Shown: one piece after another, positions 1-64,000 of the stretch | How positions within the stretch are numbered: the first letter of the stretch is position 1 | Layout: each line of letters starts with the position of its first letter | DNA from: Minisyncoccia bacterium | GTDB lineage: Bacteria; Patescibacteriota; Minisyncoccia; Phycocordibacterales; UBA9973 | Direction: 5' to 3' | Length of the DNA: 64,000 nt | Assembly (NCBI GenBank): GCA_039809245.1 | Contig: JBDHUP010000001.1 | Location: 100,137-164,136 of the forward strand | Made by a program: the position numbers and the translations under genes | The notes under the pieces: generated by a model | The model's input: the letters and a program-made list of their open reading frames with translations, nothing else | Told to the model about the DNA's origin: nothing | The model's database searches: none

Positions 1-742
1 CCCATTCTATTTCTGTTGATTTTGATGGAGACATTCCAGCTTCAATAAGGGCTTGATCTTCCTGTCGCTTCTTAAAAAGCTTCCCTTTGAGCATTTCTAT
101 CGCTTTCTCACGGTTTTGCTCTTGTGAACGTTCGGTTGTAACGTGAACTGAGATGTTAGTAGGAATATGGACAATTCGCACTGCCGTCTCACGCTTGTTT
201 ACATTCTGTCCACCAGGACCACCTGACTTTGAAAACTCAATTTTCATATCTTCTGGGCGAATTTCAATAGCACTATCATCTGCCGTAAACTTCGGCACGA
301 CTTCCACAAGCGAGAATGAAGTATGGCGAAGTGACTTAGCATTAAATGGCGATATGCGCACAAGTCGATGGACTCCAGATTCATTCTTTAGAGTCCCATA
401 TGCATTTTTACCTACTACTTCAATAGAGACATTACGGTAACCACCAACTTCATTCTTGTTCTCATGGATAAGCCCTACCTCCCAACCCATCTTCTCGATA
501 TATTTAAGATACATTCGAAGAAGCATAGAAGAGAAATCTTCAGCATCATCCCCTCCTGCACCAGAAACAATGGAAAGGATTGCATTTCCTTTGTCGTATT
601 TTGCAGCACCTAGGAGTTCGTTTTTAAGTTCGGCTATTTTTTTGATTACACTTTGAGCTTTTGCCTTATCTTTCCAGAAATCCACACTGTTCATATCGGC
701 TTCTAGAATTTCTATCTCTTTTTGTATCGCATCTTTATCCAT
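1..742 (-). CDS. prfB: Peptide chain release factor 2-like protein. The C-terminus runs off the window start. The reading frame is contiguous with no frameshift, and domain 1 is short.
   Basis: Minus-strand translation from the ATG at 740-742 reads MDKDAIQKEIEILEADMNSVDFWKDKAKAQ...SGAGGDDAEDF...GVHRLVRISPF...SGGPGGQNVNKRETAVRIVHIPT...STEIEW. It carries the GGQ motif and the RF2-type EIEWG motif after the coiled region. It is not in the ORF track because it has no stop codon inside the window. Confidence 0.8.
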   Translation of the reverse strand, partial: MDKDAIQKEIEILEADMNSVDFWKDKAKAQSVIKKIAELKNELLGAAKYDKGNAILSIVSGAGGDDAEDFSSMLLRMYLKYIEKMGWEVGLIHENKNEVGGYRNVSIEVVGKNAYGTLKNESGVHRLVRISPFNAKSLRHTSFSLVEVVPKFTADDSAIEIRPEDMKIEFSKSGGPGGQNVNKRETAVRIVHIPTNISVHVTTERSQEQNREKAIEMLKGKLFKKRQEDQALIEAGMSPSKSTEIEW

Positions 743-763
743 CGAAACATTATAACAAAAATG

Positions 764-836
764 AGCCGAAGGACAGAATTGAACTGTCGACCTACCCCTT
801 ACGAAGGGGTTGCTCTACCAACTGAGCTACTTCGGC
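764..836 (-). tRNA. tRNA-Thr (anticodon CGU)
   Basis: Reverse complement is GCCGAAGTAGCTCAGTTGGTAGAGCAACCCCTTCGTAAGGGGTAGGTCGACAGTTCAATTCTGTCCTTCGGCT. It folds as a cloverleaf with anticodon loop TTCGTAA. Confidence 0.8.
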
Positions 837-1002
837 AATATTTTACATATTACACTATTGCAATAGAAAATTGCATATGATACATTTGAAATATGAGTCG
901 CAAAATATATTTCAATACACCCTTTATCTGCCTCCCTTGGAATCCAAGTGAAGGGTTGTCTTTTGTAATGTAGCGAACTATCTCTCCGTTAAATTATAAA
1001 AA

Positions 1003-1035
1003 AGAGCCCTCCACTCGGGGCTCTTTTAAATTTTT
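1003..1035. terminator. Hairpin (AGAGCCC/GGGCTCT) followed by a T-run. It lies upstream of the proC-like gene and could be a terminator or attenuator.
   Basis: Inverted repeat at 1003-1009 and 1018-1024, then tttaaattttt. Confidence 0.35.
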
Positions 1036-1073
1036 GTACATTCACAATTTCATAACACTTAAAACTTAAACCC

Positions 1074-2042
1074 ATGAGTAAGAAAATTGGCATTGTTGGC
1101 CCAAAAGGAAATGTTGGTAATGCATTTATTAATGCATTTACTAATTACAGTAATGAATTTGGTGCAGAGGATATCTATCCTATTACCAGAGATTACTTTG
1201 ATAGCGATATACGTTCCGGCTTAAGAGATATCAATCTCAAAGAAATGGATATGGTTATCTTAGCGGTAAAACCAAAAGACGCTATCCAAGCGCTGAGCCT
1301 TATGAGAGGTGAAATTTCTCCTTATACTTTAATAATTTCGCCGGTCTCTGGCTTAAGTATTAATGTAATTGGAGATATGCTTCGTATTAAACAAGACCGT
1401 ATTGTGAAAATTACACTCAATACAAATATTGAGTACAGTAATGGTATTGTTATTTACAACACAGCCTCAAAAAGTGTAGGGAGGCAGGTTGAAGAAATTT
1501 TTTCATCATTTTGTAAAGCAGTAATTGAAAAACCAGGAAGAAAAATAACTCCTGCCATTACAACAGTTGGATCAGGAAATGCATTCTTCGCTAAGCTGAT
1601 TTTATTACGTTATGAGCAATTCTCAGATATTCCTTTTGTGGAGTTTATTAAAGGGATATCTATGAATGACATTTTCATTGAAAAATATATAGATGCGGTA
1701 GAAAAAGCATCTAGAAAATTATTCAATGATGATTCACTCATAAGGATAGGCTCAGAAAGCACCTTGCATGCACTTAGAAAATCTTGCACAAGCAAAGATG
1801 ATGTAAAATTACACATCGAGAAAGTAGCTACTAAGGGCGGATGTACAAGAGTAGGTATTGATGACTTTGATACCTTGGAAAAAGTTACTGAGGAATTTTT
1901 CACTCCAACCTTTGCAAAAGTTCACAAAAAGGCAAAATCATTTCAAAGACTTATTAATGGTGATTTTAAGAAATGGAAAGAATTTAATTCCATTAAAAGA
2001 ATTACTAAATCACCTGATGGTTATTGCCAGCCACTGTGGTAA
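1074..2042 (+). CDS. Pyrroline-5-carboxylate reductase-like NAD(P)-binding oxidoreductase (ProC family)
   Basis: N-terminal Rossmann motif IGIVGPKGNVGNAF, and a P5CR-like C-terminal dimerisation region. Confidence 0.45.
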   Translation: MSKKIGIVGPKGNVGNAFINAFTNYSNEFGAEDIYPITRDYFDSDIRSGLRDINLKEMDMVILAVKPKDAIQALSLMRGEISPYTLIISPVSGLSINVIGDMLRIKQDRIVKITLNTNIEYSNGIVIYNTASKSVGRQVEEIFSSFCKAVIEKPGRKITPAITTVGSGNAFFAKLILLRYEQFSDIPFVEFIKGISMNDIFIEKYIDAVEKASRKLFNDDSLIRIGSESTLHALRKSCTSKDDVKLHIEKVATKGGCTRVGIDDFDTLEKVTEEFFTPTFAKVHKKAKSFQRLINGDFKKWKEFNSIKRITKSPDGYCQPLW

Positions 2043-2094
2043 AGTTCAAAAAACAAGATTAATTCCCTTCTCTCTAGAGGGGAATTTTTTATTG

Positions 2095-2166
2095 AGCCGT
2101 CGGTGAGAATCGGACTCACGGTCTCTGTCTTACCAAGACAGTGCTTTACCACTAAGCTACGACGGC
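2095..2166 (-). tRNA. tRNA-Thr (anticodon GGU)
   Basis: Reverse complement is GCCGTCGTAGCTTAGTGGTAAAGCACTGTCTTGGTAAGACAGAGACCGTGAGTCCGATTCTCACCGACGGCT. Anticodon loop is TTGGTAA. Confidence 0.8.
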
Positions 2167-2261
2167 AAACTAATAGCGCTCATAGTACTATAATTGTGAC
2201 TTATTTTCAAACAAAAAAAGATCCTTCCTAAGAAAAATCTTTTTATTCTATTCTTTATTGT

Positions 2262-2483
2262 TTACTCCCATAACCATATTATGTCATGAAAAGGATCCGC
2301 CTTTTCTATTTTCATATGATATGTAATCCCATTAGCAATCAGAATTTCATCTTTAGGATTTAATCTGATTTCCATTAAAAGAGAGTAATCAAAGAAATGG
2401 ACTGTTTCAATTATTTTAGTTTCCCCAAATTCTTTCCATGCTTCTGCGTGTTGGGTCAATAAAACTGATACATATATATGCAT
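2262..2483 (-). CDS. Hypothetical small protein (73 aa)
   Basis: ORF only. No recognisable motif. Confidence 0.2.
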   Translation of the reverse strand: MHIYVSVLLTQHAEAWKEFGETKIIETVHFFDYSLLMEIRLNPKDEILIANGITYHMKIEKADPFHDIIWLWE

Positions 2484-2645
2484 AATAAATTTTTAGAAAT
2501 GAACAATGTTTTAAATATAACTGTAATATTAAACTATCTTGTATTTTTGTCAAAAAGATTTTAAATATAGTAATTGCAAAATTCCTAATTTTAAGTATAA
2601 TAACGAATAGGCTCTTAGGAGCGTTTTATTATAGTAAAATAACGC

Positions 2646-2651
2646 TATAAT
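2646..2651 (+). promoter_or_regulatory. Candidate -10 box (TATAAT) 10 nt upstream of the first tRNA of the cluster
   Basis: gctataatatggtaata sits immediately before the tRNA start at 2662. Confidence 0.3.
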
Positions 2652-2661
2652 ATGGTAATAT

Positions 2662-2732
2662 AGCGGGGTAGAGAAATGGTATCTCGCAAGGCTCATAACC
2701 TTGAGGCCCTAGTTCGATTCTAGGCCCCGCAA
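2662..2732 (+). tRNA. tRNA-Met (CAU), initiator-like. It has an A1:A72 mismatch and an A11:U24 pair.
   Basis: AGCGGGGTAGAGAAATGGTATCTCGCAAGGCTCATAACCTTGAGGCCCTAGTTCGATTCTAGGCCCCGCAA. T8, the CTCATAA loop and TTCGATT are all present. Confidence 0.7.
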
Positions 2733-2789
2733 CAAGCTAGGCATAGTGGCAGTGCCATAAATAACTAAGCCTTGGTGATTATGTTTTAT

Positions 2790-2866
2790 GTCGGCGTAGC
2801 TCAGCTGGTTAGAGCGTGGGACTCATAAGCCCAAGGTCGGTGGTTCGATCCCACCCGTCGACACCA
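2790..2866 (+). tRNA. tRNA with CAU anticodon (elongator Met or Ile2-type). CCA is encoded.
   Basis: GTCGGCGTAGCTCAGCTGGTTAGAGCGTGGGACTCATAAGCCCAAGGTCGGTGGTTCGATCCCACCCGTCGACACCA. Confidence 0.75.
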
Positions 2867-2896
2867 GTCGGAGATAAACCGACAAGTTTAAAAAAT

Positions 2897-2950
2897 GCAG
2901 TCGTAGCTCAACTCAATTAGAATACAGCGAGCACCCGCCTAGGCGGTCGC
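2897..2950 (+). pseudogene. tRNA-Asp fragment (disrupted partial copy of the downstream tRNA-Asp)
   Basis: Its first 17 nt (GCAGTCGTAGCTCAACT) and a later 12 nt (GAGCACCCGCCT) are identical to the intact tRNA-Asp at 2988. A 15-nt insertion interrupts it, and the sequence diverges after the anticodon stem 5' strand. The upstream aaaaatgcagtcg context is also duplicated. Confidence 0.5.
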
Positions 2951-2987
2951 TTAAAAAATTGATAAAGTTATAGTGCAATATAGAAAT

Positions 2988-3061
2988 GCAGTCGTAGCTC
3001 AACTGGTTAGAGCACCCGCCTGTCACGCGGGAGGTTGAGGGTTCAAGTCCCTTCGACTGCG
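2988..3061 (+). tRNA. tRNA-Asp (GUC)
   Basis: GCAGTCGTAGCTCAACTGGTTAGAGCACCCGCCTGTCACGCGGGAGGTTGAGGGTTCAAGTCCCTTCGACTGCG. Discriminator is G. Confidence 0.85.
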
Positions 3062-3065
3062 CAAT

Positions 3066-3098
3066 AACAAAACACCGCACTAGTGCGGTGTTTTGTTA
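3066..3098. terminator. Bidirectional rho-independent terminator between tRNA-Asp (+) and ORF206 (-)
   Basis: Perfect inverted repeat aacaaaacaccgcac/gtgcggtgttttgtt with loop tagt. Confidence 0.7.
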
Positions 3099-3716
3099 TA
3101 TCACCCCAGCTTCTTCAAAAAAGTTCTGGAACATCTTAATAACTCGACGTCCTTCAACTTGCGACAATGGGAAATCTGAGCCTTTATGAGCGATCTGGTT
3201 TCTTACAATATGAGCATCCCAAGCACTTTGAATAGTTTGGTAACCACTAGATCTAGCTCCCTCAAGTAGCTCATTAACAGTATCACCTGAAAATCCTTTT
3301 TCTCTTAGAACCTCCTCTAACATTGAATCAGCCTCAATCACTGCCACTCGCCAATCAGAATCATTAGAACTTTCAATTAAGGTAAGTATATAATGCCAAC
3401 GTGGATTTTCAGCTATTTCTTTTTCTCTGTCGTGCATTAGAGCTTCATGTATCTCATGGTCTATTTCTCTCTTTTCTTCTAACTGGATCTCTCTCATACG
3501 AACCAAAGAATATATTATGATTGCTATAGCGAGCAAAGATATTAATGAAGAAATAACTCCAAGCACAGTCCATGTATGCGGATTAGCAAAGAAAGCTATT
3601 ATCGGTTTGAGAAAAGCCAATATCTTATTGAAAACATATTCGATGTTCAAATATGTAGGGTCAAAAAGTGGTTGGTTTATTATAGGCTCAACTATGCCTT
3701 GCTGTTCCATATGCAA
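3096..3716 (-). CDS. Membrane-anchored hypothetical protein. The C-terminal region carries an HEPN-like Rx4H motif (RNQIAH).
   Basis: One predicted TM segment (LGVISSLISLLAIAIIIYSL). C-terminus reads SAWDAHIVRNQIAHKGSDFPL. The start overlaps the gatA stop region, so it is the last gene of the operon. Confidence 0.4.
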   Translation of the reverse strand: MHMEQQGIVEPIINQPLFDPTYLNIEYVFNKILAFLKPIIAFFANPHTWTVLGVISSLISLLAIAIIIYSLVRMREIQLEEKREIDHEIHEALMHDREKEIAENPRWHYILTLIESSNDSDWRVAVIEADSMLEEVLREKGFSGDTVNELLEGARSSGYQTIQSAWDAHIVRNQIAHKGSDFPLSQVEGRRVIKMFQNFFEEAGVI

Positions 3717-3724
3717 GTATTATA

Positions 3725-5146
3725 CTAGTTTTTTATTGTATTCTCAAAGGTTTTACCAACACTAAAGAGTATATCCTCTCGGAAACGTGGAGCGGTGATA
3801 TGGAATCCGAGTGGTAAACCATTTGAAGTTAATCCTGAAGGAATTGATATAGCAGGAAGTCCAGCAATACTTGCGGGCACTGTAAATAAATCAGACATAT
3901 ACATCGCGATAGGATCATTTGATTTCTCGCCAAATTTAAATGGTGGAAATGGTACGGTCGGAGTAATGATAGCGTCCACATCTTCAAAAACATTTGCAAG
4001 TTCAGCCTTTATGGATTCACGTACGTTAACGGCTTTGTTATAGTAAGCATCGTAGTATCCATGAGATAGAATATAAGTCCCTAAAAGAATTCGGCGTTTA
4101 ACCTCTTTACCGAACCCCTCTCCCCTAGTTTTAGCATAAACATCAAAAAGTTTATCAGCTTCTACTGAGAGTCCATACCTTATACCATCATAACGAGCAA
4201 GGTTACTTGAAACTTCAGCCGGCATAACAATGTAATACACCGCAAGGGAGTATTTAATAAGAGGGAGTGAGACATCTACAAGCTCATAACCTTCACTCTT
4301 TAGCTTCTCACAACTCTCTTCAAAATTTTTTAGAACTTCTTTATCTATACCATCACCAGAAAGAAAAGCTCGCGGAACTCCCAACTTCTTTTTCAAAGGG
4401 AGCGGTTTGGTTCGAAGTTCTTTAGGGATAGAAGTACTATCTTTATCATCATAGCCACTTACTGCATCATAAAGTATTTCAACATCGCGGACAGTCTTAC
4501 CAATAGGACCAACCTGATCAAGAGAACTTGCCATAGATATAATTCCAGATCGAGAGATATTGCCATATGTTGGCTTCATCCCTACTACTCCGCAAAATGA
4601 GGCTGGTTGTCTAACAGAACCACCAGTATCACTACCTAGTGACACAAGAGCTCCATCCATAGCCACCACGGCGACTGACCCTCCAGATGTACCACCAGGA
4701 ACATATTCACGATTCACTGGGTTACGAGTAATACCAAAAGCACTAGTCTCAGTTGAGCTTCCCATAGCGAATTCATCCATATTGGCACGACCCATGATAA
4801 CTGCACCCTCTTCTTTTAATTGCTTTACTACTCCGCAATCATAAGTCGCTTTATAATTCTCTAGTATCTTTGACCCGGCTGATGAAATCTGTCCTTCAAC
4901 TAACATATTATCTTTAAGAGCAACGGGTATACCTGTCATTAATACTGCCTTTCCATCTTTAAACATTTGCTCTGCTCTCTTTGCCTGATCTAGAATATCA
5001 TTAAAAACTTCTAGGTATCCATTGATATCTTCATTTTTCTCTTTTATAACTTCAAGATAAGCATTTACTAAGTCTGTTACAGTAAAATCGCCTTTCTTTA
5101 GGCTCTCGTGAGCTTTTTCAATTGTAAGGTTTTTGAGATCTATCAT
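3725..5146 (-). CDS. gatA: Glutamyl-tRNA(Gln) amidotransferase subunit A
   Basis: 473 aa. Amidase signature region (GGSSGGSVAAVAM...), typical GatA N- and C-termini. Confidence 0.9.
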   Translation of the reverse strand: MIDLKNLTIEKAHESLKKGDFTVTDLVNAYLEVIKEKNEDINGYLEVFNDILDQAKRAEQMFKDGKAVLMTGIPVALKDNMLVEGQISSAGSKILENYKATYDCGVVKQLKEEGAVIMGRANMDEFAMGSSTETSAFGITRNPVNREYVPGGTSGGSVAVVAMDGALVSLGSDTGGSVRQPASFCGVVGMKPTYGNISRSGIISMASSLDQVGPIGKTVRDVEILYDAVSGYDDKDSTSIPKELRTKPLPLKKKLGVPRAFLSGDGIDKEVLKNFEESCEKLKSEGYELVDVSLPLIKYSLAVYYIVMPAEVSSNLARYDGIRYGLSVEADKLFDVYAKTRGEGFGKEVKRRILLGTYILSHGYYDAYYNKAVNVRESIKAELANVFEDVDAIITPTVPFPPFKFGEKSNDPIAMYMSDLFTVPASIAGLPAISIPSGLTSNGLPLGFHITAPRFREDILFSVGKTFENTIKN

Positions 5147-5418
5147 AGTATTTGTTTAACTTTCAAAAAGCCGTCCTGTGAGTCTGGCATTTGTTCTATT
5201 ATCTTGTCGCTGCATTCACCAGACTTATTAGTCACTACATCTTCACGCATAACATTCTCTAATACATAGACTGGAGTTGTGTCAGACTGTTTTACCTCCT
5301 GGACTTGGCCAACATACGCTAAAATAGGGTCAAATTCATTGGCCATATTCTCAAGCTCCTCTTCACTCATATCGAGCCTGGCCATAGTAGCCAGCTTTTT
5401 AATATCGTCTAATTGCAT
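5143..5418 (-). CDS. gatC: Glutamyl-tRNA(Gln) amidotransferase subunit C
   Basis: 91 aa. Reads MQLDDIKKLATMARLDMSEEELENMANEF..., GatC-like. Overlaps the gatA start by 4 nt. Confidence 0.8.
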   Translation of the reverse strand: MQLDDIKKLATMARLDMSEEELENMANEFDPILAYVGQVQEVKQSDTTPVYVLENVMREDVVTNKSGECSDKIIEQMPDSQDGFLKVKQIL

Positions 5419-5436
5419 TTCCTCAGAATAGCATAT

Positions 5437-7437
5437 TTAAAGAATCTTTAAAAACTCTTTTTCATTTAGAATTTTTACTCCTAATTTCTGGGCATCATTA
5501 TATTTACTACCTGGTTCATCCCCTGCTACCACATAATTTGTAGCTTTAGAAACCGAACTTGATACTTTGCCACCTTGCGATGTGATTTTTGCTTTAGCTT
5601 CATTGCGCCCCATAGATGATAGAGTCCCAGTAAGAACAAAAGTCTGCCCCGTGAGCTTACCACCTTTTGTAACTTTTGCTTTTTCTACAATAACTCCATT
5701 CTCTAAAAGTTTTTTAATAAAATTAATATTTTCTTTCTGTCTAAAGAAATCATTTACACTCTTGGAAACCACAGGCCCAATATTTTCAATACTATTAATA
5801 TCATCAATGCTTGCTTTTGAGATTTTATCTAAAGTTCCAAAATGGTTGGCGATATCTTGAGCTGTTTGCTCCCCTACATGAAGTATTCCAAGGGCATATA
5901 TAAATCGCCAAAGTGGAACTTTCTTATGAGATTCAATTGAAGAAATAATATTCTCAGCAGACTTTTCTCCGAAACGCTCGAGTCCGGATAAATCGGCAGT
6001 CTCTAGAGTGAATAGATCAGCAGTGTCACTTATAAGACCTTCATCTTTTAGGCGATCGAGAATTTTAGGACCAATAGTATATATTTCAAAAATATTTACA
6101 AAGTGCTGCATCCCCCTTCTGTTCTTCGCTGGACAATTCCTATTTGTGCAATAATATGCGACACTTGTTTTCTCTGATTCTCTTTTTTCAACTAGAGAAT
6201 TACACACAGGGCATTTCTCTGGCATTTTAAATTTTTTCTCTTTACCTGTACGCATTTTTACTAAAGTTTCTACAACTTCAGGAATAACATCCCCAGCTTT
6301 TTGAATAACAACTGTATCACCGATACGAATATCGAGCCGATTAATCTGATCCATATTATGGAGTGTAGCTTTAGATATTGTAGATCCTGCAACAAATGTA
6401 GGTTTAAAATGAGCAAGAGGTGTAAGTACTCCTGTTCGCCCAACATTTACAGTTATATCGGTCACAGTGGTTGTAGCGCGTTCTGCTGGATACTTGAAAG
6501 CTACCATATAACGCGGAGCCTTACCGACAACTCCAATAATATCCTGGAGTTCTAATTCATCAACAGATACGACAATACCATCAGTACCATATGGTAATTT
6601 ATCTCGGATTAAACCGACCTCATCTATAAATGAAAATATACCTTCTAGATTCTTAGATTTCTTTTCATAAGGAGCAACTTGAAACCCTAATTCTCTTAAA
6701 TACTTGTGCTCTTCTGAATGTGTTTCAATTTTTAACTTCTCTTTATCAGATTGTAGTTGTTTTATATCCCAAGCAAAGAAATCTAAACCTCTTTCTAAAA
6801 CAATTTTGGGGTCAAGCTGGCGTAGCGACCCTGCGGCTGCATTTCGAGTGTTAGCAAAAGGTATTTTACCCTCACGTTCTTGGATTTTGTTTAATTTACG
6901 CCAAGCTCTTTTGGGCATCACAACCTCACCACGAACTTCTACATACTCGGGAGAGAATTTAAGTTTAAGTGGTATTGTATTTATCATTTTCAAATTCTCA
7001 GTTATATCTTCTCCTATAAATCCATCACCACGAGTTCCACCTTGGGCAAAAGTACCATTTTTATAAATAAGAGATACTGCAAGTCCATCAAGTTTTAATT
7101 CGCAAAAATATGTATGTGGTTTGTCTATTAACTTCTCTACTCTCTTCTCCCAATCTTTTACTTCATCTTTATTAAATGCATCGTTAAGAGATAGCATTCT
7201 TTTCTCATGTTTTAGTTTCTTGAATTTATCAAGAGGCTTCCCTGCCACACGATTAACGGCGCTGTTTATATCAGCATATTTTGGATATTCCTTCTCTAGT
7301 TGAGATAGTTCCCTTGTTAGAGATTCATATATATCATCTGTAGTTTTTGGGTCATTCTCCACATGATATTTAAAACGCAATCTAGAAATCTCTTCCCGAA
7401 GTTTTTGTATTCGGTTTTTAGCTTCGATATCTTTCAT
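5437..7437 (-). CDS. ligA: NAD-dependent DNA ligase
   Basis: 666 aa. Adenylation motif KLDGLAVSL, Zn-finger cysteines, and HhH and BRCT-like C-terminus. Confidence 0.9.
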   Translation of the reverse strand: MKDIEAKNRIQKLREEISRLRFKYHVENDPKTTDDIYESLTRELSQLEKEYPKYADINSAVNRVAGKPLDKFKKLKHEKRMLSLNDAFNKDEVKDWEKRVEKLIDKPHTYFCELKLDGLAVSLIYKNGTFAQGGTRGDGFIGEDITENLKMINTIPLKLKFSPEYVEVRGEVVMPKRAWRKLNKIQEREGKIPFANTRNAAAGSLRQLDPKIVLERGLDFFAWDIKQLQSDKEKLKIETHSEEHKYLRELGFQVAPYEKKSKNLEGIFSFIDEVGLIRDKLPYGTDGIVVSVDELELQDIIGVVGKAPRYMVAFKYPAERATTTVTDITVNVGRTGVLTPLAHFKPTFVAGSTISKATLHNMDQINRLDIRIGDTVVIQKAGDVIPEVVETLVKMRTGKEKKFKMPEKCPVCNSLVEKRESEKTSVAYYCTNRNCPAKNRRGMQHFVNIFEIYTIGPKILDRLKDEGLISDTADLFTLETADLSGLERFGEKSAENIISSIESHKKVPLWRFIYALGILHVGEQTAQDIANHFGTLDKISKASIDDINSIENIGPVVSKSVNDFFRQKENINFIKKLLENGVIVEKAKVTKGGKLTGQTFVLTGTLSSMGRNEAKAKITSQGGKVSSSVSKATNYVVAGDEPGSKYNDAQKLGVKILNEKEFLKIL

Positions 7438-7445
7438 AAATTTTA

Positions 7446-7943
7446 CTAATAGGTAACTTTAATCTCACGTTCAACAGTCTTAGGATTTAGTTTGTTGCAA
7501 CTATTATAACCTCGAGCAAATATATTAGTTTTTATTAAACCAGTTCCATCATCGGCTTTAACAACTTCGAAATCAAAACATGGTATGGATTGACCAGACA
7601 AACTAGAGAATGTAGTGTAATTATCTCCAGTTCCTGATATCGAAAATGACATATCATTACCATTTAAATCTTTTCCACAGCTCCAGCTTGGAGGAAGACT
7701 TGAAGACATATCTAAAACATTATCTGCATAGAGTGCACACTCTGTCGCTGTATCAGATTGGAAAAAAGATAATTGTGAATCATTAGCTAAAGATGACAGA
7801 ACCAACTGCTTATAAGTTGAGTTAGATAAACCTAAAGCTATCATAGATATGATACTAACAACTACTACTGCAAATAGTACAGCATATCCTTTATTATTAA
7901 ATTTTAGTGTTTTAATAATTTTCATAATTTTTATTGTTGCCAA
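7446..7943 (-). CDS. Pilin-like or pseudopilin-like secreted protein with a degenerate prepilin signal (KGYAVLFAVVVV, no Glu5)
   Basis: Lies in the minor-pilin run. It has a hydrophobic N-terminal helix and Cys pairs in the C-terminal region. Confidence 0.35.
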   Translation of the reverse strand: MATIKIMKIIKTLKFNNKGYAVLFAVVVVSIISMIALGLSNSTYKQLVLSSLANDSQLSFFQSDTATECALYADNVLDMSSSLPPSWSCGKDLNGNDMSFSISGTGDNYTTFSSLSGQSIPCFDFEVVKADDGTGLIKTNIFARGYNSCNKLNPKTVEREIKVTY

Positions 7944-8536
7944 TTCAATAGACTAACTCTAGATGATCTAGATTTCACAAGGTTACCATTACGCCATTCC
8001 ACTACAACCTTTATATCTAGCTCGTTTGAGTTATTAATAAGTGGGTTTATCGACATACTTACCATTCGTTTAAAACTACTAGGTTTACCAGCTTTGTATG
8101 TATAAAAATCTTTATTAGCAGCAGTTTCATCATAATTAAACAATTTACAATCTATAGTACCGAAATTATTTGTATGCGGTGTATTACAAACATTTATATT
8201 ATCAGAAGAAGTATTAGCCGGCTCTATTTCACATCCAGCAGCTGAGAAGCATGAACTAGAGGTAGAGTAACCGTACTTATTTAAGAAATTAAACCATCCT
8301 CCGTCTATATCTGCACTTTTTTGAAATGCATAAGTATCACGATCATTTCTTATATAATCTATAGCTTCTTGAATTAAATAGTTTGCGGTTATGTCATTTT
8401 TTGAATATCGAGCTGAAAACAAACTGCTAGATATAAGGCCGAGTAAACCATTCATAGCCACAGCAAGGATAAAAACTGCTATCATCGTCTCTATAAGAGT
8501 AAAACCTTTATTGTGTTTTTTATTAAAAATTTTCAT
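7931..8536 (-). CDS. Type IV minor pilin (prepilin N-terminal methylation motif)
   Basis: KGFTLIETMIAVFILAV class III signal. Confidence 0.75.
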   Translation of the reverse strand: MKIFNKKHNKGFTLIETMIAVFILAVAMNGLLGLISSSLFSARYSKNDITANYLIQEAIDYIRNDRDTYAFQKSADIDGGWFNFLNKYGYSTSSSCFSAAGCEIEPANTSSDNINVCNTPHTNNFGTIDCKLFNYDETAANKDFYTYKAGKPSSFKRMVSMSINPLINNSNELDIKVVVEWRNGNLVKSRSSRVSLLNWQQ

Positions 8537-8537
8537 A

Positions 8538-9143
8538 TTATTCAGTTGATCTTTGAGATGTCATTGTTTGAATAGCAAAAGCATTAGCCTCACCTTTAAT
8601 AGTTATCACCCCTTTCATAATTATATATACACTCGGCTGTATTTTATCTGTAGGACTAGATCCATTAACAAAGAAGTTAAGCGTCTGGACATCTACATTC
8701 TGTGCTACTAGATCAACACAAGCTGGACTACAACTTTGCAAACTAAACGTCCCATTAGTATCATAACCACCTGTTAAACGAGGAGTTATCTTATAAGCAG
8801 TGTCTCTAGGAGTTGGATGAAGTGGTGGTGTAAATAACAGAGCACCTCCCCCACTACCAGAGAGTGAACAATCTCTATTTGTAGTTGCTCCGAATGGAAT
8901 TATCCCTCCAGCATCTACACAATAATAATCTGTCCCCATTCTTATAGATCTAGTCATACTCTCCATAGCGAAATTTACGTTGTCCATAGCTATTCTTAAT
9001 GCTTGAGCTTTTTTAGCTGTATCAGAACTTGATATAAGAGCACCCATAGCTATTAACATTATAATCATGAAAATAGAAGTAGCCACCATTATCTCTACAA
9101 GAGTAAAACCTTTCATTCTAATTTTTTGATATTTTTGGTTCAT
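8538..9143 (-). CDS. Type IV minor pilin (PilV/PilW-like)
   Basis: KGFTLVEIMVATSIFMI class III signal. Confidence 0.75.
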   Translation of the reverse strand: MNQKYQKIRMKGFTLVEIMVATSIFMIIMLIAMGALISSSDTAKKAQALRIAMDNVNFAMESMTRSIRMGTDYYCVDAGGIIPFGATTNRDCSLSGSGGGALLFTPPLHPTPRDTAYKITPRLTGGYDTNGTFSLQSCSPACVDLVAQNVDVQTLNFFVNGSSPTDKIQPSVYIIMKGVITIKGEANAFAIQTMTSQRSTE

Positions 9144-9144
9144 A

Positions 9145-9807
9145 TTATTTTACACTAATCTGACCTACGCTTGATATTGAAATTGTTTTTGTTTCTCCAC
9201 TCTGATCATTTTTTATAATAACATCAACACTTGAAATTGGCCCAGAACATGACCCTCCTATAGAACCAGAACAAATATATGCATCAGGGTTCGGTCTAAG
9301 AAATGTTACATCTGCATAGCCAGATGTAGTACAATTTGCTCCATTTGGACAAATCTGATAAACACTATCGTTACTTGTAATGTTTAACATATCAATACAC
9401 TCATCATTAGCCTGGATCAAGATATTACTACCGCAAATTGTCGAAGTTGATACAGCATAATTATACTCCTTATTTGAATTCAAGTCATTAAATATAATAA
9501 AATTCTTTTTAGATCCTGCTCTGGCATCTAGTCCGTTATAATTAGCCGTTGAGAAATGTATTCCGTATCCATAGGAGAAATTAGATGCTTGGCTACTATG
9601 TACTCCAATAGCATAATTCTGAGCACGACGAATTGATAAAGCTATATCATCACCTAAATTTTGTAGTGACACATTTGAGCGGAAACGACTATAATCAAAA
9701 ATTGTAATCCCTGCAACAATTATAAAAATCGCAAGAACCACCATTAGTTCAACTAAAGTCATTCCATTTTGAGTATTTTTAAAATAACTTTTTTTGTAGA
9801 TTTTCAT
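9145..9807 (-). CDS. Type IV minor pilin (FimT/GspH-like)
   Basis: NGMTLVELMVVLAIFII class III signal. Confidence 0.7.
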   Translation of the reverse strand: MKIYKKSYFKNTQNGMTLVELMVVLAIFIIVAGITIFDYSRFRSNVSLQNLGDDIALSIRRAQNYAIGVHSSQASNFSYGYGIHFSTANYNGLDARAGSKKNFIIFNDLNSNKEYNYAVSTSTICGSNILIQANDECIDMLNITSNDSVYQICPNGANCTTSGYADVTFLRPNPDAYICSGSIGGSCSGPISSVDVIIKNDQSGETKTISISSVGQISVK

Positions 9808-9810
9808 TTT

Positions 9811-10623
9811 TTATATATGAAATAATGATACTAATGAAAAAATATCTAAATTACAAAGAAATACGATCAGAGCGCTTATAATTAAGAATGGAGCAAATGG
9901 TATTTCTGTTTTCATATTTATTTTCTTATGTGTAAATAAGATTACAGCTAGACTAACAACAGATCCTATCCAAAATGATATCATAATTACCGCAAGCCCC
10001 GAAAGAGTGCCGAGCATCCAACCTATACCGAGCATTAGCTTAGCATCACCTAGACCCATCCATCGTCCTTTTGAGACAAGCCACAGAAGTGCAAAAGGTA
10101 GTGCTAGAAGCGGGCCAGCAACAACATCAAGTAATGATGCTTTTACAAAGAGTGAACCAACACCGGTCTGATTTATAAATATAGATAAAAAGGAAATAGC
10201 AGCATATATATAAACTAATTTATCAGGTATAATTTTATGACGAATATCATAAACCGAAATAACAATAAGCAAAGAGAATATAAAAGAAAATATAGTTAAA
10301 AATAAAACATAGTGGCTTTGAGAAAACGATAAGACTGGTAAGAAATGTAATGCTATTAAAACAAAAACTAGCCCTGTACCAAACTCAACAATAGGATACT
10401 GGTGAGATATATTACTAGCGCATCTACGGCATTTGCCTGATTGAATTAGAAAAGAGAAGATTGGGATTAACTCATACCACCTAAGAGTGTGGTTACAAGT
10501 CATGCATATAGACCTTCCGGCGACTATTGATTTACCAGTATTAAACCTATAAATAACGACATTCAGAAAACTACCAATTAGTGTCCCTAGAAGAAAAATA
10601 AAGACGATAGCTAAAATATACAT
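9811..10623 (-). CDS. pilD: Prepilin peptidase (A24 family) with an N-terminal CxxC...CxxC zinc-binding domain
   Basis: Polytopic membrane protein. Contains CMTCNH...CRRCAS, and the catalytic Asp-containing regions are conserved. Confidence 0.85.
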   Translation of the reverse strand: MYILAIVFIFLLGTLIGSFLNVVIYRFNTGKSIVAGRSICMTCNHTLRWYELIPIFSFLIQSGKCRRCASNISHQYPIVEFGTGLVFVLIALHFLPVLSFSQSHYVLFLTIFSFIFSLLIVISVYDIRHKIIPDKLVYIYAAISFLSIFINQTGVGSLFVKASLLDVVAGPLLALPFALLWLVSKGRWMGLGDAKLMLGIGWMLGTLSGLAVIMISFWIGSVVSLAVILFTHKKINMKTEIPFAPFLIISALIVFLCNLDIFSLVSLFHI

Positions 10624-10651
10624 ACAAATATTATATCACTCTATTGTTAAA

Positions 10652-10681
10652 AACAAAAACACTCCTAAGAGTGTTTTTGTT
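10652..10681 (-). terminator. Rho-independent terminator downstream of pilA
   Basis: aacaaaaacactc/gagtgtttttgtt stem with loop ctaa, followed by a T-run on the minus strand. Confidence 0.6.
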
Positions 10682-10704
10682 AAATATAAGAAAAATATTT
10701 TCTT

Positions 10705-11151
10705 TTATCCGCAAACTGTATCCGCACTTGAGGCACCTGCTGTAATAGTTGAAGAAGCTTTAGCTCCTGAGAATCCTGTACTATCTACACAGTAGTAGTT
10801 TGTACCACCAGTAGGTAATAATGCTTCAAAAGCCCAACTAGCTGAAACTGCACCAGCAGCACCTGACATTGCACATTTTGTTGAAGTAGCACCTCCGTTA
10901 GTAACAGCAGTTATAAGTGCAGTTATACTTCCAGTTGTAGCGGCAGAACAAAGATCAGCTACATATTGTCCAGATGAGTTAACCCCTAATTCTGCTTGTG
11001 TTCGCATAGAACTCATAGTAGATATAACAGATGCATCTCTACCCTTGTTTCTTGCTGTACTCAAAGAAGCGAGGACAACTGAAGCTAGGATACCGATGAT
11101 TGCGATAACGACCAAAAGTTCGATAAGTGTAAAACCTTTATTTTTATTCAT
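10705..11151 (-). CDS. pilA: Type IV major pilin
   Basis: MNKNKGFTLIELLVVIAIIGILASVVLASL class III signal peptide. Ala/Ser/Thr/Gly-rich body with a C-terminal Cys pair. Confidence 0.9.
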   Translation of the reverse strand: MNKNKGFTLIELLVVIAIIGILASVVLASLSTARNKGRDASVISTMSSMRTQAELGVNSSGQYVADLCSAATTGSITALITAVTNGGATSTKCAMSGAAGAVSASWAFEALLPTGGTNYYCVDSTGFSGAKASSTITAGASSADTVCG

Positions 11152-11217
11152 ACTAAAATGTAAATCTATTAATTTGTATCTTTTATAAAAAGATGCGACC
11201 TTATTTTTAATACTCTT

Positions 11218-11226
11218 ATTATATCA
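11218..11226 (-). promoter_or_regulatory. Candidate extended -10 promoter (TGATATAAT) for pilA
   Basis: Minus-strand TGnTATAAT lies about 65 nt upstream of the pilA start codon. Confidence 0.3.
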
Positions 11227-11272
11227 TATAAAGCTTAAAAAAGCGCAACAACACAATAACTGTGGATATCTT

Positions 11273-12481
11273 TTAGTGTATTCCTCCGGCAATGTTGTAG
11301 ATAGGCATCAAAACAGAAGTCAGAAGAAGTCCTACTCCAAGACCAAGACCAACTATCATTAATGGCTCAATAAGACTAACGAGAGTATCTATAGCTTCAT
11401 TCACTTCACGAGCATAGAAGTGCCCTAGAGTTTTAAGTATGCTACCCATTGAACCAGTTTCTTCTCCAACTTTTACCATACCAGTCATAATGGAAGGAAT
11501 TTCTGGATGTGGTGCCAATGAATCAGAAAAAGAACTTCCACTCTTCACTTTCTCTGTGACATCCTTTAATATTCCTTCGTATACACTATTACCCACTACA
11601 CTTGAAGTAAGTTCTATGGCTCGAATAATAGGAATACCAGATGAAAGCATCGTGTCCATATTATCCGAAATGCGTGATAAATATAATTTAATATATATAT
11701 TCTTAAAAATTGGAACTGAAATTTTTACTCTATCTAGATATTGTTTACCAGACTTTGACTGAGTTAGTCTAACAAGATATATAACAAACAAAATAAATCC
11801 AATTAAAATAAATATTCCATAATTAACTAATAAGTCACTAATACCCATAACAATCTTAGTAGATAAAGGTATTTCTTGACCAGATTCCTTGATTATAACG
11901 GCTAGTCTAGGAACAATAAAAACAAACATTAATGTCATAACCGCAATAAAAACTCCAACTACGAACCCTGGATAAACCAGGGCGTTTTTAGTTTTTGAAG
12001 TTAATTGGTATTGGCGATCAAGATATTCTGCTAAATATGAAAATGTTTGAGTAAGCTTTCCAGATTCTTCACCAGCCTTTACCATATTTACATAAAAATC
12101 TGAAAAGGCTTCTGGATGTTTAGCGAGTGCTTGAGATATAGTGACACCTGAAGAAATATCGGCAGATACACTATTTAGAACTTTAACCAACGCTGCATTC
12201 TCAGTATTTGAAGCAAGAAGATTAAAAGCTTTAAGGGCTGAAACTTGAGCTTCAAAGAGCGTAGATATCTGTCGTGACATAATAACCACATCTTTCTGTG
12301 CAACACCTTTTTCAAAAAAAGACATTTGCAATAATCCTTTCTTCTCAGTTTCTTCATTTATTGAAAGAACTATAAGACCTCTACGCTGTACCGCAATAAC
12401 AGCCAAATCTTTGGAAGCAGCGTCTACCGTTCCTTTCTTTTTCTCACCTGTATTTGTAATAGCGTCATAAGTAAATAACAT
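11273..12481 (-). CDS. pilC: Type IV pilus assembly platform protein (GspF family)
   Basis: 402 aa polytopic protein with two GspF-type repeats. Confidence 0.85.
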   Translation of the reverse strand: MLFTYDAITNTGEKKKGTVDAASKDLAVIAVQRRGLIVLSINEETEKKGLLQMSFFEKGVAQKDVVIMSRQISTLFEAQVSALKAFNLLASNTENAALVKVLNSVSADISSGVTISQALAKHPEAFSDFYVNMVKAGEESGKLTQTFSYLAEYLDRQYQLTSKTKNALVYPGFVVGVFIAVMTLMFVFIVPRLAVIIKESGQEIPLSTKIVMGISDLLVNYGIFILIGFILFVIYLVRLTQSKSGKQYLDRVKISVPIFKNIYIKLYLSRISDNMDTMLSSGIPIIRAIELTSSVVGNSVYEGILKDVTEKVKSGSSFSDSLAPHPEIPSIMTGMVKVGEETGSMGSILKTLGHFYAREVNEAIDTLVSLIEPLMIVGLGLGVGLLLTSVLMPIYNIAGGIH

Positions 12482-12487
12482 AAGAAA

Positions 12488-13546
12488 TTATAACATTCGC
12501 TCTAGAGCTTTAGGATTAATTGAATATTGGTATGCGCTCTCCATACTTATTTCCCCTCTTTGTACAAGTTCAACAAGAGATCTATTCATATCAACCATTC
12601 CAGATTCTGAAGAAGTTTCTATAACATTATTTATCTCATGTGTACGCTTTTCTCGAATAAGATTTGATACTGCGTTATTATTTATCAAAAGTTCATATGC
12701 TGGAACACGTCCTCCAGCTATACGAGGAACAAGTCTTTGAGAAAAAACGGCAATTAAACTAGATGCGAGTTGTAAACGAATTTGATCTTGCTGAGATGCT
12801 GGGAATGAATCGATAATACGGTCTATTGTTTGTGATGCATTATTTGTATGAAGGGTTGAGAGAACTAAGTGTCCAGTTTCTGCGGCTGTTACAGCTGCAG
12901 AAATAGTAGCTGCGTCACGCATTTCACCTATAAAAATAACATTAACATCTTCACGAAAGACTGATTTTAAAGCCCCATTAAAACTCTCTGTATCAATACC
13001 AACTTCTCTTTGATCAATTATAGATTTATCAGGTTTATACACAAACTCTATAGGATCTTCAATAGTGACAATATGTGCTGCTCTTTCACTATTAATCATA
13101 TTTATCATAGTAGATAAAGTTGTTGATTTACCTTGACCAACTGGACCGACTACAAGAAAGAAACCTTGATTCTTCTGAGCAAAACTGGCAAGAATTGGAG
13201 GAAGGTTTAATTCTTCAAATGACTTTGCTTTCGGGATAAGACGAAGAGCAATACCAATAAGACCTCTCTGATAGAAAGCGTTGCCACGTAAATGTGTATC
13301 TTCTTCAAAAGAGTAAGAGAAATCGGCTTCTTTTTCTTCGGTAAATTTTTTAGTTTTTTCTGAGCCTAGAATTACAGTTAGTATTCCAATCATATCTTCA
13401 TTTGTTAAGACTTCTTGATTAGCTAGAAACAGAAGTTGCCCAGCAATACGCATAGCTGGCTTTCTACCTGCTCCTAAGTGTAGATCTGATCCATCTTCAC
13501 GCATAAGGCTGGTAAGTAATTCATTTAAAAATTTTTTATAATCCAT
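12488..13546 (-). CDS. pilT: Twitching-motility/retraction ATPase PilT
   Basis: 352 aa. Walker A GPVGQGKSTT, Asp box and His box of the PilT family. Confidence 0.85.
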   Translation of the reverse strand: MDYKKFLNELLTSLMREDGSDLHLGAGRKPAMRIAGQLLFLANQEVLTNEDMIGILTVILGSEKTKKFTEEKEADFSYSFEEDTHLRGNAFYQRGLIGIALRLIPKAKSFEELNLPPILASFAQKNQGFFLVVGPVGQGKSTTLSTMINMINSERAAHIVTIEDPIEFVYKPDKSIIDQREVGIDTESFNGALKSVFREDVNVIFIGEMRDAATISAAVTAAETGHLVLSTLHTNNASQTIDRIIDSFPASQQDQIRLQLASSLIAVFSQRLVPRIAGGRVPAYELLINNNAVSNLIREKRTHEINNVIETSSESGMVDMNRSLVELVQRGEISMESAYQYSINPKALERML

Positions 13547-13554
13547 AATAATTT

Positions 13555-13947
13555 TTATTTATTATTTACAGTACTAATAATACTATTAACTTTATCTATA
13601 ACTTCAGAAGGAGTGCTAGATGCTTTTACTATATAACCTGCTGCTCCTAATGATTCCCCTCTCGCTATATCTGATGGTTGACCTCGGTTAGATAAAACAA
13701 CGCGGATAGCTCCTGGTGCTAATTTTTCCTCATTCATTTTTTCCATAAGTTCAAATCCGTCCATAACAGGCATTACTATATCTAAGAGTATTATATCTGG
13801 ATTAAGACCTAAATGAAGTTTCTCTAAGGCTTGTTCAGAACCAAGTGAAGTAGTTACGTCAAAATTAGACTGATGGAATTTCAATGCATACATATCGAGA
13901 AGGAAGCTATCATCGTCAATAATCAAAATTTTTTTCTTTACTTCCAT
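13555..13947 (-). CDS. Stand-alone CheY-like response-regulator receiver domain (PilH-like), embedded in the pilus operon
   Basis: KILIIDDDSFLLDMY...DIILLDIVMPVMDGFEL... Confidence 0.8.
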   Translation of the reverse strand: MEVKKKILIIDDDSFLLDMYALKFHQSNFDVTTSLGSEQALEKLHLGLNPDIILLDIVMPVMDGFELMEKMNEEKLAPGAIRVVLSNRGQPSDIARGESLGAAGYIVKASSTPSEVIDKVNSIISTVNNK

Positions 13948-13984
13948 ATAAGGATATTATAATACAGTTACTATACTTTGCCTA

Positions 13985-15730
13985 CTAAAAGTTATAAACC
14001 TCCTGGAAAGGAATACTACCATTTAGACTCTTTACAATTGCATCTTCTCTTATAGAAAGCATTCCACGAGATCTAGCGAGTTTATAAATCTCTTGTTCTT
14101 GTGGTTTCTTAAGTATTATATTTTGCATTTCTTTATCAATTTCAAACATTTCAAACAAAGCAATACGACCTCTCATTCCAGATGGACATTCAGGTGAAGG
14201 AACAGCTTCGTACATTGACTTACCTATATTTAACTTACTCTTGTATTCTTCTGGTAAATCTTGGAATTGTTTTTCGAGCATTATCTTAGTAGCTTCATCT
14301 ATAGGAATTTCATGTTTTGAGGCTGGGAAAATACGGCGAGCTAGACGCTGAGCAACACATAATATAAGTGTAGGAGCGATAAGGTAAGGATCAATTCCCA
14401 TATCTATTAGACGTGGTATAGCTCCAACAGAAGAGTTAGTGTGGAGAGTAGAGAAAACTAAGTGACCAGTAAGAGCTGCTTGAATTGCAAGCTCGGCTGT
14501 TTCTTTATCTCTTATCTCTCCAACATATATTATATCTGGGTCCTGACGTAAAATTGACCTAAGTCCTGAAGCAAAAGTATAACCAATTTCAGGAGTAACT
14601 TGAGATTGATTTACTCCATCAATATGATATTCAACTGGATCTTCTAGAGAAACTATATTCTTTTCTTCATGATCAAGTTCATTTAGCATAGAATAAAGTG
14701 TTGTTGTCTTACCAGAACCAGTTGGACCTGTAAGGAGTATTAAGCCATAAGGTTTCGTGAGAGCGCTCCTAACCAGAGCTAAGTTTTCTTTAGACATATC
14801 TAGATTCCCTAGAGATTGAACTCCTTTATCAGAATCAAGGATACGCATAACAATTTTTTCTCCATAGTATGATGGCATTGTAGAAACACGAAAATCGATT
14901 TTTCGACCATCAATCTTGGCAGAGAATCCTCCATCTTGAGGTTTTCTTTTCTCATCAAGTCTTAACTTCGCTAATATTTTTATACGGGCAACTACTCCAT
15001 TATAGACATTTATAGGCAGTACAAGTGAAGTGTGTAAAACACCGTCAATACGAAATCTTACTCTGACTTTATCACCAACATTTTCAATATGTATATCAGA
15101 AGCAGAACCTTCTGTCGCATGTCTTAAAATAACTGCAACTATTTTAATGATTGGAGCATCTTCAACAATCCTTTCTTCTTCACCTGGTTTTAAAGAATCA
15201 GAAGTTTTTGTATTTTTCTCAATTGTAACACCCTCATCCCCCTCTCCTTTTGCTCCAGCTATTTCAGAATCAAGTTCTGAAAGAGCTTGGTCAACTTCGC
15301 TACCTAATCCTTCGTATGCTTGAATAAGTTGATTGTAAGTTGAAGTTTTAATCAAAAATAACTTGAACGGCTTATTCATTTTTGAAGTTATAAATGTAAG
15401 TGCATCTATAGCTTGAACGTTTTCTGGGTCTGTTATTCCTATTTCAAGAACACTATCAGAAACTCCTATAGGAACAAAGTGGTAAATCTTTGCCGATTCA
15501 GCTGGAATTAACTCTAGCGTTGATGGAACCACTCTCTTAGGATCAATATCTTTTATTGGAACATTGAAAATAGCTCCTTTTGCTTGAAGGATAGCATTCT
15601 CATCCAAATTAAAATCTAATAGGGCTTGGTCGACATTACCACTATATTTCTCATCAGCAATTTTTAAGACTTCAGGTATTTGTATTTCTTTTAGGATGCC
15701 TCTTTTTACTAATTCATCAAGAATTATCAT
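13985..15730 (-). CDS. pilB: Type IV pilus assembly ATPase PilB (GspE family)
   Basis: 581 aa. N-terminal GspII-like domain, Walker A LLTGPTGSGKTTTLYS, and a tetracysteine region. Confidence 0.9.
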   Translation of the reverse strand: MIILDELVKRGILKEIQIPEVLKIADEKYSGNVDQALLDFNLDENAILQAKGAIFNVPIKDIDPKRVVPSTLELIPAESAKIYHFVPIGVSDSVLEIGITDPENVQAIDALTFITSKMNKPFKLFLIKTSTYNQLIQAYEGLGSEVDQALSELDSEIAGAKGEGDEGVTIEKNTKTSDSLKPGEEERIVEDAPIIKIVAVILRHATEGSASDIHIENVGDKVRVRFRIDGVLHTSLVLPINVYNGVVARIKILAKLRLDEKRKPQDGGFSAKIDGRKIDFRVSTMPSYYGEKIVMRILDSDKGVQSLGNLDMSKENLALVRSALTKPYGLILLTGPTGSGKTTTLYSMLNELDHEEKNIVSLEDPVEYHIDGVNQSQVTPEIGYTFASGLRSILRQDPDIIYVGEIRDKETAELAIQAALTGHLVFSTLHTNSSVGAIPRLIDMGIDPYLIAPTLILCVAQRLARRIFPASKHEIPIDEATKIMLEKQFQDLPEEYKSKLNIGKSMYEAVPSPECPSGMRGRIALFEMFEIDKEMQNIILKKPQEQEIYKLARSRGMLSIREDAIVKSLNGSIPFQEVYNF

Positions 15731-15731
15731 A

Positions 15732-16412
15732 CTAATTTGTATTAAATGAAACTACATCACCATATATCGGTGCAGTTCCTACTTTTGCGACTGCCCTATA
15801 AAAGTAAGTAGTCTCTGGAGTTAATCCTTTAATACTTGTAACGAAAGTACCGACTAAAGATTGTTTTACTGGAGATGTGGATTGGCCTAGCTCTGGATCT
15901 GCTCCATATTCAAAGAAAACACTAGTAACTCCACTAAGATTATTTATTGTTCCATTTAAAATTGCACTCTTATCAGTAACCTGAGTTGGGTCATTTGTAA
16001 CAACAGGAGACAAAGCAGAGTTGCTAGAAGAAACTTCGGAAGAAAACGGAGCAAAAGGGTTAGGACGTCCAGGAACTGCAGCTTCTAAATTAACAGTATT
16101 ATCATTAAGCGATAAGAATTCTTGACTGTTAAATATAGTAGTATCAATTTTAATTTTTTTTAGAGATGTGAGTGTCGCAAGAAAAGCAGTATCTTCGGCA
16201 ATTTTATCTTCATTATTTATCCCTAAGACTGAAGAAGAACTACCATTTTGAGATACAAGAGAAGAATTTGCAGAGACAGGAGTATCTAAAGCTTGGACAT
16301 ACAAACTATTTGAAAAATAACTATAAACACCGCCTACTAATAGAGCGAGAGATGTTATTATTAAAAATTTGTTATATGATTTATTCATATTATTTAAGCC
16401 AGTAAGTTTCAA
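15732..16412 (-). CDS. Hypothetical secreted or membrane-anchored pilus-associated protein with a C-terminal beta-sandwich (FN3-like) domain
   Basis: N-terminal TM segment, a Ser-rich linker, and the C-terminal motif LNGTINNLSGVTSVFFEYGADPELGQ...TTYFYRAVAKVGT. Confidence 0.4.
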   Translation of the reverse strand: MKLTGLNNMNKSYNKFLIITSLALLVGGVYSYFSNSLYVQALDTPVSANSSLVSQNGSSSSVLGINNEDKIAEDTAFLATLTSLKKIKIDTTIFNSQEFLSLNDNTVNLEAAVPGRPNPFAPFSSEVSSSNSALSPVVTNDPTQVTDKSAILNGTINNLSGVTSVFFEYGADPELGQSTSPVKQSLVGTFVTSIKGLTPETTYFYRAVAKVGTAPIYGDVVSFNTN

Positions 16413-16980
16413 CTTTTAATGAAAATTCATAAATATTTGGGTCAACTCCATTTTGCTTAGAATCAGGAACTGTAAAACTAACAGATTTAATATCTACTAA
16501 TCGTAGATTATGCTCTACCTCAGATAAAAACTTCGCAAATGAATCATATGTTCCTTTTGTCGAAAACTCTACTGGGAAAACTCCATAAGGCAGAGCACTC
16601 GACGCTCCACTAGAGGCAACTACTGCACCATTATTATTCTTAGAAACTTCAGGGGCATTCTGCTGTGTTTGGAATTTAATATTTTCGACTGGCATGCCAT
16701 GAAGATTTGCTAATTGCTCTATCTCTAGTATAAACCTTATATTATTTACTGTGTTTGGTAAGAAATGAGCAAGGCGATCCTTATCAGCTTGGCTGATATT
16801 CTTATATGCATCAACTAATTTATCTCTAGTCTTTTGAAGATCAGTTGAATTATCTAATGCAACATTATAAACAAGAACATCAGCTTTTAATTGAGAAACT
16901 TCGGCTCGTATTGGATTTACAACTACAAAAAATAGTATGCCAGCGATTAGTATTAAAGATAGTGGAAATAGAAATCTCAT
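16390..16980 (-). CDS. pilO: PilO-like pilus assembly protein
   Basis: Single N-terminal TM segment plus a coiled-coil. Sits between the pilN-like gene and the ORF226/pilB genes. Confidence 0.55.
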   Translation of the reverse strand: MRFLFPLSLILIAGILFFVVVNPIRAEVSQLKADVLVYNVALDNSTDLQKTRDKLVDAYKNISQADKDRLAHFLPNTVNNIRFILEIEQLANLHGMPVENIKFQTQQNAPEVSKNNNGAVVASSGASSALPYGVFPVEFSTKGTYDSFAKFLSEVEHNLRLVDIKSVSFTVPDSKQNGVDPNIYEFSLKVETYWLK

Positions 16981-16982
16981 AT

Positions 16983-17717
16983 TTATTGGTTAGAGTTATT
17001 AGCCGGTAATGAAGTCTCTGGAGGATTAGAAACGGCAGGAGCAACTTGGTTGCTTTGTGTAGTAGAAGTGTCTTGGGTAGCAGGGCTATTATCTTCCGTG
17101 GTTGGTTGTAATTTTAACTGAGTTTGTTCTAGTAACAAATTCTTCTGATATGAAAGAAGCTCTGGGTCAACAATAAAATCTATATCAAAAGTAACATATC
17201 CATTCTTATTCCTCGTTAAGTTTGAAAAAACTACATTTTTAAAAGATCGTCCTTTAGCAGTATTAAAAACATCAGCTTGCAAGGCAATTGATCTATAATC
17301 ACGAGCAATTCCACTCATTTTTACAAAGAAACCTTTATCATTTGTTTGATGGTCAAATTTTGTATACTGAACTCCTGCTATGGTTAAATCACCGAGTAAT
17401 TTAAACAGCGGAGAAAGAACAATGTGACCGTTCAAAACTTGTTTAGCTGAAGATACACGCTTATCGTACAGTTCAAGTTCATCAATGGTGTCTTTCTCAA
17501 AACTATCTCTAACCTTCTCTAATGATGCAGATAGGATTTGCTTTTCTTTTATAAGATAGTTTTTATAAACATATAAACCTCCAGATGCTACCCCAGTAAC
17601 AATAAGAATTAATACGGAAAAAACCATAAAAAGATTCGTAGCTGGTTTACTTTTTGAAACACCAGAAGATGTAATGGGCTTTTTAGGTATAAATGATGTT
17701 TGAAATGAATTTTCCAT
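16983..17717 (-). CDS. pilN: PilN-like pilus assembly protein
   Basis: Single TM segment (LFMVFSVLILIVTGVASGGLYVY) followed by a coiled-coil. Immediately downstream of pilM. Confidence 0.55.
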   Translation of the reverse strand: MENSFQTSFIPKKPITSSGVSKSKPATNLFMVFSVLILIVTGVASGGLYVYKNYLIKEKQILSASLEKVRDSFEKDTIDELELYDKRVSSAKQVLNGHIVLSPLFKLLGDLTIAGVQYTKFDHQTNDKGFFVKMSGIARDYRSIALQADVFNTAKGRSFKNVVFSNLTRNKNGYVTFDIDFIVDPELLSYQKNLLLEQTQLKLQPTTEDNSPATQDTSTTQSNQVAPAVSNPPETSLPANNSNQ

Positions 17718-17725
17718 AATTATAG

Positions 17726-18895
17726 TTAAGATAGTTGGCGTAATGCAAGACCAACCGCCACAGCAAACTCAGGACCGCTTGTTTGTAGGACTGGTTCAAG
17801 AAAGGCTGGTGCCTCTGTTTTCGAAAATGGATTACCGTAGACTACTTCCATATTAAAATTTGCAATAGCATGCTCAAGTAATCCTTTAAGTAGAGAACCT
17901 CCTCCCGTCATAATAACCTTACTTATATTTTTATTATACTTCTTCTCGTAAGCAAGCACAACACTATTTGTCTCTGAGAATATATAATCTGTGGATAGAC
18001 GAACAATGTCAGATACTTGTGAATTCGCTAGTGCATCTAGTCCAATTGATCGCTTCAGTTTTTCAGCTTCATTAAAAGGAATAGTTAGAGATTGTGAAAT
18101 ATTTTTTGATATATCTTGTGAACCACGATTAACTATATGAAATACTCTCACAACACCAGCTTCTACAATAGAAAGCTTTGTTTTTGAAGCTCCAAAATCC
18201 ATCAAAAGTACGGGGGCAAGGTCGTTATTGAAAGTTGAACGAATATTACTAAATACTTCCATCTCAAAAGAATCAGAATGTATCTCAGTCTTTGTTAGAA
18301 TTTCTTGAAACCTAGATAGTGTATCATTGTGTATAGCTACAACTAAAATTTCTAATTTCGGTTCAGCAACTTTTTTATCTTTTTGTTCATTCATCGAATC
18401 TTCAAAATTATCAATTTCCTGTGGAATAACAAACCAGTCAAGCGATACTTCAGAAATAGGAACTGGAATATACTTTCTAGCTTCAATTGGAACTATAGAA
18501 GCGAGTTGATCTTCATTAACTTTAGCAGGAAGAGATATTGTAAAAATCAAACTTGCTGCTGAAGGAATAGCTATAACTCCTGACATGGTCGTGATATTAG
18601 ATTCCTTTATAACATCGGTTAGAGCTCTGGCAATATCATCTGTTGACAGATTTGTGACAACTCCTACATCTGTATTGCCATATGGACCCAATGAAAGAGC
18701 ACCATAAGTTTCAAGAACAGCTTTGCCACCTTTCTTTTTAAGTTGGACAACTTTTATTGCAGATGAACCTATATCTATGCCTAGTACACTTTCTGATGCT
18801 TTTTCAGATTTAAATATATTAGATAAACTAGATAGCCCCCCAGAAATTATTTTCTTTAGTGAATTGTCCATATATACTACTATGTAGTATACCAT
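17726..18895 (-). CDS. pilM: Type IV pilus assembly protein PilM (actin-like ATPase)
   Basis: IGIDIGSSAIKVVQL... actin/HSP70-like fold. Its start is probably the internal Met (MDNSLKK) near 18871. Confidence 0.8.
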   Translation of the reverse strand: MVYYIVVYMDNSLKKIISGGLSSLSNIFKSEKASESVLGIDIGSSAIKVVQLKKKGGKAVLETYGALSLGPYGNTDVGVVTNLSTDDIARALTDVIKESNITTMSGVIAIPSAASLIFTISLPAKVNEDQLASIVPIEARKYIPVPISEVSLDWFVIPQEIDNFEDSMNEQKDKKVAEPKLEILVVAIHNDTLSRFQEILTKTEIHSDSFEMEVFSNIRSTFNNDLAPVLLMDFGASKTKLSIVEAGVVRVFHIVNRGSQDISKNISQSLTIPFNEAEKLKRSIGLDALANSQVSDIVRLSTDYIFSETNSVVLAYEKKYNKNISKVIMTGGGSLLKGLLEHAIANFNMEVVYGNPFSKTEAPAFLEPVLQTSGPEFAVAVGLALRQLS

Positions 18896-18915
18896 AGCTA
18901 TAGTAAAATAAAGCT

Positions 18916-19590
18916 GTGGAATTAGGCCTTTCTTTTATTAAATCAATAACTAAATGGGTGCTTAACGTACTATTCCCTGATAAGTGCTTAGGGTGTCGTA
19001 TTAAAGGTGATATTCTATGTTTAAAATGTTCTTACAAGATAAGGAGAGCTGAAAGAGAAACAAAATCTGGTATTTTTGCAGCTTACGATTACAGAGACCC
19101 TATAATAAAGAAGGTCATCTGGAATTTGAAATACTATAAAAGAAAAGATCTTGGTGAAAAGCTTGGTAAAATGCTTTATGAGGCATTAATAGAAGAAGTC
19201 GCAGATATCGAAATTTTTACAAAAGGACAACCTATACTAGTACTACCTGTCCCCCTATCAAGAACCAGAAGGAAATTACGAGGTTATAATCAAGCAGAAA
19301 TAATAGCTGATGGATTCTGTAGTTTAGAGAAAGGTAATAAACTTCAATTAGCAAAAAAAGTTATAGCTAAAAAAATTGATACTCTACCTCAAGCCCGTAT
19401 AACAAACAGAGTAATAAGACTTAAAAATATTCATAATGCATTTCAGATTATTAATACAGATATCATAAAGGGCAGAACCATAATCATAATAGACGATGTG
19501 ACTACCACAGGTGGCACAATCTTAGAAATATCAAAACTACTAAAAAAACACGGGGCTAAAAAAGTAGTCGGTTTTGCGATTGCTCATTAA
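18916..19590 (+). CDS. comF: Competence protein ComF (ComFC-type phosphoribosyltransferase domain with N-terminal Zn-ribbon)
   Basis: CLGCRIKGDILCLKC zinc ribbon. C-terminal PRTase motif IIIDDVTTTGGT. Confidence 0.8.
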   Translation: MELGLSFIKSITKWVLNVLFPDKCLGCRIKGDILCLKCSYKIRRAERETKSGIFAAYDYRDPIIKKVIWNLKYYKRKDLGEKLGKMLYEALIEEVADIEIFTKGQPILVLPVPLSRTRRKLRGYNQAEIIADGFCSLEKGNKLQLAKKVIAKKIDTLPQARITNRVIRLKNIHNAFQIINTDIIKGRTIIIIDDVTTTGGTILEISKLLKKHGAKKVVGFAIAH

Positions 19591-20798
19591 TTATTCCAAA
19601 GGTCCCAAATCATACCAGCTATATTTCGTGGTTTTCCTTCTAAAGCATAATAATGTAAATCTATGAATGGCAGTGTATTACATTCTATTATTCCCCACCT
19701 CTGAGTACCTTGATCTTTTGTTGGATCTGGAATAATACAATCAAATCCAACAACCGAAAGTCCTACAACATTAGCTGCTTTTTCTAAGATTGGAATAAAG
19801 CTTGGATGTAGATCATCTATCATTTCTTTTGTTGTTCCTCCAAATAACCTTCCTATCCTATGAGATAGAGTGAGCAAGAATCCATCGGGTAAAATATCAT
19901 CGATTTTAAATCCAAATTTTGAAATGTGATTATATAATTCATCTCCTAAGCGTATAGCTTCAACTCTATCATTACGCAAAAAATCTTTCTCGTTTATTAA
20001 TTGTCTTATCGTTTTATTTCCATCACCAATCACAAACGGTGCTTGCCCTCTGTAAAAACCTGCTAATTTGCCCCCTACAACAGTTGCCCTACAAACATAT
20101 CCATACAAATTTTCTTCTACAACCAAGTGCGCAGATATTTGGCGTGCTATAGAAACTCCCTCTTTAAATTGTTCGAGTGTTTTTATATTAGTAATTGTAT
20201 GTCTAGCTCGAGAACCAATTTTTGGTTTTACTATAACAGGAGTTTTGAATTTTGAAAAAATACTACTCAAACTTTTGAATCTAATAAGGGGAATAAGTGC
20301 ATATTCAGGTACTGGTATGTCGTATTTTGACAATTCTTTCTTTAAAAGAATTTTATTATCCCAATCTTTTCTAAAGTCTAAAAACTCAGGTTGTATAGGT
20401 ATACTTTCAAAATAGATTGTTTTATTTTTTATTTTCGCTCTATACCAATCCAAGGGTTTCTTCCTTAAAATAATTTGGTCCATTTCTATTCCTCTTTTCC
20501 TTGCTTCATCCCATATTACACGAGATCTAAAAGAACTAGCTTTATCAATATCTGAAGAGAAACTTGCTAATCTAAAGACAATAAGTGCCTTAAAAAGAAA
20601 AGTAGGTATCCAACTTGCAAAATCTTTCAGAAACTTTGGTGCATAATTAGTAACTCTCACCATATGGGAATCACTAATTGATGACACGAAGTTTTCCACA
20701 AAAAAAACCTTGTGATTAACCTGAGCATCTCCACAGTAAGAGCATCTTCCGTTTTTTATAATAGTTGGTTCCAACATTGTACATTTAGTATTATACAC
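19587..20798 (-). CDS. ATP-grasp family ligase (cyanophycin-synthetase-like or RimK-like ATP-grasp domain)
   Basis: Central region reads VIVKPKIGSRARHT...YGYVCRATVVGGKLAGFY..., typical of the ATP-grasp fold. The first ATG is at 20777; the ORF track starts at GTG 20798. Confidence 0.5.
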   Translation of the reverse strand: MYNTKCTMLEPTIIKNGRCSYCGDAQVNHKVFFVENFVSSISDSHMVRVTNYAPKFLKDFASWIPTFLFKALIVFRLASFSSDIDKASSFRSRVIWDEARKRGIEMDQIILRKKPLDWYRAKIKNKTIYFESIPIQPEFLDFRKDWDNKILLKKELSKYDIPVPEYALIPLIRFKSLSSIFSKFKTPVIVKPKIGSRARHTITNIKTLEQFKEGVSIARQISAHLVVEENLYGYVCRATVVGGKLAGFYRGQAPFVIGDGNKTIRQLINEKDFLRNDRVEAIRLGDELYNHISKFGFKIDDILPDGFLLTLSHRIGRLFGGTTKEMIDDLHPSFIPILEKAANVVGLSVVGFDCIIPDPTKDQGTQRWGIIECNTLPFIDLHYYALEGKPRNIAGMIWDLWNN

Positions 20799-20944
20799 AA
20801 AGAGACAGCAATTGCTGTCTCTTTGTGGGCGAAATAAATCGCTTTTAATGGTCTCCTTTTACCATAAAAATAATTCATATTATTACGGTTAATAAACGAC
20901 CCATCTGCATATTGTATCACAGTAAAAATTTAATGTTAAATACT

Positions 20945-21457
20945 TTAAGTTATTTTATCTATGGTAATTTCTGATTCTGGAGCTGTCTGCATATCAGGTT
21001 TTAGGTGTGAAGTATATTTCTTTTTAACCATATATCCTTCCAGAAATTTTTCAAATTCATTTTTACGAGATTCTTCATCAACTTCAGTGAAGTGTGATAT
21101 TGGCTTACTCTCAGGAGTGTATTCATAATGACCACGTAATTCCCCGTCAGAAAATACTCTTATATGATACTGATGGTCAAAATCAACTAGCTTCCTCCAC
21201 GAAAGAACCTGACCGCTATCTACCCAAGCAATAAAATGATTACCAAAACCCCATTTAGTATGTAAATGATTTTCTAAATCTTTTAGTGTCTTACCAGGAG
21301 CAAGCCATCCTATGTGGAAATGTTGTCTTTTTTTATCATGCCAAACTATTCTCCATTCTATTAAATGTTTCTGCCACCAAGGGAATATTTTATATAAAGA
21401 ATGCCAAATGGCATTCTTTATCTTCTGGCTTCTTGTTAACTGTATCGTTTTCTTCAT
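20945..21457 (-). CDS. Hypothetical Trp/His-rich protein (170 aa)
   Basis: ORF with coding-like composition. No recognisable family. Confidence 0.35.
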   Translation of the reverse strand: MKKTIQLTRSQKIKNAIWHSLYKIFPWWQKHLIEWRIVWHDKKRQHFHIGWLAPGKTLKDLENHLHTKWGFGNHFIAWVDSGQVLSWRKLVDFDHQYHIRVFSDGELRGHYEYTPESKPISHFTEVDEESRKNEFEKFLEGYMVKKKYTSHLKPDMQTAPESEITIDKIT

Positions 21458-21498
21458 ATTATAGGCATATAATACAGTTTATTTACTATTTATCAAAT

Positions 21499-21651
21499 TT
21501 ATTTGGGCTGTATTAGGCTTTCTGCTTGCGCATCAACTGTATACGCGGTCACAAGGATTTCTAAACGTTTAGAAAAAAAGAAGAAAATACCGATATTTGC
21601 GATTATAATAAGAGATATTAGGACCCAGTATTTTCTAAATTTAAATGTCAT
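21499..21651 (-). CDS. Small single-TM protein (about 50 aa) immediately downstream of the DoxX-like gene
   Basis: Reads MTFKFRKYWVLISLIIIANIGIFFFF.... There is a 1-nt gap to the upstream gene. Confidence 0.25.
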   Translation of the reverse strand: MTFKFRKYWVLISLIIIANIGIFFFFSKRLEILVTAYTVDAQAESLIQPK

Positions 21652-21652
21652 A

Positions 21653-22099
21653 TTATTTTTTATATGGTACGGGGTGTAGATTTGCTGCAATACCAAAAGC
21701 TGCTGCGATTAATGCTAAATTTTTAATAATATACTGGCCCTCAAGTGTAGGTGTTAAGAATCCAGACCATGTCTCTCCTTTTAGTAAAAATAGTGGCATA
21801 AAAGTTGTGATCATATGCATAAGAAGTAGTGGAATAACAACTCTCTCTGCCCCCTTTATTAAGAATAACACACCTATCAACATTTCGAGTAACCCAAATA
21901 AAATAATAAATGCTGAGAAGGACATCCAGGGTATAGTGGTTTCAAAAAGTCTCTGTACGACACCACTTGCAGGTGAAAGACCTATAACCTTAAGAACCCC
22001 AAACCAGAAAAATATAACAAATAACCCAAAACGAGCAACAGGCACGGATATCTTTCTAAAAAAATGTATTACTTCTATATCAGTTTTTCTAAAGTTCAT
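21653..22099 (-). CDS. DoxX/DUF417-like small polytopic membrane protein
   Basis: Four predicted TM helices (FGLFVIFFWFGVLKV, FIILFGLLEMLIGVLFLI, etc.). Confidence 0.4.
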   Translation of the reverse strand: MNFRKTDIEVIHFFRKISVPVARFGLFVIFFWFGVLKVIGLSPASGVVQRLFETTIPWMSFSAFIILFGLLEMLIGVLFLIKGAERVVIPLLLMHMITTFMPLFLLKGETWSGFLTPTLEGQYIIKNLALIAAAFGIAANLHPVPYKK

Positions 22100-22113
22100 A
22101 CTTCGGTTAAGTT

Positions 22114-22398
22114 TTAATTTAAAGTTGAATTATTTATAGGTAGTTCTTTGGTTGAATTCTGTAATTTTTGAATCTCTTCTTTAGATAAAGGTTTACTATT
22201 TTTTGAAGTAAAATTGTATATTGATACAGCCATAAATATTACTATGATTACAAGTAATATGTTTGAGGCTTGTTTTTCAGTTTTTACTCGACCACCAGAG
22301 AGCTTCATAACCAAACTTACTGCCCATGACTTTTTAGGAGCGGAAGTTTGGACCTTAAAAGGTTTATATGTTTCAGCTTCAAATTCAATATTTTCCAT
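22114..22398 (-). CDS. Small membrane protein, paralog A (MENIEF...LVMKL...TM)
   Basis: Starts at the internal Met of ORF 22114..22458. Paralogous to the 22938..23201 protein. Confidence 0.45.
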   Translation of the reverse strand: MENIEFEAETYKPFKVQTSAPKKSWAVSLVMKLSGGRVKTEKQASNILLVIIVIFMAVSIYNFTSKNSKPLSKEEIQKLQNSTKELPINNSTLN

Positions 22399-22447
22399 AC
22401 ACTTATTATAACAGTAATTAAAATAATAATAAAATACAACTATGGGA

Positions 22448-22936
22448 TTAATTTCCATCTAAATAATTCAGATTTGGGTTCCCCCATCCATCATAAGTTG
22501 TATTAGAAGTAACTTCAAGACGCATCCCAAATATATAATCAGTATTATTACCAGTAAAAATGAATGAACTTGTTCCAGTTTTGCGATACCCTCTTGCATA
22601 ATAGTATGCATAACCGTTGTTATTTAAGGGATCATTCTTTATCTGTGGGATGTATGTAGGCACAATTCCAAGGGTATTTATTGGACTCAAAGCTCCAGAT
22701 CCCGTTGAATCACAAAGATCATCTCCTGAGCAAGTCGGGTAATAGTTATAAGTGTTTAAATATAACTCTAATGCTGTTTTAATCTGTCTTAAATCAGAAT
22801 ATCTAACCGCATCTCTGGCTTTTGACTTTGCAGTGCTAAGAGAAGCAAAAATAACACTAGACAAAATACTTATAATAGATATTACAACGAGTAGTTCTAT
22901 GAGGGTGAAGCCTTTTTGTGTATTTTTACTTCTCAT
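22448..22936 (-). CDS. Type IV pilin (second, unlinked pilin gene)
   Basis: QKGFTLIELLVVISIISILSSVIFASL class III signal. Cys pair in the C-terminal domain. Confidence 0.85.
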   Translation of the reverse strand: MRSKNTQKGFTLIELLVVISIISILSSVIFASLSTAKSKARDAVRYSDLRQIKTALELYLNTYNYYPTCSGDDLCDSTGSGALSPINTLGIVPTYIPQIKNDPLNNNGYAYYYARGYRKTGTSSFIFTGNNTDYIFGMRLEVTSNTTYDGWGNPNLNYLDGN

Positions 22937-22937
22937 A

Positions 22938-23201
22938 TTAATTACGATGTGATTGCATTTGCATTAAAATTGTATTTCTATCTAAAATAACAGGTTTTAG
23001 ATCAGTCTTTGAACTTCCTGGAAATATAAACAAGAACACAGATACGACAATCAGTGTAAATGATAGAACTAGTAATATATAGTTTGCTTTCATCGGATCT
23101 GAAATACCCAATTTCATTACAAGCCTAATCATAGTGGGCTGTCTTTCTTCTGTATATATTCTTTGAGGAGAAGCGTCATTATTAAATTCAATTCCTTCCA
23201 T
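22938..23201 (-). CDS. Small membrane protein, paralog B (MEGIEF...LVMKL...TM)
   Basis: Aligns with paralog A across the MExIEF, LVMKL and K.A..ILLV motifs plus the TM segment. It ends 2 nt before the pilin start. Confidence 0.45.
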   Translation of the reverse strand: MEGIEFNNDASPQRIYTEERQPTMIRLVMKLGISDPMKANYILLVLSFTLIVVSVFLFIFPGSSKTDLKPVILDRNTILMQMQSHRN

Positions 23202-23286
23202 ATTTAAATAGTATAACAAAACTTTAAAATAAGATATACAAATATAAAATAACTACTATTTTAATAGTAGTTATTTTTGTGAAAAT

Positions 23287-23445
23287 CTATATCCAGTGAG
23301 CTAGATATGCAATAAACAAACCGAGTGAGATAAGCCCTAGTATTGCATGAATCCTAAAAAGAATTGCAATAATTAAAACTGCAATTATTGATTTCATCCA
23401 ACCTAACACTAATATTGAGGCCCATAGTACCTGCAAGAATGCCAT
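23287..23445 (-). CDS. Candidate 52-aa two-TM micro-protein
   Basis: Reads MAFLQVLWASILVLGWMKSIIAVLIIAILFRIHAILGLISLGLFIAYLAHWI. It falls below the ORF-track size cutoff. Confidence 0.2.
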   Translation of the reverse strand: MAFLQVLWASILVLGWMKSIIAVLIIAILFRIHAILGLISLGLFIAYLAHWI

Positions 23446-23514
23446 ATAAGATTATTATATATTTAGTATAGTTAATAGTCAAAATTTCTAATACCAAAGT
23501 TTAGATGTTATAAT

Positions 23515-24150
23515 TTGTATACTAAAATCATATCAATGAACTTAACTGTACACATATTTCTACCGTATCTACTTCTCTATAAATATTGGGCTATATTCGG
23601 AATAACACTCATAGCAGCACTTGCTCTACCTATACCTCCAGGAGCACTTTTAATGGCTTCTGCCGCATTTGCTAGTCAAGGATATTTTTCCTTTCCTTTA
23701 GTTGTTATAGTTGGAATACTCGGTAATATCGCTGGTGATAATATTGGATATTGGATAGCCAGAAAATACGGTAAAAGGGTTTTATATAAAATGGGTTTTC
23801 GTAGAAAAATTGAATCTCAAAAATACAGAAACATAGAAACCCGTATTAAGCGACACCCAGGCGCTTTAATATTCTTTAGTAGATTCGAAGTTTTTTCAAA
23901 CTTAGCGGTTAACCTTATTTGTGGTTTAAGTAGATTAAATTATAGAAAATATTTATTTTTTGAAATAATTGGAGAAGCTCTACAGGTTTTTATATACTGC
24001 TCTATAGGTTACCTAGTTGGTGATAATTGGGTAACTATTAGTGGAATTATTACTAAATTCCTAATCTTTATAATTCTAGTAGCATCACTTTTGATAATAA
24101 TATATGGTAAAAAAATCTGGCGCTATATAACCAGAGATATTAAAAATTAA
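23515..24150 (+). CDS. dedA: DedA/SNARE-associated family membrane protein
   Basis: GILGNIAGDNIGYWIARKYGKR motif and the typical TM topology. Confidence 0.75.
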   Translation: MYTKIISMNLTVHIFLPYLLLYKYWAIFGITLIAALALPIPPGALLMASAAFASQGYFSFPLVVIVGILGNIAGDNIGYWIARKYGKRVLYKMGFRRKIESQKYRNIETRIKRHPGALIFFSRFEVFSNLAVNLICGLSRLNYRKYLFFEIIGEALQVFIYCSIGYLVGDNWVTISGIITKFLIFIILVASLLIIIYGKKIWRYITRDIKN

Positions 24151-24154
24151 TTTG

Positions 24155-24240
24155 CGGAGGCGGTGAGATTCGAACTCACGGTCCTTTAAAGGGACGACGG
24201 TTTAGTAAACCGTTGATTTAAACCACTCATCCACGCCTCC
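24155..24240 (-). tRNA. Type II (long variable arm) tRNA-Ser-like gene with anticodon loop TTACTAA (anticodon ACU, A34)
   Basis: Reverse complement is GGAGGCGTGGATGAGTGGTTTAAATCAACGGTTTACTAAACCGTCGTCCCTTTAAAGGACCGTGAGTTCGAATCTCACCGCCTCCG. 3-bp D-stem, discriminator G, long variable hairpin. Confidence 0.7.
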
Positions 24241-24362
24241 ATCGTTTCACTCAGTCGGCGTGTCTTCGTGTCCTCCCGGACCCTTCCCTCAAACGGTTCT
24301 CTGCACATCGCTTGTCGGCCTATCGACCGAACGGATGAAATATAAAGCAGTTTATATTTCAT

Positions 24363-24376
24363 ATCCACGCCTCCAT
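24363..24376 (-). repeat. 14-nt exact duplicate (ATGGAGGCGTGGAT on the minus strand) of the 5' end and leader of the tRNA-Ser-like gene, 134 nt upstream of it
   Basis: + strand atccacgcctccat occurs at 24229-24242 and 24363-24376. Confidence 0.6.
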
Positions 24377-24440
24377 ATTAGTGTTTGTCTAGCATAGCAA
24401 ATAGTCTGGTCTTTTTCCAGAGGTAAGGTAAACTAGGTAG

Positions 24441-25589
24441 ATGAACGACGATATATATAAAAAATCATTGGAACTCCATAGTAAACATCATGGTAAATTA
24501 GAAACGGTAAGTAAGATTAAATTAGACTCTAAGGAAGCTTTATCTCTTGCTTATAGTCCTGGAGTAGCGGAAGTTTCAAGAGAAATATTTCGTGATCCAT
24601 TTCTTGCTCGAGAATATACTCTTAAGAGAGACACAGTAGCTATAGTTAGTGACGGTTCAGCAATACTAGGTCTTGGTAATTTAGGAGCACTCGCTGCGAT
24701 TCCAGTGATGGAAGGTAAGGCTGCAATCTTTAAAGAGTTCGCGGGTTTAAATGCCTTCCCTATTTGTCTTGATACACAAGATACCGAAGAAATAATAAAA
24801 GCAGTAAAACAAATCGCTCCAGTTTTCGGAGGAATTAACTTAGAAGATATCTCTGGGCCAAAATGCTTCGAAATAGAATCAAGGTTAAGAAATGAATTAA
24901 CTATACCAGTAATGCACGATGATCAGTGGGGAGCAGCAACTGTTATACTTGCTGGAATTATTAATTCTCTAAAACTAAGCGGTAAATCAAAAGAAGGTGT
25001 TCGAGTAGTATTAAGTGGGATTGGAGCAGCAGGCGTAGCTACCGCTAGATTGCTTTTTATTTATGGAATAAAAAATATAATATTTTGTGACAGTAAAGGT
25101 ATTGTTTATCATGGACGCGAAGGTATAACAAAAGAGAAAAAAGAACTTCTTGATGGAAGTCTTATCGACGGTTGGCAAGGTTCTCTTCTAGATGCAATTA
25201 AGAACGCTGATATATTCATAGGATTATCAAAAGGTGGAACACTTACAAAAGATATGGTCTCATCTATGGCCGAGAAGCCTATAATATTTGCTCTTGCAAA
25301 TCCAACACCAGAAATTATGCCAGACGAAGCAAAGGAAGCAGGAGCTTACATTGTCGCCACTGGCCGCAGCGACTTTCCAAACCAAGTAAACAACTCATTA
25401 GTATTCCCTGGGGCATTTAAAGGGATGCTTGAGGCTAATATCCCTCAATTTAAAATAGATATGTTCTCTGGTATAGCAGAAGCTTTAGCGAACTATGTTA
25501 TAGACCTATCTACAGATAAAATACTGCCAACAATGTTCGATACTGGAGTTGTAGAAATAGTTTCTAAAACAATCCAAAAATATAAATAA
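24441..25589 (+). CDS. NAD(P)-dependent malic enzyme (short form)
   Basis: Signature regions AYSPGVAEVS..., VSDGSAILGLGNLG, and GIGAAGVA (NAD-binding). Confidence 0.85.
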   Translation: MNDDIYKKSLELHSKHHGKLETVSKIKLDSKEALSLAYSPGVAEVSREIFRDPFLAREYTLKRDTVAIVSDGSAILGLGNLGALAAIPVMEGKAAIFKEFAGLNAFPICLDTQDTEEIIKAVKQIAPVFGGINLEDISGPKCFEIESRLRNELTIPVMHDDQWGAATVILAGIINSLKLSGKSKEGVRVVLSGIGAAGVATARLLFIYGIKNIIFCDSKGIVYHGREGITKEKKELLDGSLIDGWQGSLLDAIKNADIFIGLSKGGTLTKDMVSSMAEKPIIFALANPTPEIMPDEAKEAGAYIVATGRSDFPNQVNNSLVFPGAFKGMLEANIPQFKIDMFSGIAEALANYVIDLSTDKILPTMFDTGVVEIVSKTIQKYK

Positions 25590-25630
25590 AACTTTTTGAG
25601 TAAAAGACTCAAATATGATAAGGTATCTAC

Positions 25631-25717
25631 GGAGACGTGTCAGAGTGGTCTAACGTACCTCCTTGCTAAGGAGGCAGGCTTTAATCGGCCTCGAGAGTTC
25701 GAATCTCTCCGTCTCCG
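25631..25717 (+). tRNA. tRNA-Ser (GCU), type II
   Basis: GGAGACGTGTCAGAGTGGTCTAACGTACCTCCTTGCTAAGGAGGCAGGCTTTAATCGGCCTCGAGAGTTCGAATCTCTCCGTCTCCG. Confidence 0.8.
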
Positions 25718-25727
25718 CACATAAAAA

Positions 25728-25759
25728 ATAAAAGCTTAGTGGGTAACTAAGCTTTTATT
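25728..25759. terminator. Bidirectional terminator hairpin between tRNA-Ser (+) and the arsR-like gene (-)
   Basis: ataaaagcttagt/actaagcttttat inverted repeat flanked by A/T runs. Confidence 0.6.
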
Positions 25760-26078
25760 TTTTATGTGCGAGTTTATGTAAAATGCGACAAGGTTCAACT
25801 ATACGAGGATCTATAATATTATAGTAACCATTTAAACCCTTACGATGAACAGTTACAAGTTTAGCATGGCGAAGCAAGGCTAAATGCTGAGAAACATTCG
25901 CTTTTGAAATACCTAGAGTTTTAACAAGGTCTTCAACTGGCATTTCTTGTTCACGTAATAGGTTTAATATTTCTAAACGTTTTGGATTAGAAAGAATCTT
26001 ATATATTTCAGCATTTCTCTGATATGCAATTCGTGGTAGAGGTTGTTTAATCTTCATAGTTTCTAAAGTATGCAACAA
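25755..26078 (-). CDS. ArsR/SmtB-family HTH transcriptional regulator
   Basis: ILSNPKRLEILNLL...VEDLVKTLGISKANVSQHLALLRHAKLV wHTH motif. Confidence 0.8.
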   Translation of the reverse strand: MLHTLETMKIKQPLPRIAYQRNAEIYKILSNPKRLEILNLLREQEMPVEDLVKTLGISKANVSQHLALLRHAKLVTVHRKGLNGYYNIIDPRIVEPCRILHKLAHKK

Positions 26079-26100
26079 TTAAACTTAAAAAGCAACCGAG

Positions 26101-28047
26101 CTATAACTTAATAAAATAAGATAAAATTATAACAATAAAAGCAAGTAAAGATGATAATGCAATAACATTATCTATATGGAAATTACTCGATATAGCAGCT
26201 GCTGGTAAATTCGCGAGCTCTGTGTTACCTATGCTTTTTTCTGGTTTATCTAAATTAACTGTATTTGATGATGCTAAATTTTTAGTATTTTTTGGTTTAT
26301 TTATTTTGGTTTCAATAATCGATTTATTTACTTCGACAGGAGTTTCAGTTAAATCGTTATTAACCTTTTCAATAGTTTCCACTTTGGGTTCTATAGCATT
26401 AGATGTTTCTTCTACTTTTTTAGATATTGTTGATTTTCCAACATGGTGAAAAACTAGGGGCCATGGCTTCTCAAGTGACCCTAAGATAGCATAGCTGGTA
26501 GCCCAAATTCTATTTGAGATTGATTCGTTTTCATCAAGTAAGCCGCTGTCTTGCATTTGGTTATTAGCTAAGTAATCAATTGTATTATTATTTACTGATA
26601 AACCTAAAGCACCTACGGACTGCAATACCCAACTAGTCGAGTAGACACTCCCCCAACCTCCAGTAACATTCTCTGTTGTCTTAATATATGAGCTAGCTAA
26701 ATCTAAAGATTGTGAAACATAAGTCAGAGATCGGAATTGAGATAATGCTTCAATGCTAGCAGCTGTCATATCAACACTTTCTTCCCAAGAACCATCTGCT
26801 TTTTGTTTTGAAATAATATATTGTAAATCTTTTAAAATTATAAGGTCATCAATTGTATAACCAGAGCCCTCAAGAACAATAATCGCAAATATATCATCAT
26901 TAATGAGCGAGTCATCACCAAATTGTGCACCATCAAATGCATTTACTATCGGTGAAATAAAATCCTTATCATTAAATGAATATGGATTTTCGTTTAAAGA
27001 AAGAAGTGCCATAGCATGACGTTCGTTATCTGTAATATTTTTACTAATACCATAATTTGATTTAAAATAACTTATAATTTTTTCTTTTACTTCGGTTTGG
27101 TTTGTAACCGAACCCAAAGCAATACCAGCCCAGTCAGTATACATTTCATTATTTTCAAAAGATCCATTATTATCTTGGTGTGAAATAATAAAATTAACTG
27201 CTCCTTGTAAATCAAAAATTTTTTTATTTATAGATCCACCTCCTCCCCCACCTTGGTTTGATATTTTCTCAACTATAAGCTCCTCAGTCGGGAAATAAAA
27301 ATCTTCTTTGACCCCGACATTATAAGTACCTGGTTCAATTTTTGTAAAAGTAGCTTGACCACTTTGATCTACCTTCTCTGTTTTTATTTCGATTGGATTC
27401 CAAGGATCATCGGGGTTATTTTGGGTTATACCTATTGTCACATCGTCCCTATCGAGCCATTGATTATTTTGATAATCATATTTATATGAAGTGACTGTTA
27501 AACTATCTTCGGTTGTTACTTTTTTTGAACTAAGAGAGATTTTATATTGTTGACCAAAATAAACATAGATATTTTCACCCCCAGATAATATACTTTTATC
27601 CATACCTACACTTCCGTACGCATTATCGACTGCAAATTGCCAATTGTCACATTGCTCAACCGACTTAGAAATATTGTTTATACATTTTATATACAGAGAA
27701 TCAAAAGATGTATAGTATTCTAAGTCTGAAATACTAAAATTTTGACTCTCTTCTGCTACTTTATTTATAACCGCAAGAATGCTTCTATTATCGACACTGT
27801 GTAAAACACCATCTTTATCGGTCAAATCTATATTTTTCTCTTCATCTAGAGTGACATCTCCAGAAAAAATAATATCTTCCCCATCTCTAATCGATAATTT
27901 TACAGTCTGTAAAATCACAGGTTCCTCTTCTGTTAAAGATATTTCAGGTGCGATAGTATCAATGGGTAGAACTTCGTCTTCAGCATGAATAACAAAAAAC
28001 GGTATGACTATAAGAAGAATGTATGTGAGGAGTTTAATTGGTTTCAT
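26101..28047 (-). CDS. Large secreted protein with prenyltransferase/squalene-cyclase-like alpha-alpha toroid repeats and a C-terminal membrane anchor
   Basis: N-terminal signal peptide. Repeats of Q..DG(S/G)W type (QDNNGSFE, QKADGSWEE, NVTGGWGS), a GGGGGGS linker, and a C-terminal hydrophobic segment. Confidence 0.45.
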   Translation of the reverse strand: MKPIKLLTYILLIVIPFFVIHAEDEVLPIDTIAPEISLTEEEPVILQTVKLSIRDGEDIIFSGDVTLDEEKNIDLTDKDGVLHSVDNRSILAVINKVAEESQNFSISDLEYYTSFDSLYIKCINNISKSVEQCDNWQFAVDNAYGSVGMDKSILSGGENIYVYFGQQYKISLSSKKVTTEDSLTVTSYKYDYQNNQWLDRDDVTIGITQNNPDDPWNPIEIKTEKVDQSGQATFTKIEPGTYNVGVKEDFYFPTEELIVEKISNQGGGGGGSINKKIFDLQGAVNFIISHQDNNGSFENNEMYTDWAGIALGSVTNQTEVKEKIISYFKSNYGISKNITDNERHAMALLSLNENPYSFNDKDFISPIVNAFDGAQFGDDSLINDDIFAIIVLEGSGYTIDDLIILKDLQYIISKQKADGSWEESVDMTAASIEALSQFRSLTYVSQSLDLASSYIKTTENVTGGWGSVYSTSWVLQSVGALGLSVNNNTIDYLANNQMQDSGLLDENESISNRIWATSYAILGSLEKPWPLVFHHVGKSTISKKVEETSNAIEPKVETIEKVNNDLTETPVEVNKSIIETKINKPKNTKNLASSNTVNLDKPEKSIGNTELANLPAAAISSNFHIDNVIALSSLLAFIVIILSYFIKL

Positions 28048-28050
28048 ATA

Positions 28051-28527
28051 TTATTTTAATTTCCATTCTATTAAATCGTTATTTTTAGGAACGTAATTTG
28101 AAATACCAGTTGAAGTTTCTTTTTGATTTACATAATACATTAGATATTTCCCGTCTTTTTGATGTAAATCACCTATATCTGTTACAAAAAAACCTAATCC
28201 TTGATAATCTTTACCATTAAAATTTATGTCGCCATTTTTTTTAGCTAACTTTAATAGATCGTATAAAGTTTCTCCCTCTATTAATGGTATTCTCATTTCT
28301 ACACCATTAATTATCAAAAATATTGAACTATTCCCTTTGCTTGTATTAACTGCTATATCTTTACTTAAATTATTATCTAGAGAACTTGTCTTTACGGGTT
28401 GCTGTGTATTTTGAAATTCATCTTCTCTTGTACTTTCTTCACTAATAGATGCTATAAATACAAGTGCTGTTATAAAAATAAAGACGCCAAGACCTATTAT
28501 GTATTTTTTATACAACTTTTTTTTCAT
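28051..28527 (-). CDS. DUF4430-like membrane-anchored protein (similar to the beta-domain of transcobalamin/intrinsic factor)
   Basis: N-terminal TM anchor. C-terminus reads GDINFNGKDYQGLGFFVTDIGDL...KYLMYYVNQKETSTGISNYVPKNNDLIEWK, the characteristic DUF4430 ending. Confidence 0.5.
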   Translation of the reverse strand: MKKKLYKKYIIGLGVFIFITALVFIASISEESTREDEFQNTQQPVKTSSLDNNLSKDIAVNTSKGNSSIFLIINGVEMRIPLIEGETLYDLLKLAKKNGDINFNGKDYQGLGFFVTDIGDLHQKDGKYLMYYVNQKETSTGISNYVPKNNDLIEWKLK

Positions 28528-28539
28528 ATATTTTATTTA

Positions 28540-29109
28540 TTAAATATAATTTGGCTTACTTTCAGAATAACCTTCTTGATAGTTTGCAAAGCGCGCTAGA
28601 GCGTACAGAGCGCTTGATAATCTGTTTAAATAAATAATACTTTCATTATTTATTTTGCGTTCGTTTTTATCTTTTAGAGACACTAGCTGTCTCTCAGTCC
28701 TTCTTGCGATAGTTCTACAGATATCAAGGTAAGCTGAACTTTCTCCGCCACCTGTGATAACAAATGATTTAATCGGTGGTAAGACTGTATCTACTTCATA
28801 AATAACTTTCTCAAGATATAAAATATGTTCTTTTTTTATATGGATGTCAGATCCAGCAAGTTCTGCTTGAATTGAAAATATGTTTTGTTGGAAAATTTCA
28901 ATTATGTCTTGATATTTTATATTTTTTAGATCAACACTTAGGTAATTTTTATATCTTGATGATAATGCTTTCGCATAACCCATAGAAGAATTAAGTTCAT
29001 CTAATGTGCCAAGTACCTCAAAAACAAAAGAACCTTTAGATAATCTAGTCCCTTCCGGGCAATTAAAGAGCTTGGTTGTTCCATTGTCTCCTTTTCTTGT
29101 ATACAACAT
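28540..29109 (-). CDS. PduO-type ATP:cob(I)alamin adenosyltransferase
   Basis: N-terminal YTRKGDNGTTKL motif and a helical-bundle C-terminus (RRTERQLV). Confidence 0.75.
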   Translation of the reverse strand: MLYTRKGDNGTTKLFNCPEGTRLSKGSFVFEVLGTLDELNSSMGYAKALSSRYKNYLSVDLKNIKYQDIIEIFQQNIFSIQAELAGSDIHIKKEHILYLEKVIYEVDTVLPPIKSFVITGGGESSAYLDICRTIARRTERQLVSLKDKNERKINNESIIYLNRLSSALYALARFANYQEGYSESKPNYI

Positions 29110-29114
29110 AAATT

Positions 29115-31397
29115 TTATATTTCACACAACCCCCCTACACATGCAAGTTCACGTTTTGCTTCAGTCTCATCTTCTTTTTCATAAGTGACAATTTTTGAGA
29201 AATCAAGGTGACCGAGACGTTTAATCATTTCCTCATACTTTTCTTTATTTATCGTTTCATATGGGGCAAGCTGATAGACATGATTTGACCTAGGTAAGAA
29301 TGATAACCCTCCAACTAGATCCCAATTTTCATATACCCAGTTCGCAACTTTTAACCATTCTTCATCACCGACTGAAATCGTAACTGAAGGATTATGCTCT
29401 GTATAATGTTCTTTAACTATTTTCCAATGTTCAAGCTGAGTAATAGCGTTAACATCATCTTTACAGATAGCACCTTCTGGAGCTTTCACAGGGAATTCAA
29501 ATACAAATGTTGTCGCGTTTTCAATTGTTTGACCAACTTCGGGAAAATATGGAACCCCTTGATCTTTTAACATTTTAAAAAGTGCATCAGTCGCTGAAAT
29601 TCTTATGCGACGAATATAATACGGAGCATGTCTTGGGTGCATACCAGAAGCACAATCAACAGTCTGGGAAACTGTACCTGATGGTTTTACGCAAGTTATA
29701 CATGTTGAAGTCCCAATACCAAAGCGCTTTGAGTACTTTTTATTAGTCTCTATGGCAACAGCTTTTATTTTCTCTAATACTTTCGGATCGCGAACTGTTT
29801 TACAATCCCACTGTCCAGTTATAGATACACCCAGTAACCTTTCTTGTTCGCAATTCTTTTTCCATTCTTTTGAGAGATAAGGAAAATAGGTCAGAGTTGA
29901 TTGGTAAGTACCTATAATAGTAGCAATGCGAGCTTTTTTTAGTAAAGTCTCCTCAGTGTCATCGGCACGAGCAACAACTTCAGATAAATTACAAAATTGT
30001 TTTGATTGTAAAATTATTTCTCCACAAGGATTTGTCCCCCATGATGGATGTTCATTTTCTTTCCATTGATCAAGTCTTCTTTTTGGCAGAGTTCCAGCAA
30101 GACCACCTCGATTAAATATTCCACGCTCACCACTTCCACTTTTCACTAAGGCAATCCATTCATCCATAAACTCTGTAGTTGATGGTTTTGATGTATAAAC
30201 AGCAGAGTTATTTGCGAGCATTCTCTGACCCTCTGTTACATAGAATTGTCCTTTCTTTGAATCACGAATAGCTTCATCGTCTAAATCAGACAACGATATC
30301 ATAGCACTTCTTCGCACTCCTCCAGCAACTACACATTCACCGATTTTACATATAATATCGTGTGCATCTAGGTTTGAAAGATGTCTTCCAGCTTTTCGTA
30401 TAATGCGTTCCCTCGTAAATGTGAGTAAAGATTCGAGCGGTGCTGGACCTGAACTTTTACCACCCATAGTTTTTAGCCTTGATCCGGCTGGACGAATTTT
30501 AGAATAATCGAAAGTTACATCTTCTCCTTCAAACCAAGTTTTCATCCCAAATGCAAACGCATCAGCCCAACCTTCTTTACTATCCTCAATAATGTAAACT
30601 GGTAACATTTTGCCTGTCTGTTTTAGAATTTGAGGAAGCGCTTGTATGTTCTCGCTCTCAACAGACCAGCCGACACCAGTCCCACACATAGATATATACA
30701 TAACCTCTGCAAAATCTTGGAAGGTTCTAGGGGCGATGAATGAACAGTTATAAGCACACACATTTGTCCTTCTAGCAGCCTTACCAGCAAATTGTAATAA
30801 TCGCATAGAAGGCATTGATTCTTGGTTTAAGATTGCTTCTCTAATGTCTTTGTATTCAACTTCAGTAAGCTTAGTGCCAAGATTATCACGCATGAAATTC
30901 ATATATCGATCGATTGTCTCTATCCATGTCTCCCTGCGTCCTTCTTCAATAATCCATTTAGCATATGTCCTATAATATACAAATTCAGCAAGTGGATTTC
31001 TAAAATATTTTTTACTTTCAGTAACCAATTCTTTTACTTTTTCAGGCACAAAGCCAATTTTTTCTCTCACTATTGAACGTTCTTTCCTGTATAGAATATA
31101 TGCTTTTGCTGTTTTTAGAAAATCCGCAATAATAAGTTCATTTTCAACTATATCTTGAATTGTCTCTACATTCGGAACAAAATCCTTTATGTTTTTTTCT
31201 TTTTTGTATTCAATTAATGCATCTAAAACTTTATACATCAGTTTTTCTGCGGTAATTTCGTCACCTTCTTTTACAGACTGCATAGCACGAAAAATAGCAC
31301 GAGTTATCCTCTTTCCATAAAACGGAACAATTGTACCATCACGTTTCTGAATTTTCTTAAGTACTGAATATTTTTTTGTATCTAATTTATTTTTCAT
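29115..31397 (-). CDS. nrdJ: Adenosylcobalamin-dependent (class II) ribonucleotide reductase
   Basis: 760 aa. NPCGEIIL active-site motif and a C-terminal Cys pair. It is long and has no radical-generating partner subunit nearby. Confidence 0.8.
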   Translation of the reverse strand: MKNKLDTKKYSVLKKIQKRDGTIVPFYGKRITRAIFRAMQSVKEGDEITAEKLMYKVLDALIEYKKEKNIKDFVPNVETIQDIVENELIIADFLKTAKAYILYRKERSIVREKIGFVPEKVKELVTESKKYFRNPLAEFVYYRTYAKWIIEEGRRETWIETIDRYMNFMRDNLGTKLTEVEYKDIREAILNQESMPSMRLLQFAGKAARRTNVCAYNCSFIAPRTFQDFAEVMYISMCGTGVGWSVESENIQALPQILKQTGKMLPVYIIEDSKEGWADAFAFGMKTWFEGEDVTFDYSKIRPAGSRLKTMGGKSSGPAPLESLLTFTRERIIRKAGRHLSNLDAHDIICKIGECVVAGGVRRSAMISLSDLDDEAIRDSKKGQFYVTEGQRMLANNSAVYTSKPSTTEFMDEWIALVKSGSGERGIFNRGGLAGTLPKRRLDQWKENEHPSWGTNPCGEIILQSKQFCNLSEVVARADDTEETLLKKARIATIIGTYQSTLTYFPYLSKEWKKNCEQERLLGVSITGQWDCKTVRDPKVLEKIKAVAIETNKKYSKRFGIGTSTCITCVKPSGTVSQTVDCASGMHPRHAPYYIRRIRISATDALFKMLKDQGVPYFPEVGQTIENATTFVFEFPVKAPEGAICKDDVNAITQLEHWKIVKEHYTEHNPSVTISVGDEEWLKVANWVYENWDLVGGLSFLPRSNHVYQLAPYETINKEKYEEMIKRLGHLDFSKIVTYEKEDETEAKRELACVGGLCEI

Positions 31398-31939
31398 GCT
31401 TGTTTTGGATTAAAAAATCTAATAATTGATTCATTTTCAAATCTTTTATTTTTAATAACAAAATTATAAATTAAAGGAGAGAGAATAAATGCAAATGATA
31501 CATTTCCAATTAAATGGAGAATCGTAAATGGAATCTGCCCTGTAACAGCTTCTATGAATGGTTGGTGAAAAAATAATGGACCAATTGATAGACCTGTTGC
31601 TATGTCATATGCAATTGTTCCGAAAATGGCAAATTTAGCATAATTCCATGAGTTGTTTTTTTTATTTTTAAAATAAATTGCCGCCCAAAAACCTAATAAA
31701 CCGTAAGCACTCGCAGTAATGAATGTCCACACTCCTATGCCTGAAGTAAAAAGATCAAAGAGAATAATTCCTATAAATGAGAATAAGAAGCCAGCTAGTT
31801 TTCCGTATGCTTTTGAGAAAGGCATCTGTGTTGCTAGAATCGGCTCAATGTTTGGCGGACGGAAAGGTATAATCCTAATTAGAAAACATGCAACAAAACC
31901 AATAAGATATTTAAACCAGTTTTTTTTATATGTTTCCAT
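31394..31939 (-). CDS. ECF-transporter S-component-like membrane protein, possibly cobalamin-specific (CbrT-like). The function assignment is inferred from context.
   Basis: 181 aa with 5-6 TM helices. Its stop overlaps the nrdJ start (ATGA). Confidence 0.35.
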   Translation of the reverse strand: METYKKNWFKYLIGFVACFLIRIIPFRPPNIEPILATQMPFSKAYGKLAGFLFSFIGIILFDLFTSGIGVWTFITASAYGLLGFWAAIYFKNKKNNSWNYAKFAIFGTIAYDIATGLSIGPLFFHQPFIEAVTGQIPFTILHLIGNVSFAFILSPLIYNFVIKNKRFENESIIRFFNPKQA

Positions 31940-32124
31940 AGTATTTATTTAATCCACTTGGCAACAATTCAAGTGAAGTGTATAATATTGATAGTTGCAT
32001 AGTTTCGAAACTACTAAATCAGTATACTCCAGTTTTGAAAACTTCTGCAACAGTGGATAACTTAATTAAAAGGATGGGGGGTCGACAAATTATTATAATT
32101 TATAAATTAATTAATATTTTATAT

Positions 32125-32487
32125 ATGAACAACAACAATCGCGCACTTTGGGCGTTAAAAATAGGAGTTGCAGGTGAATTTATAGGCCATGGGGCCTTAG
32201 CAATTGGAGGAAAGGCTGACTGGGTTGGATGGGTACAAAAGCTTTCTGGTTTAAATCAAACAACATCATTAAATATTATTATTGCAATAGGTATAGTAGA
32301 TGTATTACTTGCTCTTATCGTTTTACTCCGTCCAGTTAAACCATTGTTATTATGGATGGCATTTTGGGGATTTTTCACTGCTATTTTACGCCCAATAGTC
32401 GGGCAATCAATATGGGATTTCATAGAGAGATTTGCAAACTGGGGAGCACCACTTGCTTTATACTTCCTAGTAAGTAAAAACGATTAG
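32125..32487 (+). CDS. Small polytopic membrane protein. The likely start is the internal Met of ORF 31978..32487.
   Basis: Reads MNNNNRALWALKIGVAGEFIGHGALAIGG... with 3-4 TM helices. The upstream part of the ORF is low-complexity. Confidence 0.35.
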   Translation: MNNNNRALWALKIGVAGEFIGHGALAIGGKADWVGWVQKLSGLNQTTSLNIIIAIGIVDVLLALIVLLRPVKPLLLWMAFWGFFTAILRPIVGQSIWDFIERFANWGAPLALYFLVSKND

Positions 32488-32531
32488 TTAAAGAAATAAC
32501 TTCTTCGCATAAATTCTGATATACTATATTT

Positions 32532-33272
32532 ATGGAAGAAGTAGAAAATCTGAAAGCTGAAAATGAGAAGTTGAAACAGATGAATGCAGTTAAATCTGAC
32601 CTTATTTCAATTTCGGCACACCAGCTTCGTACTTCACTGTCTGCTCTAAAGTGGATTCTAAAAATGTTTATAGATGAGGATATTGGTAAACTCACAAACG
32701 AGCAGTCAAGTTTCGTTCAGAAAGCTTATAATAGTAATGAGAGGATGATCGCTCTTGTAAACAATCTACTTTTGCTAAATCACACAGAAGACACTGCTAT
32801 CCCTTTTAGTTTCAAGAAGGTTGATATTTTGAACTTAGTTGATCAAACTATGTTTGAATTCTCTGGAGAAACAAATAAAAAAAATATCGAGTTAATATTC
32901 CTAAAACCAGAATCTCCCCTGCCTTTAGTAAATTGTGACGAAGATATGATTAGAGTTGTTCTTCAAAATTTAATTGAAAATGCTATAAAATATAGTAACT
33001 CGAATGACAAAGTTTTTGTATCGCTAAAACAAGTTGATGATAATGTACAAATATCAGTCCATGATACTGGTATAGGTATCAGTGAAGATGATAAAAATAA
33101 TATCTTCAAAAAGTTCTTCCGAGCTTCAAATGCTAAAGAAAAAGACAGTGTAGGGTCAGGGTTAGGCCTGTTTACAACCCACAATATAGTGGAAAGGCAT
33201 AAAGGTAAGATATGGTTTGAGAATACAAATGGAGGTGGGACAACCTTCTTCGTCACATTGCCTATAATATAA
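32532..33272 (+). CDS. Cytoplasmic sensor histidine kinase (HisKA + HATPase_c), no TM segments
   Basis: H-box SAHQLRTSLSAL. N-box LIENAIKYS. G-boxes DTGIGI and GSGLGL. Confidence 0.85.
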   Translation: MEEVENLKAENEKLKQMNAVKSDLISISAHQLRTSLSALKWILKMFIDEDIGKLTNEQSSFVQKAYNSNERMIALVNNLLLLNHTEDTAIPFSFKKVDILNLVDQTMFEFSGETNKKNIELIFLKPESPLPLVNCDEDMIRVVLQNLIENAIKYSNSNDKVFVSLKQVDDNVQISVHDTGIGISEDDKNNIFKKFFRASNAKEKDSVGSGLGLFTTHNIVERHKGKIWFENTNGGGTTFFVTLPII

Positions 33273-33293
33273 TCGCTATGGTACAATAACCCA

Positions 33294-33659
33294 ATGAGAA
33301 AAATACTAATAATAGAAGATGATAGTTTCTTGCAAGGTCTTGAGGCTGGCAAATTAAAGAAAGATAACTATGATATCCTAACTGCTTCTACCGGAGATGA
33401 GGGAATGGAAAAAATTAACGAACCTGGTATTGATCTTATTCTTCTAGATCTTATTCTTCCTAAATTTGACGGATTCGAAATATTAAAAAAAGTTAGAGAA
33501 ACAGAATCATTGAAAAAAGTCCCGGTCATCGTATTCTCCAACCTTTCAGAAGATAAAGATATAAAAAGAGCTGAAGAATTAGGAGCTACAGATTTCATGG
33601 TTAAGTCAAATTTCACCCTAGACGAACTAGTAGAACATATAAACAAGATCTTGAAATAA
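33294..33659 (+). CDS. Stand-alone CheY-like response-regulator receiver
   Basis: KILIIEDDSFL...DLILLDLILPKFDGFEI... Confidence 0.85.
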   Translation: MRKILIIEDDSFLQGLEAGKLKKDNYDILTASTGDEGMEKINEPGIDLILLDLILPKFDGFEILKKVRETESLKKVPVIVFSNLSEDKDIKRAEELGATDFMVKSNFTLDELVEHINKILK

Positions 33660-33785
33660 CTCAGTAAAATCTGAGTTATTTCTTTGCGTGCTATAATCAA
33701 AGAATGGCAGAGATTACAAAACGAGAAAAAACTAGAGCGATAATTTTACTTTTAATATTAGTAGCCATAGGTGGTGTAATCCTAT

Positions 33786-35972
33786 ATGGAACTCCACGAT
33801 AGTATAGAGAAATGGTTTAGAATTGATCAAAACCAAAGAAGAGCTTTAGCTCGACTTGGGCTTTTTACGGTACAAGATCTACTCTACCACTTTCCAACTC
33901 GTTACACTGATATATCTAACATCAAATCAATAGGGGAATTAGAAGAAGGAGAAACAGCTACTGTCTTAGGAACAATATCTAAATTAAAAACAAAGAAGGG
34001 GTTCAAGAGTAAAATCCCTATGGGTCAGGCAACCTTATCTGACCTAACCGGTACCATAAACATAGTCTGGTTTCACCAGCCATACTTAGCAAAAATGCTA
34101 AAAGAAGGTAATACTGTTCGTGTAACTGGTAAAATTTCAAACAGTAAAACCTATGGCCTAACTCTTACGAATCCAGAAATACAAAAGGAGGATATATTAC
34201 CAATAGATATACATGATTCATTATTCGCTAAAGATAGCGAAAAGAAACAAAACTTTGGTTTCCCTGTATACAGAGAATCAAAAGGTATTACATCACTATG
34301 GATTCATCATTCAATTCAAAAGATATTAAAACAGGATTGTGTGAAAAAAGTAGAAGATTATATACCTAGTAATATTATAAAGAAATATGGTTTACCAGCC
34401 CTCCATACCGCTCTTATTTGGATTCATATGCCACAAAAGAAAGAGCATGCTGAATTTGCTCGTAAACGTTTTGCTTTTGAAGAAGTATTCTTCATCCAGC
34501 TCAAAAGACAACAAGAGCGTAAAGAATATGAGTCATTATTCTCATATAAACTAACAATTCCAGAGAAAGATATTAAAGATTTTATTTCTAGATTTCCTTT
34601 CACTCCTACAAAAGCACAGAGTGGTGCACTAAGAGCAATCCTAGATGATCTTAAACGAGATAAACCGATGTCGCGCCTTGTTGAAGGAGATGTAGGGAGT
34701 GGAAAAACCTTTGTCGCCGCAACTGTAGCATATGCAGTCATTAAAAATAGGCCAGTTGGTCAGAATTTCGGAAACTTGCAAGTCGCTTATATGGCACCAA
34801 CTGAAGTACTAGCTACTCAACTGTTTGAAAACTTTATTTCTTACTTTGAACATACTGGTATATCAATAGCTCTTATCACAGGCTCAGGTTGTCGTAAATA
34901 TCCAAGCAAAAGTGCCCACTGGGAAAATGGAAAGCAAGTCAAAACCTGGACTCCAATATCTCGTAATCAACTACTTAAATGGGTTAAGAATGGTGAGATT
35001 CCAATTGTTATTGGTACTCACGCTCTAATATCTAAAAATGTAGAGTTCGAAGATTTGGGATTGGTCGTAATAGATGAACAACACAGATTCGGAACAAATC
35101 AACGAATGAAATTAGCAAAGAAGGAAGGTCACGCTCCTCATTACCTTTCTATGACTGCAACACCTATTCCCCGTACACTTGCACTGACTATTTATGGAGA
35201 TCTAGATTTATCTATCATCGACCAAATGCCAGCTGGTAGGAAGGACGTTATCACAAAGATAGTCGCACCAGATAAACGCGAAGATGCATATGAAGCAATT
35301 CATAGTGAATTAGAACAAGGTCGCCAAGCCTATATTATCTGTCCAAGAATAGATGAACCAGATCCAGATCGCGAACAATCTGTGATTGCTAAGTCTGTCA
35401 TCGCTGAAGCAAAACGCCTAGCTAAAGATGTATTCCCTAAATATAGAATTGGGGTAATGCACTCTAAAATGACAAAACAGAAGAAGGAAGATATTATGCA
35501 AGAATTCAAAGACCATGAGCTCGATATACTAGTATCTACTTCTGTTATCGAAGTCGGAGTAAATGTGCCAAATGCTACATCTATAATCATAGAAGGTGCG
35601 GAGCGTTTTGGCCTTGCCCAACTTCATCAGTTACGCGGCCGAGTTATACGAAGCAACCATCAATCATACTGCTATCTATTTGCCGATGCGAAAACTGATA
35701 AGACAGTTGATAGACTAAAAGCCTTAGTAAAAGCTGCAAATGGATTTGAGCTCGCTGAGCTTGATCTTACTCTTCGCGGTGCAGGGCTTCTATCTGGCGA
35801 TAAACAATGGGGCATTACAGATCTAGGAATGGAAGCCATTAAAAATATCAAGATGGTAGAAGCTGCTCGAACAGAAGCTTTGGCTCTAATAGAAAAAGAC
35901 CAGGATCTTTCTGGCCTCCCTCTCCTTGCACAAGCACTCTCTTCTAAAAATCTAGATTTACATTTTGAGTAA
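33786..35972 (+). CDS. recG: ATP-dependent DNA helicase RecG
   Basis: 728 aa. Wedge domain, Walker A GDVGSGKT, DEQH box, helicase C-terminal motifs. Confidence 0.9.
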   Translation: MELHDSIEKWFRIDQNQRRALARLGLFTVQDLLYHFPTRYTDISNIKSIGELEEGETATVLGTISKLKTKKGFKSKIPMGQATLSDLTGTINIVWFHQPYLAKMLKEGNTVRVTGKISNSKTYGLTLTNPEIQKEDILPIDIHDSLFAKDSEKKQNFGFPVYRESKGITSLWIHHSIQKILKQDCVKKVEDYIPSNIIKKYGLPALHTALIWIHMPQKKEHAEFARKRFAFEEVFFIQLKRQQERKEYESLFSYKLTIPEKDIKDFISRFPFTPTKAQSGALRAILDDLKRDKPMSRLVEGDVGSGKTFVAATVAYAVIKNRPVGQNFGNLQVAYMAPTEVLATQLFENFISYFEHTGISIALITGSGCRKYPSKSAHWENGKQVKTWTPISRNQLLKWVKNGEIPIVIGTHALISKNVEFEDLGLVVIDEQHRFGTNQRMKLAKKEGHAPHYLSMTATPIPRTLALTIYGDLDLSIIDQMPAGRKDVITKIVAPDKREDAYEAIHSELEQGRQAYIICPRIDEPDPDREQSVIAKSVIAEAKRLAKDVFPKYRIGVMHSKMTKQKKEDIMQEFKDHELDILVSTSVIEVGVNVPNATSIIIEGAERFGLAQLHQLRGRVIRSNHQSYCYLFADAKTDKTVDRLKALVKAANGFELAELDLTLRGAGLLSGDKQWGITDLGMEAIKNIKMVEAARTEALALIEKDQDLSGLPLLAQALSSKNLDLHFE

Positions 35973-35973
35973 A

Positions 35974-35998
35974 AAAACTCCATTAAAATAATGGAGTT
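35974..35998. terminator. Bidirectional terminator hairpin between recG and the ORF92 gene
   Basis: actccatt/aatggagt inverted repeat with an AAAAT loop, flanked by A/T runs. Confidence 0.55.
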
Positions 35999-36015
35999 GT
36001 GTTGAATAAAAGATA

Positions 36016-36294
36016 TTATATAATTTTATAGATATTACTGAACGGTAGTGCTGTTACAAGCTTATTGGTTTTACGATTTTTAACTACTAAAACCCAATTA
36101 CGGTGGATAATTAATAGACCTATAAATGTATTCTCGGCATCTTTTTTTAATACTTTAACAGATTTTTTACATAATTCTATATATTTTTTATATGTAATAT
36201 TGATATCATATCTTTCATTGAGTCTTTCATTAAAGTGATAGTAAGAACTTTTCCACTCATTTTCTATGAGTTGTTCTTTTGTTAAAAAGATCAT
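36016..36294 (-). CDS. Hypothetical protein (92 aa)
   Basis: ORF only. Confidence 0.3.
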   Translation of the reverse strand: MIFLTKEQLIENEWKSSYYHFNERLNERYDINITYKKYIELCKKSVKVLKKDAENTFIGLLIIHRNWVLVVKNRKTNKLVTALPFSNIYKII

Positions 36295-36459
36295 TATTAT
36301 TAGTTTTAGATTTTAAAAATTAACCTTATTTTTAGACTATCTATTAAACAAGTTATTGTCAATCAAAATTGTCATCACAAATAATTCCGCACCGTCGTTA
36401 CGGAATTTTTGCGATCCCGGCTCGCAATTTTTCCTACTGGAAAAATAATGCTCCGCCCT

Positions 36460-36509
36460 GGACTACATAGAAAAAGGAGTACGCAGATACTCCTTTTTCT
36501 ATGTAGTCC
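36460..36509. repeat. 50-bp perfect palindrome (22-bp arms, 6-nt loop) abutting the 3' end of tRNA-Ile. A terminator or a MITE-like insertion.
   Basis: ggactacatagaaaaaggagta cgcaga tactcctttttctatgtagtcc. Flanked by tccgccct / tccaccct. Confidence 0.6.
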
Positions 36510-36580
36510 ACCCTCTTGGATTCGAACCAAGGACCCCAGAGGTATAAGCTCTGTGCTCTAACCAACTGAGCTAAGGGTGG
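36507..36580 (-). tRNA. tRNA-Ile (anticodon UAU, reads AUA)
   Basis: Reverse complement is CCACCCTTAGCTCAGTTGGTTAGAGCACAGAGCTTATACCTCTGGGGTCCTTGGTTCGAATCCAAGAGGGTGGA. Anticodon loop is CTTATAC. Confidence 0.75.
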
Positions 36581-36631
36581 AAATATGGTTAGCTATGAAC
36601 TTCTACATACTAACCAAATTTTGCTTATTTG

Positions 36632-38536
36632 TTAAGCTTTTGCTTCTTCTTTCTTTTTAGGCATTATGCCGTGAGTGGTTATTATCTGATTGTACTCATC
36701 TTGCTCGAGAGTTTCTACTTCTACTAATTTCTTAGCGATAGCTTCTAAAACTTTACGGTGCTCCGTAAGAGTTTGTTTGGCTACTTCAAGAGCCTTGTTC
36801 ATTATTTTAGAAACTTCACCATCAATGAGAGCACTAACTCTTTCAGAATATTCTTGTTCGTTCACACCGCGACCAAACATTGTTCTACCTCCATCACTCT
36901 CTAGTGCCATAGGACCTATCTCGTCACTCATACCCCATCGTGTCACCATAGCACGAGCAAGACCAGTTGCAACTTGCAAATCATTGGATGGGCCAGTAGT
37001 GATATCACCAAAGATCATTTGTTCAGCTGCATAGCCACCCATTGCCATCGCGATATCATCTAAGAATTCTTTTTTACTTTGCAGACGTCTCTCTTCAAGA
37101 GGTAGTTTAAGTGTATAACCTCCAGCAGATCCTCGAGATACAATAGAAACTTTGTGTACTGGATCTGCATAAGGAAGCACCGATGCCACAAGTGCATGAC
37201 CTGCTTCATGGTAAGCTGTAATCTCTTTCTCTTTCTTTGACAGTAAGTGACTCTTGCGCTCAGGACCCATCATGACTTTCTCTATTGAACGTATCAGGTC
37301 GAACTGTGCAACTTTCTTGCGATCTTCACGAGCTGCAAGAATCGCGCCTTCGTTCATAAGTGAATAAAGATCAGCTCCAGAGAATCCAGGAGTGCGCTCG
37401 GCAATGATTTTCAAATTTACATCTTCAGCAAATGGTTTTTTATGTGAGTGTATAGTAAGTATTTCTTCACGATCTGATCGATCTGGAAGATCTAGAAGAA
37501 CTCTTCGATCAAAACGTCCTGGACGTAGGAGCGCAGGGTCGAGCACATCGGAACGGTTCGTCGCAGCCATAACTATTACCTTTTCATTCGGCTCGAATCC
37601 ATCCATCTCGACTAGTATCTGGTTTAGAGTTTGTTCGCGTTCATCATTTCCTCCTCCAACACCAGAACCACGTACACGTCCAACTGCATCTATCTCATCG
37701 ATAAATATTATCGCTGGTGCTGCTTTCTTTGCCATCTTGAACAAGTCGCGAACACGAGAAGCTCCAACTCCGACGAACATTTCGACGAATTCAGAACCAG
37801 ACAAGTGGAAGAATGGCACACTCGCTTCCCCTGCTACCGCACGAGCAAGTAGAGTCTTTCCTGTTCCTGGAGCACCTGTTAAGATAACTCCTTTCGGAAT
37901 ACGAGCACCTATATCAAGAAACTTTTTCGGGTTCCTCAAGAAGTCTACGATCTCTTTCAATTCTTCTTTAGCTTCTTTTGCTCCGGCAACATCTTTGAAT
38001 GTCACACGATTATTCTTATCATTTGGGTCAGTGATACGAGCTTTTGATTGACCGAAAGTGAAGGCTTGCATACCTTGGCCTTTCACTTGCCTTGTCAGCA
38101 TCCAGATAAAGAATATAACAAGTACAACTGGTAGAAGGAATGGGAGTATATTGAGCAACCAATATCCGAAACCACCCTGATCTTTCACTTCTATTGGTGT
38201 CTCAGCTAGCTGAGCTGGAGTAACACCATAGTTATATAGAGTCTCAGAAAGTGAACTCTCTATTTCTTTTTTTGCTTTGCCTAGTGTATCGTCTTTGAAA
38301 GTAACATCAATCTCTTGTCCTATAACTTCTATCTTCTTTATTGTACCTTCGGTAACACTCTTGGCTACATCAGAAATAGTAAGATCTTTTATGGTCTCAG
38401 GGGTTTTAGCTAATAGTGAGTAAATAATCGTAATACTAATAAATATAAAGATAGCAATGACGATTTGACTGCCAATTTTAGGTATTTTCTGTTGGGGTTT
38501 CCTTTTGTTCTTATCCATAGTATGGCCATTATACAC
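36632..38536 (-). CDS. ftsH: ATP-dependent zinc metalloprotease FtsH
   Basis: Two N-terminal TM helices. AAA Walker A GAPGTGKT. Zinc motif HEAGHAL. Confidence 0.95.
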
Positions 38537-38606
38537 GAAAGAGGAGTAAATAAAAAACCGCTTGCAATTGCTTGCAAACGGTTCCTAAAAGACTAAATTA
38601 AAAAGT

Positions 38607-38945
38607 CTATGCAGTTTTCAAAAATGGCATATGATTGCCAAAGTTTGCTTTAAACTTACTCAGGATATCCTTTGCTTTTTCATAGTCATCTCCAGTAAAA
38701 ACCTGGCTATCCTTTAAAGTTTTCTTATAAAGGGATTCCAATTTGGAAAAATATGCCGGTTTTTTGTTTACTGGTATTGGATCACTTTTTTTGCCATCTT
38801 TTAAACCCATTTCAATATGTATGAAAGTTATGAGTTTAATAAGATTTTCTACAAATGAACTTTTCTGGTTCTTGATCACAAACTTACTTTTACCGAACCA
38901 GTTTGGCATTGAGCCACATTTCTTTAACTTTTTCATAACATTCAA
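38607..38945 (-). CDS. Hypothetical protein (112 aa)
   Basis: ORF only. Lys-rich. Confidence 0.3.
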   Translation of the reverse strand: MNVMKKLKKCGSMPNWFGKSKFVIKNQKSSFVENLIKLITFIHIEMGLKDGKKSDPIPVNKKPAYFSKLESLYKKTLKDSQVFTGDDYEKAKDILSKFKANFGNHMPFLKTA

Positions 38946-39146
38946 TTTTAGGGGTTAAATAAATATTTTTGTCCATACTGCCATAATAAGTGATATAAAT
39001 CAATATCTGTGGAGATGGGCTGGACCGTGAGTACACTTGTTGATCCTTACAGGATCTGTACACCTTTTCCATTCGCGATTACACTCATGAGGAAAAGGTC
39101 TTCACCTCCGCCACATAAGCAAAGCAGTTTGCTTGTTCACTCCACA

Positions 39147-39180
39147 ATATAAAAACTCCGCTTGCGCAGAGTTTTTATAT
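39147..39180 (-). terminator. Rho-independent terminator of ssrA
   Basis: aaaaactccgc...gcagagttttt inverted repeat directly downstream of the tmRNA 3' end. Confidence 0.55.
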
Positions 39181-39182
39181 TG

Positions 39183-39578
39183 TGGAGATGGGCGGAGTTG
39201 AACCGCCATGCAAAAGAAGTTCATAGGTGAATCTACATGTTTATCATGTTCGATTGGGTTTAAACGGGAAAGCTAGAGAACAGGCAATATACTTTCGCGC
39301 CGAGCTCTTCATTGTCGGAATTCTATGCAAGCGGTATAAAATTCGTAACCCGATTAATTATGCCTCCCCTATTTATCGGATGTCGATAAGAGAGACACCT
39401 GACCGGCTTAAGTTAAGCGAGTACAGGAGCAAAGTTTAAACCAAATGCGTTAGCAAATGGTGACTTTACTGAAGCGACTTTGTTTGCACTTAGTCTTTTC
39501 CAAGAAGTTTAGAAAGATTCCTGGGTACTTTACATGCACATCTATGAGTGACGTCCTTTGTCGAAGCCCGTCATCCCC
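39183..39578 (-). ncRNA. ssrA: tmRNA (SsrA), standard one-piece form. The tag reading frame at 39413..39487 encodes ANKVASVKSPFANAFGLNFAPVLA-stop.
   Basis: 5' end is GGGGATGACGGGCTTCGAC. 3' end is GGCGGTTCAACTCCGCCCATCTCCA, with acceptor GGGGATG/CATCTCC including the G3:U70 pair. Resume context GACUAAGU GCA AAC matches the E. coli UAGUC GCA AAC context. smpB is adjacent. Confidence 0.85.
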
Positions 39579-39597
39579 ATTATTCTTTTATCAAAGA

Positions 39598-40047
39598 TTA
39601 TCTTTTATATTCTCGATCGATTTCTCGATCTGTCTCGCGCTTCTTGATAGTCTCGCGTTTGTCATAGTTCTTCTTTCCTTTTACTACAGCAAGCTCTACC
39701 TTGATAAGGCGCCCCTTACTATACAACGAAAGTGGCACCAGCGTCAAACCTTTCATATTATCACTTGGAGCTATTTCCTTTATTTGCTTCTTACTAAGCA
39801 GGAGTTTGCGAGTCCGGGTTGGATCATAATCGAGTGGAGTGTTGCCAACTTGGTATGGTGGAATCTGCATATTCATAAGGTAGACTTCCCCACCACGAAC
39901 TATTGCGAATGCTCCGGCTAGTATCGCTCGGCCACTCTTTATAGACTTCACCTCAAATCCAAAAAGCTCAATACCGGCTTCGTATTTCTGTATAACTTCA
40001 TAATTAAAATGGGCCTTTCGGTTATCTATCAAGACTGTCATATCCAT
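39598..40047 (-). CDS. smpB: SsrA-binding protein SmpB
   Basis: 149 aa. Reads NRKAHFNYEV...GIELFGFEVKSIK.... Sits directly upstream of ssrA. Confidence 0.9.
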   Translation of the reverse strand: MDMTVLIDNRKAHFNYEVIQKYEAGIELFGFEVKSIKSGRAILAGAFAIVRGGEVYLMNMQIPPYQVGNTPLDYDPTRTRKLLLSKKQIKEIAPSDNMKGLTLVPLSLYSKGRLIKVELAVVKGKKNYDKRETIKKRETDREIDREYKR

Positions 40048-40140
40048 ATATTAGCATATTATCTATCCGTATTTAGGTAAAAAAATAACCGCACTCATTC
40101 CTGAGGTACGGTATTTTGTGTGGGTTGAGAAGTATTAATT

Positions 40141-40587
40141 TTAAACGAACTCTGCTTTCTTTAATTCTCTTTTTAGCATCATGGATCTTTTATCTTTTTT
40201 CGGGATATCAAACCATGGAGTACCAGTCTTTCTTGATTCATCAATCTGATCACGGTGCTTTTTATGGAGCTTATGCCAGTGTTTGTGAATATCTTGAAAG
40301 TAATACATGCCAGTTTCTTTATCTATTTTTACTGGGACATCTTTCCGGAGAATTGTTTCAGTTTCTGTATCCATTTCATCAATACGTCTACTAATATATC
40401 CAGTACAAAATAAATATTCATACTTTTGTTTTTTGGGTATACACTGATTCAAGATAACAAAAGTTATTACTAATATTGCAATAAAAATTGCAACAGGTAT
40501 GTAGTATTCGCTTAAAAATTTTCCAGTAGACTTTATCCAGCCAGCCCATTCAGTCGATAAAAGAGTTAGTGTGTTCATGATTTTCAA
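40141..40587 (-). CDS. Hypothetical membrane-anchored protein (148 aa)
   Basis: One TM segment (IPVAIFIAILVITFVIL), then a charged and His-rich C-terminal region. Confidence 0.35.
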   Translation of the reverse strand: MKIMNTLTLLSTEWAGWIKSTGKFLSEYYIPVAIFIAILVITFVILNQCIPKKQKYEYLFCTGYISRRIDEMDTETETILRKDVPVKIDKETGMYYFQDIHKHWHKLHKKHRDQIDESRKTGTPWFDIPKKDKRSMMLKRELKKAEFV

Positions 40588-40722
40588 TTTTAGTTTCTAT
40601 TTTTTATAACGCAATACTATATAAATTGCAAGTTACATAAAAACACCATCCGATTTTAAAGGATGGTGCTGTTCATGCTTGAAATTGAGGTAAGCATGCT
40701 TTGTGCTTGGTTGTAATATTTT

Positions 40723-40989
40723 TTATTCTGTCTGCTGGTTGCTTGGTCCAGCAATTTTTTTACATCCATTTATTAACCAATACAATGAGGTCAAAAATAC
40801 GAGCCCAGCTAAGAGAAATCCGAACCAGTCAGAATCTCCTGTATTTTTGTCATGTATTGATATTAAAAATATGATACAAAAAAGTGATCCAAACAACCCT
40901 GAAGCAGAAATATTTACTATTTGTTTAGGAGTTAACTCCTGTTCATTTTTTTTCATAAAACAATTTTTAATGGGTTTAGAATCCAACAA
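40723..40989 (-). CDS. Hypothetical small two-TM membrane protein (88 aa). The strand call against the overlapping + ORF is uncertain.
   Basis: Hydrophobic segments LFGSLFCIIFLISI and FGFLLAGLVFLTSLYWLI. Confidence 0.25.
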   Translation of the reverse strand: MLDSKPIKNCFMKKNEQELTPKQIVNISASGLFGSLFCIIFLISIHDKNTGDSDWFGFLLAGLVFLTSLYWLINGCKKIAGPSNQQTE

Positions 40990-41054
40990 TATGTTCTGAA
41001 AAATCTTGCTTGTATTATATCAGATACAAGCCGAAAAGTCAAGCGAATCAAGCC

Positions 41055-41897
41055 TTATTTTGTATAGTTCCCTACCTTTGTACGCTTTATGGAGTACGTC
41101 ACTAAAGGTAAGCCTATCTTGTCGCTTATATCTGAAACAAGCTGTCTGATATATGTGCCACTACTGCATTCGGCTACACAAGATACTATCGTATACTCTG
41201 CCTCAGCTGATTGTTTAAATACTTCGTTCCATTTAGCTTTTATATCTTCTTGTCTGAAGTCACCGTGCACTTTCGATAAACGCTCTAATATATCTTTCTG
41301 TAAATCATCTTTGGTCACAGTTCTTTGACTGATAAGTTCAAGTTTATGTATAGCAACTTCATGTTCTGGTAGGTCTTCCGGTAGTTCGTCATCCTTTGAA
41401 AGCTGGAAAAGTTGTTTCCCTCCGATAGTCTTGGATGAAAAGCTCGGGTACTTCTGTATAAAAGTCCCAACAAAAGATTCAAGTTCATATGCGAAGCTGG
41501 AGATGGATTTTGGAATGGTCTGGCCCCGCCCGTCAAATTCTTCGGTGGGGAGATCCGAGGACCTTCCAAAATCCATCTCCAGCGAAGCAGTTTTTTCCAA
41601 AGGACCAGAAATTTTATCTTCTGACGAAGCAACTTTTCCTAGTAAATCATAAGTATCAGTTTCAAATCCAACGAGGATTTCAAATTTGTATGTTTTATCT
41701 AAACCAAGATATTGATCTTTATTCTTACATTCTTCCCCGACAAGTAGAATCATCACCCCTTCAGCCATAGGGTCAAGCCGTCCAGCATAAGTCATAGGTA
41801 TATCAGCTGAAATAGAGTGCTCTTTTCGAACTTTTTCTAGAGATTCTAGGGGTGTCTCCCCTTGGTTTTTATAGGTTATGATGACATTCTCAGGCAT
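41055..41897 (-). CDS. truB: tRNA pseudouridine(55) synthase TruB, with an in-frame insertion of about 33 aa
   Basis: Catalytic motif YAGRLDPMAEGVMILLVG. The insertion (LEMDFGRSSDLPTEEFDGRGQTIPKSI...) coincides with a DNA palindrome. Confidence 0.75.
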   Translation of the reverse strand: MPENVIITYKNQGETPLESLEKVRKEHSISADIPMTYAGRLDPMAEGVMILLVGEECKNKDQYLGLDKTYKFEILVGFETDTYDLLGKVASSEDKISGPLEKTASLEMDFGRSSDLPTEEFDGRGQTIPKSISSFAYELESFVGTFIQKYPSFSSKTIGGKQLFQLSKDDELPEDLPEHEVAIHKLELISQRTVTKDDLQKDILERLSKVHGDFRQEDIKAKWNEVFKQSAEAEYTIVSCVAECSSGTYIRQLVSDISDKIGLPLVTYSIKRTKVGNYTK

Positions 41898-41948
41898 ATT
41901 GCCATACTAACATAGATATGCTAGTATTCTAGCTAGGTAGGCTTAGTC

Positions 41949-42527
41949 TTGCTTATAAGCAAGCAATCTATTTATACTATCGAGGGTAATTATAATTTGA
42001 GAGAAAGAACCAACAATCAAATAAGAGCTAATGAGATTCGTGTAATCTCAAGCACAGGCGAAAACCTTGGCGTTTTGAGTTTTAAGGAAGCATTCGCTTT
42101 AGCCCAAAAAGAAGGCCTTGATTTGATTGAAATTTCTCCAAATGCTAAACCACCAATAGTCAAAATAGCAAACTACGGCAAATACCAATATGAGCAGAAC
42201 AAGAAGCAGAAGAAAGCTAAAGCAGGAGCAAAAACAACAGAAACCAAATCTATCCAGATAAAGATAGGTACTGGCGACAATGATCTTGCTCTGAAAGCTC
42301 GCAAGGCTTCCGAATGGCTCAAGGAAGGTCACCGTATCAAAGTAGAACTTTTCTTATCAGGCCGTTCCAAGTTTATGCCAGACCCATTCCTAAAAGAACG
42401 ACTAGATAGAGTTCTCCACCTAATAACAGAGAATTTTAAAATAGCAGAAGATTATAAGAAGGGACCGAAAGGACCAACAATTACTATTGAAAGAGATAAA
42501 GGAACTACAACAACTCCAAAATCTTAA
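41949..42527 (+). CDS. infC: Translation initiation factor IF-3. The true start is probably the downstream TTG at 41997, preceded by GAGGG.
   Basis: NEIRVISSTGENLGVLSFKEAFALAQKEGLDLIEISPNAKPPIVKI matches the IF3 N-domain. Confidence 0.85.
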   Translation: MLISKQSIYTIEGNYNLRERTNNQIRANEIRVISSTGENLGVLSFKEAFALAQKEGLDLIEISPNAKPPIVKIANYGKYQYEQNKKQKKAKAGAKTTETKSIQIKIGTGDNDLALKARKASEWLKEGHRIKVELFLSGRSKFMPDPFLKERLDRVLHLITENFKIAEDYKKGPKGPTITIERDKGTTTTPKS

Positions 42528-42540
42528 GTAAAAATATTTT

Positions 42541-42735
42541 ATGAGTATAAAAACAAACAAATCATTAACAAAGCGTCTAAAGGTTACTAAGAACGGTAAG
42601 ATCCTAGCGAGAGCTCCAGGTTTCAACCACTTTAATGCTAGACAGACACGAAGAAAGCAGCTAAATGGTAAAAAGATGCAGGATTTTGCTATTTCAAATA
42701 AGAACGCTCGTACATATCTTGCTAATGCAAAATAA
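42541..42735 (+). CDS. rpmI: 50S ribosomal protein L35
   Basis: 64 aa basic protein with a KTNKSLTKRLKVTKNGKIL start. Sits in the infC-rpmI-rplT order. Confidence 0.85.
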   Translation: MSIKTNKSLTKRLKVTKNGKILARAPGFNHFNARQTRRKQLNGKKMQDFAISNKNARTYLANAK

Positions 42736-42762
42736 TTAATAATTACTATTTAATATAAATAT

Positions 42763-43104
42763 ATGACAAGAGTAAAAAGAGGAACAATGAAGAATAAGCG
42801 TCGCAAGAATATCCTAGCTCAGACAAAAGGATTTCGTTTCGGTCGCAGTACGAAAGTCGCTCAAGCAACAGAAGCACTTGCTCATGCAGGAGCTTACTCA
42901 TTTGCACATCGCAAAGACAAGAAAGCAGATGCTCGCAGTCTATGGACTACTCGTATAAATGCAGCTGTTAGACCTATGGGTCTCTCATACAGTAAACTAA
43001 TCGACGGACTAGCAAAGAAGAAAATCGGACTCGATCGTAAAATACTTTCAGACCTTGCACAAAACAATCCTGAAACATTCGAAAGAGTAGTAAAAAGTAT
43101 ATAA
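42763..43104 (+). CDS. rplT: 50S ribosomal protein L20
   Basis: Reads MTRVKRGTMKNKRRKNILAQTKGFRFGRS... Confidence 0.9.
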   Translation: MTRVKRGTMKNKRRKNILAQTKGFRFGRSTKVAQATEALAHAGAYSFAHRKDKKADARSLWTTRINAAVRPMGLSYSKLIDGLAKKKIGLDRKILSDLAQNNPETFERVVKSI

Positions 43105-43106
43105 AT

Positions 43107-43140
43107 AAAATCCTCGCTTTTGCGAGGATTTTATTTTTTC
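43107..43140. terminator. Bidirectional terminator after rplT
   Basis: aaaatcctcgc tttt gcgaggatttt hairpin followed by ttttttc. Confidence 0.65.
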
Positions 43141-43748
43141 TTATCTTTTAAAGCCATCTCTATGACTTTCTTAACTAGATTTTTTGGATCAGTATCGAAA
43201 ACTACATGATCACTGGGTTTATTACTTTTCTCAATCATATCTTTGATTGTATCTGCCATTGTCCAATCGCCTTCTAGTACTCCGACAGTCTTACCGTCTT
43301 CAAACGCAATAGTGAACTCATGTATAGTCCCCATGCGACCACATCCAATGATGACAGCATCACAGCTACGAGTAAACAATAGATCTCTTCCGGAAAATCC
43401 AAACCCTGTATAAATAATGAGATCCATATAATCGAGTGGTAATCGATAAGTACTGACATGCTCCTTTTCATTAGCAGCTGGGGAGATTCCTATACTCAAA
43501 CCTTTCTCTTCTTTTGCTCCCATAGCGCTCCATAATGGAAAGCCAGTGCTAGCACCAGTGACTACTACCCCACCTTGGCGAATTATTTCACGTCCAAGCT
43601 CTTTAGATTGGTCAAAAGCATTCATACCACAAGTCCCAGTCTCGGCAGCTCCTGATACACCAATCTTTAACTTTAGATGATTATGCTTGTCACCATTACC
43701 CATCTGACCGTTGTAGCAAATATATTCTGTTTTACCATTTAAATCCAT
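43131..43748 (-). CDS. LOG/TIGR00725-like Rossmann-fold protein
   Basis: Reads KIGVSGAAETGTCG...VVVTGASTGFPLWSAMGA...AVIIGCGRMGTIHEF. Confidence 0.4.
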   Translation of the reverse strand: MDLNGKTEYICYNGQMGNGDKHNHLKLKIGVSGAAETGTCGMNAFDQSKELGREIIRQGGVVVTGASTGFPLWSAMGAKEEKGLSIGISPAANEKEHVSTYRLPLDYMDLIIYTGFGFSGRDLLFTRSCDAVIIGCGRMGTIHEFTIAFEDGKTVGVLEGDWTMADTIKDMIEKSNKPSDHVVFDTDPKNLVKKVIEMALKDKKK

Positions 43749-43757
43749 AAATATTTT

Positions 43758-45146
43758 TTAGCACTCTAATATTACTTTCTCTCCAGCTTCTGGAGCGTAA
43801 GTCTTTATACCAAAGTTATCTCTTAATTTCTGAGCTAGGAAAAGTGAAGATTTTGGTTCACCCATAACAACAAAAATCTTTTTTACTGTATCTGCTGTAT
43901 TATGTACAAATTCTACCAAATTATCAGAATCTTTGTGTCCAGAATATCCACTTATCATTTCTAGGTGCGCCCGGACTGGTATTTCCTGACCTTGAATATG
44001 GACTGTACTAGCACCTTCTTGAATACGACGCCCAAGTGTACCTACTGATTGATATCCAGTTAGGAGGATGGTGTTGTTTGGATCTGGGAGATAGTTTTTC
44101 TCGTGGTGTATAATTCTACCCCCATTAGACATTCCACTTCCAGCAATAATAATTTTAGGATTTGGAGCGTGTAGTATAGCTTTGGATTCTTCTGTATCTG
44201 GAGTTTCTTTCAAACCTTCGAATTCAAATATATTATCACCCGAAGCTATTATTTTCTGTGTTGCTTCATTAAAATATTTCCCGTACTTCATATATACATC
44301 TGTTAGTTTAATAGCAAGTGGTGAATCGAGAAACATTGTCATTCTTGGGATTCTTTTCCCTTCGACAAATGAATCTATCTCATAGAGTAGCTCTTGGGTT
44401 CGCTCTAGTGAAAACGTAGGGATGATGAGTGTACCATTTCGCTTATAGTTATCTTCTATAACTTGTTCTAATTTTTTCTTTCGTTCATCTCTATGTTCGT
44501 GATTACGATCACCATATACAGATTCCATTATTAGGTAATCTGCATCAGAAACTACTTCAGTATCGCGAAGAAGTGGTGATGGAGAATTACCAAGATCTCC
44601 AGTGAAAATGATTTTCTTCCCATTATAAACTACCTCAAGCATTCCAGAGCCGAGTATATGACCTGCATCTTTATATGAAAACTGGAATCCATGATCAACA
44701 TTCAGCTTCTGACCATACTCTAGAGTCTCCCAAGAATCCATAGCTTTCTTTATATTCTCGACGCTATATATCTCTGGTAGATTATGTTCTTTGTCATGTG
44801 AAAGCAGGTGCGCAGTATCAGCAAGCATTATCTCTGTAATGTCTTTGGTTGGGATAGTAGATATGATTTTACCTTTAAATCCTTCGCTTATGAGCTTCGG
44901 AATACGCCCTATGTGATCTATATGACCATGGGTTATAAAAAGTATGTCTATTTGTGAAGCTTCATAAGGAAATTTATCCCAGTTTAGATCGTCAGCGAGC
45001 TTTTCGCCTTGGATTAAACCACAATCAATAAGAAATTTCTTACCATTACCTTCTAAAAGAAAATTTGCTCCTGTGACTGTCCCTGCTCCCGAACAAAACG
45101 TAACTGAAAGATTTGAATCGTTTGCCATATATGCTCTATTATACAC
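43758..45146 (-). CDS. Metallo-beta-lactamase fold beta-CASP-type ribonuclease/hydrolase
   Basis: HxHxDH motif (ITHGHIDHIG). 462 aa with beta-CASP-like length. Confidence 0.65.
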   Translation of the reverse strand: MYNRAYMANDSNLSVTFCSGAGTVTGANFLLEGNGKKFLIDCGLIQGEKLADDLNWDKFPYEASQIDILFITHGHIDHIGRIPKLISEGFKGKIISTIPTKDITEIMLADTAHLLSHDKEHNLPEIYSVENIKKAMDSWETLEYGQKLNVDHGFQFSYKDAGHILGSGMLEVVYNGKKIIFTGDLGNSPSPLLRDTEVVSDADYLIMESVYGDRNHEHRDERKKKLEQVIEDNYKRNGTLIIPTFSLERTQELLYEIDSFVEGKRIPRMTMFLDSPLAIKLTDVYMKYGKYFNEATQKIIASGDNIFEFEGLKETPDTEESKAILHAPNPKIIIAGSGMSNGGRIIHHEKNYLPDPNNTILLTGYQSVGTLGRRIQEGASTVHIQGQEIPVRAHLEMISGYSGHKDSDNLVEFVHNTADTVKKIFVVMGEPKSSLFLAQKLRDNFGIKTYAPEAGEKVILEC

Positions 45147-45458
45147 GAGATTATTAAAATAAACGAAAATTTAAGACTCAAAAATAAAAAATCCTTCCGA
45201 AAAATAGGAAGAATCTCTTATTAGGACTATCTGATAGATATTACCATAGCCATTAAGCTACGTGGGACTATGAATAATGCAGATTTGTTCACATTAATAA
45301 CGTTACAGCACTGTATTAAAACAATTTGTCCCCTAAAATTTTGATCTAGGTAATACAAATCAAATAACCCTACCTTAATTATACGCCTCTCTCTCATCTA
45401 CGCAAGTTTTTTGGTCAAAGGGGCACATATTTGACAATATTTCAAATAAAGTCTCTAT

Positions 45459-46097
45459 CTAGATTTCAAAATTTTTCAATTCTTCAATGATTTCCGCCAC
45501 CGATTCATCATTTATGTCTTCTGGTTTAATATTTGAGTGTGAAAAAATTTGTTTTTCGATTTCTCTACCACAGTTTATTAACCTATCTCGCTCTTCTTCA
45601 TGGAAACTTGTAGTTTTATATCTTTTGTTTGCATCATTCATTCTTTCATTAAACGAAAGAACTCCATGAGGCCCTACTCTACCATCAACATAGTGGATTA
45701 ATTTCTGAATAAAATTTTCCCCTTCTTTGTGTTTACACATATAAGGAAATCTATTCTCACCTGCATAGTTTATAACCTCACTAGATTGATTAAGTTCTTT
45801 TATAATCTTGATAGTTGCTTCATGTTCATCATTTCCATACTTTTCAATAAATCCATCTTTGACGTTTTGCCAATATTCTATACCTTCTGGCTGAACAAAC
45901 TCTGGAAAATAATCTAACTTTGATTTAATAATATTACCCATATCGTGAAGCAAACAAACTCTAATAACGATATCTTTGTCTATATCAAGACTGAGTGATT
46001 CACAAATTTGTTTAGCTACTGCCGCCACTCGCAATTGGTGTAATTGTAGATTTGGCATTATTTTATACTCTTCGTATATATCTTTGATTTTCCGCAT
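45459..46097 (-). CDS. HD-domain phosphohydrolase
   Basis: His...HD signature: LHQLRVAAVAKQI ... LLHDMGN. Confidence 0.6.
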   Translation of the reverse strand: MRKIKDIYEEYKIMPNLQLHQLRVAAVAKQICESLSLDIDKDIVIRVCLLHDMGNIIKSKLDYFPEFVQPEGIEYWQNVKDGFIEKYGNDEHEATIKIIKELNQSSEVINYAGENRFPYMCKHKEGENFIQKLIHYVDGRVGPHGVLSFNERMNDANKRYKTTSFHEEERDRLINCGREIEKQIFSHSNIKPEDINDESVAEIIEELKNFEI

Positions 46098-46143
46098 ATG
46101 GCTATATTAGCATAAAATCCCCTTTCGGGGATTTTATTGCGAT

Positions 46144-46665
46144 CTATTTTTTATGATGTTCTTTTGTTTGAGTAAACTTATCATGAGCAGTTTCATAATC
46201 AAAAAGTTCACTTTCTGAGAACCAGTGCTTTATTTCTTCTTCAGCTTCTTTCGAATCACCAGAGGCGTGCAAGATATTTGGTAGGCCGATACCCATCTTA
46301 TCTGCATGACCATAACTCATATGAGAATAATCTCCTCGAATAGTACCTGGAAGTGCACTTTTTGATTCAGTCGCTCCAACCATTTTACGTATTACAGTCA
46401 CTGCATCAACACCTTCAAGAACGAAAGCGATAACTGGACCATTTTGCATCATTTTGACTGTTGTATCGAAAATCTTCTGACCATGACGAGTAATCATAGT
46501 TCCTATTTTTTCATAGTGGTGATGATAAAACTCTGTGTCAGGTTTTAACATTTTAGAGCCAACAATTTTTAGACCAACTTTTTCAAACCTTGCAAGAATT
46601 TCGCCGACAATTCCACGCTGTACAGCATCAGGTTTAAAAACTATAAGAGAACGTTCTGTAATCAT
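46144..46665 (-). CDS. ndk: Nucleoside diphosphate kinase
   Basis: Reads RSLIVFKPDAVQRGIVGEIL... with active-site region NILHASGD. Confidence 0.85.
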   Translation of the reverse strand: MITERSLIVFKPDAVQRGIVGEILARFEKVGLKIVGSKMLKPDTEFYHHHYEKIGTMITRHGQKIFDTTVKMMQNGPVIAFVLEGVDAVTVIRKMVGATESKSALPGTIRGDYSHMSYGHADKMGIGLPNILHASGDSKEAEEEIKHWFSESELFDYETAHDKFTQTKEHHKK

Positions 46666-46738
46666 ATTTTAATATAAATAAATAATAAAGTAGGTATAGT
46701 ATACCAGAAAAACCTTAAATCGCAAGCTATTTTCTATA

Positions 46739-49480
46739 TTATCCTTGCTGTCTATACTTATCCATAATCTCGGCTTCGACTTCTTCGCGCTCACGGCCAA
46801 ACTTCAAATATGAAAGCTCTTTAATCTTCTCGACTATCTCTGGTGTCCCTTGTGGTGGTGGAAATGTGGCAATATTGAATGGCTTTGTCGGCTGGCCATT
46901 TATGAGCATCGATATATATGCATTACGATTCTCAATTTTCATAATATCAGCTGCAGAGAATACAGGCTTGAATTTGTTTTCGAGGAATTGCGCATCTTCG
47001 CCACCGACTCGGAACACAGCCATAGAACCAACGTTGCCGAAAACAGCATCTCGAATATTCTCTTCAAGTTGAGCTATATACTGGTGAGCAACAGTTAGAG
47101 ATAAGCGGTACTTACGAGCTTCAGATAGAATAGATTCTATGGAGTCAGTAGTCACGTTTTGGAACTCGTCTATATACAAGAAGAAGTCTTCCATTTTTTT
47201 ACCATACATATCTACACGAGAAAGCGCGGCCATTTGTATCTTGTTTACAATTAAAAGACCTATTAGATTCGCATTTATATCGCCAAGGCGTCCTTTCGAA
47301 AGGTTCACAAGCAAAATCTTTTTATTATCCATGATATCTCGGAAGTTGAACACTGATTTCTCTTGAAGGACCACAGGGCGCATGATGTCATTCGAAATAA
47401 AATTATCGAATTTTGAAGTGATATATGGCACGAAGTTGGCAATAGATTGATCACCTGTTGTTTGCTCTGCACTCCTCCAGAACTGAGTTATTATTGGGTT
47501 CTTACAGTGTGAAAGCTTCATATCACGGAATTCTTTATCCGCAAGAACGCGACCAATCTCAAGTAAAGTTGCTCCAGATTCAGGATGCTCCATCACAAGG
47601 AAAGCTGAGTTTTTGAAATACTGTTCGAACATTGGACCTCCAGATGTCTTCATATCAAAAAGCTTGTTAAAGATATTCATTAATTCGTTAACTACAAAAG
47701 TCTTCTGCTCTGGATACTTTGGATCATACTCAAGCATATTGAGCCCCATAGGTCGCGCTGTGTAAGCCGGATCGAAATAAATAACGTCGTCAATTCGCTC
47801 TTTTGGAATGTAGCTAAGAATATCTTGGATATCTGTACCATGCGGATCAATATAACAAACTCCGTGACCGGCTTTGATATCCTGAGCGATCATATTCTTC
47901 ATAATTGTAGTCTTTCCTGTACCTGTTTGACCTATAACATACAAATGGCGCATTCGATCTTCATCAGCAAAGTGTACTTCGGTATCTTTCCCTCTATAAC
48001 TATTTATACCGAGCTTAATACCTTCTGATCCCATCTCTATTGGAGCAGGGGCTATGCCAGCACGAGCTTGTTTGAGCTGAGGAGAGACGATGCCATATGG
48101 GAAGTGAAAGATTGTAGCAAGCTCTTTGAGATTTAGTGGCATAGAATACTTCTGTGAAAACATACGATATGAGAAATCGTGAACCAGTGCATTCAAGTCA
48201 GAACCTTGTGGGTGATTAAAATTAAAACTATTACGGTGTGATTCAGTGAATTGATTAAAAGAAGATTCAATATCAGCTAGAATCTGATCCGCGCGAGTTT
48301 TGCTTTCCGCCGAAGCAACGATACGAATATTGGCAGCCATTATAGTACTCTTCATTTTCTCTGTAATGCTTTCTATCGCTTTGTCGTTGATCTTTTTCTC
48401 TTCTTTTTCTTTTGATTCACCGAAAATCATGCCTTTTGCTAACTTACCGAACTCTTTACCGAATTGACGAACAACACTAGAAGCTGTTTTAACTGACATT
48501 CCCTCTTTGACATCACCTAATATAGTGTGGAATTTTTTTATTATTTCATCATCCTCTGGACATATTGTGAATTGTATTGAGGCTCCTTCACCAGACTTCT
48601 TAAGTTTAGTGAAAACATTAAGAATTATATTTAGTGGATCGTGGTCTATGGCGTCATATAATTTGATAGGATAGACCTCGTAAGAATCAAGGGTGGCATA
48701 AGAAGCTGAGATGGCTCCCCCTTCGGAGAAAATATTATAATCATCAGGCACTTCGACAATCTTGGCATGAGAATGGACTCCGAGTAACTGTTTCTCAAAT
48801 AGATCAGCTTTATGAGTAGGGACAGCTGTGTAGAATATAAAATGGTCAGTATCTTCTGCTAGAGCAATCTCGAGAGTAAAGTGATTACGGTTATAATTCT
48901 CACGACCTTCACCGACTGAATGCATACCGGCATAGAACTGCTCCATAGCTGAAAGTAACTCCTTTAAACTTTTCTTATTCTTCTCATCATCTTCTGGGTC
49001 AGGTAGAGTGATCTCGAAAAGCTTCATATCTAGAGATTTAAACAGTGGTGTTCCCTCCTTGAGTCCTGGAATCTTATGTGTACTATATAAATACTGGACT
49101 AAGAAACGATGGAAATCATCATCTAGATGGGGATTATTCATCTTACTTATTACAGAAAGAGCGCTAGATATACCTTTACTTAGAAGGACTCCTAGCATTT
49201 CCTCCATTTTATTATCATGTGACTCTGGGTGAAGACGAAGAACAAGCTTTTCTTCTTCTCCTTCTTTCATTACCACATTCTTATGCATTACTTCGTGTGG
49301 TTCAAGCTTTTTGTACTCTTGGATTACATCGTGAGCGAGTGCTTCCTTCGAATATTCTTGACCTTGTTCGCTTAGAGATCTTTCTTTCTCGGCGAGATGC
49401 GCACGTAAAAATTCAAGCTCCTCTTGTGGAGTTTTGAACTTTGGAGCATTGTTTAAATTAAAACCTTCCATTGTATTCAT
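46739..49480 (-). CDS. Large P-loop NTPase of the VirD4/TraG/HerA-FtsK-like superfamily, preceded by a roughly 470-aa N-terminal region of unknown function
   Basis: Walker A VIGQTGTGKTT. Walker B FFLYIDEF. Arginine-finger-like YRLSLTVAHQ. 913 aa. Confidence 0.45.
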   Translation of the reverse strand: MNTMEGFNLNNAPKFKTPQEELEFLRAHLAEKERSLSEQGQEYSKEALAHDVIQEYKKLEPHEVMHKNVVMKEGEEEKLVLRLHPESHDNKMEEMLGVLLSKGISSALSVISKMNNPHLDDDFHRFLVQYLYSTHKIPGLKEGTPLFKSLDMKLFEITLPDPEDDEKNKKSLKELLSAMEQFYAGMHSVGEGRENYNRNHFTLEIALAEDTDHFIFYTAVPTHKADLFEKQLLGVHSHAKIVEVPDDYNIFSEGGAISASYATLDSYEVYPIKLYDAIDHDPLNIILNVFTKLKKSGEGASIQFTICPEDDEIIKKFHTILGDVKEGMSVKTASSVVRQFGKEFGKLAKGMIFGESKEKEEKKINDKAIESITEKMKSTIMAANIRIVASAESKTRADQILADIESSFNQFTESHRNSFNFNHPQGSDLNALVHDFSYRMFSQKYSMPLNLKELATIFHFPYGIVSPQLKQARAGIAPAPIEMGSEGIKLGINSYRGKDTEVHFADEDRMRHLYVIGQTGTGKTTIMKNMIAQDIKAGHGVCYIDPHGTDIQDILSYIPKERIDDVIYFDPAYTARPMGLNMLEYDPKYPEQKTFVVNELMNIFNKLFDMKTSGGPMFEQYFKNSAFLVMEHPESGATLLEIGRVLADKEFRDMKLSHCKNPIITQFWRSAEQTTGDQSIANFVPYITSKFDNFISNDIMRPVVLQEKSVFNFRDIMDNKKILLVNLSKGRLGDINANLIGLLIVNKIQMAALSRVDMYGKKMEDFFLYIDEFQNVTTDSIESILSEARKYRLSLTVAHQYIAQLEENIRDAVFGNVGSMAVFRVGGEDAQFLENKFKPVFSAADIMKIENRNAYISMLINGQPTKPFNIATFPPPQGTPEIVEKIKELSYLKFGREREEVEAEIMDKYRQQG

Positions 49481-49602
49481 TATATCATAACGAAAAAAAC
49501 TACATACTTTTAAATAAGCTCGAGAGCGCGACGGCGCGAACGATTGAGTAAATTTTAAGCTTCAAAATTTACGTGTCATTTAAAAATATGTAGTTTTAGA
49601 AC

Positions 49603-50370
49603 CTAAGCGATAGTTAAAATCTCCGCTTCACCTTCTGTTATTAGAACCGTGTGCTCAAAGTGAGCACTGCGAGAACCATCGGCAGTTTTAATAGTGTATC
49701 CATCAGACATACTTATAATCCCAGCTTTACCTATATTGAGCATTGGTTCTATAGCTACTACCATACCAGGAATAAGTTTCTGCCCTTTGCCTTTTTTACC
49801 AAAGTTTGGAATATATGGATCTTCGTGGATTTTCTTCCCTACTCCATGACCAGATAGCTCACGAACGATACCATACTTCTTCCCAACAAACTTCTCTATC
49901 GCATAGCCTATATCTCCTACTGTATTACCGCCTTTCGCTTGCTCTATTCCCACTAGGAGTGCTTCGTGTGTAATCTCGAGGAGCTTTTGTGAATCTTTAT
50001 TTATCTTACCGACTGGGACAGTCATGGCGTGGTCAGTAAATAGGCCTTTGTGCTTTAGTCCGAGATCAATAGAAATAATATCTCCTTCTTTAAGAATTCT
50101 ACTTTCTTTTGGAATACCGTGAACTATCTCGTTATTTACTGACGTACAGAGCGAGGCAGGATAAGCTTTCGGATGGCCTTCAGGTTTATAGTTTAAGAAA
50201 GCTGGCTCATCTCCACCCTCTTTTATGAGTTTATAAGCATAATCATCGAGCTCCTTTGTAGTCACTCCTGGAGCCACTTTCTTCGCCACCTGCGCCAAAA
50301 TAGAAGCAAGCCTATGCCCCCCTTCCCTTATAATCTCTATTTCTTCAGGCGTTTTAATGATAACTGCCAT
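49603..50370 (-). CDS. map: Methionine aminopeptidase type I
   Basis: Pita-bread fold metal ligands (D...D...H...E...E) in the canonical order. 255 aa. Confidence 0.9.
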   Translation of the reverse strand: MAVIIKTPEEIEIIREGGHRLASILAQVAKKVAPGVTTKELDDYAYKLIKEGGDEPAFLNYKPEGHPKAYPASLCTSVNNEIVHGIPKESRILKEGDIISIDLGLKHKGLFTDHAMTVPVGKINKDSQKLLEITHEALLVGIEQAKGGNTVGDIGYAIEKFVGKKYGIVRELSGHGVGKKIHEDPYIPNFGKKGKGQKLIPGMVVAIEPMLNIGKAGIISMSDGYTIKTADGSRSAHFEHTVLITEGEAEILTIA

Positions 50371-50399
50371 ATAAGGCTTATACTACCAGAACCACCGTT

Positions 50400-51014
50400 T
50401 TATACAACTTCCTGCTGATAGCAGGATTCACAATACAAAATAGGAGCAGTTTCTTTGCTTAAATTAGTAGTTACTTCTTTATTACAATTTGAACACTCTC
50501 TTGTAAAGAATTTGAATTCACCACGACGAGTGAGGCGATCCTTATGGCGACAGAAGAAACATTTACGTGGTAATGGTAAGTACATCTTCTTGTAGAAAAG
50601 TAATTCTTGCTCAGTAATTTTATAATTACGTTCGCAGTCCTTACAAACTAAAATTTCATTTGTAATACTATCTAATACCTCATCTATATGGTCAGGGATT
50701 TGTTCAGGTTTAAGTGTTTCTTTACCTTTTGTCATCTGAATATCATCTTCCCATCGAAAACCTAAAGACAAAGCTTCTTCTTTAGTTAAAGGAAAATTAT
50801 CTTGACCAATTGTTTCATTGTAAGCAAAAGGTGCAATATGTGCTGGCATCATCAGACCATGTACTCCTTTGTCTGTAAGCTCTCTTACAATATGATCTTT
50901 CAGTTTTAAATATTCTTCTTTCGAATACTCTTTATTAAAAATTGAATACTTACCATTTTTAAGAGCATCACAACCAATACATTCTTGGCAGTTCCTAATA
51001 TCAAAAGAATACAT
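50400..51014 (-). CDS. Cys-rich zinc-ribbon protein with a C-terminal CxxC...FYKKM.LP.P..C..CR module
   Basis: Reads CKDCERNYKITEQELLFYKKMYLPLPRKCFFCRHKDRL...CSNCNKEV...CESC. Confidence 0.5.
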   Translation of the reverse strand: MYSFDIRNCQECIGCDALKNGKYSIFNKEYSKEEYLKLKDHIVRELTDKGVHGLMMPAHIAPFAYNETIGQDNFPLTKEEALSLGFRWEDDIQMTKGKETLKPEQIPDHIDEVLDSITNEILVCKDCERNYKITEQELLFYKKMYLPLPRKCFFCRHKDRLTRRGEFKFFTRECSNCNKEVTTNLSKETAPILYCESCYQQEVV

Positions 51015-51133
51015 AATATCACTTGAATTTTCAGCCCAATATGAGCCAATAATATTACTAGAATAACCTGTAGCTACAACTTCAAGTAGTCGCTCAGATT
51101 TTGTACCATAGCCTATAGTTCCAAGAGAATCTT

Positions 51134-52066
51134 TTATTTTGTTTTAGATGAAAATAAATAACGACAATCTTCAGCCTTTGCGGCCTCAAAAGAATTAAAA
51201 ACATTTTTGCATTCATTTAAATAATCCCCAATTGAATTTGTTGTTTTTAAATTATTATTTTCCCTTCTTGGCAAAGTTTTACAAAATTCTTTAAACTTTT
51301 CTTTAGCTTCTTCAAATTTTTGATAGCTTCCTTTTATCTCCTTAAGCTTATTTAAATATTCTTCAGAACTTAATTGTTCATTAAACCAACAATGACTCTT
51401 ATTTCTTAAGTTAACACAACCAAAACAATTAGTTAGTCCACTACCATTTAATATGAAATATGAATCCACGCAACCATTAACATTTTGACCCCATATAGTG
51501 CTTGCTGATTCTTGAACGTTAACACACTCATAACAACGTTCAAAACTGACTCCAAAATAAATATCTGATGAATCAAGACCATTTTTAACACCTCGAGAAT
51601 AGAGTAATTCGTCAGCGGGACTTGTATTAAAAACAAGATAGCAATTTTTACAACCACCAGCCATATTTACATATTCACTATTTATATTTTGACCATCTCC
51701 AGTAGAAATACCCAAGTTTATTTTTGGTACTTTTATTAAAAATTCTTTCATTTGATCGAAGAATGGGCGTGATATATCATAATCTATAGAATAATCTTTT
51801 GGGTCCCATTTCTCAGAATAAAAACAATCATAACAATAAATTGTATATGGTGATTTAGGGTTATACATAGACATTACACTTTTTTCGCATAATCCGCATT
51901 TTCTTCCTGAATATAATGTCAGCTCATTACGCCAAACAGCTCTCATCTTAAAACGACATTCGGGGCAAACATGTGGAACAGGAACTTTCATCTTCTTATA
52001 GAAAGAAAAGTCGTCGGATTCGATATTGAAGGAGTTTTTGCAGTTTTGGCAGACACGAGTTTCCAT
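51134..52066 (-). CDS. Cys-rich zinc-ribbon protein with an N-terminal CxxC...FYKKM.VP.P..C..CR module
   Basis: Reads CQNCKNSFNIESDDFSFYKKMKVPVPHVCPECRFKMRAVWRNELTLYSGRKCGLCEKSV, plus further CxxC pairs. Confidence 0.5.
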   Translation of the reverse strand: METRVCQNCKNSFNIESDDFSFYKKMKVPVPHVCPECRFKMRAVWRNELTLYSGRKCGLCEKSVMSMYNPKSPYTIYCYDCFYSEKWDPKDYSIDYDISRPFFDQMKEFLIKVPKINLGISTGDGQNINSEYVNMAGGCKNCYLVFNTSPADELLYSRGVKNGLDSSDIYFGVSFERCYECVNVQESASTIWGQNVNGCVDSYFILNGSGLTNCFGCVNLRNKSHCWFNEQLSSEEYLNKLKEIKGSYQKFEEAKEKFKEFCKTLPRRENNNLKTTNSIGDYLNECKNVFNSFEAAKAEDCRYLFSSKTK

Positions 52067-52089
52067 ATATTGTATTGTACACGAGGAGC

Positions 52090-52776
52090 TTAATGTATCA
52101 CAGTACCCAAGAATTTGTCTCCATTTAAGTAATTTTTAAGATTATCTATATTCTTACCATTCATTATGACTACTTCGAGCTCTAGTTCTTCCGCTTTCTC
52201 TGCGGCTATTGGGTCAAATGGTGCGTTGAGTCCTGGGTTCCATTCTGAAGGAAGAATTTTACGGAAGTCTGCCCATGAAGATTGCTCTATCTTTACTGCA
52301 TCTGGGAACTTTTTCGGATCTTTATCATAAGCATAATCAATATTTGAAAGATTAATCACAACTTTGGCTTTAACGCTATTTGCAGCGTGAACAGCAGCAA
52401 GGTCACTAGAGTTCCCTGGTTTCCAGCCACCACCAAGAATAACACCTTTATCGGTTTGTGGGACAGCATCTGGATCCATCACTATAGAACTATGAGCTAT
52501 ATCACCGAAGCTGACTCGCAAGAGTTCAGCATTGAGTCTAGTAGAAGCAATTCCTATCCAATCTAAATCAATATCATTTGAATCTGATATTTTTTTTAAT
52601 GATTCTATGTAGTTGCGCGCAGTATGTCCGCCACCAGTAATGACGACAAATCTAAAACCTTTATCTATATATTCTTTTATAGTGTTAACAAACTCTTTAA
52701 TGAAAACTACATCTATCTCATTAGGAACAATGAGTGACCCACCAAGTGAGATGATAATGTAATCTTCTTTATTCAT
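52090..52776 (-). CDS. pyrH: Uridylate (UMP) kinase, amino-acid-kinase fold
   Basis: Reads IIISLGGSLIV...FVVITGGGHTARNYI.... 228 aa. Confidence 0.6.
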   Translation of the reverse strand: MNKEDYIIISLGGSLIVPNEIDVVFIKEFVNTIKEYIDKGFRFVVITGGGHTARNYIESLKKISDSNDIDLDWIGIASTRLNAELLRVSFGDIAHSSIVMDPDAVPQTDKGVILGGGWKPGNSSDLAAVHAANSVKAKVVINLSNIDYAYDKDPKKFPDAVKIEQSSWADFRKILPSEWNPGLNAPFDPIAAEKAEELELEVVIMNGKNIDNLKNYLNGDKFLGTVIH

Positions 52777-52777
52777 A

Positions 52778-53371
52778 CTAGAGGCCCAAAGTCTTAATTA
52801 ATTCATTGTGAACATCTTCTATGCTCTGCTCACCATTTACTGTATATATTGTGTATCCACCTTTATCTTTGAAGTAGAGCATCGCTGGTACGACATTGTT
52901 CACATATTCATCGAAACGCTTTGCTATACCTTCATCTGTATCGTCTGAGCGTCCACGGAGTTTCATTCTTTTAACTGCTTCTTCTTTCTCAACTTTAATA
53001 TAAACTATCTTTATATCTTCTCTTTTATAGAAATCCATCGCAGCTTCAAGAACTTCTGACTGAGTAGTAGTACGTGGAAAACCATCAACTATAAGGTTAG
53101 TCTCCGGTTCAAGTGAAGAGATGAGAATGTTAGTGAAAACTCCAATTGTAAGGAAGTTCGGTTGTAGCCAACCTTGTTCTAGTGTCTCTTTTACAAGTTG
53201 ACCTGTGTAGTTACCACTCTCTACGATCTTCCTGAATTCAGATCCTGGGTAGATAGAGGCAATGTTTAGATTTGAGTTTTTTTCTTTTAAATACTTTTTT
53301 AGTAATTCTATTTGAGTTCCTTTTCCAGAACCAACGATACCAAAGAATATAAATGTTTGTGGTTTTTGCAT
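52778..53371 (-). CDS. adk: Adenylate kinase (short type)
   Basis: P-loop FFGIVGSGKGTQ. DGFPRT motif. Follows secY as in the canonical operon. Confidence 0.85.
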   Translation of the reverse strand: MQKPQTFIFFGIVGSGKGTQIELLKKYLKEKNSNLNIASIYPGSEFRKIVESGNYTGQLVKETLEQGWLQPNFLTIGVFTNILISSLEPETNLIVDGFPRTTTQSEVLEAAMDFYKREDIKIVYIKVEKEEAVKRMKLRGRSDDTDEGIAKRFDEYVNNVVPAMLYFKDKGGYTIYTVNGEQSIEDVHNELIKTLGL

Positions 53372-53429
53372 ATGTTTTTATTATATACTAAAAATTTGGG
53401 ATTAAAAAATCCCATAATAATGGGATTTT

Positions 53430-54701
53430 TTAATACTCTCTCATTGATAGTTGAGCTTCAACTTTCTTGATTAGATCAAGAACAACAGAAACAACAATCA
53501 GAAGAGCTGTACCCCCGATAGCGAAAGCTGTAATACCTGTGACTGCTCGAACAATAAGAGGAAGTACAGCAATTAATCCAAGAAATACAGCGCCCATCAT
53601 AGTGATACGATTCAAAATCTTCGCAATGTAATCACGAGTAGCCGGACCTGGACGGATACCTGGGATAAACGCACCGTTTTTCTGAAGATTAGTAGAGAGT
53701 TGGTCAGGATCAAAAGTAACAGCAGTATAGAAATATGTAAACAAAAATACAAAGATAAAGTAGAAGAGTGAATACAACCAAGTATTACCAACGAACCATA
53801 GAAGTCCCTTTGAGATACTTAGTAATATATGATTACTACTAGCGGCAAGGAAGTTACCAATCAGCTGAGGAAATAGCATTATAGAAAGAGCGAAGATTAT
53901 CGGGATAACTCCTGCTTGGTTCACACGTAGTGGTAGATATGTCTGAGTACCACCGGCAACCTTGTCCCCTCTGACTTGCTTAGCATAAGTTACAGGGATT
54001 GGTCTTTCAGCTTCAGAAACAACAACAACACCAGCAACAATAAGAAATCCTACAGCAAGGAAAAGGATATAGACTGGAAGGTTAGACATATCGAAAGTAA
54101 ATAGGAATTGAGAAACTTCCTTTGGAATGTTCGCTACTATACCAGCAAAGATTATAAGTGAGACACCATTACCAATACCGAACTCAGACATTAACTCTCC
54201 GATCCACATTATAAGAATTGAACCAGCTACAACAACTGAAAGGTTAGCAAACATCGCAAATGGTGTTAGGTCTACAAGGATACCTTGACGCTTTAGAACT
54301 ATAAGCAAACTCAAGCCTTGAATAACTGCAAGCGGGATAGTTATCATTCTACTTAGCTGTGTAAACTTCTTGCGTCCAATCTCCCCATCTTCCTGATATA
54401 AAGCTTTAAGTCTTGGAGACATTATAGTTAGAAGTTGCATTATGATTGATGAAGTAATGTATGGACCTACTCCAAGCATAAGAATAGATAAGTGAGATAG
54501 CCCACCACCAGAGAAAAGGTTTAGCACTCCAAGGAACTGATTATTAGCTATAAAAGACTGAAGTTTTACTGAATCGATTCCAGGAATAGGAATGACTGAA
54601 AGTAGTCGGAACACAATAAATGCACCTAACACGAATAAGACACGAAATCTCAGTGCCTTATCGGTGAATATCATTTTTATTTTGTTCCAAACAGTTTCCA
54701 T
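53430..54701 (-). CDS. secY: Preprotein translocase subunit SecY
   Basis: 423 aa with 10 TM helices and canonical SecY motifs. Confidence 0.95.
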   Translation of the reverse strand: METVWNKIKMIFTDKALRFRVLFVLGAFIVFRLLSVIPIPGIDSVKLQSFIANNQFLGVLNLFSGGGLSHLSILMLGVGPYITSSIIMQLLTIMSPRLKALYQEDGEIGRKKFTQLSRMITIPLAVIQGLSLLIVLKRQGILVDLTPFAMFANLSVVVAGSILIMWIGELMSEFGIGNGVSLIIFAGIVANIPKEVSQFLFTFDMSNLPVYILFLAVGFLIVAGVVVVSEAERPIPVTYAKQVRGDKVAGGTQTYLPLRVNQAGVIPIIFALSIMLFPQLIGNFLAASSNHILLSISKGLLWFVGNTWLYSLFYFIFVFLFTYFYTAVTFDPDQLSTNLQKNGAFIPGIRPGPATRDYIAKILNRITMMGAVFLGLIAVLPLIVRAVTGITAFAIGGTALLIVVSVVLDLIKKVEAQLSMREY

Positions 54702-54703
54702 AT

Positions 54704-55132
54704 TTATTTAACGCTCCCTCCTGCTTTTTCGATTTTAGTACGAGCAGAAGCTGAGACTGTACATCCTTCGATAGATAACTTCACATTTATCTCTCCGTTG
54801 CCGAGTATCTTTACACTAGAAGCTGTTCCACCTGATCGTCGGATAAGGTTCTTCTCAAGTAGTGTTTTAGGATTTACAACTGATCCTGAAGCAAAAACGT
54901 TAAGTTCTCCTACATTCACTGGAGTTGCTTTCTCTGTGTGAGAAGCAAATCTATATCCTCGAAGTTTCGGGATCTTCTTTATTATATCACGCATCTGTGG
55001 GCGACGTTTATTACCTGCGCGAGCTGTCTGACCCTTACCTCCACGGCCTGAAGTCTTACCACGAGTACCTCCACGACCTACTTGTCGTGCTTTCTTATTT
55101 GGATGTTCTCTTTTTAGTGTGTTTAATTGCAT
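54704..55132 (-). CDS. rplO: 50S ribosomal protein L15
   Basis: GRGGTRGKTSGRGGKGQ motif. Confidence 0.9.
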   Translation of the reverse strand: MQLNTLKREHPNKKARQVGRGGTRGKTSGRGGKGQTARAGNKRRPQMRDIIKKIPKLRGYRFASHTEKATPVNVGELNVFASGSVVNPKTLLEKNLIRRSGGTASSVKILGNGEINVKLSIEGCTVSASARTKIEKAGGSVK

Positions 55133-55138
55133 AAAATA

Positions 55139-55744
55139 TTATTTAACTTCTTCTTTATCTTCAGCTATAGCATCAGTTACTACTGGAGCCACTTTCGGAA
55201 GTGAAGATTTAGCACGAAGCTGATAAAGTGTCGCATATGCTACACGGGCATTGTTAAGTTTATTCTTACTACCTGAGTTAAGCTTAGCTGTAACGTTCTT
55301 TAGTCCTGCAAGAATCAGCATATCGCGAACAGTACTACCAGCTACAAGACCTTTGCCTCGATTAGGCATCATTGTGAGTTTTGAACTTGAGAATTTATCA
55401 GATACTTCATGAGGGATAGACATATCCTTTGTTGTCTTTATCTTGAACATATTCTTCTTTGCTTGGCGAAGAGCCTTTGCAATAGCAAGAGCAGTATCTC
55501 CACCCTTACCTGTTCCAAGTCCAATTGAACCTTTCTTATCACCAATAGCAAGAGCAACAGCAAATGTCATACGGCGTCCTCCAGCAACCACACGAGTCAC
55601 ACGGCGGATAGAAACCATCTTCTGGTCAAATTCTGGCTTTGGTCTCTCGAAGAAAGCACGTGGCTTGCGCTCACCTCCTTCTCTACGTGGACCATTTGAA
55701 GATCTTGTACCTGCTGTATTATGATTTTTCTTTGTTGTATCCAT
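55139..55744 (-). CDS. rpsE: 30S ribosomal protein S5, with an N-terminal basic extension
   Basis: IRRVTRVVAGGRRMTFAVALAIGDKKGSIGLGTGK. Confidence 0.9.
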   Translation of the reverse strand: MDTTKKNHNTAGTRSSNGPRREGGERKPRAFFERPKPEFDQKMVSIRRVTRVVAGGRRMTFAVALAIGDKKGSIGLGTGKGGDTALAIAKALRQAKKNMFKIKTTKDMSIPHEVSDKFSSSKLTMMPNRGKGLVAGSTVRDMLILAGLKNVTAKLNSGSKNKLNNARVAYATLYQLRAKSSLPKVAPVVTDAIAEDKEEVK

Positions 55745-55753
55745 ATATTTATA

Positions 55754-56095
55754 TTAAAACTTAAGACCAGCTTCACGAGCTCCATCTGCTAGGGCTTTCA
55801 CACGACCAGTGTATTTAAAACCATTACGATCAAATACGACTGCTTTGATTCCCTTCTCTATAGCAAGTTTTGCAACTGTAGCACCAGTAGCTTGAGCTCT
55901 CTCTGTCTTTGTGCCTTTCTTAGTAGCCATATCAGAAGCAGATACTAATGTAAGTCCTTTTGCATCATCGATAACCTGCGCATAGATAAACTGATTTGAT
56001 CGGAAAACAGAAAGGCGAGGCTGTGTAGAAGTACCGTTTATCTTGTTGCGGATTTTTTTCTTTAATCTTATTCTTTTTTCTAATTTTTTGTTCAT
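55754..56095 (-). CDS. rplR: 50S ribosomal protein L18
   Basis: Reads [18 protein letters not shown]... Confidence 0.9.
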
Positions 56096-56112
56096 AATAG
56101 AAATTTAAATAA

Positions 56113-56649
56113 TTATGCAGCCTTCTTACCTTGCTTGCGACGGATAACTTCATCAGAGTATCGGAATCCTTTACCTTTGTATGGTTCTGGTTTCTTCATT
56201 CCACGGACTGAAGCAGTAAATGAGCCAACTAATTCTTTATTCATCCCTGAAACAGTAATAATATTCTTATCAGCAGTGACAGTAAGACCTTCTGGGATTG
56301 GGACTTTCACAGGGTGTGAAAATCCTAATGCAAGGTTTAGAACTGAACCTGCGACATCTGACTTGAATCCAACTCCTTCTAGAATAAGCTTCTTAGTGAA
56401 ACCATTATTTACTCCTTCAATCATATTCTTCACGTGTGAAGCGTATGTGCCCCATAGTGCGTTTACTGTTCTGTCTCCTACTTTATTTGGAGTGAAAGTT
56501 ATCTCACTTCCATTGATATTTATAGTTATATCACCAGGAAAATCGCGAGTAAGTGTACCCTTTGGTCCTTTCACAGAGAAAGTAACACCAGATAGATTTA
56601 CTTCTGTACCTGTGGGAACTATTACTGTTTGTTTTCCTATACGTGACAT
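56113..56649 (-). CDS. rplF: 50S ribosomal protein L6. The start is the internal Met of the ORF-track entry.
   Basis: Reads MSRIGKQTVIVPTGTEVNLSG.... Both L6 repeat domains are present. Confidence 0.9.
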   Translation of the reverse strand: MSRIGKQTVIVPTGTEVNLSGVTFSVKGPKGTLTRDFPGDITININGSEITFTPNKVGDRTVNALWGTYASHVKNMIEGVNNGFTKKLILEGVGFKSDVAGSVLNLALGFSHPVKVPIPEGLTVTADKNIITVSGMNKELVGSFTASVRGMKKPEPYKGKGFRYSDEVIRRKQGKKAA

Positions 56650-56653
56650 ATAA

Positions 56654-57040
56654 TTACCAAAGTTTAAATAAAACTTCACCGCCGACCATTTCTTTGCGAG
56701 CTTGTTTGTCTGTTAAAATTCCTTTTGGTGTTGTAAGAACCATTAATCCGAAACCATTGCGTGTAGGCTTAATAGCTTTTACTCCTTTGTAGACTCTGCG
56801 TGATGATTTTGAAACGCGTTCTACTCCATTAACTCTAGGTTTACCATCTGCATAAGCAAGGCCAAGTTCAAGAATTGGAAAGCCTTTCTTTGTCTTTTTT
56901 GATACTGAAGTAAGGAATCCTTCTTTTACTAGGCATTCTGCTATAGCAAATTTAATCTTTGAATATGGAACAGTAACAAACTCGTGTTCAGCACGAGAGC
57001 CATTCTTTATCATATTCACCATGTTTGCGATTTGATCCAT
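56654..57040 (-). CDS. rpsH: 30S ribosomal protein S8
   Basis: Reads MDQIANMVNMIKNGSRAEHEFVTVPYSK... Confidence 0.9.
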   Translation of the reverse strand: MDQIANMVNMIKNGSRAEHEFVTVPYSKIKFAIAECLVKEGFLTSVSKKTKKGFPILELGLAYADGKPRVNGVERVSKSSRRVYKGVKAIKPTRNGFGLMVLTTPKGILTDKQARKEMVGGEVLFKLW

Positions 57041-57052
57041 ATAGTTTAATTA

Positions 57053-57238
57053 TTACCAACTTGATTTACGAACACCTGGAAGCATACCTTCGTTTGCCAT
57101 TTCACGGAAACAGATACGGCAAAGTCCGAAATCTCTCATATATGCATGACCGCGTCCACAGCGAAAACAACGATTTGTTTCTCGTGTTGAAAATTTTGAT
57201 TTCTTATGATGTCTTGCTAATACTGATGTTTTTGCCAT
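57053..57238 (-). CDS. rpsN: 30S ribosomal protein S14, type Z (zinc-binding)
   Basis: 61 aa with [20 protein letters not shown]. Confidence 0.9.
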
Positions 57239-57382
57239 AAATAATGAAAGGGATTTTGTTCCCCTAGTGATTTCGAGATATCTCGTTCTTTTTCTTAAAA
57301 GCTTTGGCCCTTAAGGAGAAGCACGGATCTACGACTCACGTTCCCCTATACTAGCAGATAGGGTTATCTATGTCAAACTATT

Positions 57383-57805
57383 CTATTTACAGTTAATACC
57401 AGCTCTATATCCTGGTTCTTCTAGTTCAGTAGTATAGAAACCTTTACTGTCAGCACAATAGTACTTACCTGCTGGGACCTTGATACGAGCTGTGAATGTA
57501 TGGACATTGGCAACACATTCGACAGGGTTATCTATCACCTTCTTTAAGGCATCGAACTTAGATTGCATACTTACACAGATGTTGTTGTACTTAGAAATAA
57601 AGTAGTTATTGTGATCGTAGAAGAACTTTTGAGCTTGGATTTGAAGCTGATTTGAGACAACGTCTTTAATTATAGCTTCAGCAGAAGCTGTATCCTTTGC
57701 TTTTAGAGATCTTTGGAATTCAGCATTCTGATCGAGTTTGAAATATTTATATCCAGCGAATATTAGTATCGCAAATCCTATAATAAACAATATTAGCTTA
57801 GTCAT
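57383..57805 (-). CDS. Hypothetical membrane-anchored protein inserted between rplE and rpsN
   Basis: N-terminal TM segment (LILFIIGFAILIFAGY). C-terminal domain has 4 Cys. Sits between rplE and rpsN. Confidence 0.45.
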   Translation of the reverse strand: MTKLILFIIGFAILIFAGYKYFKLDQNAEFQRSLKAKDTASAEAIIKDVVSNQLQIQAQKFFYDHNNYFISKYNNICVSMQSKFDALKKVIDNPVECVANVHTFTARIKVPAGKYYCADSKGFYTTELEEPGYRAGINCK

Positions 57806-57836
57806 ATTTTCATTATACCATCTACCTCCAAATCAA

Positions 57837-57858
57837 AAAGCCCTTTGCGGGGCTTTTA
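57837..57858 (-). terminator. Strong rho-independent terminator immediately downstream of rplE, inside the spc block
   Basis: aaaagccc tttgcg gggctttt hairpin, followed by a T-run on the minus strand. Confidence 0.65.
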
Positions 57859-57865
57859 TGGAAAC

Positions 57866-58405
57866 CTACTTTTTGAATGGGAACCCGATGAGTTCGAAGA
57901 ATTCGGTTGCTTCAGGCTTTGTTTTAGCTGTTGTAACGATTGTTACGGCCAGTCCGAATATATCTTTGATATCTTCATCACCTGTCTCAGGGAAAATAGT
58001 GTGCTCCTTGATACTCATAGTTAGGTTTCCTATATTATCCACGATCTTTCGATCAACTCCACGGAAGTCTTTTGTTCGAGGGATAGCTACATTAATTAGC
58101 TTATCTAAGAATCCATACATGCGTGCTCCACGAAGAGTAACCATAACACCGATTGGGTCACCTTGGCGCATCTTGAAGCTTGCGATAGATTTCTTTGCTC
58201 CACGAGTTGCAGGCTTCTGACCTGTAATCTTTGCTAGACGCTCCATGATGAACTTATTGCGATCTTTATCACGCTTGATACCACTTCCAGTACCTGAAGC
58301 CACAACAACTTTTACAAGATGAGGCGCGGCCATAGAACTCTTATATCCATACTTAGATTTTAGAGTCGTATATGCTTTCTTTTCTTTTTGTTTTACTGTT
58401 TCCAT
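57866..58405 (-). CDS. rplE: 50S ribosomal protein L5
   Basis: 179 aa with canonical L5 sequence. Confidence 0.9.
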   Translation of the reverse strand: METVKQKEKKAYTTLKSKYGYKSSMAAPHLVKVVVASGTGSGIKRDKDRNKFIMERLAKITGQKPATRGAKKSIASFKMRQGDPIGVMVTLRGARMYGFLDKLINVAIPRTKDFRGVDRKIVDNIGNLTMSIKEHTIFPETGDEDIKDIFGLAVTIVTTAKTKPEATEFFELIGFPFKK

Positions 58406-58423
58406 AATATTTAAATTCTTACG

Positions 58424-58642
58424 TTACTTTTGTAGAGCTACATTTGATACGTGTATAGGCATTGCGATCTCAAGTATTTGACCTTGCTCACCACGCTTTG
58501 TAGCCTTGCGAGACTTCTTTCTCACGTTTACACCTTCAACTACCACCTTATTCTCGGCTGGAATTGCTTTGATAACTTTGCCTTTCTTTCCTTTGTTTGC
58601 TCCGGCAATTACTATTACATTGTCTCCTTTCTTGATTTTCAT
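58424..58642 (-). CDS. rplX: 50S ribosomal protein L24. The start is the internal Met MKIKKGD.
   Basis: KOW motif [20 protein letters not shown]. Confidence 0.85.
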
Positions 58643-58652
58643 ATAAATGTAT

Positions 58653-59024
58653 TTAAATAACTTCTTGTGCAAGTGAAATAATCTTCTGGTATCCTCGCTC
58701 TGCAAGCTCGCGTGGAATAGGACCGAATACACGACCACCTCTTGGATCTTGCTTATCTTTTTCTAAAATAACAACCGCATTGTCGTCAAAGCGAATATAT
58801 GATCCATCCTTTCGGCGGAAAGCCTTCACTGTACGAACAACAACGGCCTGACATACATCCTTTTTCTTCACTCCTTTACGAGGTTCAGCAATCTTCACTG
58901 AGATGATAACTTTATCACCTATACCAGCATAGCGACGCTTAGAAGATCCAAGCACCTTGAAAACTTTTCCCACCTTTCCACCGGCGTTATCTGTTATATT
59001 TACTACTGTTCCATCTTGTATCAT
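58653..59024 (-). CDS. rplN: 50S ribosomal protein L14
   Basis: [17 protein letters not shown]. Confidence 0.9.
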
Positions 59025-59031
59025 ATAATTT

Positions 59032-59277
59032 TTATGCTACTACTTTAAACTTCTTATCTTTAGAAATTGGACGAGTTTCCTCTATTTCAACCATATCACC
59101 AATCTTCTTCGTATTATCCTCATCATGAGCTTTGTATTTCTTTGACTTCTTAATGCGCTTGCCGTACTTACTGTGCTCCACGAAACGTGTAACTTCTACG
59201 ACAATTGTCTTATTCATCTTGTCTGAAACGACAACACCTTTAAGAATTTTATTTGGTTTTATATCTTTTTTATCCAT
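59032..59277 (-). CDS. rpsQ: 30S ribosomal protein S17. The start is probably the internal Met MDKKDIK.
   Basis: Reads [29 protein letters not shown]... Confidence 0.85.
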
Positions 59278-59281
59278 ATAA

Positions 59282-59698
59282 TTATCGTGCAACTACGCGA
59301 GTGGTAACTGGTAATTTTGTACCGGCTTTGCGAAGAGCTTCTTTAGCAACAGCTTCAGATACTCCATCAACTTCAAATAGTACTCGGCCTGGGCGAACGT
59401 CTAGGCAGTAACCTTGTGGATCACCTTTACCCTTTCCCATTCCTACTTCTGCCGGCTTTGCTGTAAAAGGTCTGTCAGGGAAAACTCGAATCCACATACG
59501 GCCAGTCTTGCCGATAGTACGTGAAGTAACTTTACGTGCTGATTCTATCTGATTTGCACGGATACGTCCACCTGCAGTAGCTTTCAAGCCATATGATCCG
59601 AAGGCAACAGTAATACCACGAGTGTCAGGAGTGACCTTTGTCATGTCGGTACGGCTTGTTTGCCATTTTCTAAATTTTACTTTTTTTGGTGTTAACAT
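59282..59698 (-). CDS. rplP: 50S ribosomal protein L16
   Basis: Reads [16 protein letters not shown]... Confidence 0.9.
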
Positions 59699-59712
59699 AA
59701 AATTATTTATTA

Positions 59713-60375
59713 CTATTTTTTATCTGCATTAAAAACTTCTCCACGGTAAATCCATACTTTAATACCGATATCTCCATAACTCATATGAGCTTTCTCGCGA
59801 GCGAAATCAACATCAGCACGGAAAGTCTGAAGTGGGATTGAACCACGTTTGATCTGTTCAGAACGAGCAATTTCAGATCCAGCTAGACGGCCTCCAATGT
59901 AAATACGTGCCCCTTTTACTCCTCGAGCAGACATTATCTTCTCGATACTCTGCTTCATCACACGTCGGTAAGGAAGACGCTTCTCTAAACCTTCAGCAAT
60001 CATGCAAGCAACAATAGCAGCATCAGCATCAGGATTTGTAACTTCAACAATGTCGAATTTAAAGTCTTCAGCCATAACAATACCTTTCTTTTGCATTGCT
60101 TTTAGAAGATCAGCTTTTAACTTAGCAGCCCCCTCACCAGAACGGCCAATAATCATACCAGGGCGTGATGTGTGGACCATAACCTTTGTCGCTTTAACGT
60201 TTCTTTCGATCTCAACTCGAGATACATAGAATCCACGTAGTTTCTTTAGAAGAAATTCACGGATAACAACATCACTCTTTAGAAGATCTTTATATTTCTT
60301 ATCAGCAAACCAGCGTGATTTCCAATCACGAAGGGTTACAAGTCTATGTGCATATGGGTGTACTACTTTTGACAT
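59713..60375 (-). CDS. rpsC: 30S ribosomal protein S3
   Basis: 220 aa with KH domain and S3 C-terminal domain. Confidence 0.9.
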   Translation of the reverse strand: MSKVVHPYAHRLVTLRDWKSRWFADKKYKDLLKSDVVIREFLLKKLRGFYVSRVEIERNVKATKVMVHTSRPGMIIGRSGEGAAKLKADLLKAMQKKGIVMAEDFKFDIVEVTNPDADAAIVACMIAEGLEKRLPYRRVMKQSIEKIMSARGVKGARIYIGGRLAGSEIARSEQIKRGSIPLQTFRADVDFAREKAHMSYGDIGIKVWIYRGEVFNADKK

Positions 60376-60377
60376 AA

Positions 60378-60809
60378 TTATTTATCCTCTTTTATAACTT
60401 TCTTTTTAGCGACTTTTTTAACTTTTGGTGTCTTTTCTTTCATTTCTGCTTTTTCTTCCTTTGTAGCCTTTACCTTCTTAGCCACTGTCTTCTCTACAAG
60501 AGTAAGAGCCACGTGGCTAGTACGCTTGTTGATACGTGAAGCAGATCCTTGAGCACGAGGCATAGAACGCTTCAAGACAATACCTTTATTTACTGTAACA
60601 TTTTCAACATATAAATCAGTATCTGAGATACCAGCTTGGCGAGCATTAGCAACAGCTGACTTCAAAAGGTCTTCTATCGGCTTTGAAGCTCTCTTTGGCA
60701 TTGCGTGCAAATGAACAAAAGCATCAGCAACCCTTTTGCCTTTTAGTAAGTCTGCTACAAGGCGAACCTTGCGTGGAGACTGTCTATAGTTTTTCAAAAA
60801 TGCTTTCAT
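60378..60809 (-). CDS. rplV: 50S ribosomal protein L22, with a Lys-rich C-terminal extension
   Basis: Reads MKAFLKNYRQSPRKVRLVADLLKGK... Confidence 0.9.
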   Translation of the reverse strand: MKAFLKNYRQSPRKVRLVADLLKGKRVADAFVHLHAMPKRASKPIEDLLKSAVANARQAGISDTDLYVENVTVNKGIVLKRSMPRAQGSASRINKRTSHVALTLVEKTVAKKVKATKEEKAEMKEKTPKVKKVAKKKVIKEDK

Positions 60810-60818
60810 AGTTTAATG

Positions 60819-61160
60819 TTATTTCTTTGAGTCAGTCGAAGCTTTCGCGGCTTTGGAAGCGGATATTTCGGCTTCTTTCTTCTTAATCTCTAATTCTTTC
60901 TGCATCTTACCTCCGTGTCTGACGAACTTACGAGTTAGGGAGAATTCACCGAGTCGGTGACCTACCATATCTTCACTCACCAGGACTTCTACGTGTGTCT
61001 TACCATTATGAACTCCGAACACGAATCCTACCATTTCTGGAGAAATTACGCATGCGCGAGACCAGGTTTTAATCATACCTGTTTCAATAGGTTTCTTGCC
61101 GGCAATCTTTTTCAAGAGCCTTTCGTCTACGTATGGACCTTTTTTGAGTGACCTTGTCAT
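60819..61160 (-). CDS. rpsS: 30S ribosomal protein S19, with a Lys/Ala-rich C-terminal tail
   Basis: Reads [19 protein letters not shown]...GHRLGEF. Confidence 0.9.
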
Positions 61161-61336
61161 ATACAATATAAATAAGCTCTTCTGAGCTCGTCCGTCTATA
61201 CTAGCAAATATAGAAATAAAGTCAAATTACTTCCCCTCCCCTATATCATATACATAACCCTTATTTGACAAAACCCACAATAAAGGTAGGATTAAGAAAA
61301 ATTCACAATATTTCAAAACAAACAAAATAATAGAGT

Positions 61337-62098
61337 ATGAACAAGTCACAAACTCAAGATTTGATTAACCAATATGGTTATGACAATCTTAAACTTCTTG
61401 AAGCTGTTGGTGGTTTTTATGAAGTTGCAAAAAATGCCGAGGGTAAACGTTTAACACCTTTAGTTGGCTATGCTGGTAAATACCCAAAAAATGGCCAGGA
61501 ATTTCAATACGTTGGGGAAGTTTATGTGAACTTTGCGAAAGCAGAGGAGCATCCCCACATAATGTACAACTTCGCCAAAAAGCTTTGGGACAAGTTAAAA
61601 ATCCATGAGCCTATAGTATTTATTGGGCCAGCAATGGGTGGCATTTCGGTGGCACAACTCTTAACACTACATGCTTCACAAGACACCAAAGCCAGGTATG
61701 CTTGTGCTGAGAAAATTGTTACGGTAGCAAAAACTGCAACCACTGAAGAACAATCTTCTTTTTCTATCTTAAGGCACAGCCTCTACCCCGGAGAAACAGT
61801 TGGAATTGTTGAAGATGTATTGAACAATTTTTCTACAACGGATAAATTAATCCGGCTTGTAGAATCGTACGGGGCAAAGGTTGGTATTATTGTTGGACTT
61901 TTAAACCGTTCAACAAAAATTGATTCAGTATACATGCACAGAGGTCAACCAATCCCTGTTGTTTCTTTAATAAGAAAATTATTTGAAAGTTACGAGCAGG
62001 AAGATCTGTATGTAATTGAAGATGTGGCAACCGACAATGTAGTTTGGAAGCCAAAGAATGACTGGGATAAATTAAAAAAGGCTGCTGAGAAAAAATAA
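61337..62098 (+). CDS. pyrE: Orotate phosphoribosyltransferase-like type I PRTase
   Basis: PRPP-binding motif VGIVEDVLNNFSTTDKLI. pyrF is adjacent. Confidence 0.5.
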   Translation: MNKSQTQDLINQYGYDNLKLLEAVGGFYEVAKNAEGKRLTPLVGYAGKYPKNGQEFQYVGEVYVNFAKAEEHPHIMYNFAKKLWDKLKIHEPIVFIGPAMGGISVAQLLTLHASQDTKARYACAEKIVTVAKTATTEEQSSFSILRHSLYPGETVGIVEDVLNNFSTTDKLIRLVESYGAKVGIIVGLLNRSTKIDSVYMHRGQPIPVVSLIRKLFESYEQEDLYVIEDVATDNVVWKPKNDWDKLKKAAEKK

Positions 62099-62118
62099 CT
62101 CAACAGCAAGGCAAAAAT

Positions 62119-62150
62119 AAAAAGCAGAATTTAATAATTCTGCTTTTTAA
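62119..62150. terminator. Bidirectional terminator between pyrE (+) and pyrF (-)
   Basis: aaagcagaatta/taattctgcttt palindrome flanked by A/T runs. Confidence 0.6.
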
Positions 62151-62165
62151 ATTTATTCTCTTTTT

Positions 62166-63110
62166 TTATGCAAACTCGCCATATTTTTTACGGCGGAATG
62201 CCATGATCTTACCATTCAAATCCACAATATAATTGTTACACACCTCGGCATAATCTTCATTTTTGGAACCATACAACGCTGCCCGGGAAACATTAAGGAC
62301 AATTCGTCCTCTTCTCGTCATGCCGGCATCAAGCGATGCTTCAAGATCACCTTCCTGTGTACCGTGACCAGGAATTAGTAAGTAGCGATCGTCACCAATT
62401 ATTCGGCGAACAGCTGCCATGTTTTCAGGATACGTTGCCCCGGTAACAAGGCCTACATTAGGTGACCAGGTAATAGCTTTCTTTGCCACGTTTTGATAAA
62501 GCGGTAAAATTTCACCGTTCAAATTAGCTGTAACAATTTTATCCCACCAATCCATCTTGCCAACTCCATCTGGTATGGCAGCAGGATTAAAAGGAAGAGT
62601 CCATAAACCTTGGATTTCATCAGCTTTTTCATTCGATGTCTGGCAAAGGACAAAAACTAACTTATCTCTTAATACTTCTTTTTCATCAACCATCTTAAAA
62701 AAGAACGGCTTATTAGCTTCGCCACCTAAATAAGGAGCAATTGTAAAGGCATCAAATATTTCCAGCATTTCCATATAAGCCATGTTTGTATTGCCAATGT
62801 CTCCACGTTTTCCATCTCCAATTAAAAAAACATCTGGAAATTTTTTTCTGATATACCTTACAATTTCCTCAAGCATTGATATGCCCTCGCCACCAAACCG
62901 TTCGAAAAAAGCCAGGTTGGGTTTATATGATTGTACATTACCACCGGTGGCAACAATGATATTAAGAAGAAAATCATAACAAGCAGTTATTTTTTCCTTT
63001 AAACCATCGCCTTTTACACTTTTTGGTAGTTTATCATAGTCTACATCGAGACCAAGACAACTGTAGCGCCCTAAGGCAGCTAAATTAGAGAGAATCTTGT
63101 TGTAATTCAT
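62166..63110 (-). CDS. pyrF: Orotidine-5'-phosphate decarboxylase, long type-2 form
   Basis: DxKxxDIxxT motif (IGDGKRGDIGNT). 314 aa. Confidence 0.7.
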   Translation of the reverse strand: MNYNKILSNLAALGRYSCLGLDVDYDKLPKSVKGDGLKEKITACYDFLLNIIVATGGNVQSYKPNLAFFERFGGEGISMLEEIVRYIRKKFPDVFLIGDGKRGDIGNTNMAYMEMLEIFDAFTIAPYLGGEANKPFFFKMVDEKEVLRDKLVFVLCQTSNEKADEIQGLWTLPFNPAAIPDGVGKMDWWDKIVTANLNGEILPLYQNVAKKAITWSPNVGLVTGATYPENMAAVRRIIGDDRYLLIPGHGTQEGDLEASLDAGMTRRGRIVLNVSRAALYGSKNEDYAEVCNNYIVDLNGKIMAFRRKKYGEFA

Positions 63111-63240
63111 CGTATTTAGTTTTAAGTGAAAATTATTGTTTGATTCAAAAGCCCAGAAAAGGCGCTTAAATCAAACAATAATAACCATCACAATTTCGTG
63201 AAATTCTACTGTAAATATAATAATTAGTCAAACAGAGGTT

Positions 63241-63627
63241 TTAGAAGATAAAAATTTTCGGGAGGAAAATTATCAGTCCGACTAGGCCGGCGATGGCGAC
63301 GGTTATGAGAACTGCACCAGCGGCGACATCTTTTGTATCGCGAGCATATGGATGATAGTTCGGACTAGTAAGGTCAACTTCAATTTCAATAGCAGTATTT
63401 ATCGTCTCAGCGAGAATAACGAGGCCGATTGCGAAAATTATAGCGATCCACTCCAAAGATGATATATGTAAGATAATACCAAGATATATAGCTAAAACTG
63501 AAAAGAAAACGTGGACCCATGCATTGTGAGTAGTCCTGATGAAAACTCCTATGCCACGAAATGCATGAGTAGTACTCTTTATCCTTTTGACTATTGAGAA
63601 TCTTTTCTTTTCTGATAGCTTTTCCAT
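63241..63627 (-). CDS. dgkA: Diacylglycerol/undecaprenol kinase (DgkA family). The start is the internal Met MEKLSEKK.
   Basis: Three TM helices and the motif ETINTAIEIEVD. Confidence 0.7.
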   Translation of the reverse strand: MEKLSEKKRFSIVKRIKSTTHAFRGIGVFIRTTHNAWVHVFFSVLAIYLGIILHISSLEWIAIIFAIGLVILAETINTAIEIEVDLTSPNYHPYARDTKDVAAGAVLITVAIAGLVGLIIFLPKIFIF

Positions 63628-63642
63628 TGCTTTAGTATACAA

Positions 63643-63670
63643 CAAAAATACCCCTTTCGGGGTATTTTTG
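63643..63670 (-). terminator. Rho-independent terminator immediately after rplB
   Basis: caaaaatacccc tttc ggggtatttttg hairpin flanked by T-runs. Confidence 0.6.
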
Positions 63671-63675
63671 TTTTT

Positions 63676-64000
63676 TATCCTTTCTTTGATTTTCCTACCT
63701 TTCGGCGAGAAACAATCCACATATTTGAGTACTTCTTTGGAGTGCGAGTCTTCTGACCTTTTCCAGATGGCTTACCCCACTTAGTCTTAGCACGGCGTAG
63801 ACCTCGTCCTTGTGCTCCTTCACCTCCTCCGTATGGGTGATCAACTGGGTTCATAGCACTTCCTCGAACTGTAGGTCGGATACCCTTCCAGCGAGAACGT
63901 CCTGCTTTACCAAAGTTTTGAAGTTTATATTCAGAGTTTGAAACTTCACCAATTGAAGCGTAACAATTTTCAGAAACTTTTCGAACTTCTGTTGATGGCA
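63676..64000 (-). CDS. rplB: 50S ribosomal protein L2. C-terminal part only; the N-terminus lies beyond the window end.
   Basis: Translation reads ...[62 protein letters not shown]-stop. Confidence 0.9.

What the first reader, a model, noticed from the sequence alone, without database searches (positions are those of the whole stretch)
57239..57865. Foreign ORF and a strong terminator inserted between rplE and rpsN inside the spc operon
rplE is immediately followed by a canonical terminator (aaaagccc...gggctttt plus T-run). A 140-aa membrane-anchored, Cys-containing hypothetical protein gene then sits before S14/S8/L6 and the following genes. There is also a 140-nt untranslated gap (57239..57382) before rpsN.

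This splits the spc operon into at least two transcription units. The inserted protein could be a ribosome-associated membrane tether, or simply a selfish insertion.
Basis: seen in the sequence. Interest (0 to 1): 0.5.

Follow-up and report, generated by a model that had tools for sequence, protein, structure and literature searches.

The report
Pilin-like gene beside new ribosomal leader RNA
In this ultra-small (CPR/Paceibacteria-type) bacterium, a real gene for a membrane-anchored, pilin-shaped surface protein sits between ribosomal genes rplE and rpsN, and the "empty" 144 bases after it are a strongly conserved promoter plus a folded RNA leader, absent from Rfam, that probably lets a ribosomal protein (best guess S8) control its own operon.

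Summary
rplE (57866-58405) is followed by a hairpin plus U-run (57857-57830). Next come a 140-aa ORF (57383-57805), a 144-nt gap, and then rpsN-rpsH.

The gap is the more important part. It holds a TTGACA-17-TAGTAT promoter and a roughly 100-nt structured leader. The same leader occurs upstream of rpsN in 58 metagenomic loci. Covariation support is strong, and there is no Rfam match. Its invariant internal loop (GAUC / GAUAUC) has the topology of the S8 site of 16S helix 21.

The leader also exists in relatives with no insertion, so the internal promoter predates the insert. The junction upstream of it is an insertion hotspot, and other lineages carry true type IV pilin genes there.

A recent foreign insertion or a ribosome tether is not supported.

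The parts
57866..58405 (-). rplE (ribosomal protein L5), the last gene of the upstream unit
   Evidence: Pfam PF00281 and PF00673. It is 92-100% identical to rplE in loci L001-L007.
57830..57857 (-). Intrinsic-terminator-like hairpin (stem 57857-57850 / 57843-57836, loop CGCAAA) plus a U-rich tail
   Evidence: dG is -11.1 kcal/mol. Equivalent hairpins with other stem sequences follow rplE in insert-bearing relatives and are absent in insert-free ones.
57812..57820 (-). Extended -10 promoter TGgTATAAT of ORF140. The ATG lies 6 nt downstream, so the mRNA is predicted to be leaderless.
   Evidence: A TATAAT-like box lies exactly 6 nt before the ATG in 8 of 8 ORF140 loci. The same layout precedes the cassettes inserted at this site in other lineages.
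57383..57805 (-). ORF140: a membrane-anchored, four-Cys, pilin-fold protein without a prepilin motif
57348..57376 (-). Sigma-70-type promoter of the rpsN unit: -35 TTGACA 57376-57371, TG 57356-57355, -10 TAGTAT 57353-57348
   Evidence: Found by the promoter scan. TTGAC[AT], 17 nt (16 nt in one), TAnnnT with an upstream TG occurs in 48 of 48 unique leaders.
57267..57339 (-). Main leader hairpin of the rpsN 5' UTR (predicted TSS about 57341)
   Evidence: dG is -21.3 kcal/mol, z -3.1. CM R1 hits 57277-57329 at 44.9 bits, E 4e-8. Covariation is shown on A7 and A9.
57277..57329 (-). Conserved core. It holds the S8-site-like asymmetric loop (5' GAUC 57329-57326; 3' GAUAUC 57282-57277, with U57280 and A57279 equivalent to U641 and A642). 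It also holds P3 with a bulged A, the CUC/AAA loop and P4 CUUAAG/UUUUAAG.
   Evidence: GAUC is invariant in all 53 distinct sequences although it was not in the search pattern. E. coli h21 was read. The S8 site definition comes from PMC4176348.
57248..57265 (-). Second small hairpin (AGGGGA/UCCCUU), followed by UCAUUAUUU and the rpsN AUG
   Evidence: Fold. GGGG..CCCC hairpins with U-rich tails occur in the closest relatives L001, L002 and L008. Its role was not resolved.
57053..57238 (-). rpsN (S14, 61 aa, Zn-ribbon type), the first gene of the leader-controlled unit
   Evidence: Pfam PF00253.
56654..57040 (-). rpsH (S8), the candidate ligand of the leader
   Evidence: Pfam PF00410. Its role as ligand is an inference.

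Best explanation
The window comes from a CPR bacterium of the Minisyncoccia/Paceibacteria type. In this clade the r-protein supercluster carries a conserved internal transcription start between rplE and rpsN.

The start consists of a near-consensus extended -10 sigma-70 promoter followed by a roughly 100-nt structured 5' leader. The leader is one long irregular hairpin. [quoted passage not shown]

The most likely function is autogenous feedback. Free S8, encoded by the second gene of the unit, binds the leader. It then either blocks 30S access to the A/U-rich, SD-less start region of rpsN or promotes termination or decay at the U-rich tract. That would tune S14-S8-L6-L18-S5-L15 synthesis to rRNA supply.

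Because downstream genes have their own promoter, the few bases between the rplE stop and the -35 box form a permissive landing site. Different lineages carry different cassettes there, each usually with a terminator after rplE and a leaderless-type promoter.

In the window's subclade the cassette is ORF140. This is a vertically inherited gene under purifying selection. It encodes a bitopic membrane protein whose extracytoplasmic domain has a type-IV-pilin-like fold with two probable disulfides, and it has no prepilin-peptidase site. It is probably an unprocessed cell-surface or pilus-associated protein.

Shown: the anatomy, conservation, covariation, promoter conservation, purifying selection and fold similarity. 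Inferred: transcript ends, S8 as the ligand, the mode of repression, and the cellular role of ORF140.
For: Leader:
- The pattern scan found 67 loci, and 58 have the motif about 70-200 nt upstream of rpsN. In these, rplE is 60-91% and rpsH 53-85% identical to the window's proteins.
- Promoter elements are present in 48 of 48 unique leaders.
- RNAalifold shows compensatory changes at 8 of 18 pairs.
- On the unfitted MAFFT alignment A7, 85% of cells pair against 37-54% for slid controls, and 0 of 500 shuffles reach the covariation score.
- On the CM-fitted alignment A9, 90% of cells pair against 37-52%, and 18 of 31 pairs carry double changes.
- The sense strand scores 45-111 bits and the antisense strand 20-37 bits. 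There are many G-U pairs, including one invariant pair.
- rplE dS between the close loci is 0.5 to above 2, so the identity of the leader reflects selection and not recent ancestry.
- No Rfam 15 family matches.

S8 likeness:
- The h21 loop is defined in PMC4176348.
- The E. coli sequence A595-A596-G597-U598-C599 / G639-A640-U641-A642-C643-U644 was read.
- The leader's 5' GAUC is invariant although it was not part of the search pattern.
- The 2024 review PMC10931766 says spc regulation outside Gammaproteobacteria is unknown.

Hotspot:
- 19 loci have rplE abutting the -35 box, and about 30 carry inserts of 0.4-3.4 kb.
- Inserts include N_methyl type IV pilins in 10 sequence-distinct loci (9 distinct pilin proteins), a small TM protein, HicA and others.
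- Terminators follow rplE only where an insert is present.

ORF140.
Against: - No transcript data exist. The promoters, the terminator and the leaderless start are all predictions.
- S8 binding is untested. The leader has A-U where the rRNA has G597-C643. It also has an extra bulged A, and further invariant elements (CUC/AAA, CUUAAG) that the minimal S8 site does not explain.
- The organism's own 16S h21 could not be obtained.
- The nucleotides fixed in the search pattern are invariant by ascertainment.
- The distance from the hairpin to the AUG varies from about 10 nt in most loci to 29 nt in the window and up to about 200 nt elsewhere. That weakens a purely steric model.
Confidence: 0.7

Rival explanations
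1. A recently acquired foreign or selfish gene, with its terminator, broke a previously continuous spc operon. Its product may tether ribosomes to the membrane.
For: - A terminator-like hairpin follows rplE and is absent in insert-free relatives.
- The ORF has no Pfam family, and its family is rare, with 17 representatives among 1.84 billion proteins.
- The site also holds clearly mobile cargo such as HicA/HicB in L002.
Against: - Composition equals the genome's.
- The ORF is conserved at this site across relatives with saturated dS, and dN/dS is 0.04-0.17.
- The rpsN promoter and leader exist without any insert in 19 loci.
- The four invariant Cys, the N-in anchor and the pilin-like fold indicate an extracytoplasmic domain.
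- No transposase, integrase or repeats flank it.
Confidence: 0.07
2. The leader is a genuine cis-regulatory RNA, but its ligand is not S8. It could be another product of the unit (S14, L6, L18, S5, L15), or L5 encoded just upstream, or a small molecule, or no ligand at all. In the last case it would be a 5' stabilising hairpin or an attenuator read by NusA or RNA polymerase.
For: - The invariant segment of about 45 nt is larger than a minimal S8 site. It includes a CUC/AAA loop and the helix CUUAAG/UUUUAAG.
- The 597-643 equivalent is A-U and not G-C (one search compared).
- U-rich tracts follow the hairpins, as in attenuators.
- The hairpin sits at the very 5' end of the predicted transcript.
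Against: - The loop matches the 3+4-nucleotide asymmetric S8 loop, with identical U641, A642, U598-A640 and C599-G639.
- S8 is the established spc repressor in E. coli.
- The apical loop varies in length and sequence, which argues against loop-binding proteins such as L5.
Confidence: 0.3
3. The conserved palindromic block acts at the DNA level, as an operator for a transcription factor next to the promoter, and not as RNA.
For: It lies directly downstream of a strong promoter. The reverse strand also gives weak CM hits because the element is hairpin-symmetric.
Against: - Pairs are kept through G-U wobble: one invariant G-U, and columns with GU in 27 sequences and UG in 13. On the other strand, or in duplex DNA, these would be mismatches or meaningless.
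- The sense strand scores 45-111 bits and the antisense 20-37 bits.
- Apical insertions of variable length preserve the stem.
- Conserved asymmetric bulges are not features of a DNA palindrome.
Confidence: 0.04
4. ORF140 is a bona fide type IV (pseudo)pilin that is processed by prepilin peptidase and assembled into a pilus.
For: - hhalign to pilins at the same site gives 80% probability.
- True pilins occupy the same genomic slot in sister lineages.
- G10 is nearly invariant inside the N-terminal helix.
Against: - There is no N_methyl motif (no G|F-T-L-I-E and no Glu at +5), and Pfam PF07963 is absent in all 22 family members.
- Cleavage after G10 would leave only about 9 hydrophobic residues.
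Confidence: 0.1

Closest known systems
E. coli / Gammaproteobacteria S8-interacting RNA of the spc operon (Cerretti 1988; Merianos 2004; Fu et al. 2013, PMC3616713)
   Same: - It lies in the spc gene cluster.
- It is a hairpin with a variable distal stem and a highly conserved asymmetric internal loop resembling the S8 site of 16S h21.
- Bulged adenosine(s) sit next to the core.
- The expected outcome is feedback control of S14, S8, L6 and the genes after them.
   Different: - It sits in a 5' UTR upstream of rpsN behind its own promoter, and does not overlap the rplE start codon.
- There is no sequence similarity and no Rfam hit.
- The two stacked pairs are G-C then A-U, where the rRNA has A-U then G-C.
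- It carries additional invariant elements.
- It occurs in CPR bacteria, so it is presumably of independent origin.
Ribosomal-protein leader candidates found by comparative genomics (Eckert and Weinberg 2020, PMC7247131)
   Same: It is a conserved, covarying structure directly upstream of r-protein genes and is restricted to one lineage.
   Different: That paper reports no S14, S8 or spc leader and no CPR motif. This motif is not in Rfam 15.
Type IV pilins and minor pilins (T. thermophilus PilA4 6xxd, N. meningitidis PilV, PilX and ComP, P. aeruginosa PilE)
   Same: - Conserved Cys pairs lie in the C-terminal part.
- It occupies the same genomic slot as genuine pilins in sister lineages.
   Different: - It has no class III signal peptide or N-methylation motif and no Glu5.
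- The helix starts at residue 2 as an uncleaved anchor.
- Sequence similarity is detectable only profile to profile.
Intrinsic terminator plus leaderless-mRNA promoter modules
   Same: A GC-rich stem with a U-run follows the upstream gene, and an extended -10 box lies 6 nt before the ATG.
   Different: Nothing unusual. The point of note is that the module recurs with different cassettes at this one junction.

Membership tests
Ribosomal-protein autoregulatory leader (r-leader) | A conserved RNA element in the 5' UTR or intergenic region directly upstream of r-protein gene(s) | tested here: met
   58 of 67 pattern hits lie 70-200 nt upstream of rpsN. The CM hits 54 loci at E no higher than 5e-8.
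Ribosomal-protein autoregulatory leader (r-leader) | Secondary structure supported by covariation | tested here: met
   A7 (unfitted) has 85% of cells paired against at most 54% for slid controls, with 0 of 500 shuffles reaching the score. A9 has 18 of 31 pairs with double changes. RNAalifold shows 8 of 18.
Ribosomal-protein autoregulatory leader (r-leader) | Mimicry of the rRNA binding site of a protein encoded in the operon | tested here: inconclusive
   The loop topology, U641/A642, U598-A640 and C599-G639 match the E. coli h21 S8 site. The 597-643 equivalent is A-U, and the clade's own 16S was not available.
Ribosomal-protein autoregulatory leader (r-leader) | Binding of the r-protein and repression of the operon | not testable with these tools
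   This needs EMSA or reporter assays.
E. coli-type S8/spc operator | Overlaps the rplE translation start | tested here: not met
   The element lies downstream of rplE and upstream of rpsN.
E. coli-type S8/spc operator | Homology to the described family or any Rfam model | tested here: not met
   There is no Rfam hit, even at E no higher than 10, across 56900-58000.
Type IV pilin (PF07963 N_methyl proteins) | Class III signal peptide: G | F/M-x-x-x-E cleavage and methylation motif | tested here: not met
   No PF07963 hit in ORF140 or in any of the 22 family members. The N-terminus is MTKLILFIIGFAILIF. Pilins in the same slot elsewhere do hit PF07963 at E 4.6e-9.
Type IV pilin (PF07963 N_methyl proteins) | Pilin fold: a long alpha-1 helix packed on an antiparallel beta-sheet | tested here: met
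   [not shown]
Type IV pilin (PF07963 N_methyl proteins) | Detectable sequence relationship to pilins | tested here: inconclusive
   hhalign A5 against A6 gives 80% probability and E 1.3e-5, over 45 columns of the alpha-1C region only.
Intrinsic (Rho-independent) terminator | A GC-rich stem-loop immediately followed by a U-tract, downstream of a stop codon | tested here: met
   57857-57830, dG -11.1. Analogous hairpins occur in relatives. The scanner did not list it.
Intrinsic (Rho-independent) terminator | Transcripts actually end there | not testable with these tools
   This needs RNA-seq or Term-seq.
Leaderless mRNA | A promoter -10 element positioned so that the TSS coincides with the start codon | tested here: met
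   TATAAT-N6-ATG in 8 of 8 ORF140 loci and in several cassettes at the same site. The TSS itself has not been measured.

The most novel reading that the evidence does not exclude
A CPR-specific class of S8-responsive leader RNA has evolved independently of the gammaproteobacterial spc operator. It makes rpsN and the genes after it an autonomous, feedback-controlled unit. The promoter it brings created a landing pad inside the most conserved gene cluster of bacteria. That pad has been colonised repeatedly by leaderless cassettes for pili and pilin-fold surface proteins. One of these is a new family of unprocessed, membrane-anchored pilin-fold proteins (ORF140). The arrangement would link expression of the attachment apparatus of these episymbionts to the ribosomal gene neighbourhood.
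Probability: 0.35. Interest if true: 0.65.

Novelty: new member of a known kind. Interest (0 to 1): 0.55.

Why it matters
- How the spc cluster is regulated outside Gammaproteobacteria is an acknowledged gap. The 2024 review PMC10931766 says the regulatory mechanism 'remains unknown' in B. subtilis and other species.
- This is a compact leader of about 75-100 nt with strong covariation and an S8-like loop. It gives a directly testable candidate in CPR bacteria, where almost no gene regulation has been characterised.
- It also explains why the otherwise rigid r-protein supercluster is interrupted at this exact junction in many Paceibacteria genomes.
- It flags pilin and pilin-like genes embedded there. 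These are relevant to the episymbiotic lifestyle, since type IV pili drive host attachment in cultivated CPR (bioRxiv 10.1101/2024.11.25.624915, listed).
- For annotation, the 144-nt 'gap' should be marked as a regulatory RNA, and ORF140 as a pilin-fold membrane protein.

Tried and rejected
- Rfam at gathering and permissive thresholds gave nothing at the locus.
- Pfam on ORF140 and on its 22-member family gave only noise.
- The first AF2 run, with 11 close homologues, gave pLDDT 56 and was unusable. It was rescued by adding distant homologues from the profile search.
I checked the pattern locally and repeated the scan.
- Eight of the 67 pattern hits are chance matches with no rpsN nearby: L023, L026, L035, L046, L049, L065, L066 and L076.
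- I looked for a 16S gene in all 78 held sequences to compare the clade's own helix 21 and found none.
- I tried to read the S8 SELEX, in-vivo selection and S8-mRNA crystal papers (PMC1369478, PMC15377, PMC1370587). None is held.
- The run of 100 N in L005 at the leader is a scaffolding gap flanked by a duplicated 55-nt leader segment, not a masked feature.
- The GGAGG plus 2-codon mini-ORF (ATG GTA TAA, 57829-57813) upstream of ORF140 is not conserved in relatives, so I dismissed it as chance.
- A distant 201-aa homologue (P0013) is not in an r-protein cluster, so the family is not tied to this site in general.

Full report
**Observation**

The region was read on both strands. All genes of the r-protein cluster lie on the minus strand.

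- rplE is 57866-58405, with its stop at 57868-57866.
- It is followed by AAAAGCCC-cgcaaa-GGGCUUUU (57857-57836) and UGAUUU. The hairpin has dG -11.1 kcal/mol.
- A 140-codon ORF runs 57805-57383.
- After a 144-nt gap (57382-57239) come rpsN (57238-57053; 61 aa, Zn type) and rpsH. Then follow rplF, rplR, rpsE, rplO, secY and adk.

**Organism**

Close relatives of the locus are MAGs labelled Minisyncoccia and Candidatus Paceibacterota, which are CPR bacteria. The window has 35.9% GC.

**ORF140 is a real gene, and it is old at this site**

- A search of 5.8 billion proteins found 10 homologues at 52-91% identity. All are about 140 aa; one carries a 14-residue N-terminal extension.
- Every contig that could be read places the gene between rplE and rpsN.
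- In some relatives extra genes sit on either side of it. L002 has HicA and its partner. L001, L002 and L005 have a 127-, 161- or 170-aa ORF between ORF140 and rpsN, with signal-peptide-like N-termini in L001 and L002.
- Pairwise dN/dS is 0.04-0.17 wherever dS can be computed. dS is 0.7 to above 2, and it is 0.5-3 for rplE between the same loci.
- The gene is therefore under purifying selection in lineages that are saturated at silent sites.
- Its GC (35.5%) and GC3 (33%) are those of its neighbours. It is not a compositionally foreign or recent insertion.

**What ORF140 encodes**

- The alignment shows a basic residue at position 3 and a hydrophobic helix up to Y19. Four Cys are invariant (C77, C97, C117, C139), as is the signature HTFTAR..YYCAD..GF...G..CK.
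- Pfam finds nothing.
- A profile search of 1.84 billion representatives found only 17 proteins. Several are about 200 aa long and share the Cys pattern.
- With these added, AlphaFold2 gave pLDDT 83.5 and pTM 0.65. The model has one helix spanning residues 2-65 followed by a four-stranded sheet.
- Foldseek against PDB was not significant.
- The family profile aligns to genuine pilins found at the same genomic slot in other lineages, with 80% probability and E 1.3e-5.
- The prepilin G|FTLIE motif is absent.

I therefore call it a pilin-fold, membrane-anchored and probably disulfide-bonded extracytoplasmic protein, and not a pilin. A ribosome-tether role has no support.

**Expression signals of ORF140**

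- TGgTATAAT (57820-57812) lies 6 nt before the ATG.
- The same -10 box with the same 6-nt spacing occurs in 8 of 8 ORF140 loci. It is preceded by the GGGGCUUUU..AUUU arm of a hairpin.
- This predicts a leaderless mRNA that starts at the AUG.

**The 144-nt gap**

Directly after the ORF140 stop lie TTGACA (57376-57371), 17 nt including TG, and TAGTAT (57353-57348). The region from there to the rpsN ATG is almost identical in L001 and L002, even though the flanking coding DNA is saturated at silent sites.

A degenerate pattern from the core was scanned against metagenome contigs and returned 67 loci.

- 58 of them carry the motif about 70-200 nt upstream of rpsN.
- In these genomes L5 is only 60-91% and S8 only 53-85% identical to the window's proteins.
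- All 48 unique sequences with enough upstream DNA have TTGAC[AT], a 17-nt spacer (16 nt in one), and TAnnnT with an extended -10 TG.

**Leader structure**

Single-sequence folds give the same shape in nearly every locus. The elements, from base to tip, are:

- basal helices P1 and P2;
- an asymmetric loop around an invariant 5' GAUC and 3' GAUAUC;
- helix P3 with a bulged A;
- a CUC/AAA internal loop;
- helix P4 (CUUAAG/UUUUAAG);
- an apical stem of variable length and sequence.

The evidence for this structure is as follows.

- RNAalifold found compensatory changes at 8 of 18 pairs.
- On a plain MAFFT alignment of 34 sequences, my 31-pair structure has 85% of cells paired, against 37-54% when partners are slid. 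Fourteen pairs show double changes, and no shuffle of 500 reaches the covariation score.
- A covariance model finds the element in 54 loci at E no higher than 5e-8. The window hit is 57329-57277 at 44.9 bits.
- On the model-fitted alignment, 90% of cells pair against 37-52% for slid controls, and 18 of 31 pairs have double changes. This alignment leans towards the model.
- G-U pairs include one invariant pair. The sense strand scores 45-111 bits and the antisense 20-37 bits. This shows it is an RNA on the rpsN strand and not a DNA palindrome.
- Rfam 15 has no match, even at E no higher than 10.
- The 2020 survey of r-leaders lists no S14, S8 or spc motif.

**Which ligand?**

PMC4176348 defines the S8 site of 16S helix 21 as a helix interrupted by seven conserved nucleotides. 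These form A595·(A596-U644) and (G597-C643)·U641, with A642 invariant, flanked by U598-A640.

The E. coli sequence confirms AAGUC(595-599) / GAUACU(639-644). The leader reads N-G-A-U-C / G-A-U-A-U-C. The correspondences are:

- an unpaired nucleotide, then G-C, equivalent to 596-644, which is C-G in Thermus;
- A-U, equivalent to 597-643;
- a bulged U-A identical to U641-A642;
- U-A and C-G identical to 598-640 and 599-639.

S8 is encoded by the second gene of the unit and is the known spc repressor in E. coli. There it binds at the rplE start. How spc is regulated elsewhere is described as unknown.

I therefore favour S8, at roughly even odds. The A-U replacement, the extra bulged A, and the additional invariant CUC/AAA and CUUAAG elements leave room for another protein.

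**Mechanism**

In most loci the 3' strand of P1 ends 10-13 nt before the AUG. The start region is A/U-rich and has no Shine-Dalgarno sequence. Two mechanisms are plausible and I cannot separate them.

- A protein-stabilised hairpin occludes the 30S landing site.
- Alternatively, it enhances termination at the following U-rich tract, as L4 does in the S10 leader.

In the window's subgroup a second small hairpin (57265-57248) and a U-rich tail intervene.

**The insertion hotspot**

- In 19 loci the rplE stop abuts the -35 box, with a gap of -2 to 20 nt (93 nt in one locus) and no hairpin.
- In about 30 loci, 0.4-3.4 kb is inserted exactly there.
- The commonest cargo is a small TM protein plus a genuine type IV pilin (GFTLIELLVV; PF07963, E 4.6e-9), found in 10 sequence-distinct loci.
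- Other cargo includes ORF140, HicAB, a nucleotidyltransferase, DUF5672 and an aspartyl-protease-like protein.
- Insert-bearing loci nearly always have a terminator after rplE and a TATAAT-N6-ATG start for the first cassette gene.

The internal promoter and leader are therefore ancestral.

**Verdict**

The cluster is divided, but the division predates the insert. The protein is a pilin-fold surface protein, and the 'gap' is the most interesting part: an undescribed r-protein leader candidate.

The novelty is a new member of a known kind. Interest is moderate, because the leader gives a concrete and testable handle on spc regulation outside Gammaproteobacteria and on gene regulation in CPR bacteria.

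Noticed in passing
window 61167-63674 (between rpsS 60819-61166 and rplB, which ends at 63675): The S10-type cluster is interrupted a second time. About 2.5 kb lies between rplB and rpsS. It holds a 159-aa multi-TM ORF (63241-63720, minus), a 314-aa ORF that I read as pyrF-like (62166-63110, minus) and a 253-aa plus-strand ORF that I read as phosphoribosyltransferase-like (61337-62098). Those two names are my reading of the translations only and were not checked by any search. In relative L001 a dihydroorotate dehydrogenase gene (Pfam hit) lies upstream of rpsS.
   Followed up: partly
L015, L016, L032, L051, L061, L072 (between the leader hairpin and the rpsN ATG): Six loci carry an extra insertion of about 70 nt. 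It begins CUUGUCCCGUUAGAAAAU and ends AAUUUUUUAAU(G/A)GGAUG. Its ends are mutually complementary, so a long-range helix would enclose the start codon. It could be a second regulatory stem or a miniature mobile element.
   Followed up: no
window 57348-57340 and 57266-57258 (minus strand): The 9-nt direct repeat UAGGGGAAC occurs at the predicted 5' end of the leader and again as the 5' arm of the second hairpin. UCCCUU (57253-57248) could pair with either copy, which allows alternative structures. Only GGGGA is shared with relatives.
   Followed up: partly
L002 1830-3902: In GCA_040384425.1 the same rplE-ORF140 junction holds about 2 kb more. This includes a HicA toxin (PF07927) with an upstream HicB-like ORF, plus three unknown ORFs, two of them on the opposite strand. 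The site accumulates mobile cargo.
   Followed up: partly
L005 6079-6178: A run of 100 N sits inside the leader and is flanked by a duplicated 55-nt leader segment. It is a scaffolding artefact in the public MAG and not biology.
   Followed up: yes
L078 about 1020-1050; cassettes in L022, L033, L052, L063: TATAAT boxes 6-7 nt before ATG recur at unrelated genes of these CPR genomes. rpsN and rpsH in the window also lack Shine-Dalgarno sequences. Leaderless or SD-independent initiation may be common in this clade.
   Followed up: no
window 39180-39578 (minus strand) and eight tRNA genes: Rfam finds a tmRNA (108.7 bits) and eight tRNAs elsewhere in the window, and no rRNA.
   Followed up: no
L001 4577-4960; L002 4593-5078; JGI contig (803-1384): In several relatives a second, non-homologous gene sits between ORF140 and the rpsN promoter. 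It encodes a 127-, 161- or 193-aa protein with no Pfam family on record; the L001 and L002 products have a signal-peptide-like N-terminus and a charged, coiled-coil-looking body.
   Followed up: no

Follow-up and report, generated by a model that had tools for sequence, protein, structure and literature searches.

In Escherichia coli and Bacillus subtilis, the S10 operon has the order rpsJ-rplC-rplD-rplW-rplB-rpsS-rplV-rpsC-rplP-rpmC-rpsQ, and rplB and rpsS are normally inseparable, lying a few tens of nucleotides apart on one transcript. The S10 leader of E. coli is subject to L4-mediated attenuation, and the 5'UTR of ompA is an example of a 5'-terminal stem-loop that stabilizes a bacterial mRNA. 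Insertions in the translation supercluster have been described earlier and, as in the locus presented here, they consist of small metabolic gene sets (nrdHEF, ilv-leu, tusDCB, and bfd-bfr) whose flanking gene pairs are often fully disconnected in the descendants, resembling the spectrum of gaps reported below. However, three of the four insertions described in detail are located between operons and one inside the rpoBC operon, whereas the break discussed here is inside the S10 operon, occurs across a clade, and is associated with a dedicated and conserved promoter-leader module. Leader regulators of ribosomal protein operons have also been surveyed (PMC3616713). A literature search for earlier descriptions of a break between rplB and rpsS found none, and the AGNOSTOS paper deals with another ribosomal neighborhood that is irrelevant to this break (PMC9132574).

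The window, which is the whole stretch of 64,000 nucleotides analyzed here, shares with the canonical S10 operon, rpmC apart, its genes, their order, the location on a single strand, and the spc-type genes that follow, but between rplB and rpsS it is interrupted by a predicted terminator, non-ribosomal genes amounting to 2.5 kb, and a predicted new promoter. Instead of a contiguous operon, the rplB stop and the rpsS start are separated by 2514 nt containing two strong predicted terminators and a gene on the opposite strand. Following the ribosomal run on the minus strand, rplB is succeeded by a predicted terminator, dgkA, a type-2 pyrF, and a predicted bidirectional terminator, and then by a pyrE-like gene on the plus strand encoding a type I phosphoribosyltransferase (PRT) and by the rpsS run. 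The placements that the earlier note had assigned to these genes were all confirmed by open reading frames and profile scores, as was its description of a gap with an internal terminator and a divergently oriented gene, which correspond to the bidirectional terminator and to PRT.

The 3' part of rplB (L2; 63675..64000, minus strand; stop codon at 63675-63677) matched PF03947 with 98 bits and TIGR01171 with 137 bits as a partial protein, since the gene continues past the end of the window; in related loci, tuf-S10-L3-L4-L23 are found upstream of it. The product of dgkA (63241-63627, minus strand) belongs to the diacylglycerol/undecaprenol kinase family and gave a full-length match to PF01219 (108.5 bits, profile positions 2-102 of 102); a longer dgkA ORF overlapping rplB was discarded as spurious, given that homologues begin at the ATG at 63627. 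Membership of pyrF (62166-63110, minus strand; PF00215) in subfamily 2 was established by a TIGR02127 (pyrF_sub2) score of 159.5 bits against a cutoff of 110.6. The PRT gene (61337-62098, plus strand; PF00156, 31.7 bits) is separated by a divergent region of 176 nt from rpsS (S19; 60819-61160, minus strand), which scored 114.8 bits with TIGR01050 (cutoff 89), has an ATG at 61160 consistent with the starts of its homologues, and is the first gene of the downstream unit. It is followed by the rplV, rpsC, and rplP ORFs (59282..60809, minus strand), with phmmer matches in the same order in relatives, and overall S19, L22, S3, L16, and S17 are in order in the window. Differently from the canonical operon, no ORF for rpmC (L29) was seen between rplP and rpsQ, where the gene is usually located, and phmmer, a weak test in this case, detected none in the window. 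Rfam scans of the window found no S10-leader or L4-type element. The GC content over the gap is 0.34-0.42, compared to 0.37-0.43 in the adjoining ribosomal protein genes.

The earlier note had interpreted this arrangement as a 2.5-kb insertion; the break and its cargo are real, but they are not private to this genome, as the split and the rpsS promoter and leader extend across the clade while the cargo varies. Considering the related loci fetched by similarity to PRT or to S19, which cover the clade unevenly, rplB and rpsS were at most 72 nt apart in only 6 of the 47 loci with both genes, the remaining gaps ranged between 73 nt and 6.4 kb, and in four further loci the 10 kb upstream of rpsS contained no rplB. 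The rpsS leader was absent from all 6 loci with gaps of up to 72 nt and present in all 8 with gaps of 73-200 nt, in 12 of 16 with 201-1000 nt, in 8 of 10 with 1001-3000 nt, and in all 7 with more than 3000 nt. A neighbor-joining tree of S19, poorly resolved with its 92 residues, grouped the window in a clade in which the leader is carried by all members and a tight junction of rplB and rpsS by none. We consider a clade-wide operon split, with a junction that acts as a docking site and now holds a reduced pyrimidine island, the best explanation overall, with a probability of roughly three in four.

The promoter predicted for rpsS (61198..61225, minus strand) reads TTGACT-16-TAGTAT, preceded by TGC, and its strong conservation in relatives supports the proposal of the earlier note that rpsS is driven by a promoter of its own. 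Of 64 relatives, 52 had a TTGACn-N16-18-TAnnAT motif in the 150 nt preceding rpsS, and most relatives show the form TTGACt-N16/17-TAGTAT, with a GCUC/GAGC hairpin 7-10 nt further on and then a U-rich tract. In the window, the leader (61161..61189, minus strand) contains a hairpin at 61174-61189 (GAGCUC-AGAA-GAGCUU) that begins 8-9 nt past the -10 element, with a stem of 6 bp, and the U-rich tract extends to the ATG. By itself this hairpin is weak (dG -7.5 kcal/mol, z -1.95). A covariance model located it upstream of rpsS in 52 of the 80 loci fetched by S19 and, within the window clade, in each of the seven PRT-fetched loci that contain rpsS, and a composite regular expression for promoter plus hairpin had 56 matches in 1.98 Mb, about 50 of which were upstream of rpsS. 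The outer stem pairs covary (AU 38, GC 5, GU 4, CG 1), the covariation coming from two outer pairs only, and the invariance of the GCUC/GAGC core is in part a product of how the seed set was constructed. Loop length ranges from 3 to 9 nt against a constant spacing of 7-10 nt to the -10 element; a DNA palindrome for a dimeric repressor was thus rejected, because an RNA stem-loop fits better with a loop of variable length. The promoter-hairpin module was also found occasionally before S14, S12, L3, and a tRNA operon, and it is therefore not specific to rpsS.

Like the leaders of other ribosomal protein operons, this element would combine a promoter-proximal hairpin and a U-rich tract and is conserved within a clade, but it differs from them by its short stem, by the occurrence of the module before tRNA, S12, and S14 units, and by the Rfam results, with zero matches for any hairpin over the whole window at the gathering threshold and no relevant match between 60700 and 64000 at E<=10. 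Similar to the stem-loops of the ompA type, the hairpin would start only a few nucleotides from the predicted transcription start, although the conserved U-rich tract after the stem would also suit an attenuator or insulator. The hairpin may act as a 5' stabilizer, an attenuator, or an insulator. For all signals discussed here, promoter and terminator functions are predictions based on sequence and conservation.

On the rplB side, the intrinsic terminator predicted for the S10-to-L2 unit (63641-63672, minus strand) consists of a 14-bp stem between an A-tract and a U-tract, is symmetric on both strands, and has a dG of -20.6 kcal/mol (z -6.3 versus shuffled sequences). Equivalent hairpins (-15 to -25 kcal/mol) are present 3' of the rplB stop in the related loci L006, L009, L014, L090, and L159, and this conservation agrees with the suggestion that rplB has a terminator of its own. 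A GC-containing stem and a U-run after the stop, as expected of Rho-independent termination, were found both at this site and at 62118-62149 (both strands), where a 14-bp stem with T-runs on both strands is predicted to be the bidirectional terminator of the convergent pyrF and PRT genes (dG -17.4 kcal/mol, z -4.8 on the minus strand; dG -15.5 kcal/mol, z -4.4 on the plus strand).

The dgkA gene is the commonest recurring cargo at the junction, being located between rplB and rpsS in L003, L009, L014, L082, L085, L086, L090, L118, L159, L164, and L166. A -10-like hexamer, TATACT, lies 6 nt 5' of its ATG in the window (63634..63639, minus strand), and TATAAT, TATACT, or TAAGAT is likewise located 6-7 nt ahead of the ATG in each of the five relatives whose rplB-dgkA spacer is short (L006, L009, L014, L090, and L159), with a good -35 element missing. 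This hexamer may serve as the promoter of a leaderless dgkA mRNA. For dgkA, we also considered an extended -10 (TGn) promoter; the TG is inconsistently placed among relatives, and therefore only the -10-like hexamer is claimed. For pyrF, a promoter-like site (TTGACT-17-TAGAAT; 63203..63231, minus strand) matching 10 of 12 consensus positions was identified in the window alone, in a spacer common to no relative. The dgkA-pyrF spacer also contains a long hairpin (63132..63182, minus strand) within a 92-nt stretch (63111-63202) that folds with -29.5 kcal/mol (z -6.9), and this hairpin may be either a dgkA terminator or an attenuator in the pyrF 5'UTR. A motif resembling a PyrR-binding loop in this hairpin was rejected, since the similarity falls on the strand opposite to the one required and no PyrR family was returned by Rfam.

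Regarding the cargo itself, the earlier note had attributed to it the last two steps of UMP synthesis, which remains the best reading, with pyrF above its family cutoff but the pyrE-like gene failing the curated pyrE thresholds. PRT scored far below the cutoff of TIGR01367 pyrE_Therm (42.2 bits against 150.25) and below the thresholds of all the curated pyrE models (TIGR00336, TIGR01367, and NF001729), another score being 21.1 against 106.8. It shares 17% sequence identity with HP1257, the OPRT of the TIGR01367 family, from which it differs by some 60 additional residues at the N-terminus, 11 residues inserted into the catalytic loop, an extension at the C-terminus, and its phosphate loop. The PRPP motif has an invariant IVEDV, and the loop reads EDVxNNFSTT, with NNFSTT instead of TTG(G)T. 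PRT has the type I PRTase fold with OPRTs as the nearest known structures, pyrF is found within 400 nt of it in 68 of 80 loci, pyrD and/or pyrC within 5 kb in 26 loci, and the genes of the pyrD-pyrC-pyrF-PRT operons show translational coupling. Based on its fold and gene context, we infer that PRT is a divergent type I PRTase that probably acts as an OPRT (a PyrE analogue). The contrary reading, that it is a PRPP-dependent enzyme of another kind or regulates the pyrimidine genes as a PRPP sensor similar to PyrR or PurR, so that the last two steps of UMP synthesis would not be encoded in the window, carries an appreciable but clearly smaller probability: besides the low pyrE scores and the non-canonical 5'-phosphate loop, PurR and APRT structures are also good matches, the island of L002 carries a second OPRT-like gene beside PRT, and Lichenihabitans, to which the family has crossed between phyla, has a pyrD-pyrC-pyrF-PRT operon that appears to be a second set, as this organism presumably owns canonical pyr genes. 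A literature search for prior descriptions of the PRT family found none. The promoter predicted for PRT (TTGACA-16-TAGGAT; 61265..61292, plus strand) is a conserved block in relatives: a TTTGACAAAA..ATAAAGGTAGGAT block precedes PRT in the window, L164, and L166, and also pyrD in L164. This promoter is conserved within the same divergent region as the rpsS promoter.

Different origins of the break itself also have to be weighed. A chimera joining two contigs wrongly near 61200 and/or 63650 can practically be dismissed: the presumed metagenomic origin of the window is the sole reason to consider it, and no evidence in its favor was found. On the question of a chimeric assembly raised in the earlier note, identical gene order and junctions were found on Logan contigs of three separate sequencing runs, SRR19427084 (L001), SRR23083766 (L162), and SRR23083762 (L163), which speaks against an artifact, together with homologous arrangements in many independent metagenome-assembled genomes, the uniform GC content, and the conserved regulatory signals exactly at both junctions. 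It is very unlikely that a 2.5-kb island, mobile or acquired horizontally, was inserted recently and in this genome alone into an otherwise intact S10 operon. The IS200-type transposase, toxin-antitoxin, and DUF559 endonuclease-like genes found at the junction of some relatives would fit such an event, as would the passage of the PRT family between phyla, but the gap in the window contains no integrase, transposase, flanking direct repeats, or compositional shift, and a search for att-like repeats flanking the cargo gave short chance matches only. Moreover, the terminator of rplB and the promoter and leader of rpsS appear older than the cargo, as they are present at gaps of 73-200 nt, and the island found at this site in the nearest relatives carrying PRT is larger, so that the state of the window would have arisen by loss and not by gain. 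The synteny comparison suggested in the earlier note thus indicates a remnant of a larger pyrD-pyrC-PRT-pyrF island instead of a new insertion. It is also improbable, though less so, that the operon still works as one functional unit, with leaky attenuator hairpins, rpsS transcribed mainly by read-through from the S10 promoter, and incidental promoter-like sequences. This would be in line with cargo that is co-directional with the operon in many relatives, with a generic promoter scan of the region that was not enriched over shuffled sequence, and with the dgkA ATG located just 13 nt past the rplB terminator, which leaves no room for a full dgkA promoter. However, read-through in the window would have to pass two strong predicted terminators and the whole of PRT in antisense, the near-consensus -35/-10 elements with their fixed geometry are kept upstream of rpsS in dozens of relatives despite diverged flanks, and in four relatives rplB is absent within 10 kb of rpsS.

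According to the clade-wide split that we favor, the ancestral S10 operon would have been permanently cut after rplB in the clade of Paceibacteria (Nomurabacteria-like, CPR) that includes the window, giving two transcription units. The upstream unit, tuf-S10-L3-L4-L23-L2, would stop at a strong intrinsic terminator, and the downstream unit, S19-L22-S3-L16-S17 and following genes, would be driven by its own near-consensus sigma-70-type promoter. Given the fixed position of the stem-loop 7-10 nt behind this promoter, the mRNA would begin with it. As the two halves would be independent of co-transcription, the intervening DNA would have no polar effect, and the junction may have become a tolerated docking place with rapid turnover of its content. 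In agreement with such turnover, 92 of the 111 unlabeled gap ORFs were singletons upon clustering, and therefore no shared island exists as common cargo; the cargo families in relatives included MazF, IS200-type transposase, GH3, L10-L7/L12, MscS, ParB, sigma-54 activator, and aminotransferase. Islands of pyrD-pyrC-PRT-pyrF occupy the same site in L002, L003, L010, L164, and L166. The ancestor of the sub-lineage of the window would have had pyrD-pyrC-PRT divergent from rpsS and pyrF plus dgkA on the rplB side, with pyrD and pyrC subsequently lost; no homologue of either was found in the 64-kb window by phmmer using the proteins of relatives as queries. Judging from the layout of a relative, recombination between near-identical promoter copies before pyrD and PRT is a possible route of loss, and in alignments with relatives the rpsS-PRT spacer of the window matches their rpsS-pyrD spacer with its left part and their pyrC-PRT spacer with its right part. 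The genes left over would be PRT, for the step from orotate to OMP, and pyrF, for the step from OMP to UMP, each with its own promoter and with a common bidirectional terminator, in addition to dgkA.

A further-reaching version is tentative and, in our judgment, has less than an even chance: the terminator and the promoter-hairpin-U-tract would form a dedicated cassette for insulation and regulation that arose a single time within a large clade of Paceibacteria, the hairpin would be a new cis-regulatory RNA (attenuator or protein-binding leader) of translation-apparatus operons, the junction would be a plug-in site for pyrimidine genes, dgkA, or rplJL, and PRT would be an unrecognized OPRT class replacing PyrE in CPR and transferred to Lichenihabitans. 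Two candidate molecular objects can be proposed from the sequences, namely a hairpin close to the promoters of translation genes throughout the clade and a family of divergent OPRT-like enzymes.

The rplB/rpsS junction provides a concrete comparative case of the splitting of an essential and almost universally conserved operon, and the order suggested by the data is that an internal promoter and leader appeared first in a spacer of 73-200 nt and the cargo afterwards, up to complete separation. Besides, CPR phylogenomics and bin curation assume that the block of ribosomal proteins is syntenic on one scaffold, and a hypervariable hotspot in the middle of the block bears on contig breaks and marker recovery. 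The series of cargo, from pyrD-pyrC-PRT-pyrF to PRT-pyrF and to PRT alone, would represent a stepwise decay of pyrimidine synthesis in host-dependent bacteria and predicts that the organism of the window, a CPR bacterium with a tiny genome, makes UMP from imported orotate. The pyrH gene, which the earlier note had placed at 52090, extends over 52090-52776 and belongs to the archaeal type, with 187.8 bits for TIGR02076.

The earlier note had read the window as carrying a pyrE-like gene, pyrF and dgkA inserted between rplB (L2) and rpsS (S19), and our analysis supports this mechanistic reading with three refinements: the split of the S10 operon is clade-wide, the terminator, promoter and leader form a conserved architecture, and the cargo appears to be a decayed pyrimidine island. 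Its gene calls were borne out by the ORF map and family scans. On the minus strand, the C-terminal 107 residues of L2 (PF03947, 98 bits; TAA stop at 63675-63677) are followed by a 14-bp hairpin (63641-63672), dgkA (63241-63627; PF01219, 108.5 bits) and pyrF (62166-63110; TIGR02127 pyrF_sub2, 159.5 bits against a cutoff of 110.6). Beyond a symmetric hairpin (62118-62149), the plus strand encodes a 253-aa protein of phosphoribosyltransferase fold, hereafter PRT (61337-62098; PF00156, 31.7 bits). A longer dgkA ORF overlapping rplB was rejected as spurious; homologues begin at the ATG at 63627. A divergent spacer of 176 nt separates PRT from rpsS (minus strand, start 61160; TIGR01050, 114.8 bits), after which come rplV, rpsC and rplP. 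The rplB stop and the rpsS start are 2514 nt apart, and GC content is 0.34-0.42 in the gap versus 0.37-0.43 in the adjoining ribosomal genes. Low GC, an archaeal-type pyrH and relatives assigned to Paceibacterota and Nomurabacteria put the organism among the CPR/Patescibacteria. A chimeric assembly, the artefact that had been a concern, is not borne out: a Logan contig of SRR19427084 encodes the exact PRT protein in the order L22-S19, PRT, pyrF, dgkA, L2, contigs of SRR23083766 and SRR23083762 carry a 99%-identical PRT in the window's gene order, and many independently assembled MAGs have homologous arrangements.

Synteny comparison revealed the break throughout the clade. For this purpose, 80 genome loci were fetched via the PRT alignment and 80 metagenome loci via the window's S19 protein (related loci are designated here by L numbers), and they were annotated by phmmer with proteins of the window and its relatives as queries. 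Among the 47 loci with rplB and rpsS on the same strand, the gap was 72 nt or less in just 6, and measured 73-200 nt in 8, 201-1000 nt in 16, 1-3 kb (the window's class) in 10 and 3-6.4 kb in 7; four additional loci had no rplB in the 10 kb upstream of rpsS. The inserted genes are extremely heterogeneous, with 92 of the 111 unlabelled gap ORFs being singletons in an all-against-all BLAST and dgkA the sole frequent passenger. Further cargo includes a MazF toxin, an IS200-type transposase, a GH3 glycosidase, rplJ-rplL plus an MscS channel, a ParB-like protein, a sigma-54 activator, an aminotransferase and surface-repeat proteins, while L022 (Kaiserbacteria) holds a DUF3298 gene at this site and pyrF-PRT between rpsJ and rplC. 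In L100 (990-1856), the rplB-rpsS gap contains rplJ and rplL (L10, L7/L12), then another ORF and a gene for an MscS-like channel, and homologues of its L10, in-between and MscS ORFs occupy the same site in L154 (7639-8004 and downstream); here the hotspot has received a second ribosomal operon from elsewhere.

The view that rpsS needs its own promoter gained support from a TTGACn-N16-18-TAnnAT motif that 52 of 64 assessable relatives carry no more than 150 nt from rpsS; 33 also showed the strict hairpin pattern 7-10 nt from the -10 element. The block common to relatives 5' of rpsS consists of TTGACt, a 16-17-nt spacer, TGC-TAGTAT, 7-10 nt, an (A/G)GCTC-loop-GAGC(T/C) hairpin, a T-rich run and the ATG; in the window, the putative -35 element (61225-61220), -10 element (61203-61198), leader hairpin (61189-61174) and U-rich tract, which reaches the ATG at 61160, all lie on the minus strand. 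In the 1.98 Mb of fetched DNA, the composite promoter and hairpin pattern had 56 matches; roughly 50 of them preceded rpsS, and the others preceded S14 (2), S12 (1), L3 (1) and a few other ORFs. Besides, R1, a covariance model of the element seeded with 53 distinct instances, matched upstream of rpsS in 52/80 loci fetched via S19 and, among loci fetched via PRT, in all seven that belong to the window's clade and contain rpsS; across a further 1.37 Mb of CPR DNA it had hardly any match. No Rfam family matched the leader. The four core pairs of the hairpin are invariant, in part through the choice of seed, and the two outer pairs left free in that choice show covariation (AU 38, GC 5, GU 4, CG 1; AU 20, GU 16, UA 3, UG 1), with a score reached in none of 500 shuffles. 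With the loop ranging from 3 to 9 nt at a constant spacing from the -10 element, a stem formed in the RNA, at the transcript's 5' end, is more plausible than a DNA operator. A similar module (TTGCAA-17-TATAAT, 8 nt, GGCTC-TTAG-GAGCG, T-run) with the architecture of the rpsS leader and an R1 match occurs at window 2574-2635, just upstream of a tRNA-Met/tRNA-Met/tRNA-Asp cluster, and the relatives L093, L022 and L124 carry it before S12, S14 and L3.

The terminator attributed to rplB is likewise supported, as the hairpin folds at -20.6 kcal/mol (z -6.3) in the A-tract/stem/U-tract shape of a predicted intrinsic terminator, with equivalents of -15 to -25 kcal/mol 3' of the rplB stop in L006, L009, L014, L090 and L159. 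The dgkA start lies 13 nt past this hairpin, and a -10-like hexamer (TATAAT, TATACT or TAAGAT) is found 6-7 nt before the dgkA ATG in the window and in 5/5 relatives with a short rplB-dgkA spacer, which suggests a leaderless transcript; alternatively, dgkA may be expressed by read-through of the rplB terminator. A promoter-like site for pyrF (TTGACT-17-TAGAAT, 63231-63203, minus strand) precedes a 92-nt leader (63111-63202) in the dgkA-pyrF spacer; the leader's 18-bp AU-rich hairpin (-29.5 kcal/mol, z -6.9) may terminate dgkA transcripts or act as an attenuator of pyrF that responds to pyrimidines. Finally, pyrF and PRT converge on a predicted bidirectional terminator at 62118-62149.

The origin of this cargo can be read from larger islands in relatives. 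In L164 (JGI, 207 kb) and L166 (GCA_040384425.1), which hold the nearest PRT homologues on long contigs, leftward S19 is followed by rightward pyrD, pyrC and PRT, then pyrF (rightward in L164, leftward in L166), leftward dgkA and, further on, leftward L2. The pyrD-pyrC-PRT-pyrF island also occurs in L002, L003 and L010: in L002 and L003, the "amidohydrolase" is a dihydroorotase of the pyrC_dimer type (290-291 bits against a cutoff of 293), of which the L010 gene is a close homologue, while the 450-aa dihydroorotase of L164 is of PF12890 type. No pyrD or pyrC homologue was found within the 64-kb window. Aligned to the spacers of relatives, the window's rpsS-PRT spacer matches their rpsS-pyrD spacer, with the rpsS promoter and leader, on its left and their pyrC-PRT spacer on its right; the latter part includes a conserved putative PRT promoter (TTTGACAAAA..ATAAAGGTAGGAT, 61265-61292, plus strand). 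The larger island at the same site and this alignment thus point to a reduced remnant of a pyrimidine island rather than a fresh insertion. L164 carries the PRT promoter block both before pyrD and before PRT; as a possible route, recombination between such repeats would cut out pyrD-pyrC and leave exactly the arrangement of the window. Among relatives, L014 keeps PRT and has no pyrF at the site, and type-1 and type-2 pyrF alternate at one position.

Since the leader is present in 8/8 loci with a gap of 73-200 nt, in 0/6 with one of at most 72 nt, and throughout the clade containing the window in an S19 neighbour-joining tree (a weak tree of 92 residues), the simplest history would start from a tight ancestral rplB-rpsS junction that gained an internal promoter and leader in its spacer, after which cargo could build up freely upstream of the rpsS promoter until full disconnection. 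This last step would parallel the insertions, disconnection included, that PMC8046335 describes for Gammaproteobacteria and Bacilli between operons of the translation supercluster. Both the splitting of operons and insertion into this supercluster are known processes; new here is a hotspot within the S10 operon, at the rplB-rpsS pair, with a dedicated conserved leader, and no earlier description of this break was found in the literature searched.

Regarding the last two steps of UMP synthesis proposed for the cargo, the pyrF assignment stands (TIGR02127, 159.5 bits), and PRT is fairly likely to be the orotate phosphoribosyltransferase (OPRT) while scoring under every curated pyrE cutoff (best NCBIfam match pyrE_Therm, 42 bits against 150). 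The family is well conserved in CPR (233 proteins at E<=1e-3), with invariant motifs including IVEDVxNNFSTT and NRS and an atypical phosphate loop. Moreover, 68/80 loci have pyrF no more than 400 nt from PRT, with pyrF immediately upstream and co-oriented in 60, and pyrD and/or pyrC occur within 5 kb in 26 of 80. In some islands, PRT is accompanied by another, highly divergent OPRT-like gene (L002 11746-12435, 67 bits on NF001729; L010 13878-14843), and either of the two may be the working OPRT. The PRT family also occurs in cultured alphaproteobacteria (L030, L032, L064 and other Lichenihabitans/Lichenibacterium loci, e.g., L032 7102-10762), where a translationally coupled pyrD-pyrC-pyrF(type 2)-PRT operon lies among aminotransferase and GntR genes; in Lichenihabitans it probably duplicates the pathway, and it probably reflects cross-phylum transfer of the whole cassette.

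The ribosomal supercluster has a second break between rplE and rpsN (S14; 57053-57866), which holds a minus-strand 140-aa ORF (57383-57805) with an N-terminal hydrophobic segment, no family match and 79% identity to an L164 ORF at the same place. S14 is preceded by a putative TTGACA-17-TAGTAT promoter of its own (57376-57348) and by a structured leader of 109 nt; in L166, a HicA toxin and other genes lie downstream of rplE where S14 was expected, and the fetched stretch contains no S14. No gene for L29 (rpmC) lies between rplP and rpsQ (59282-59292), as in L164 and L166, or for L30 (rpmD) between rpsE and rplO (54704-55744), and phmmer with approximate E. coli and B. subtilis L29/L30 queries found no match in the window. 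CPR typically lack L30; more surprising is that L29 is missing from its normal location. At 49603-53371, adk is followed by an archaeal-type pyrH (52090-52776) and then two Cys-rich zinc-ribbon ORFs (310 and 204 aa) with no solid family match, which keep it apart from map, and pyrH is similarly far downstream of rpsS in L014, L108, L111, L116 and L159. Additionally, ARAGORN reported two tRNAs with unusual anticodons, a tRNA-Ser (ACT) at 24154-24240, whose neighbour at 25631 is a normal tRNA-Ser(GCT), and a tRNA-Ile (TAT) at 36506-36580.
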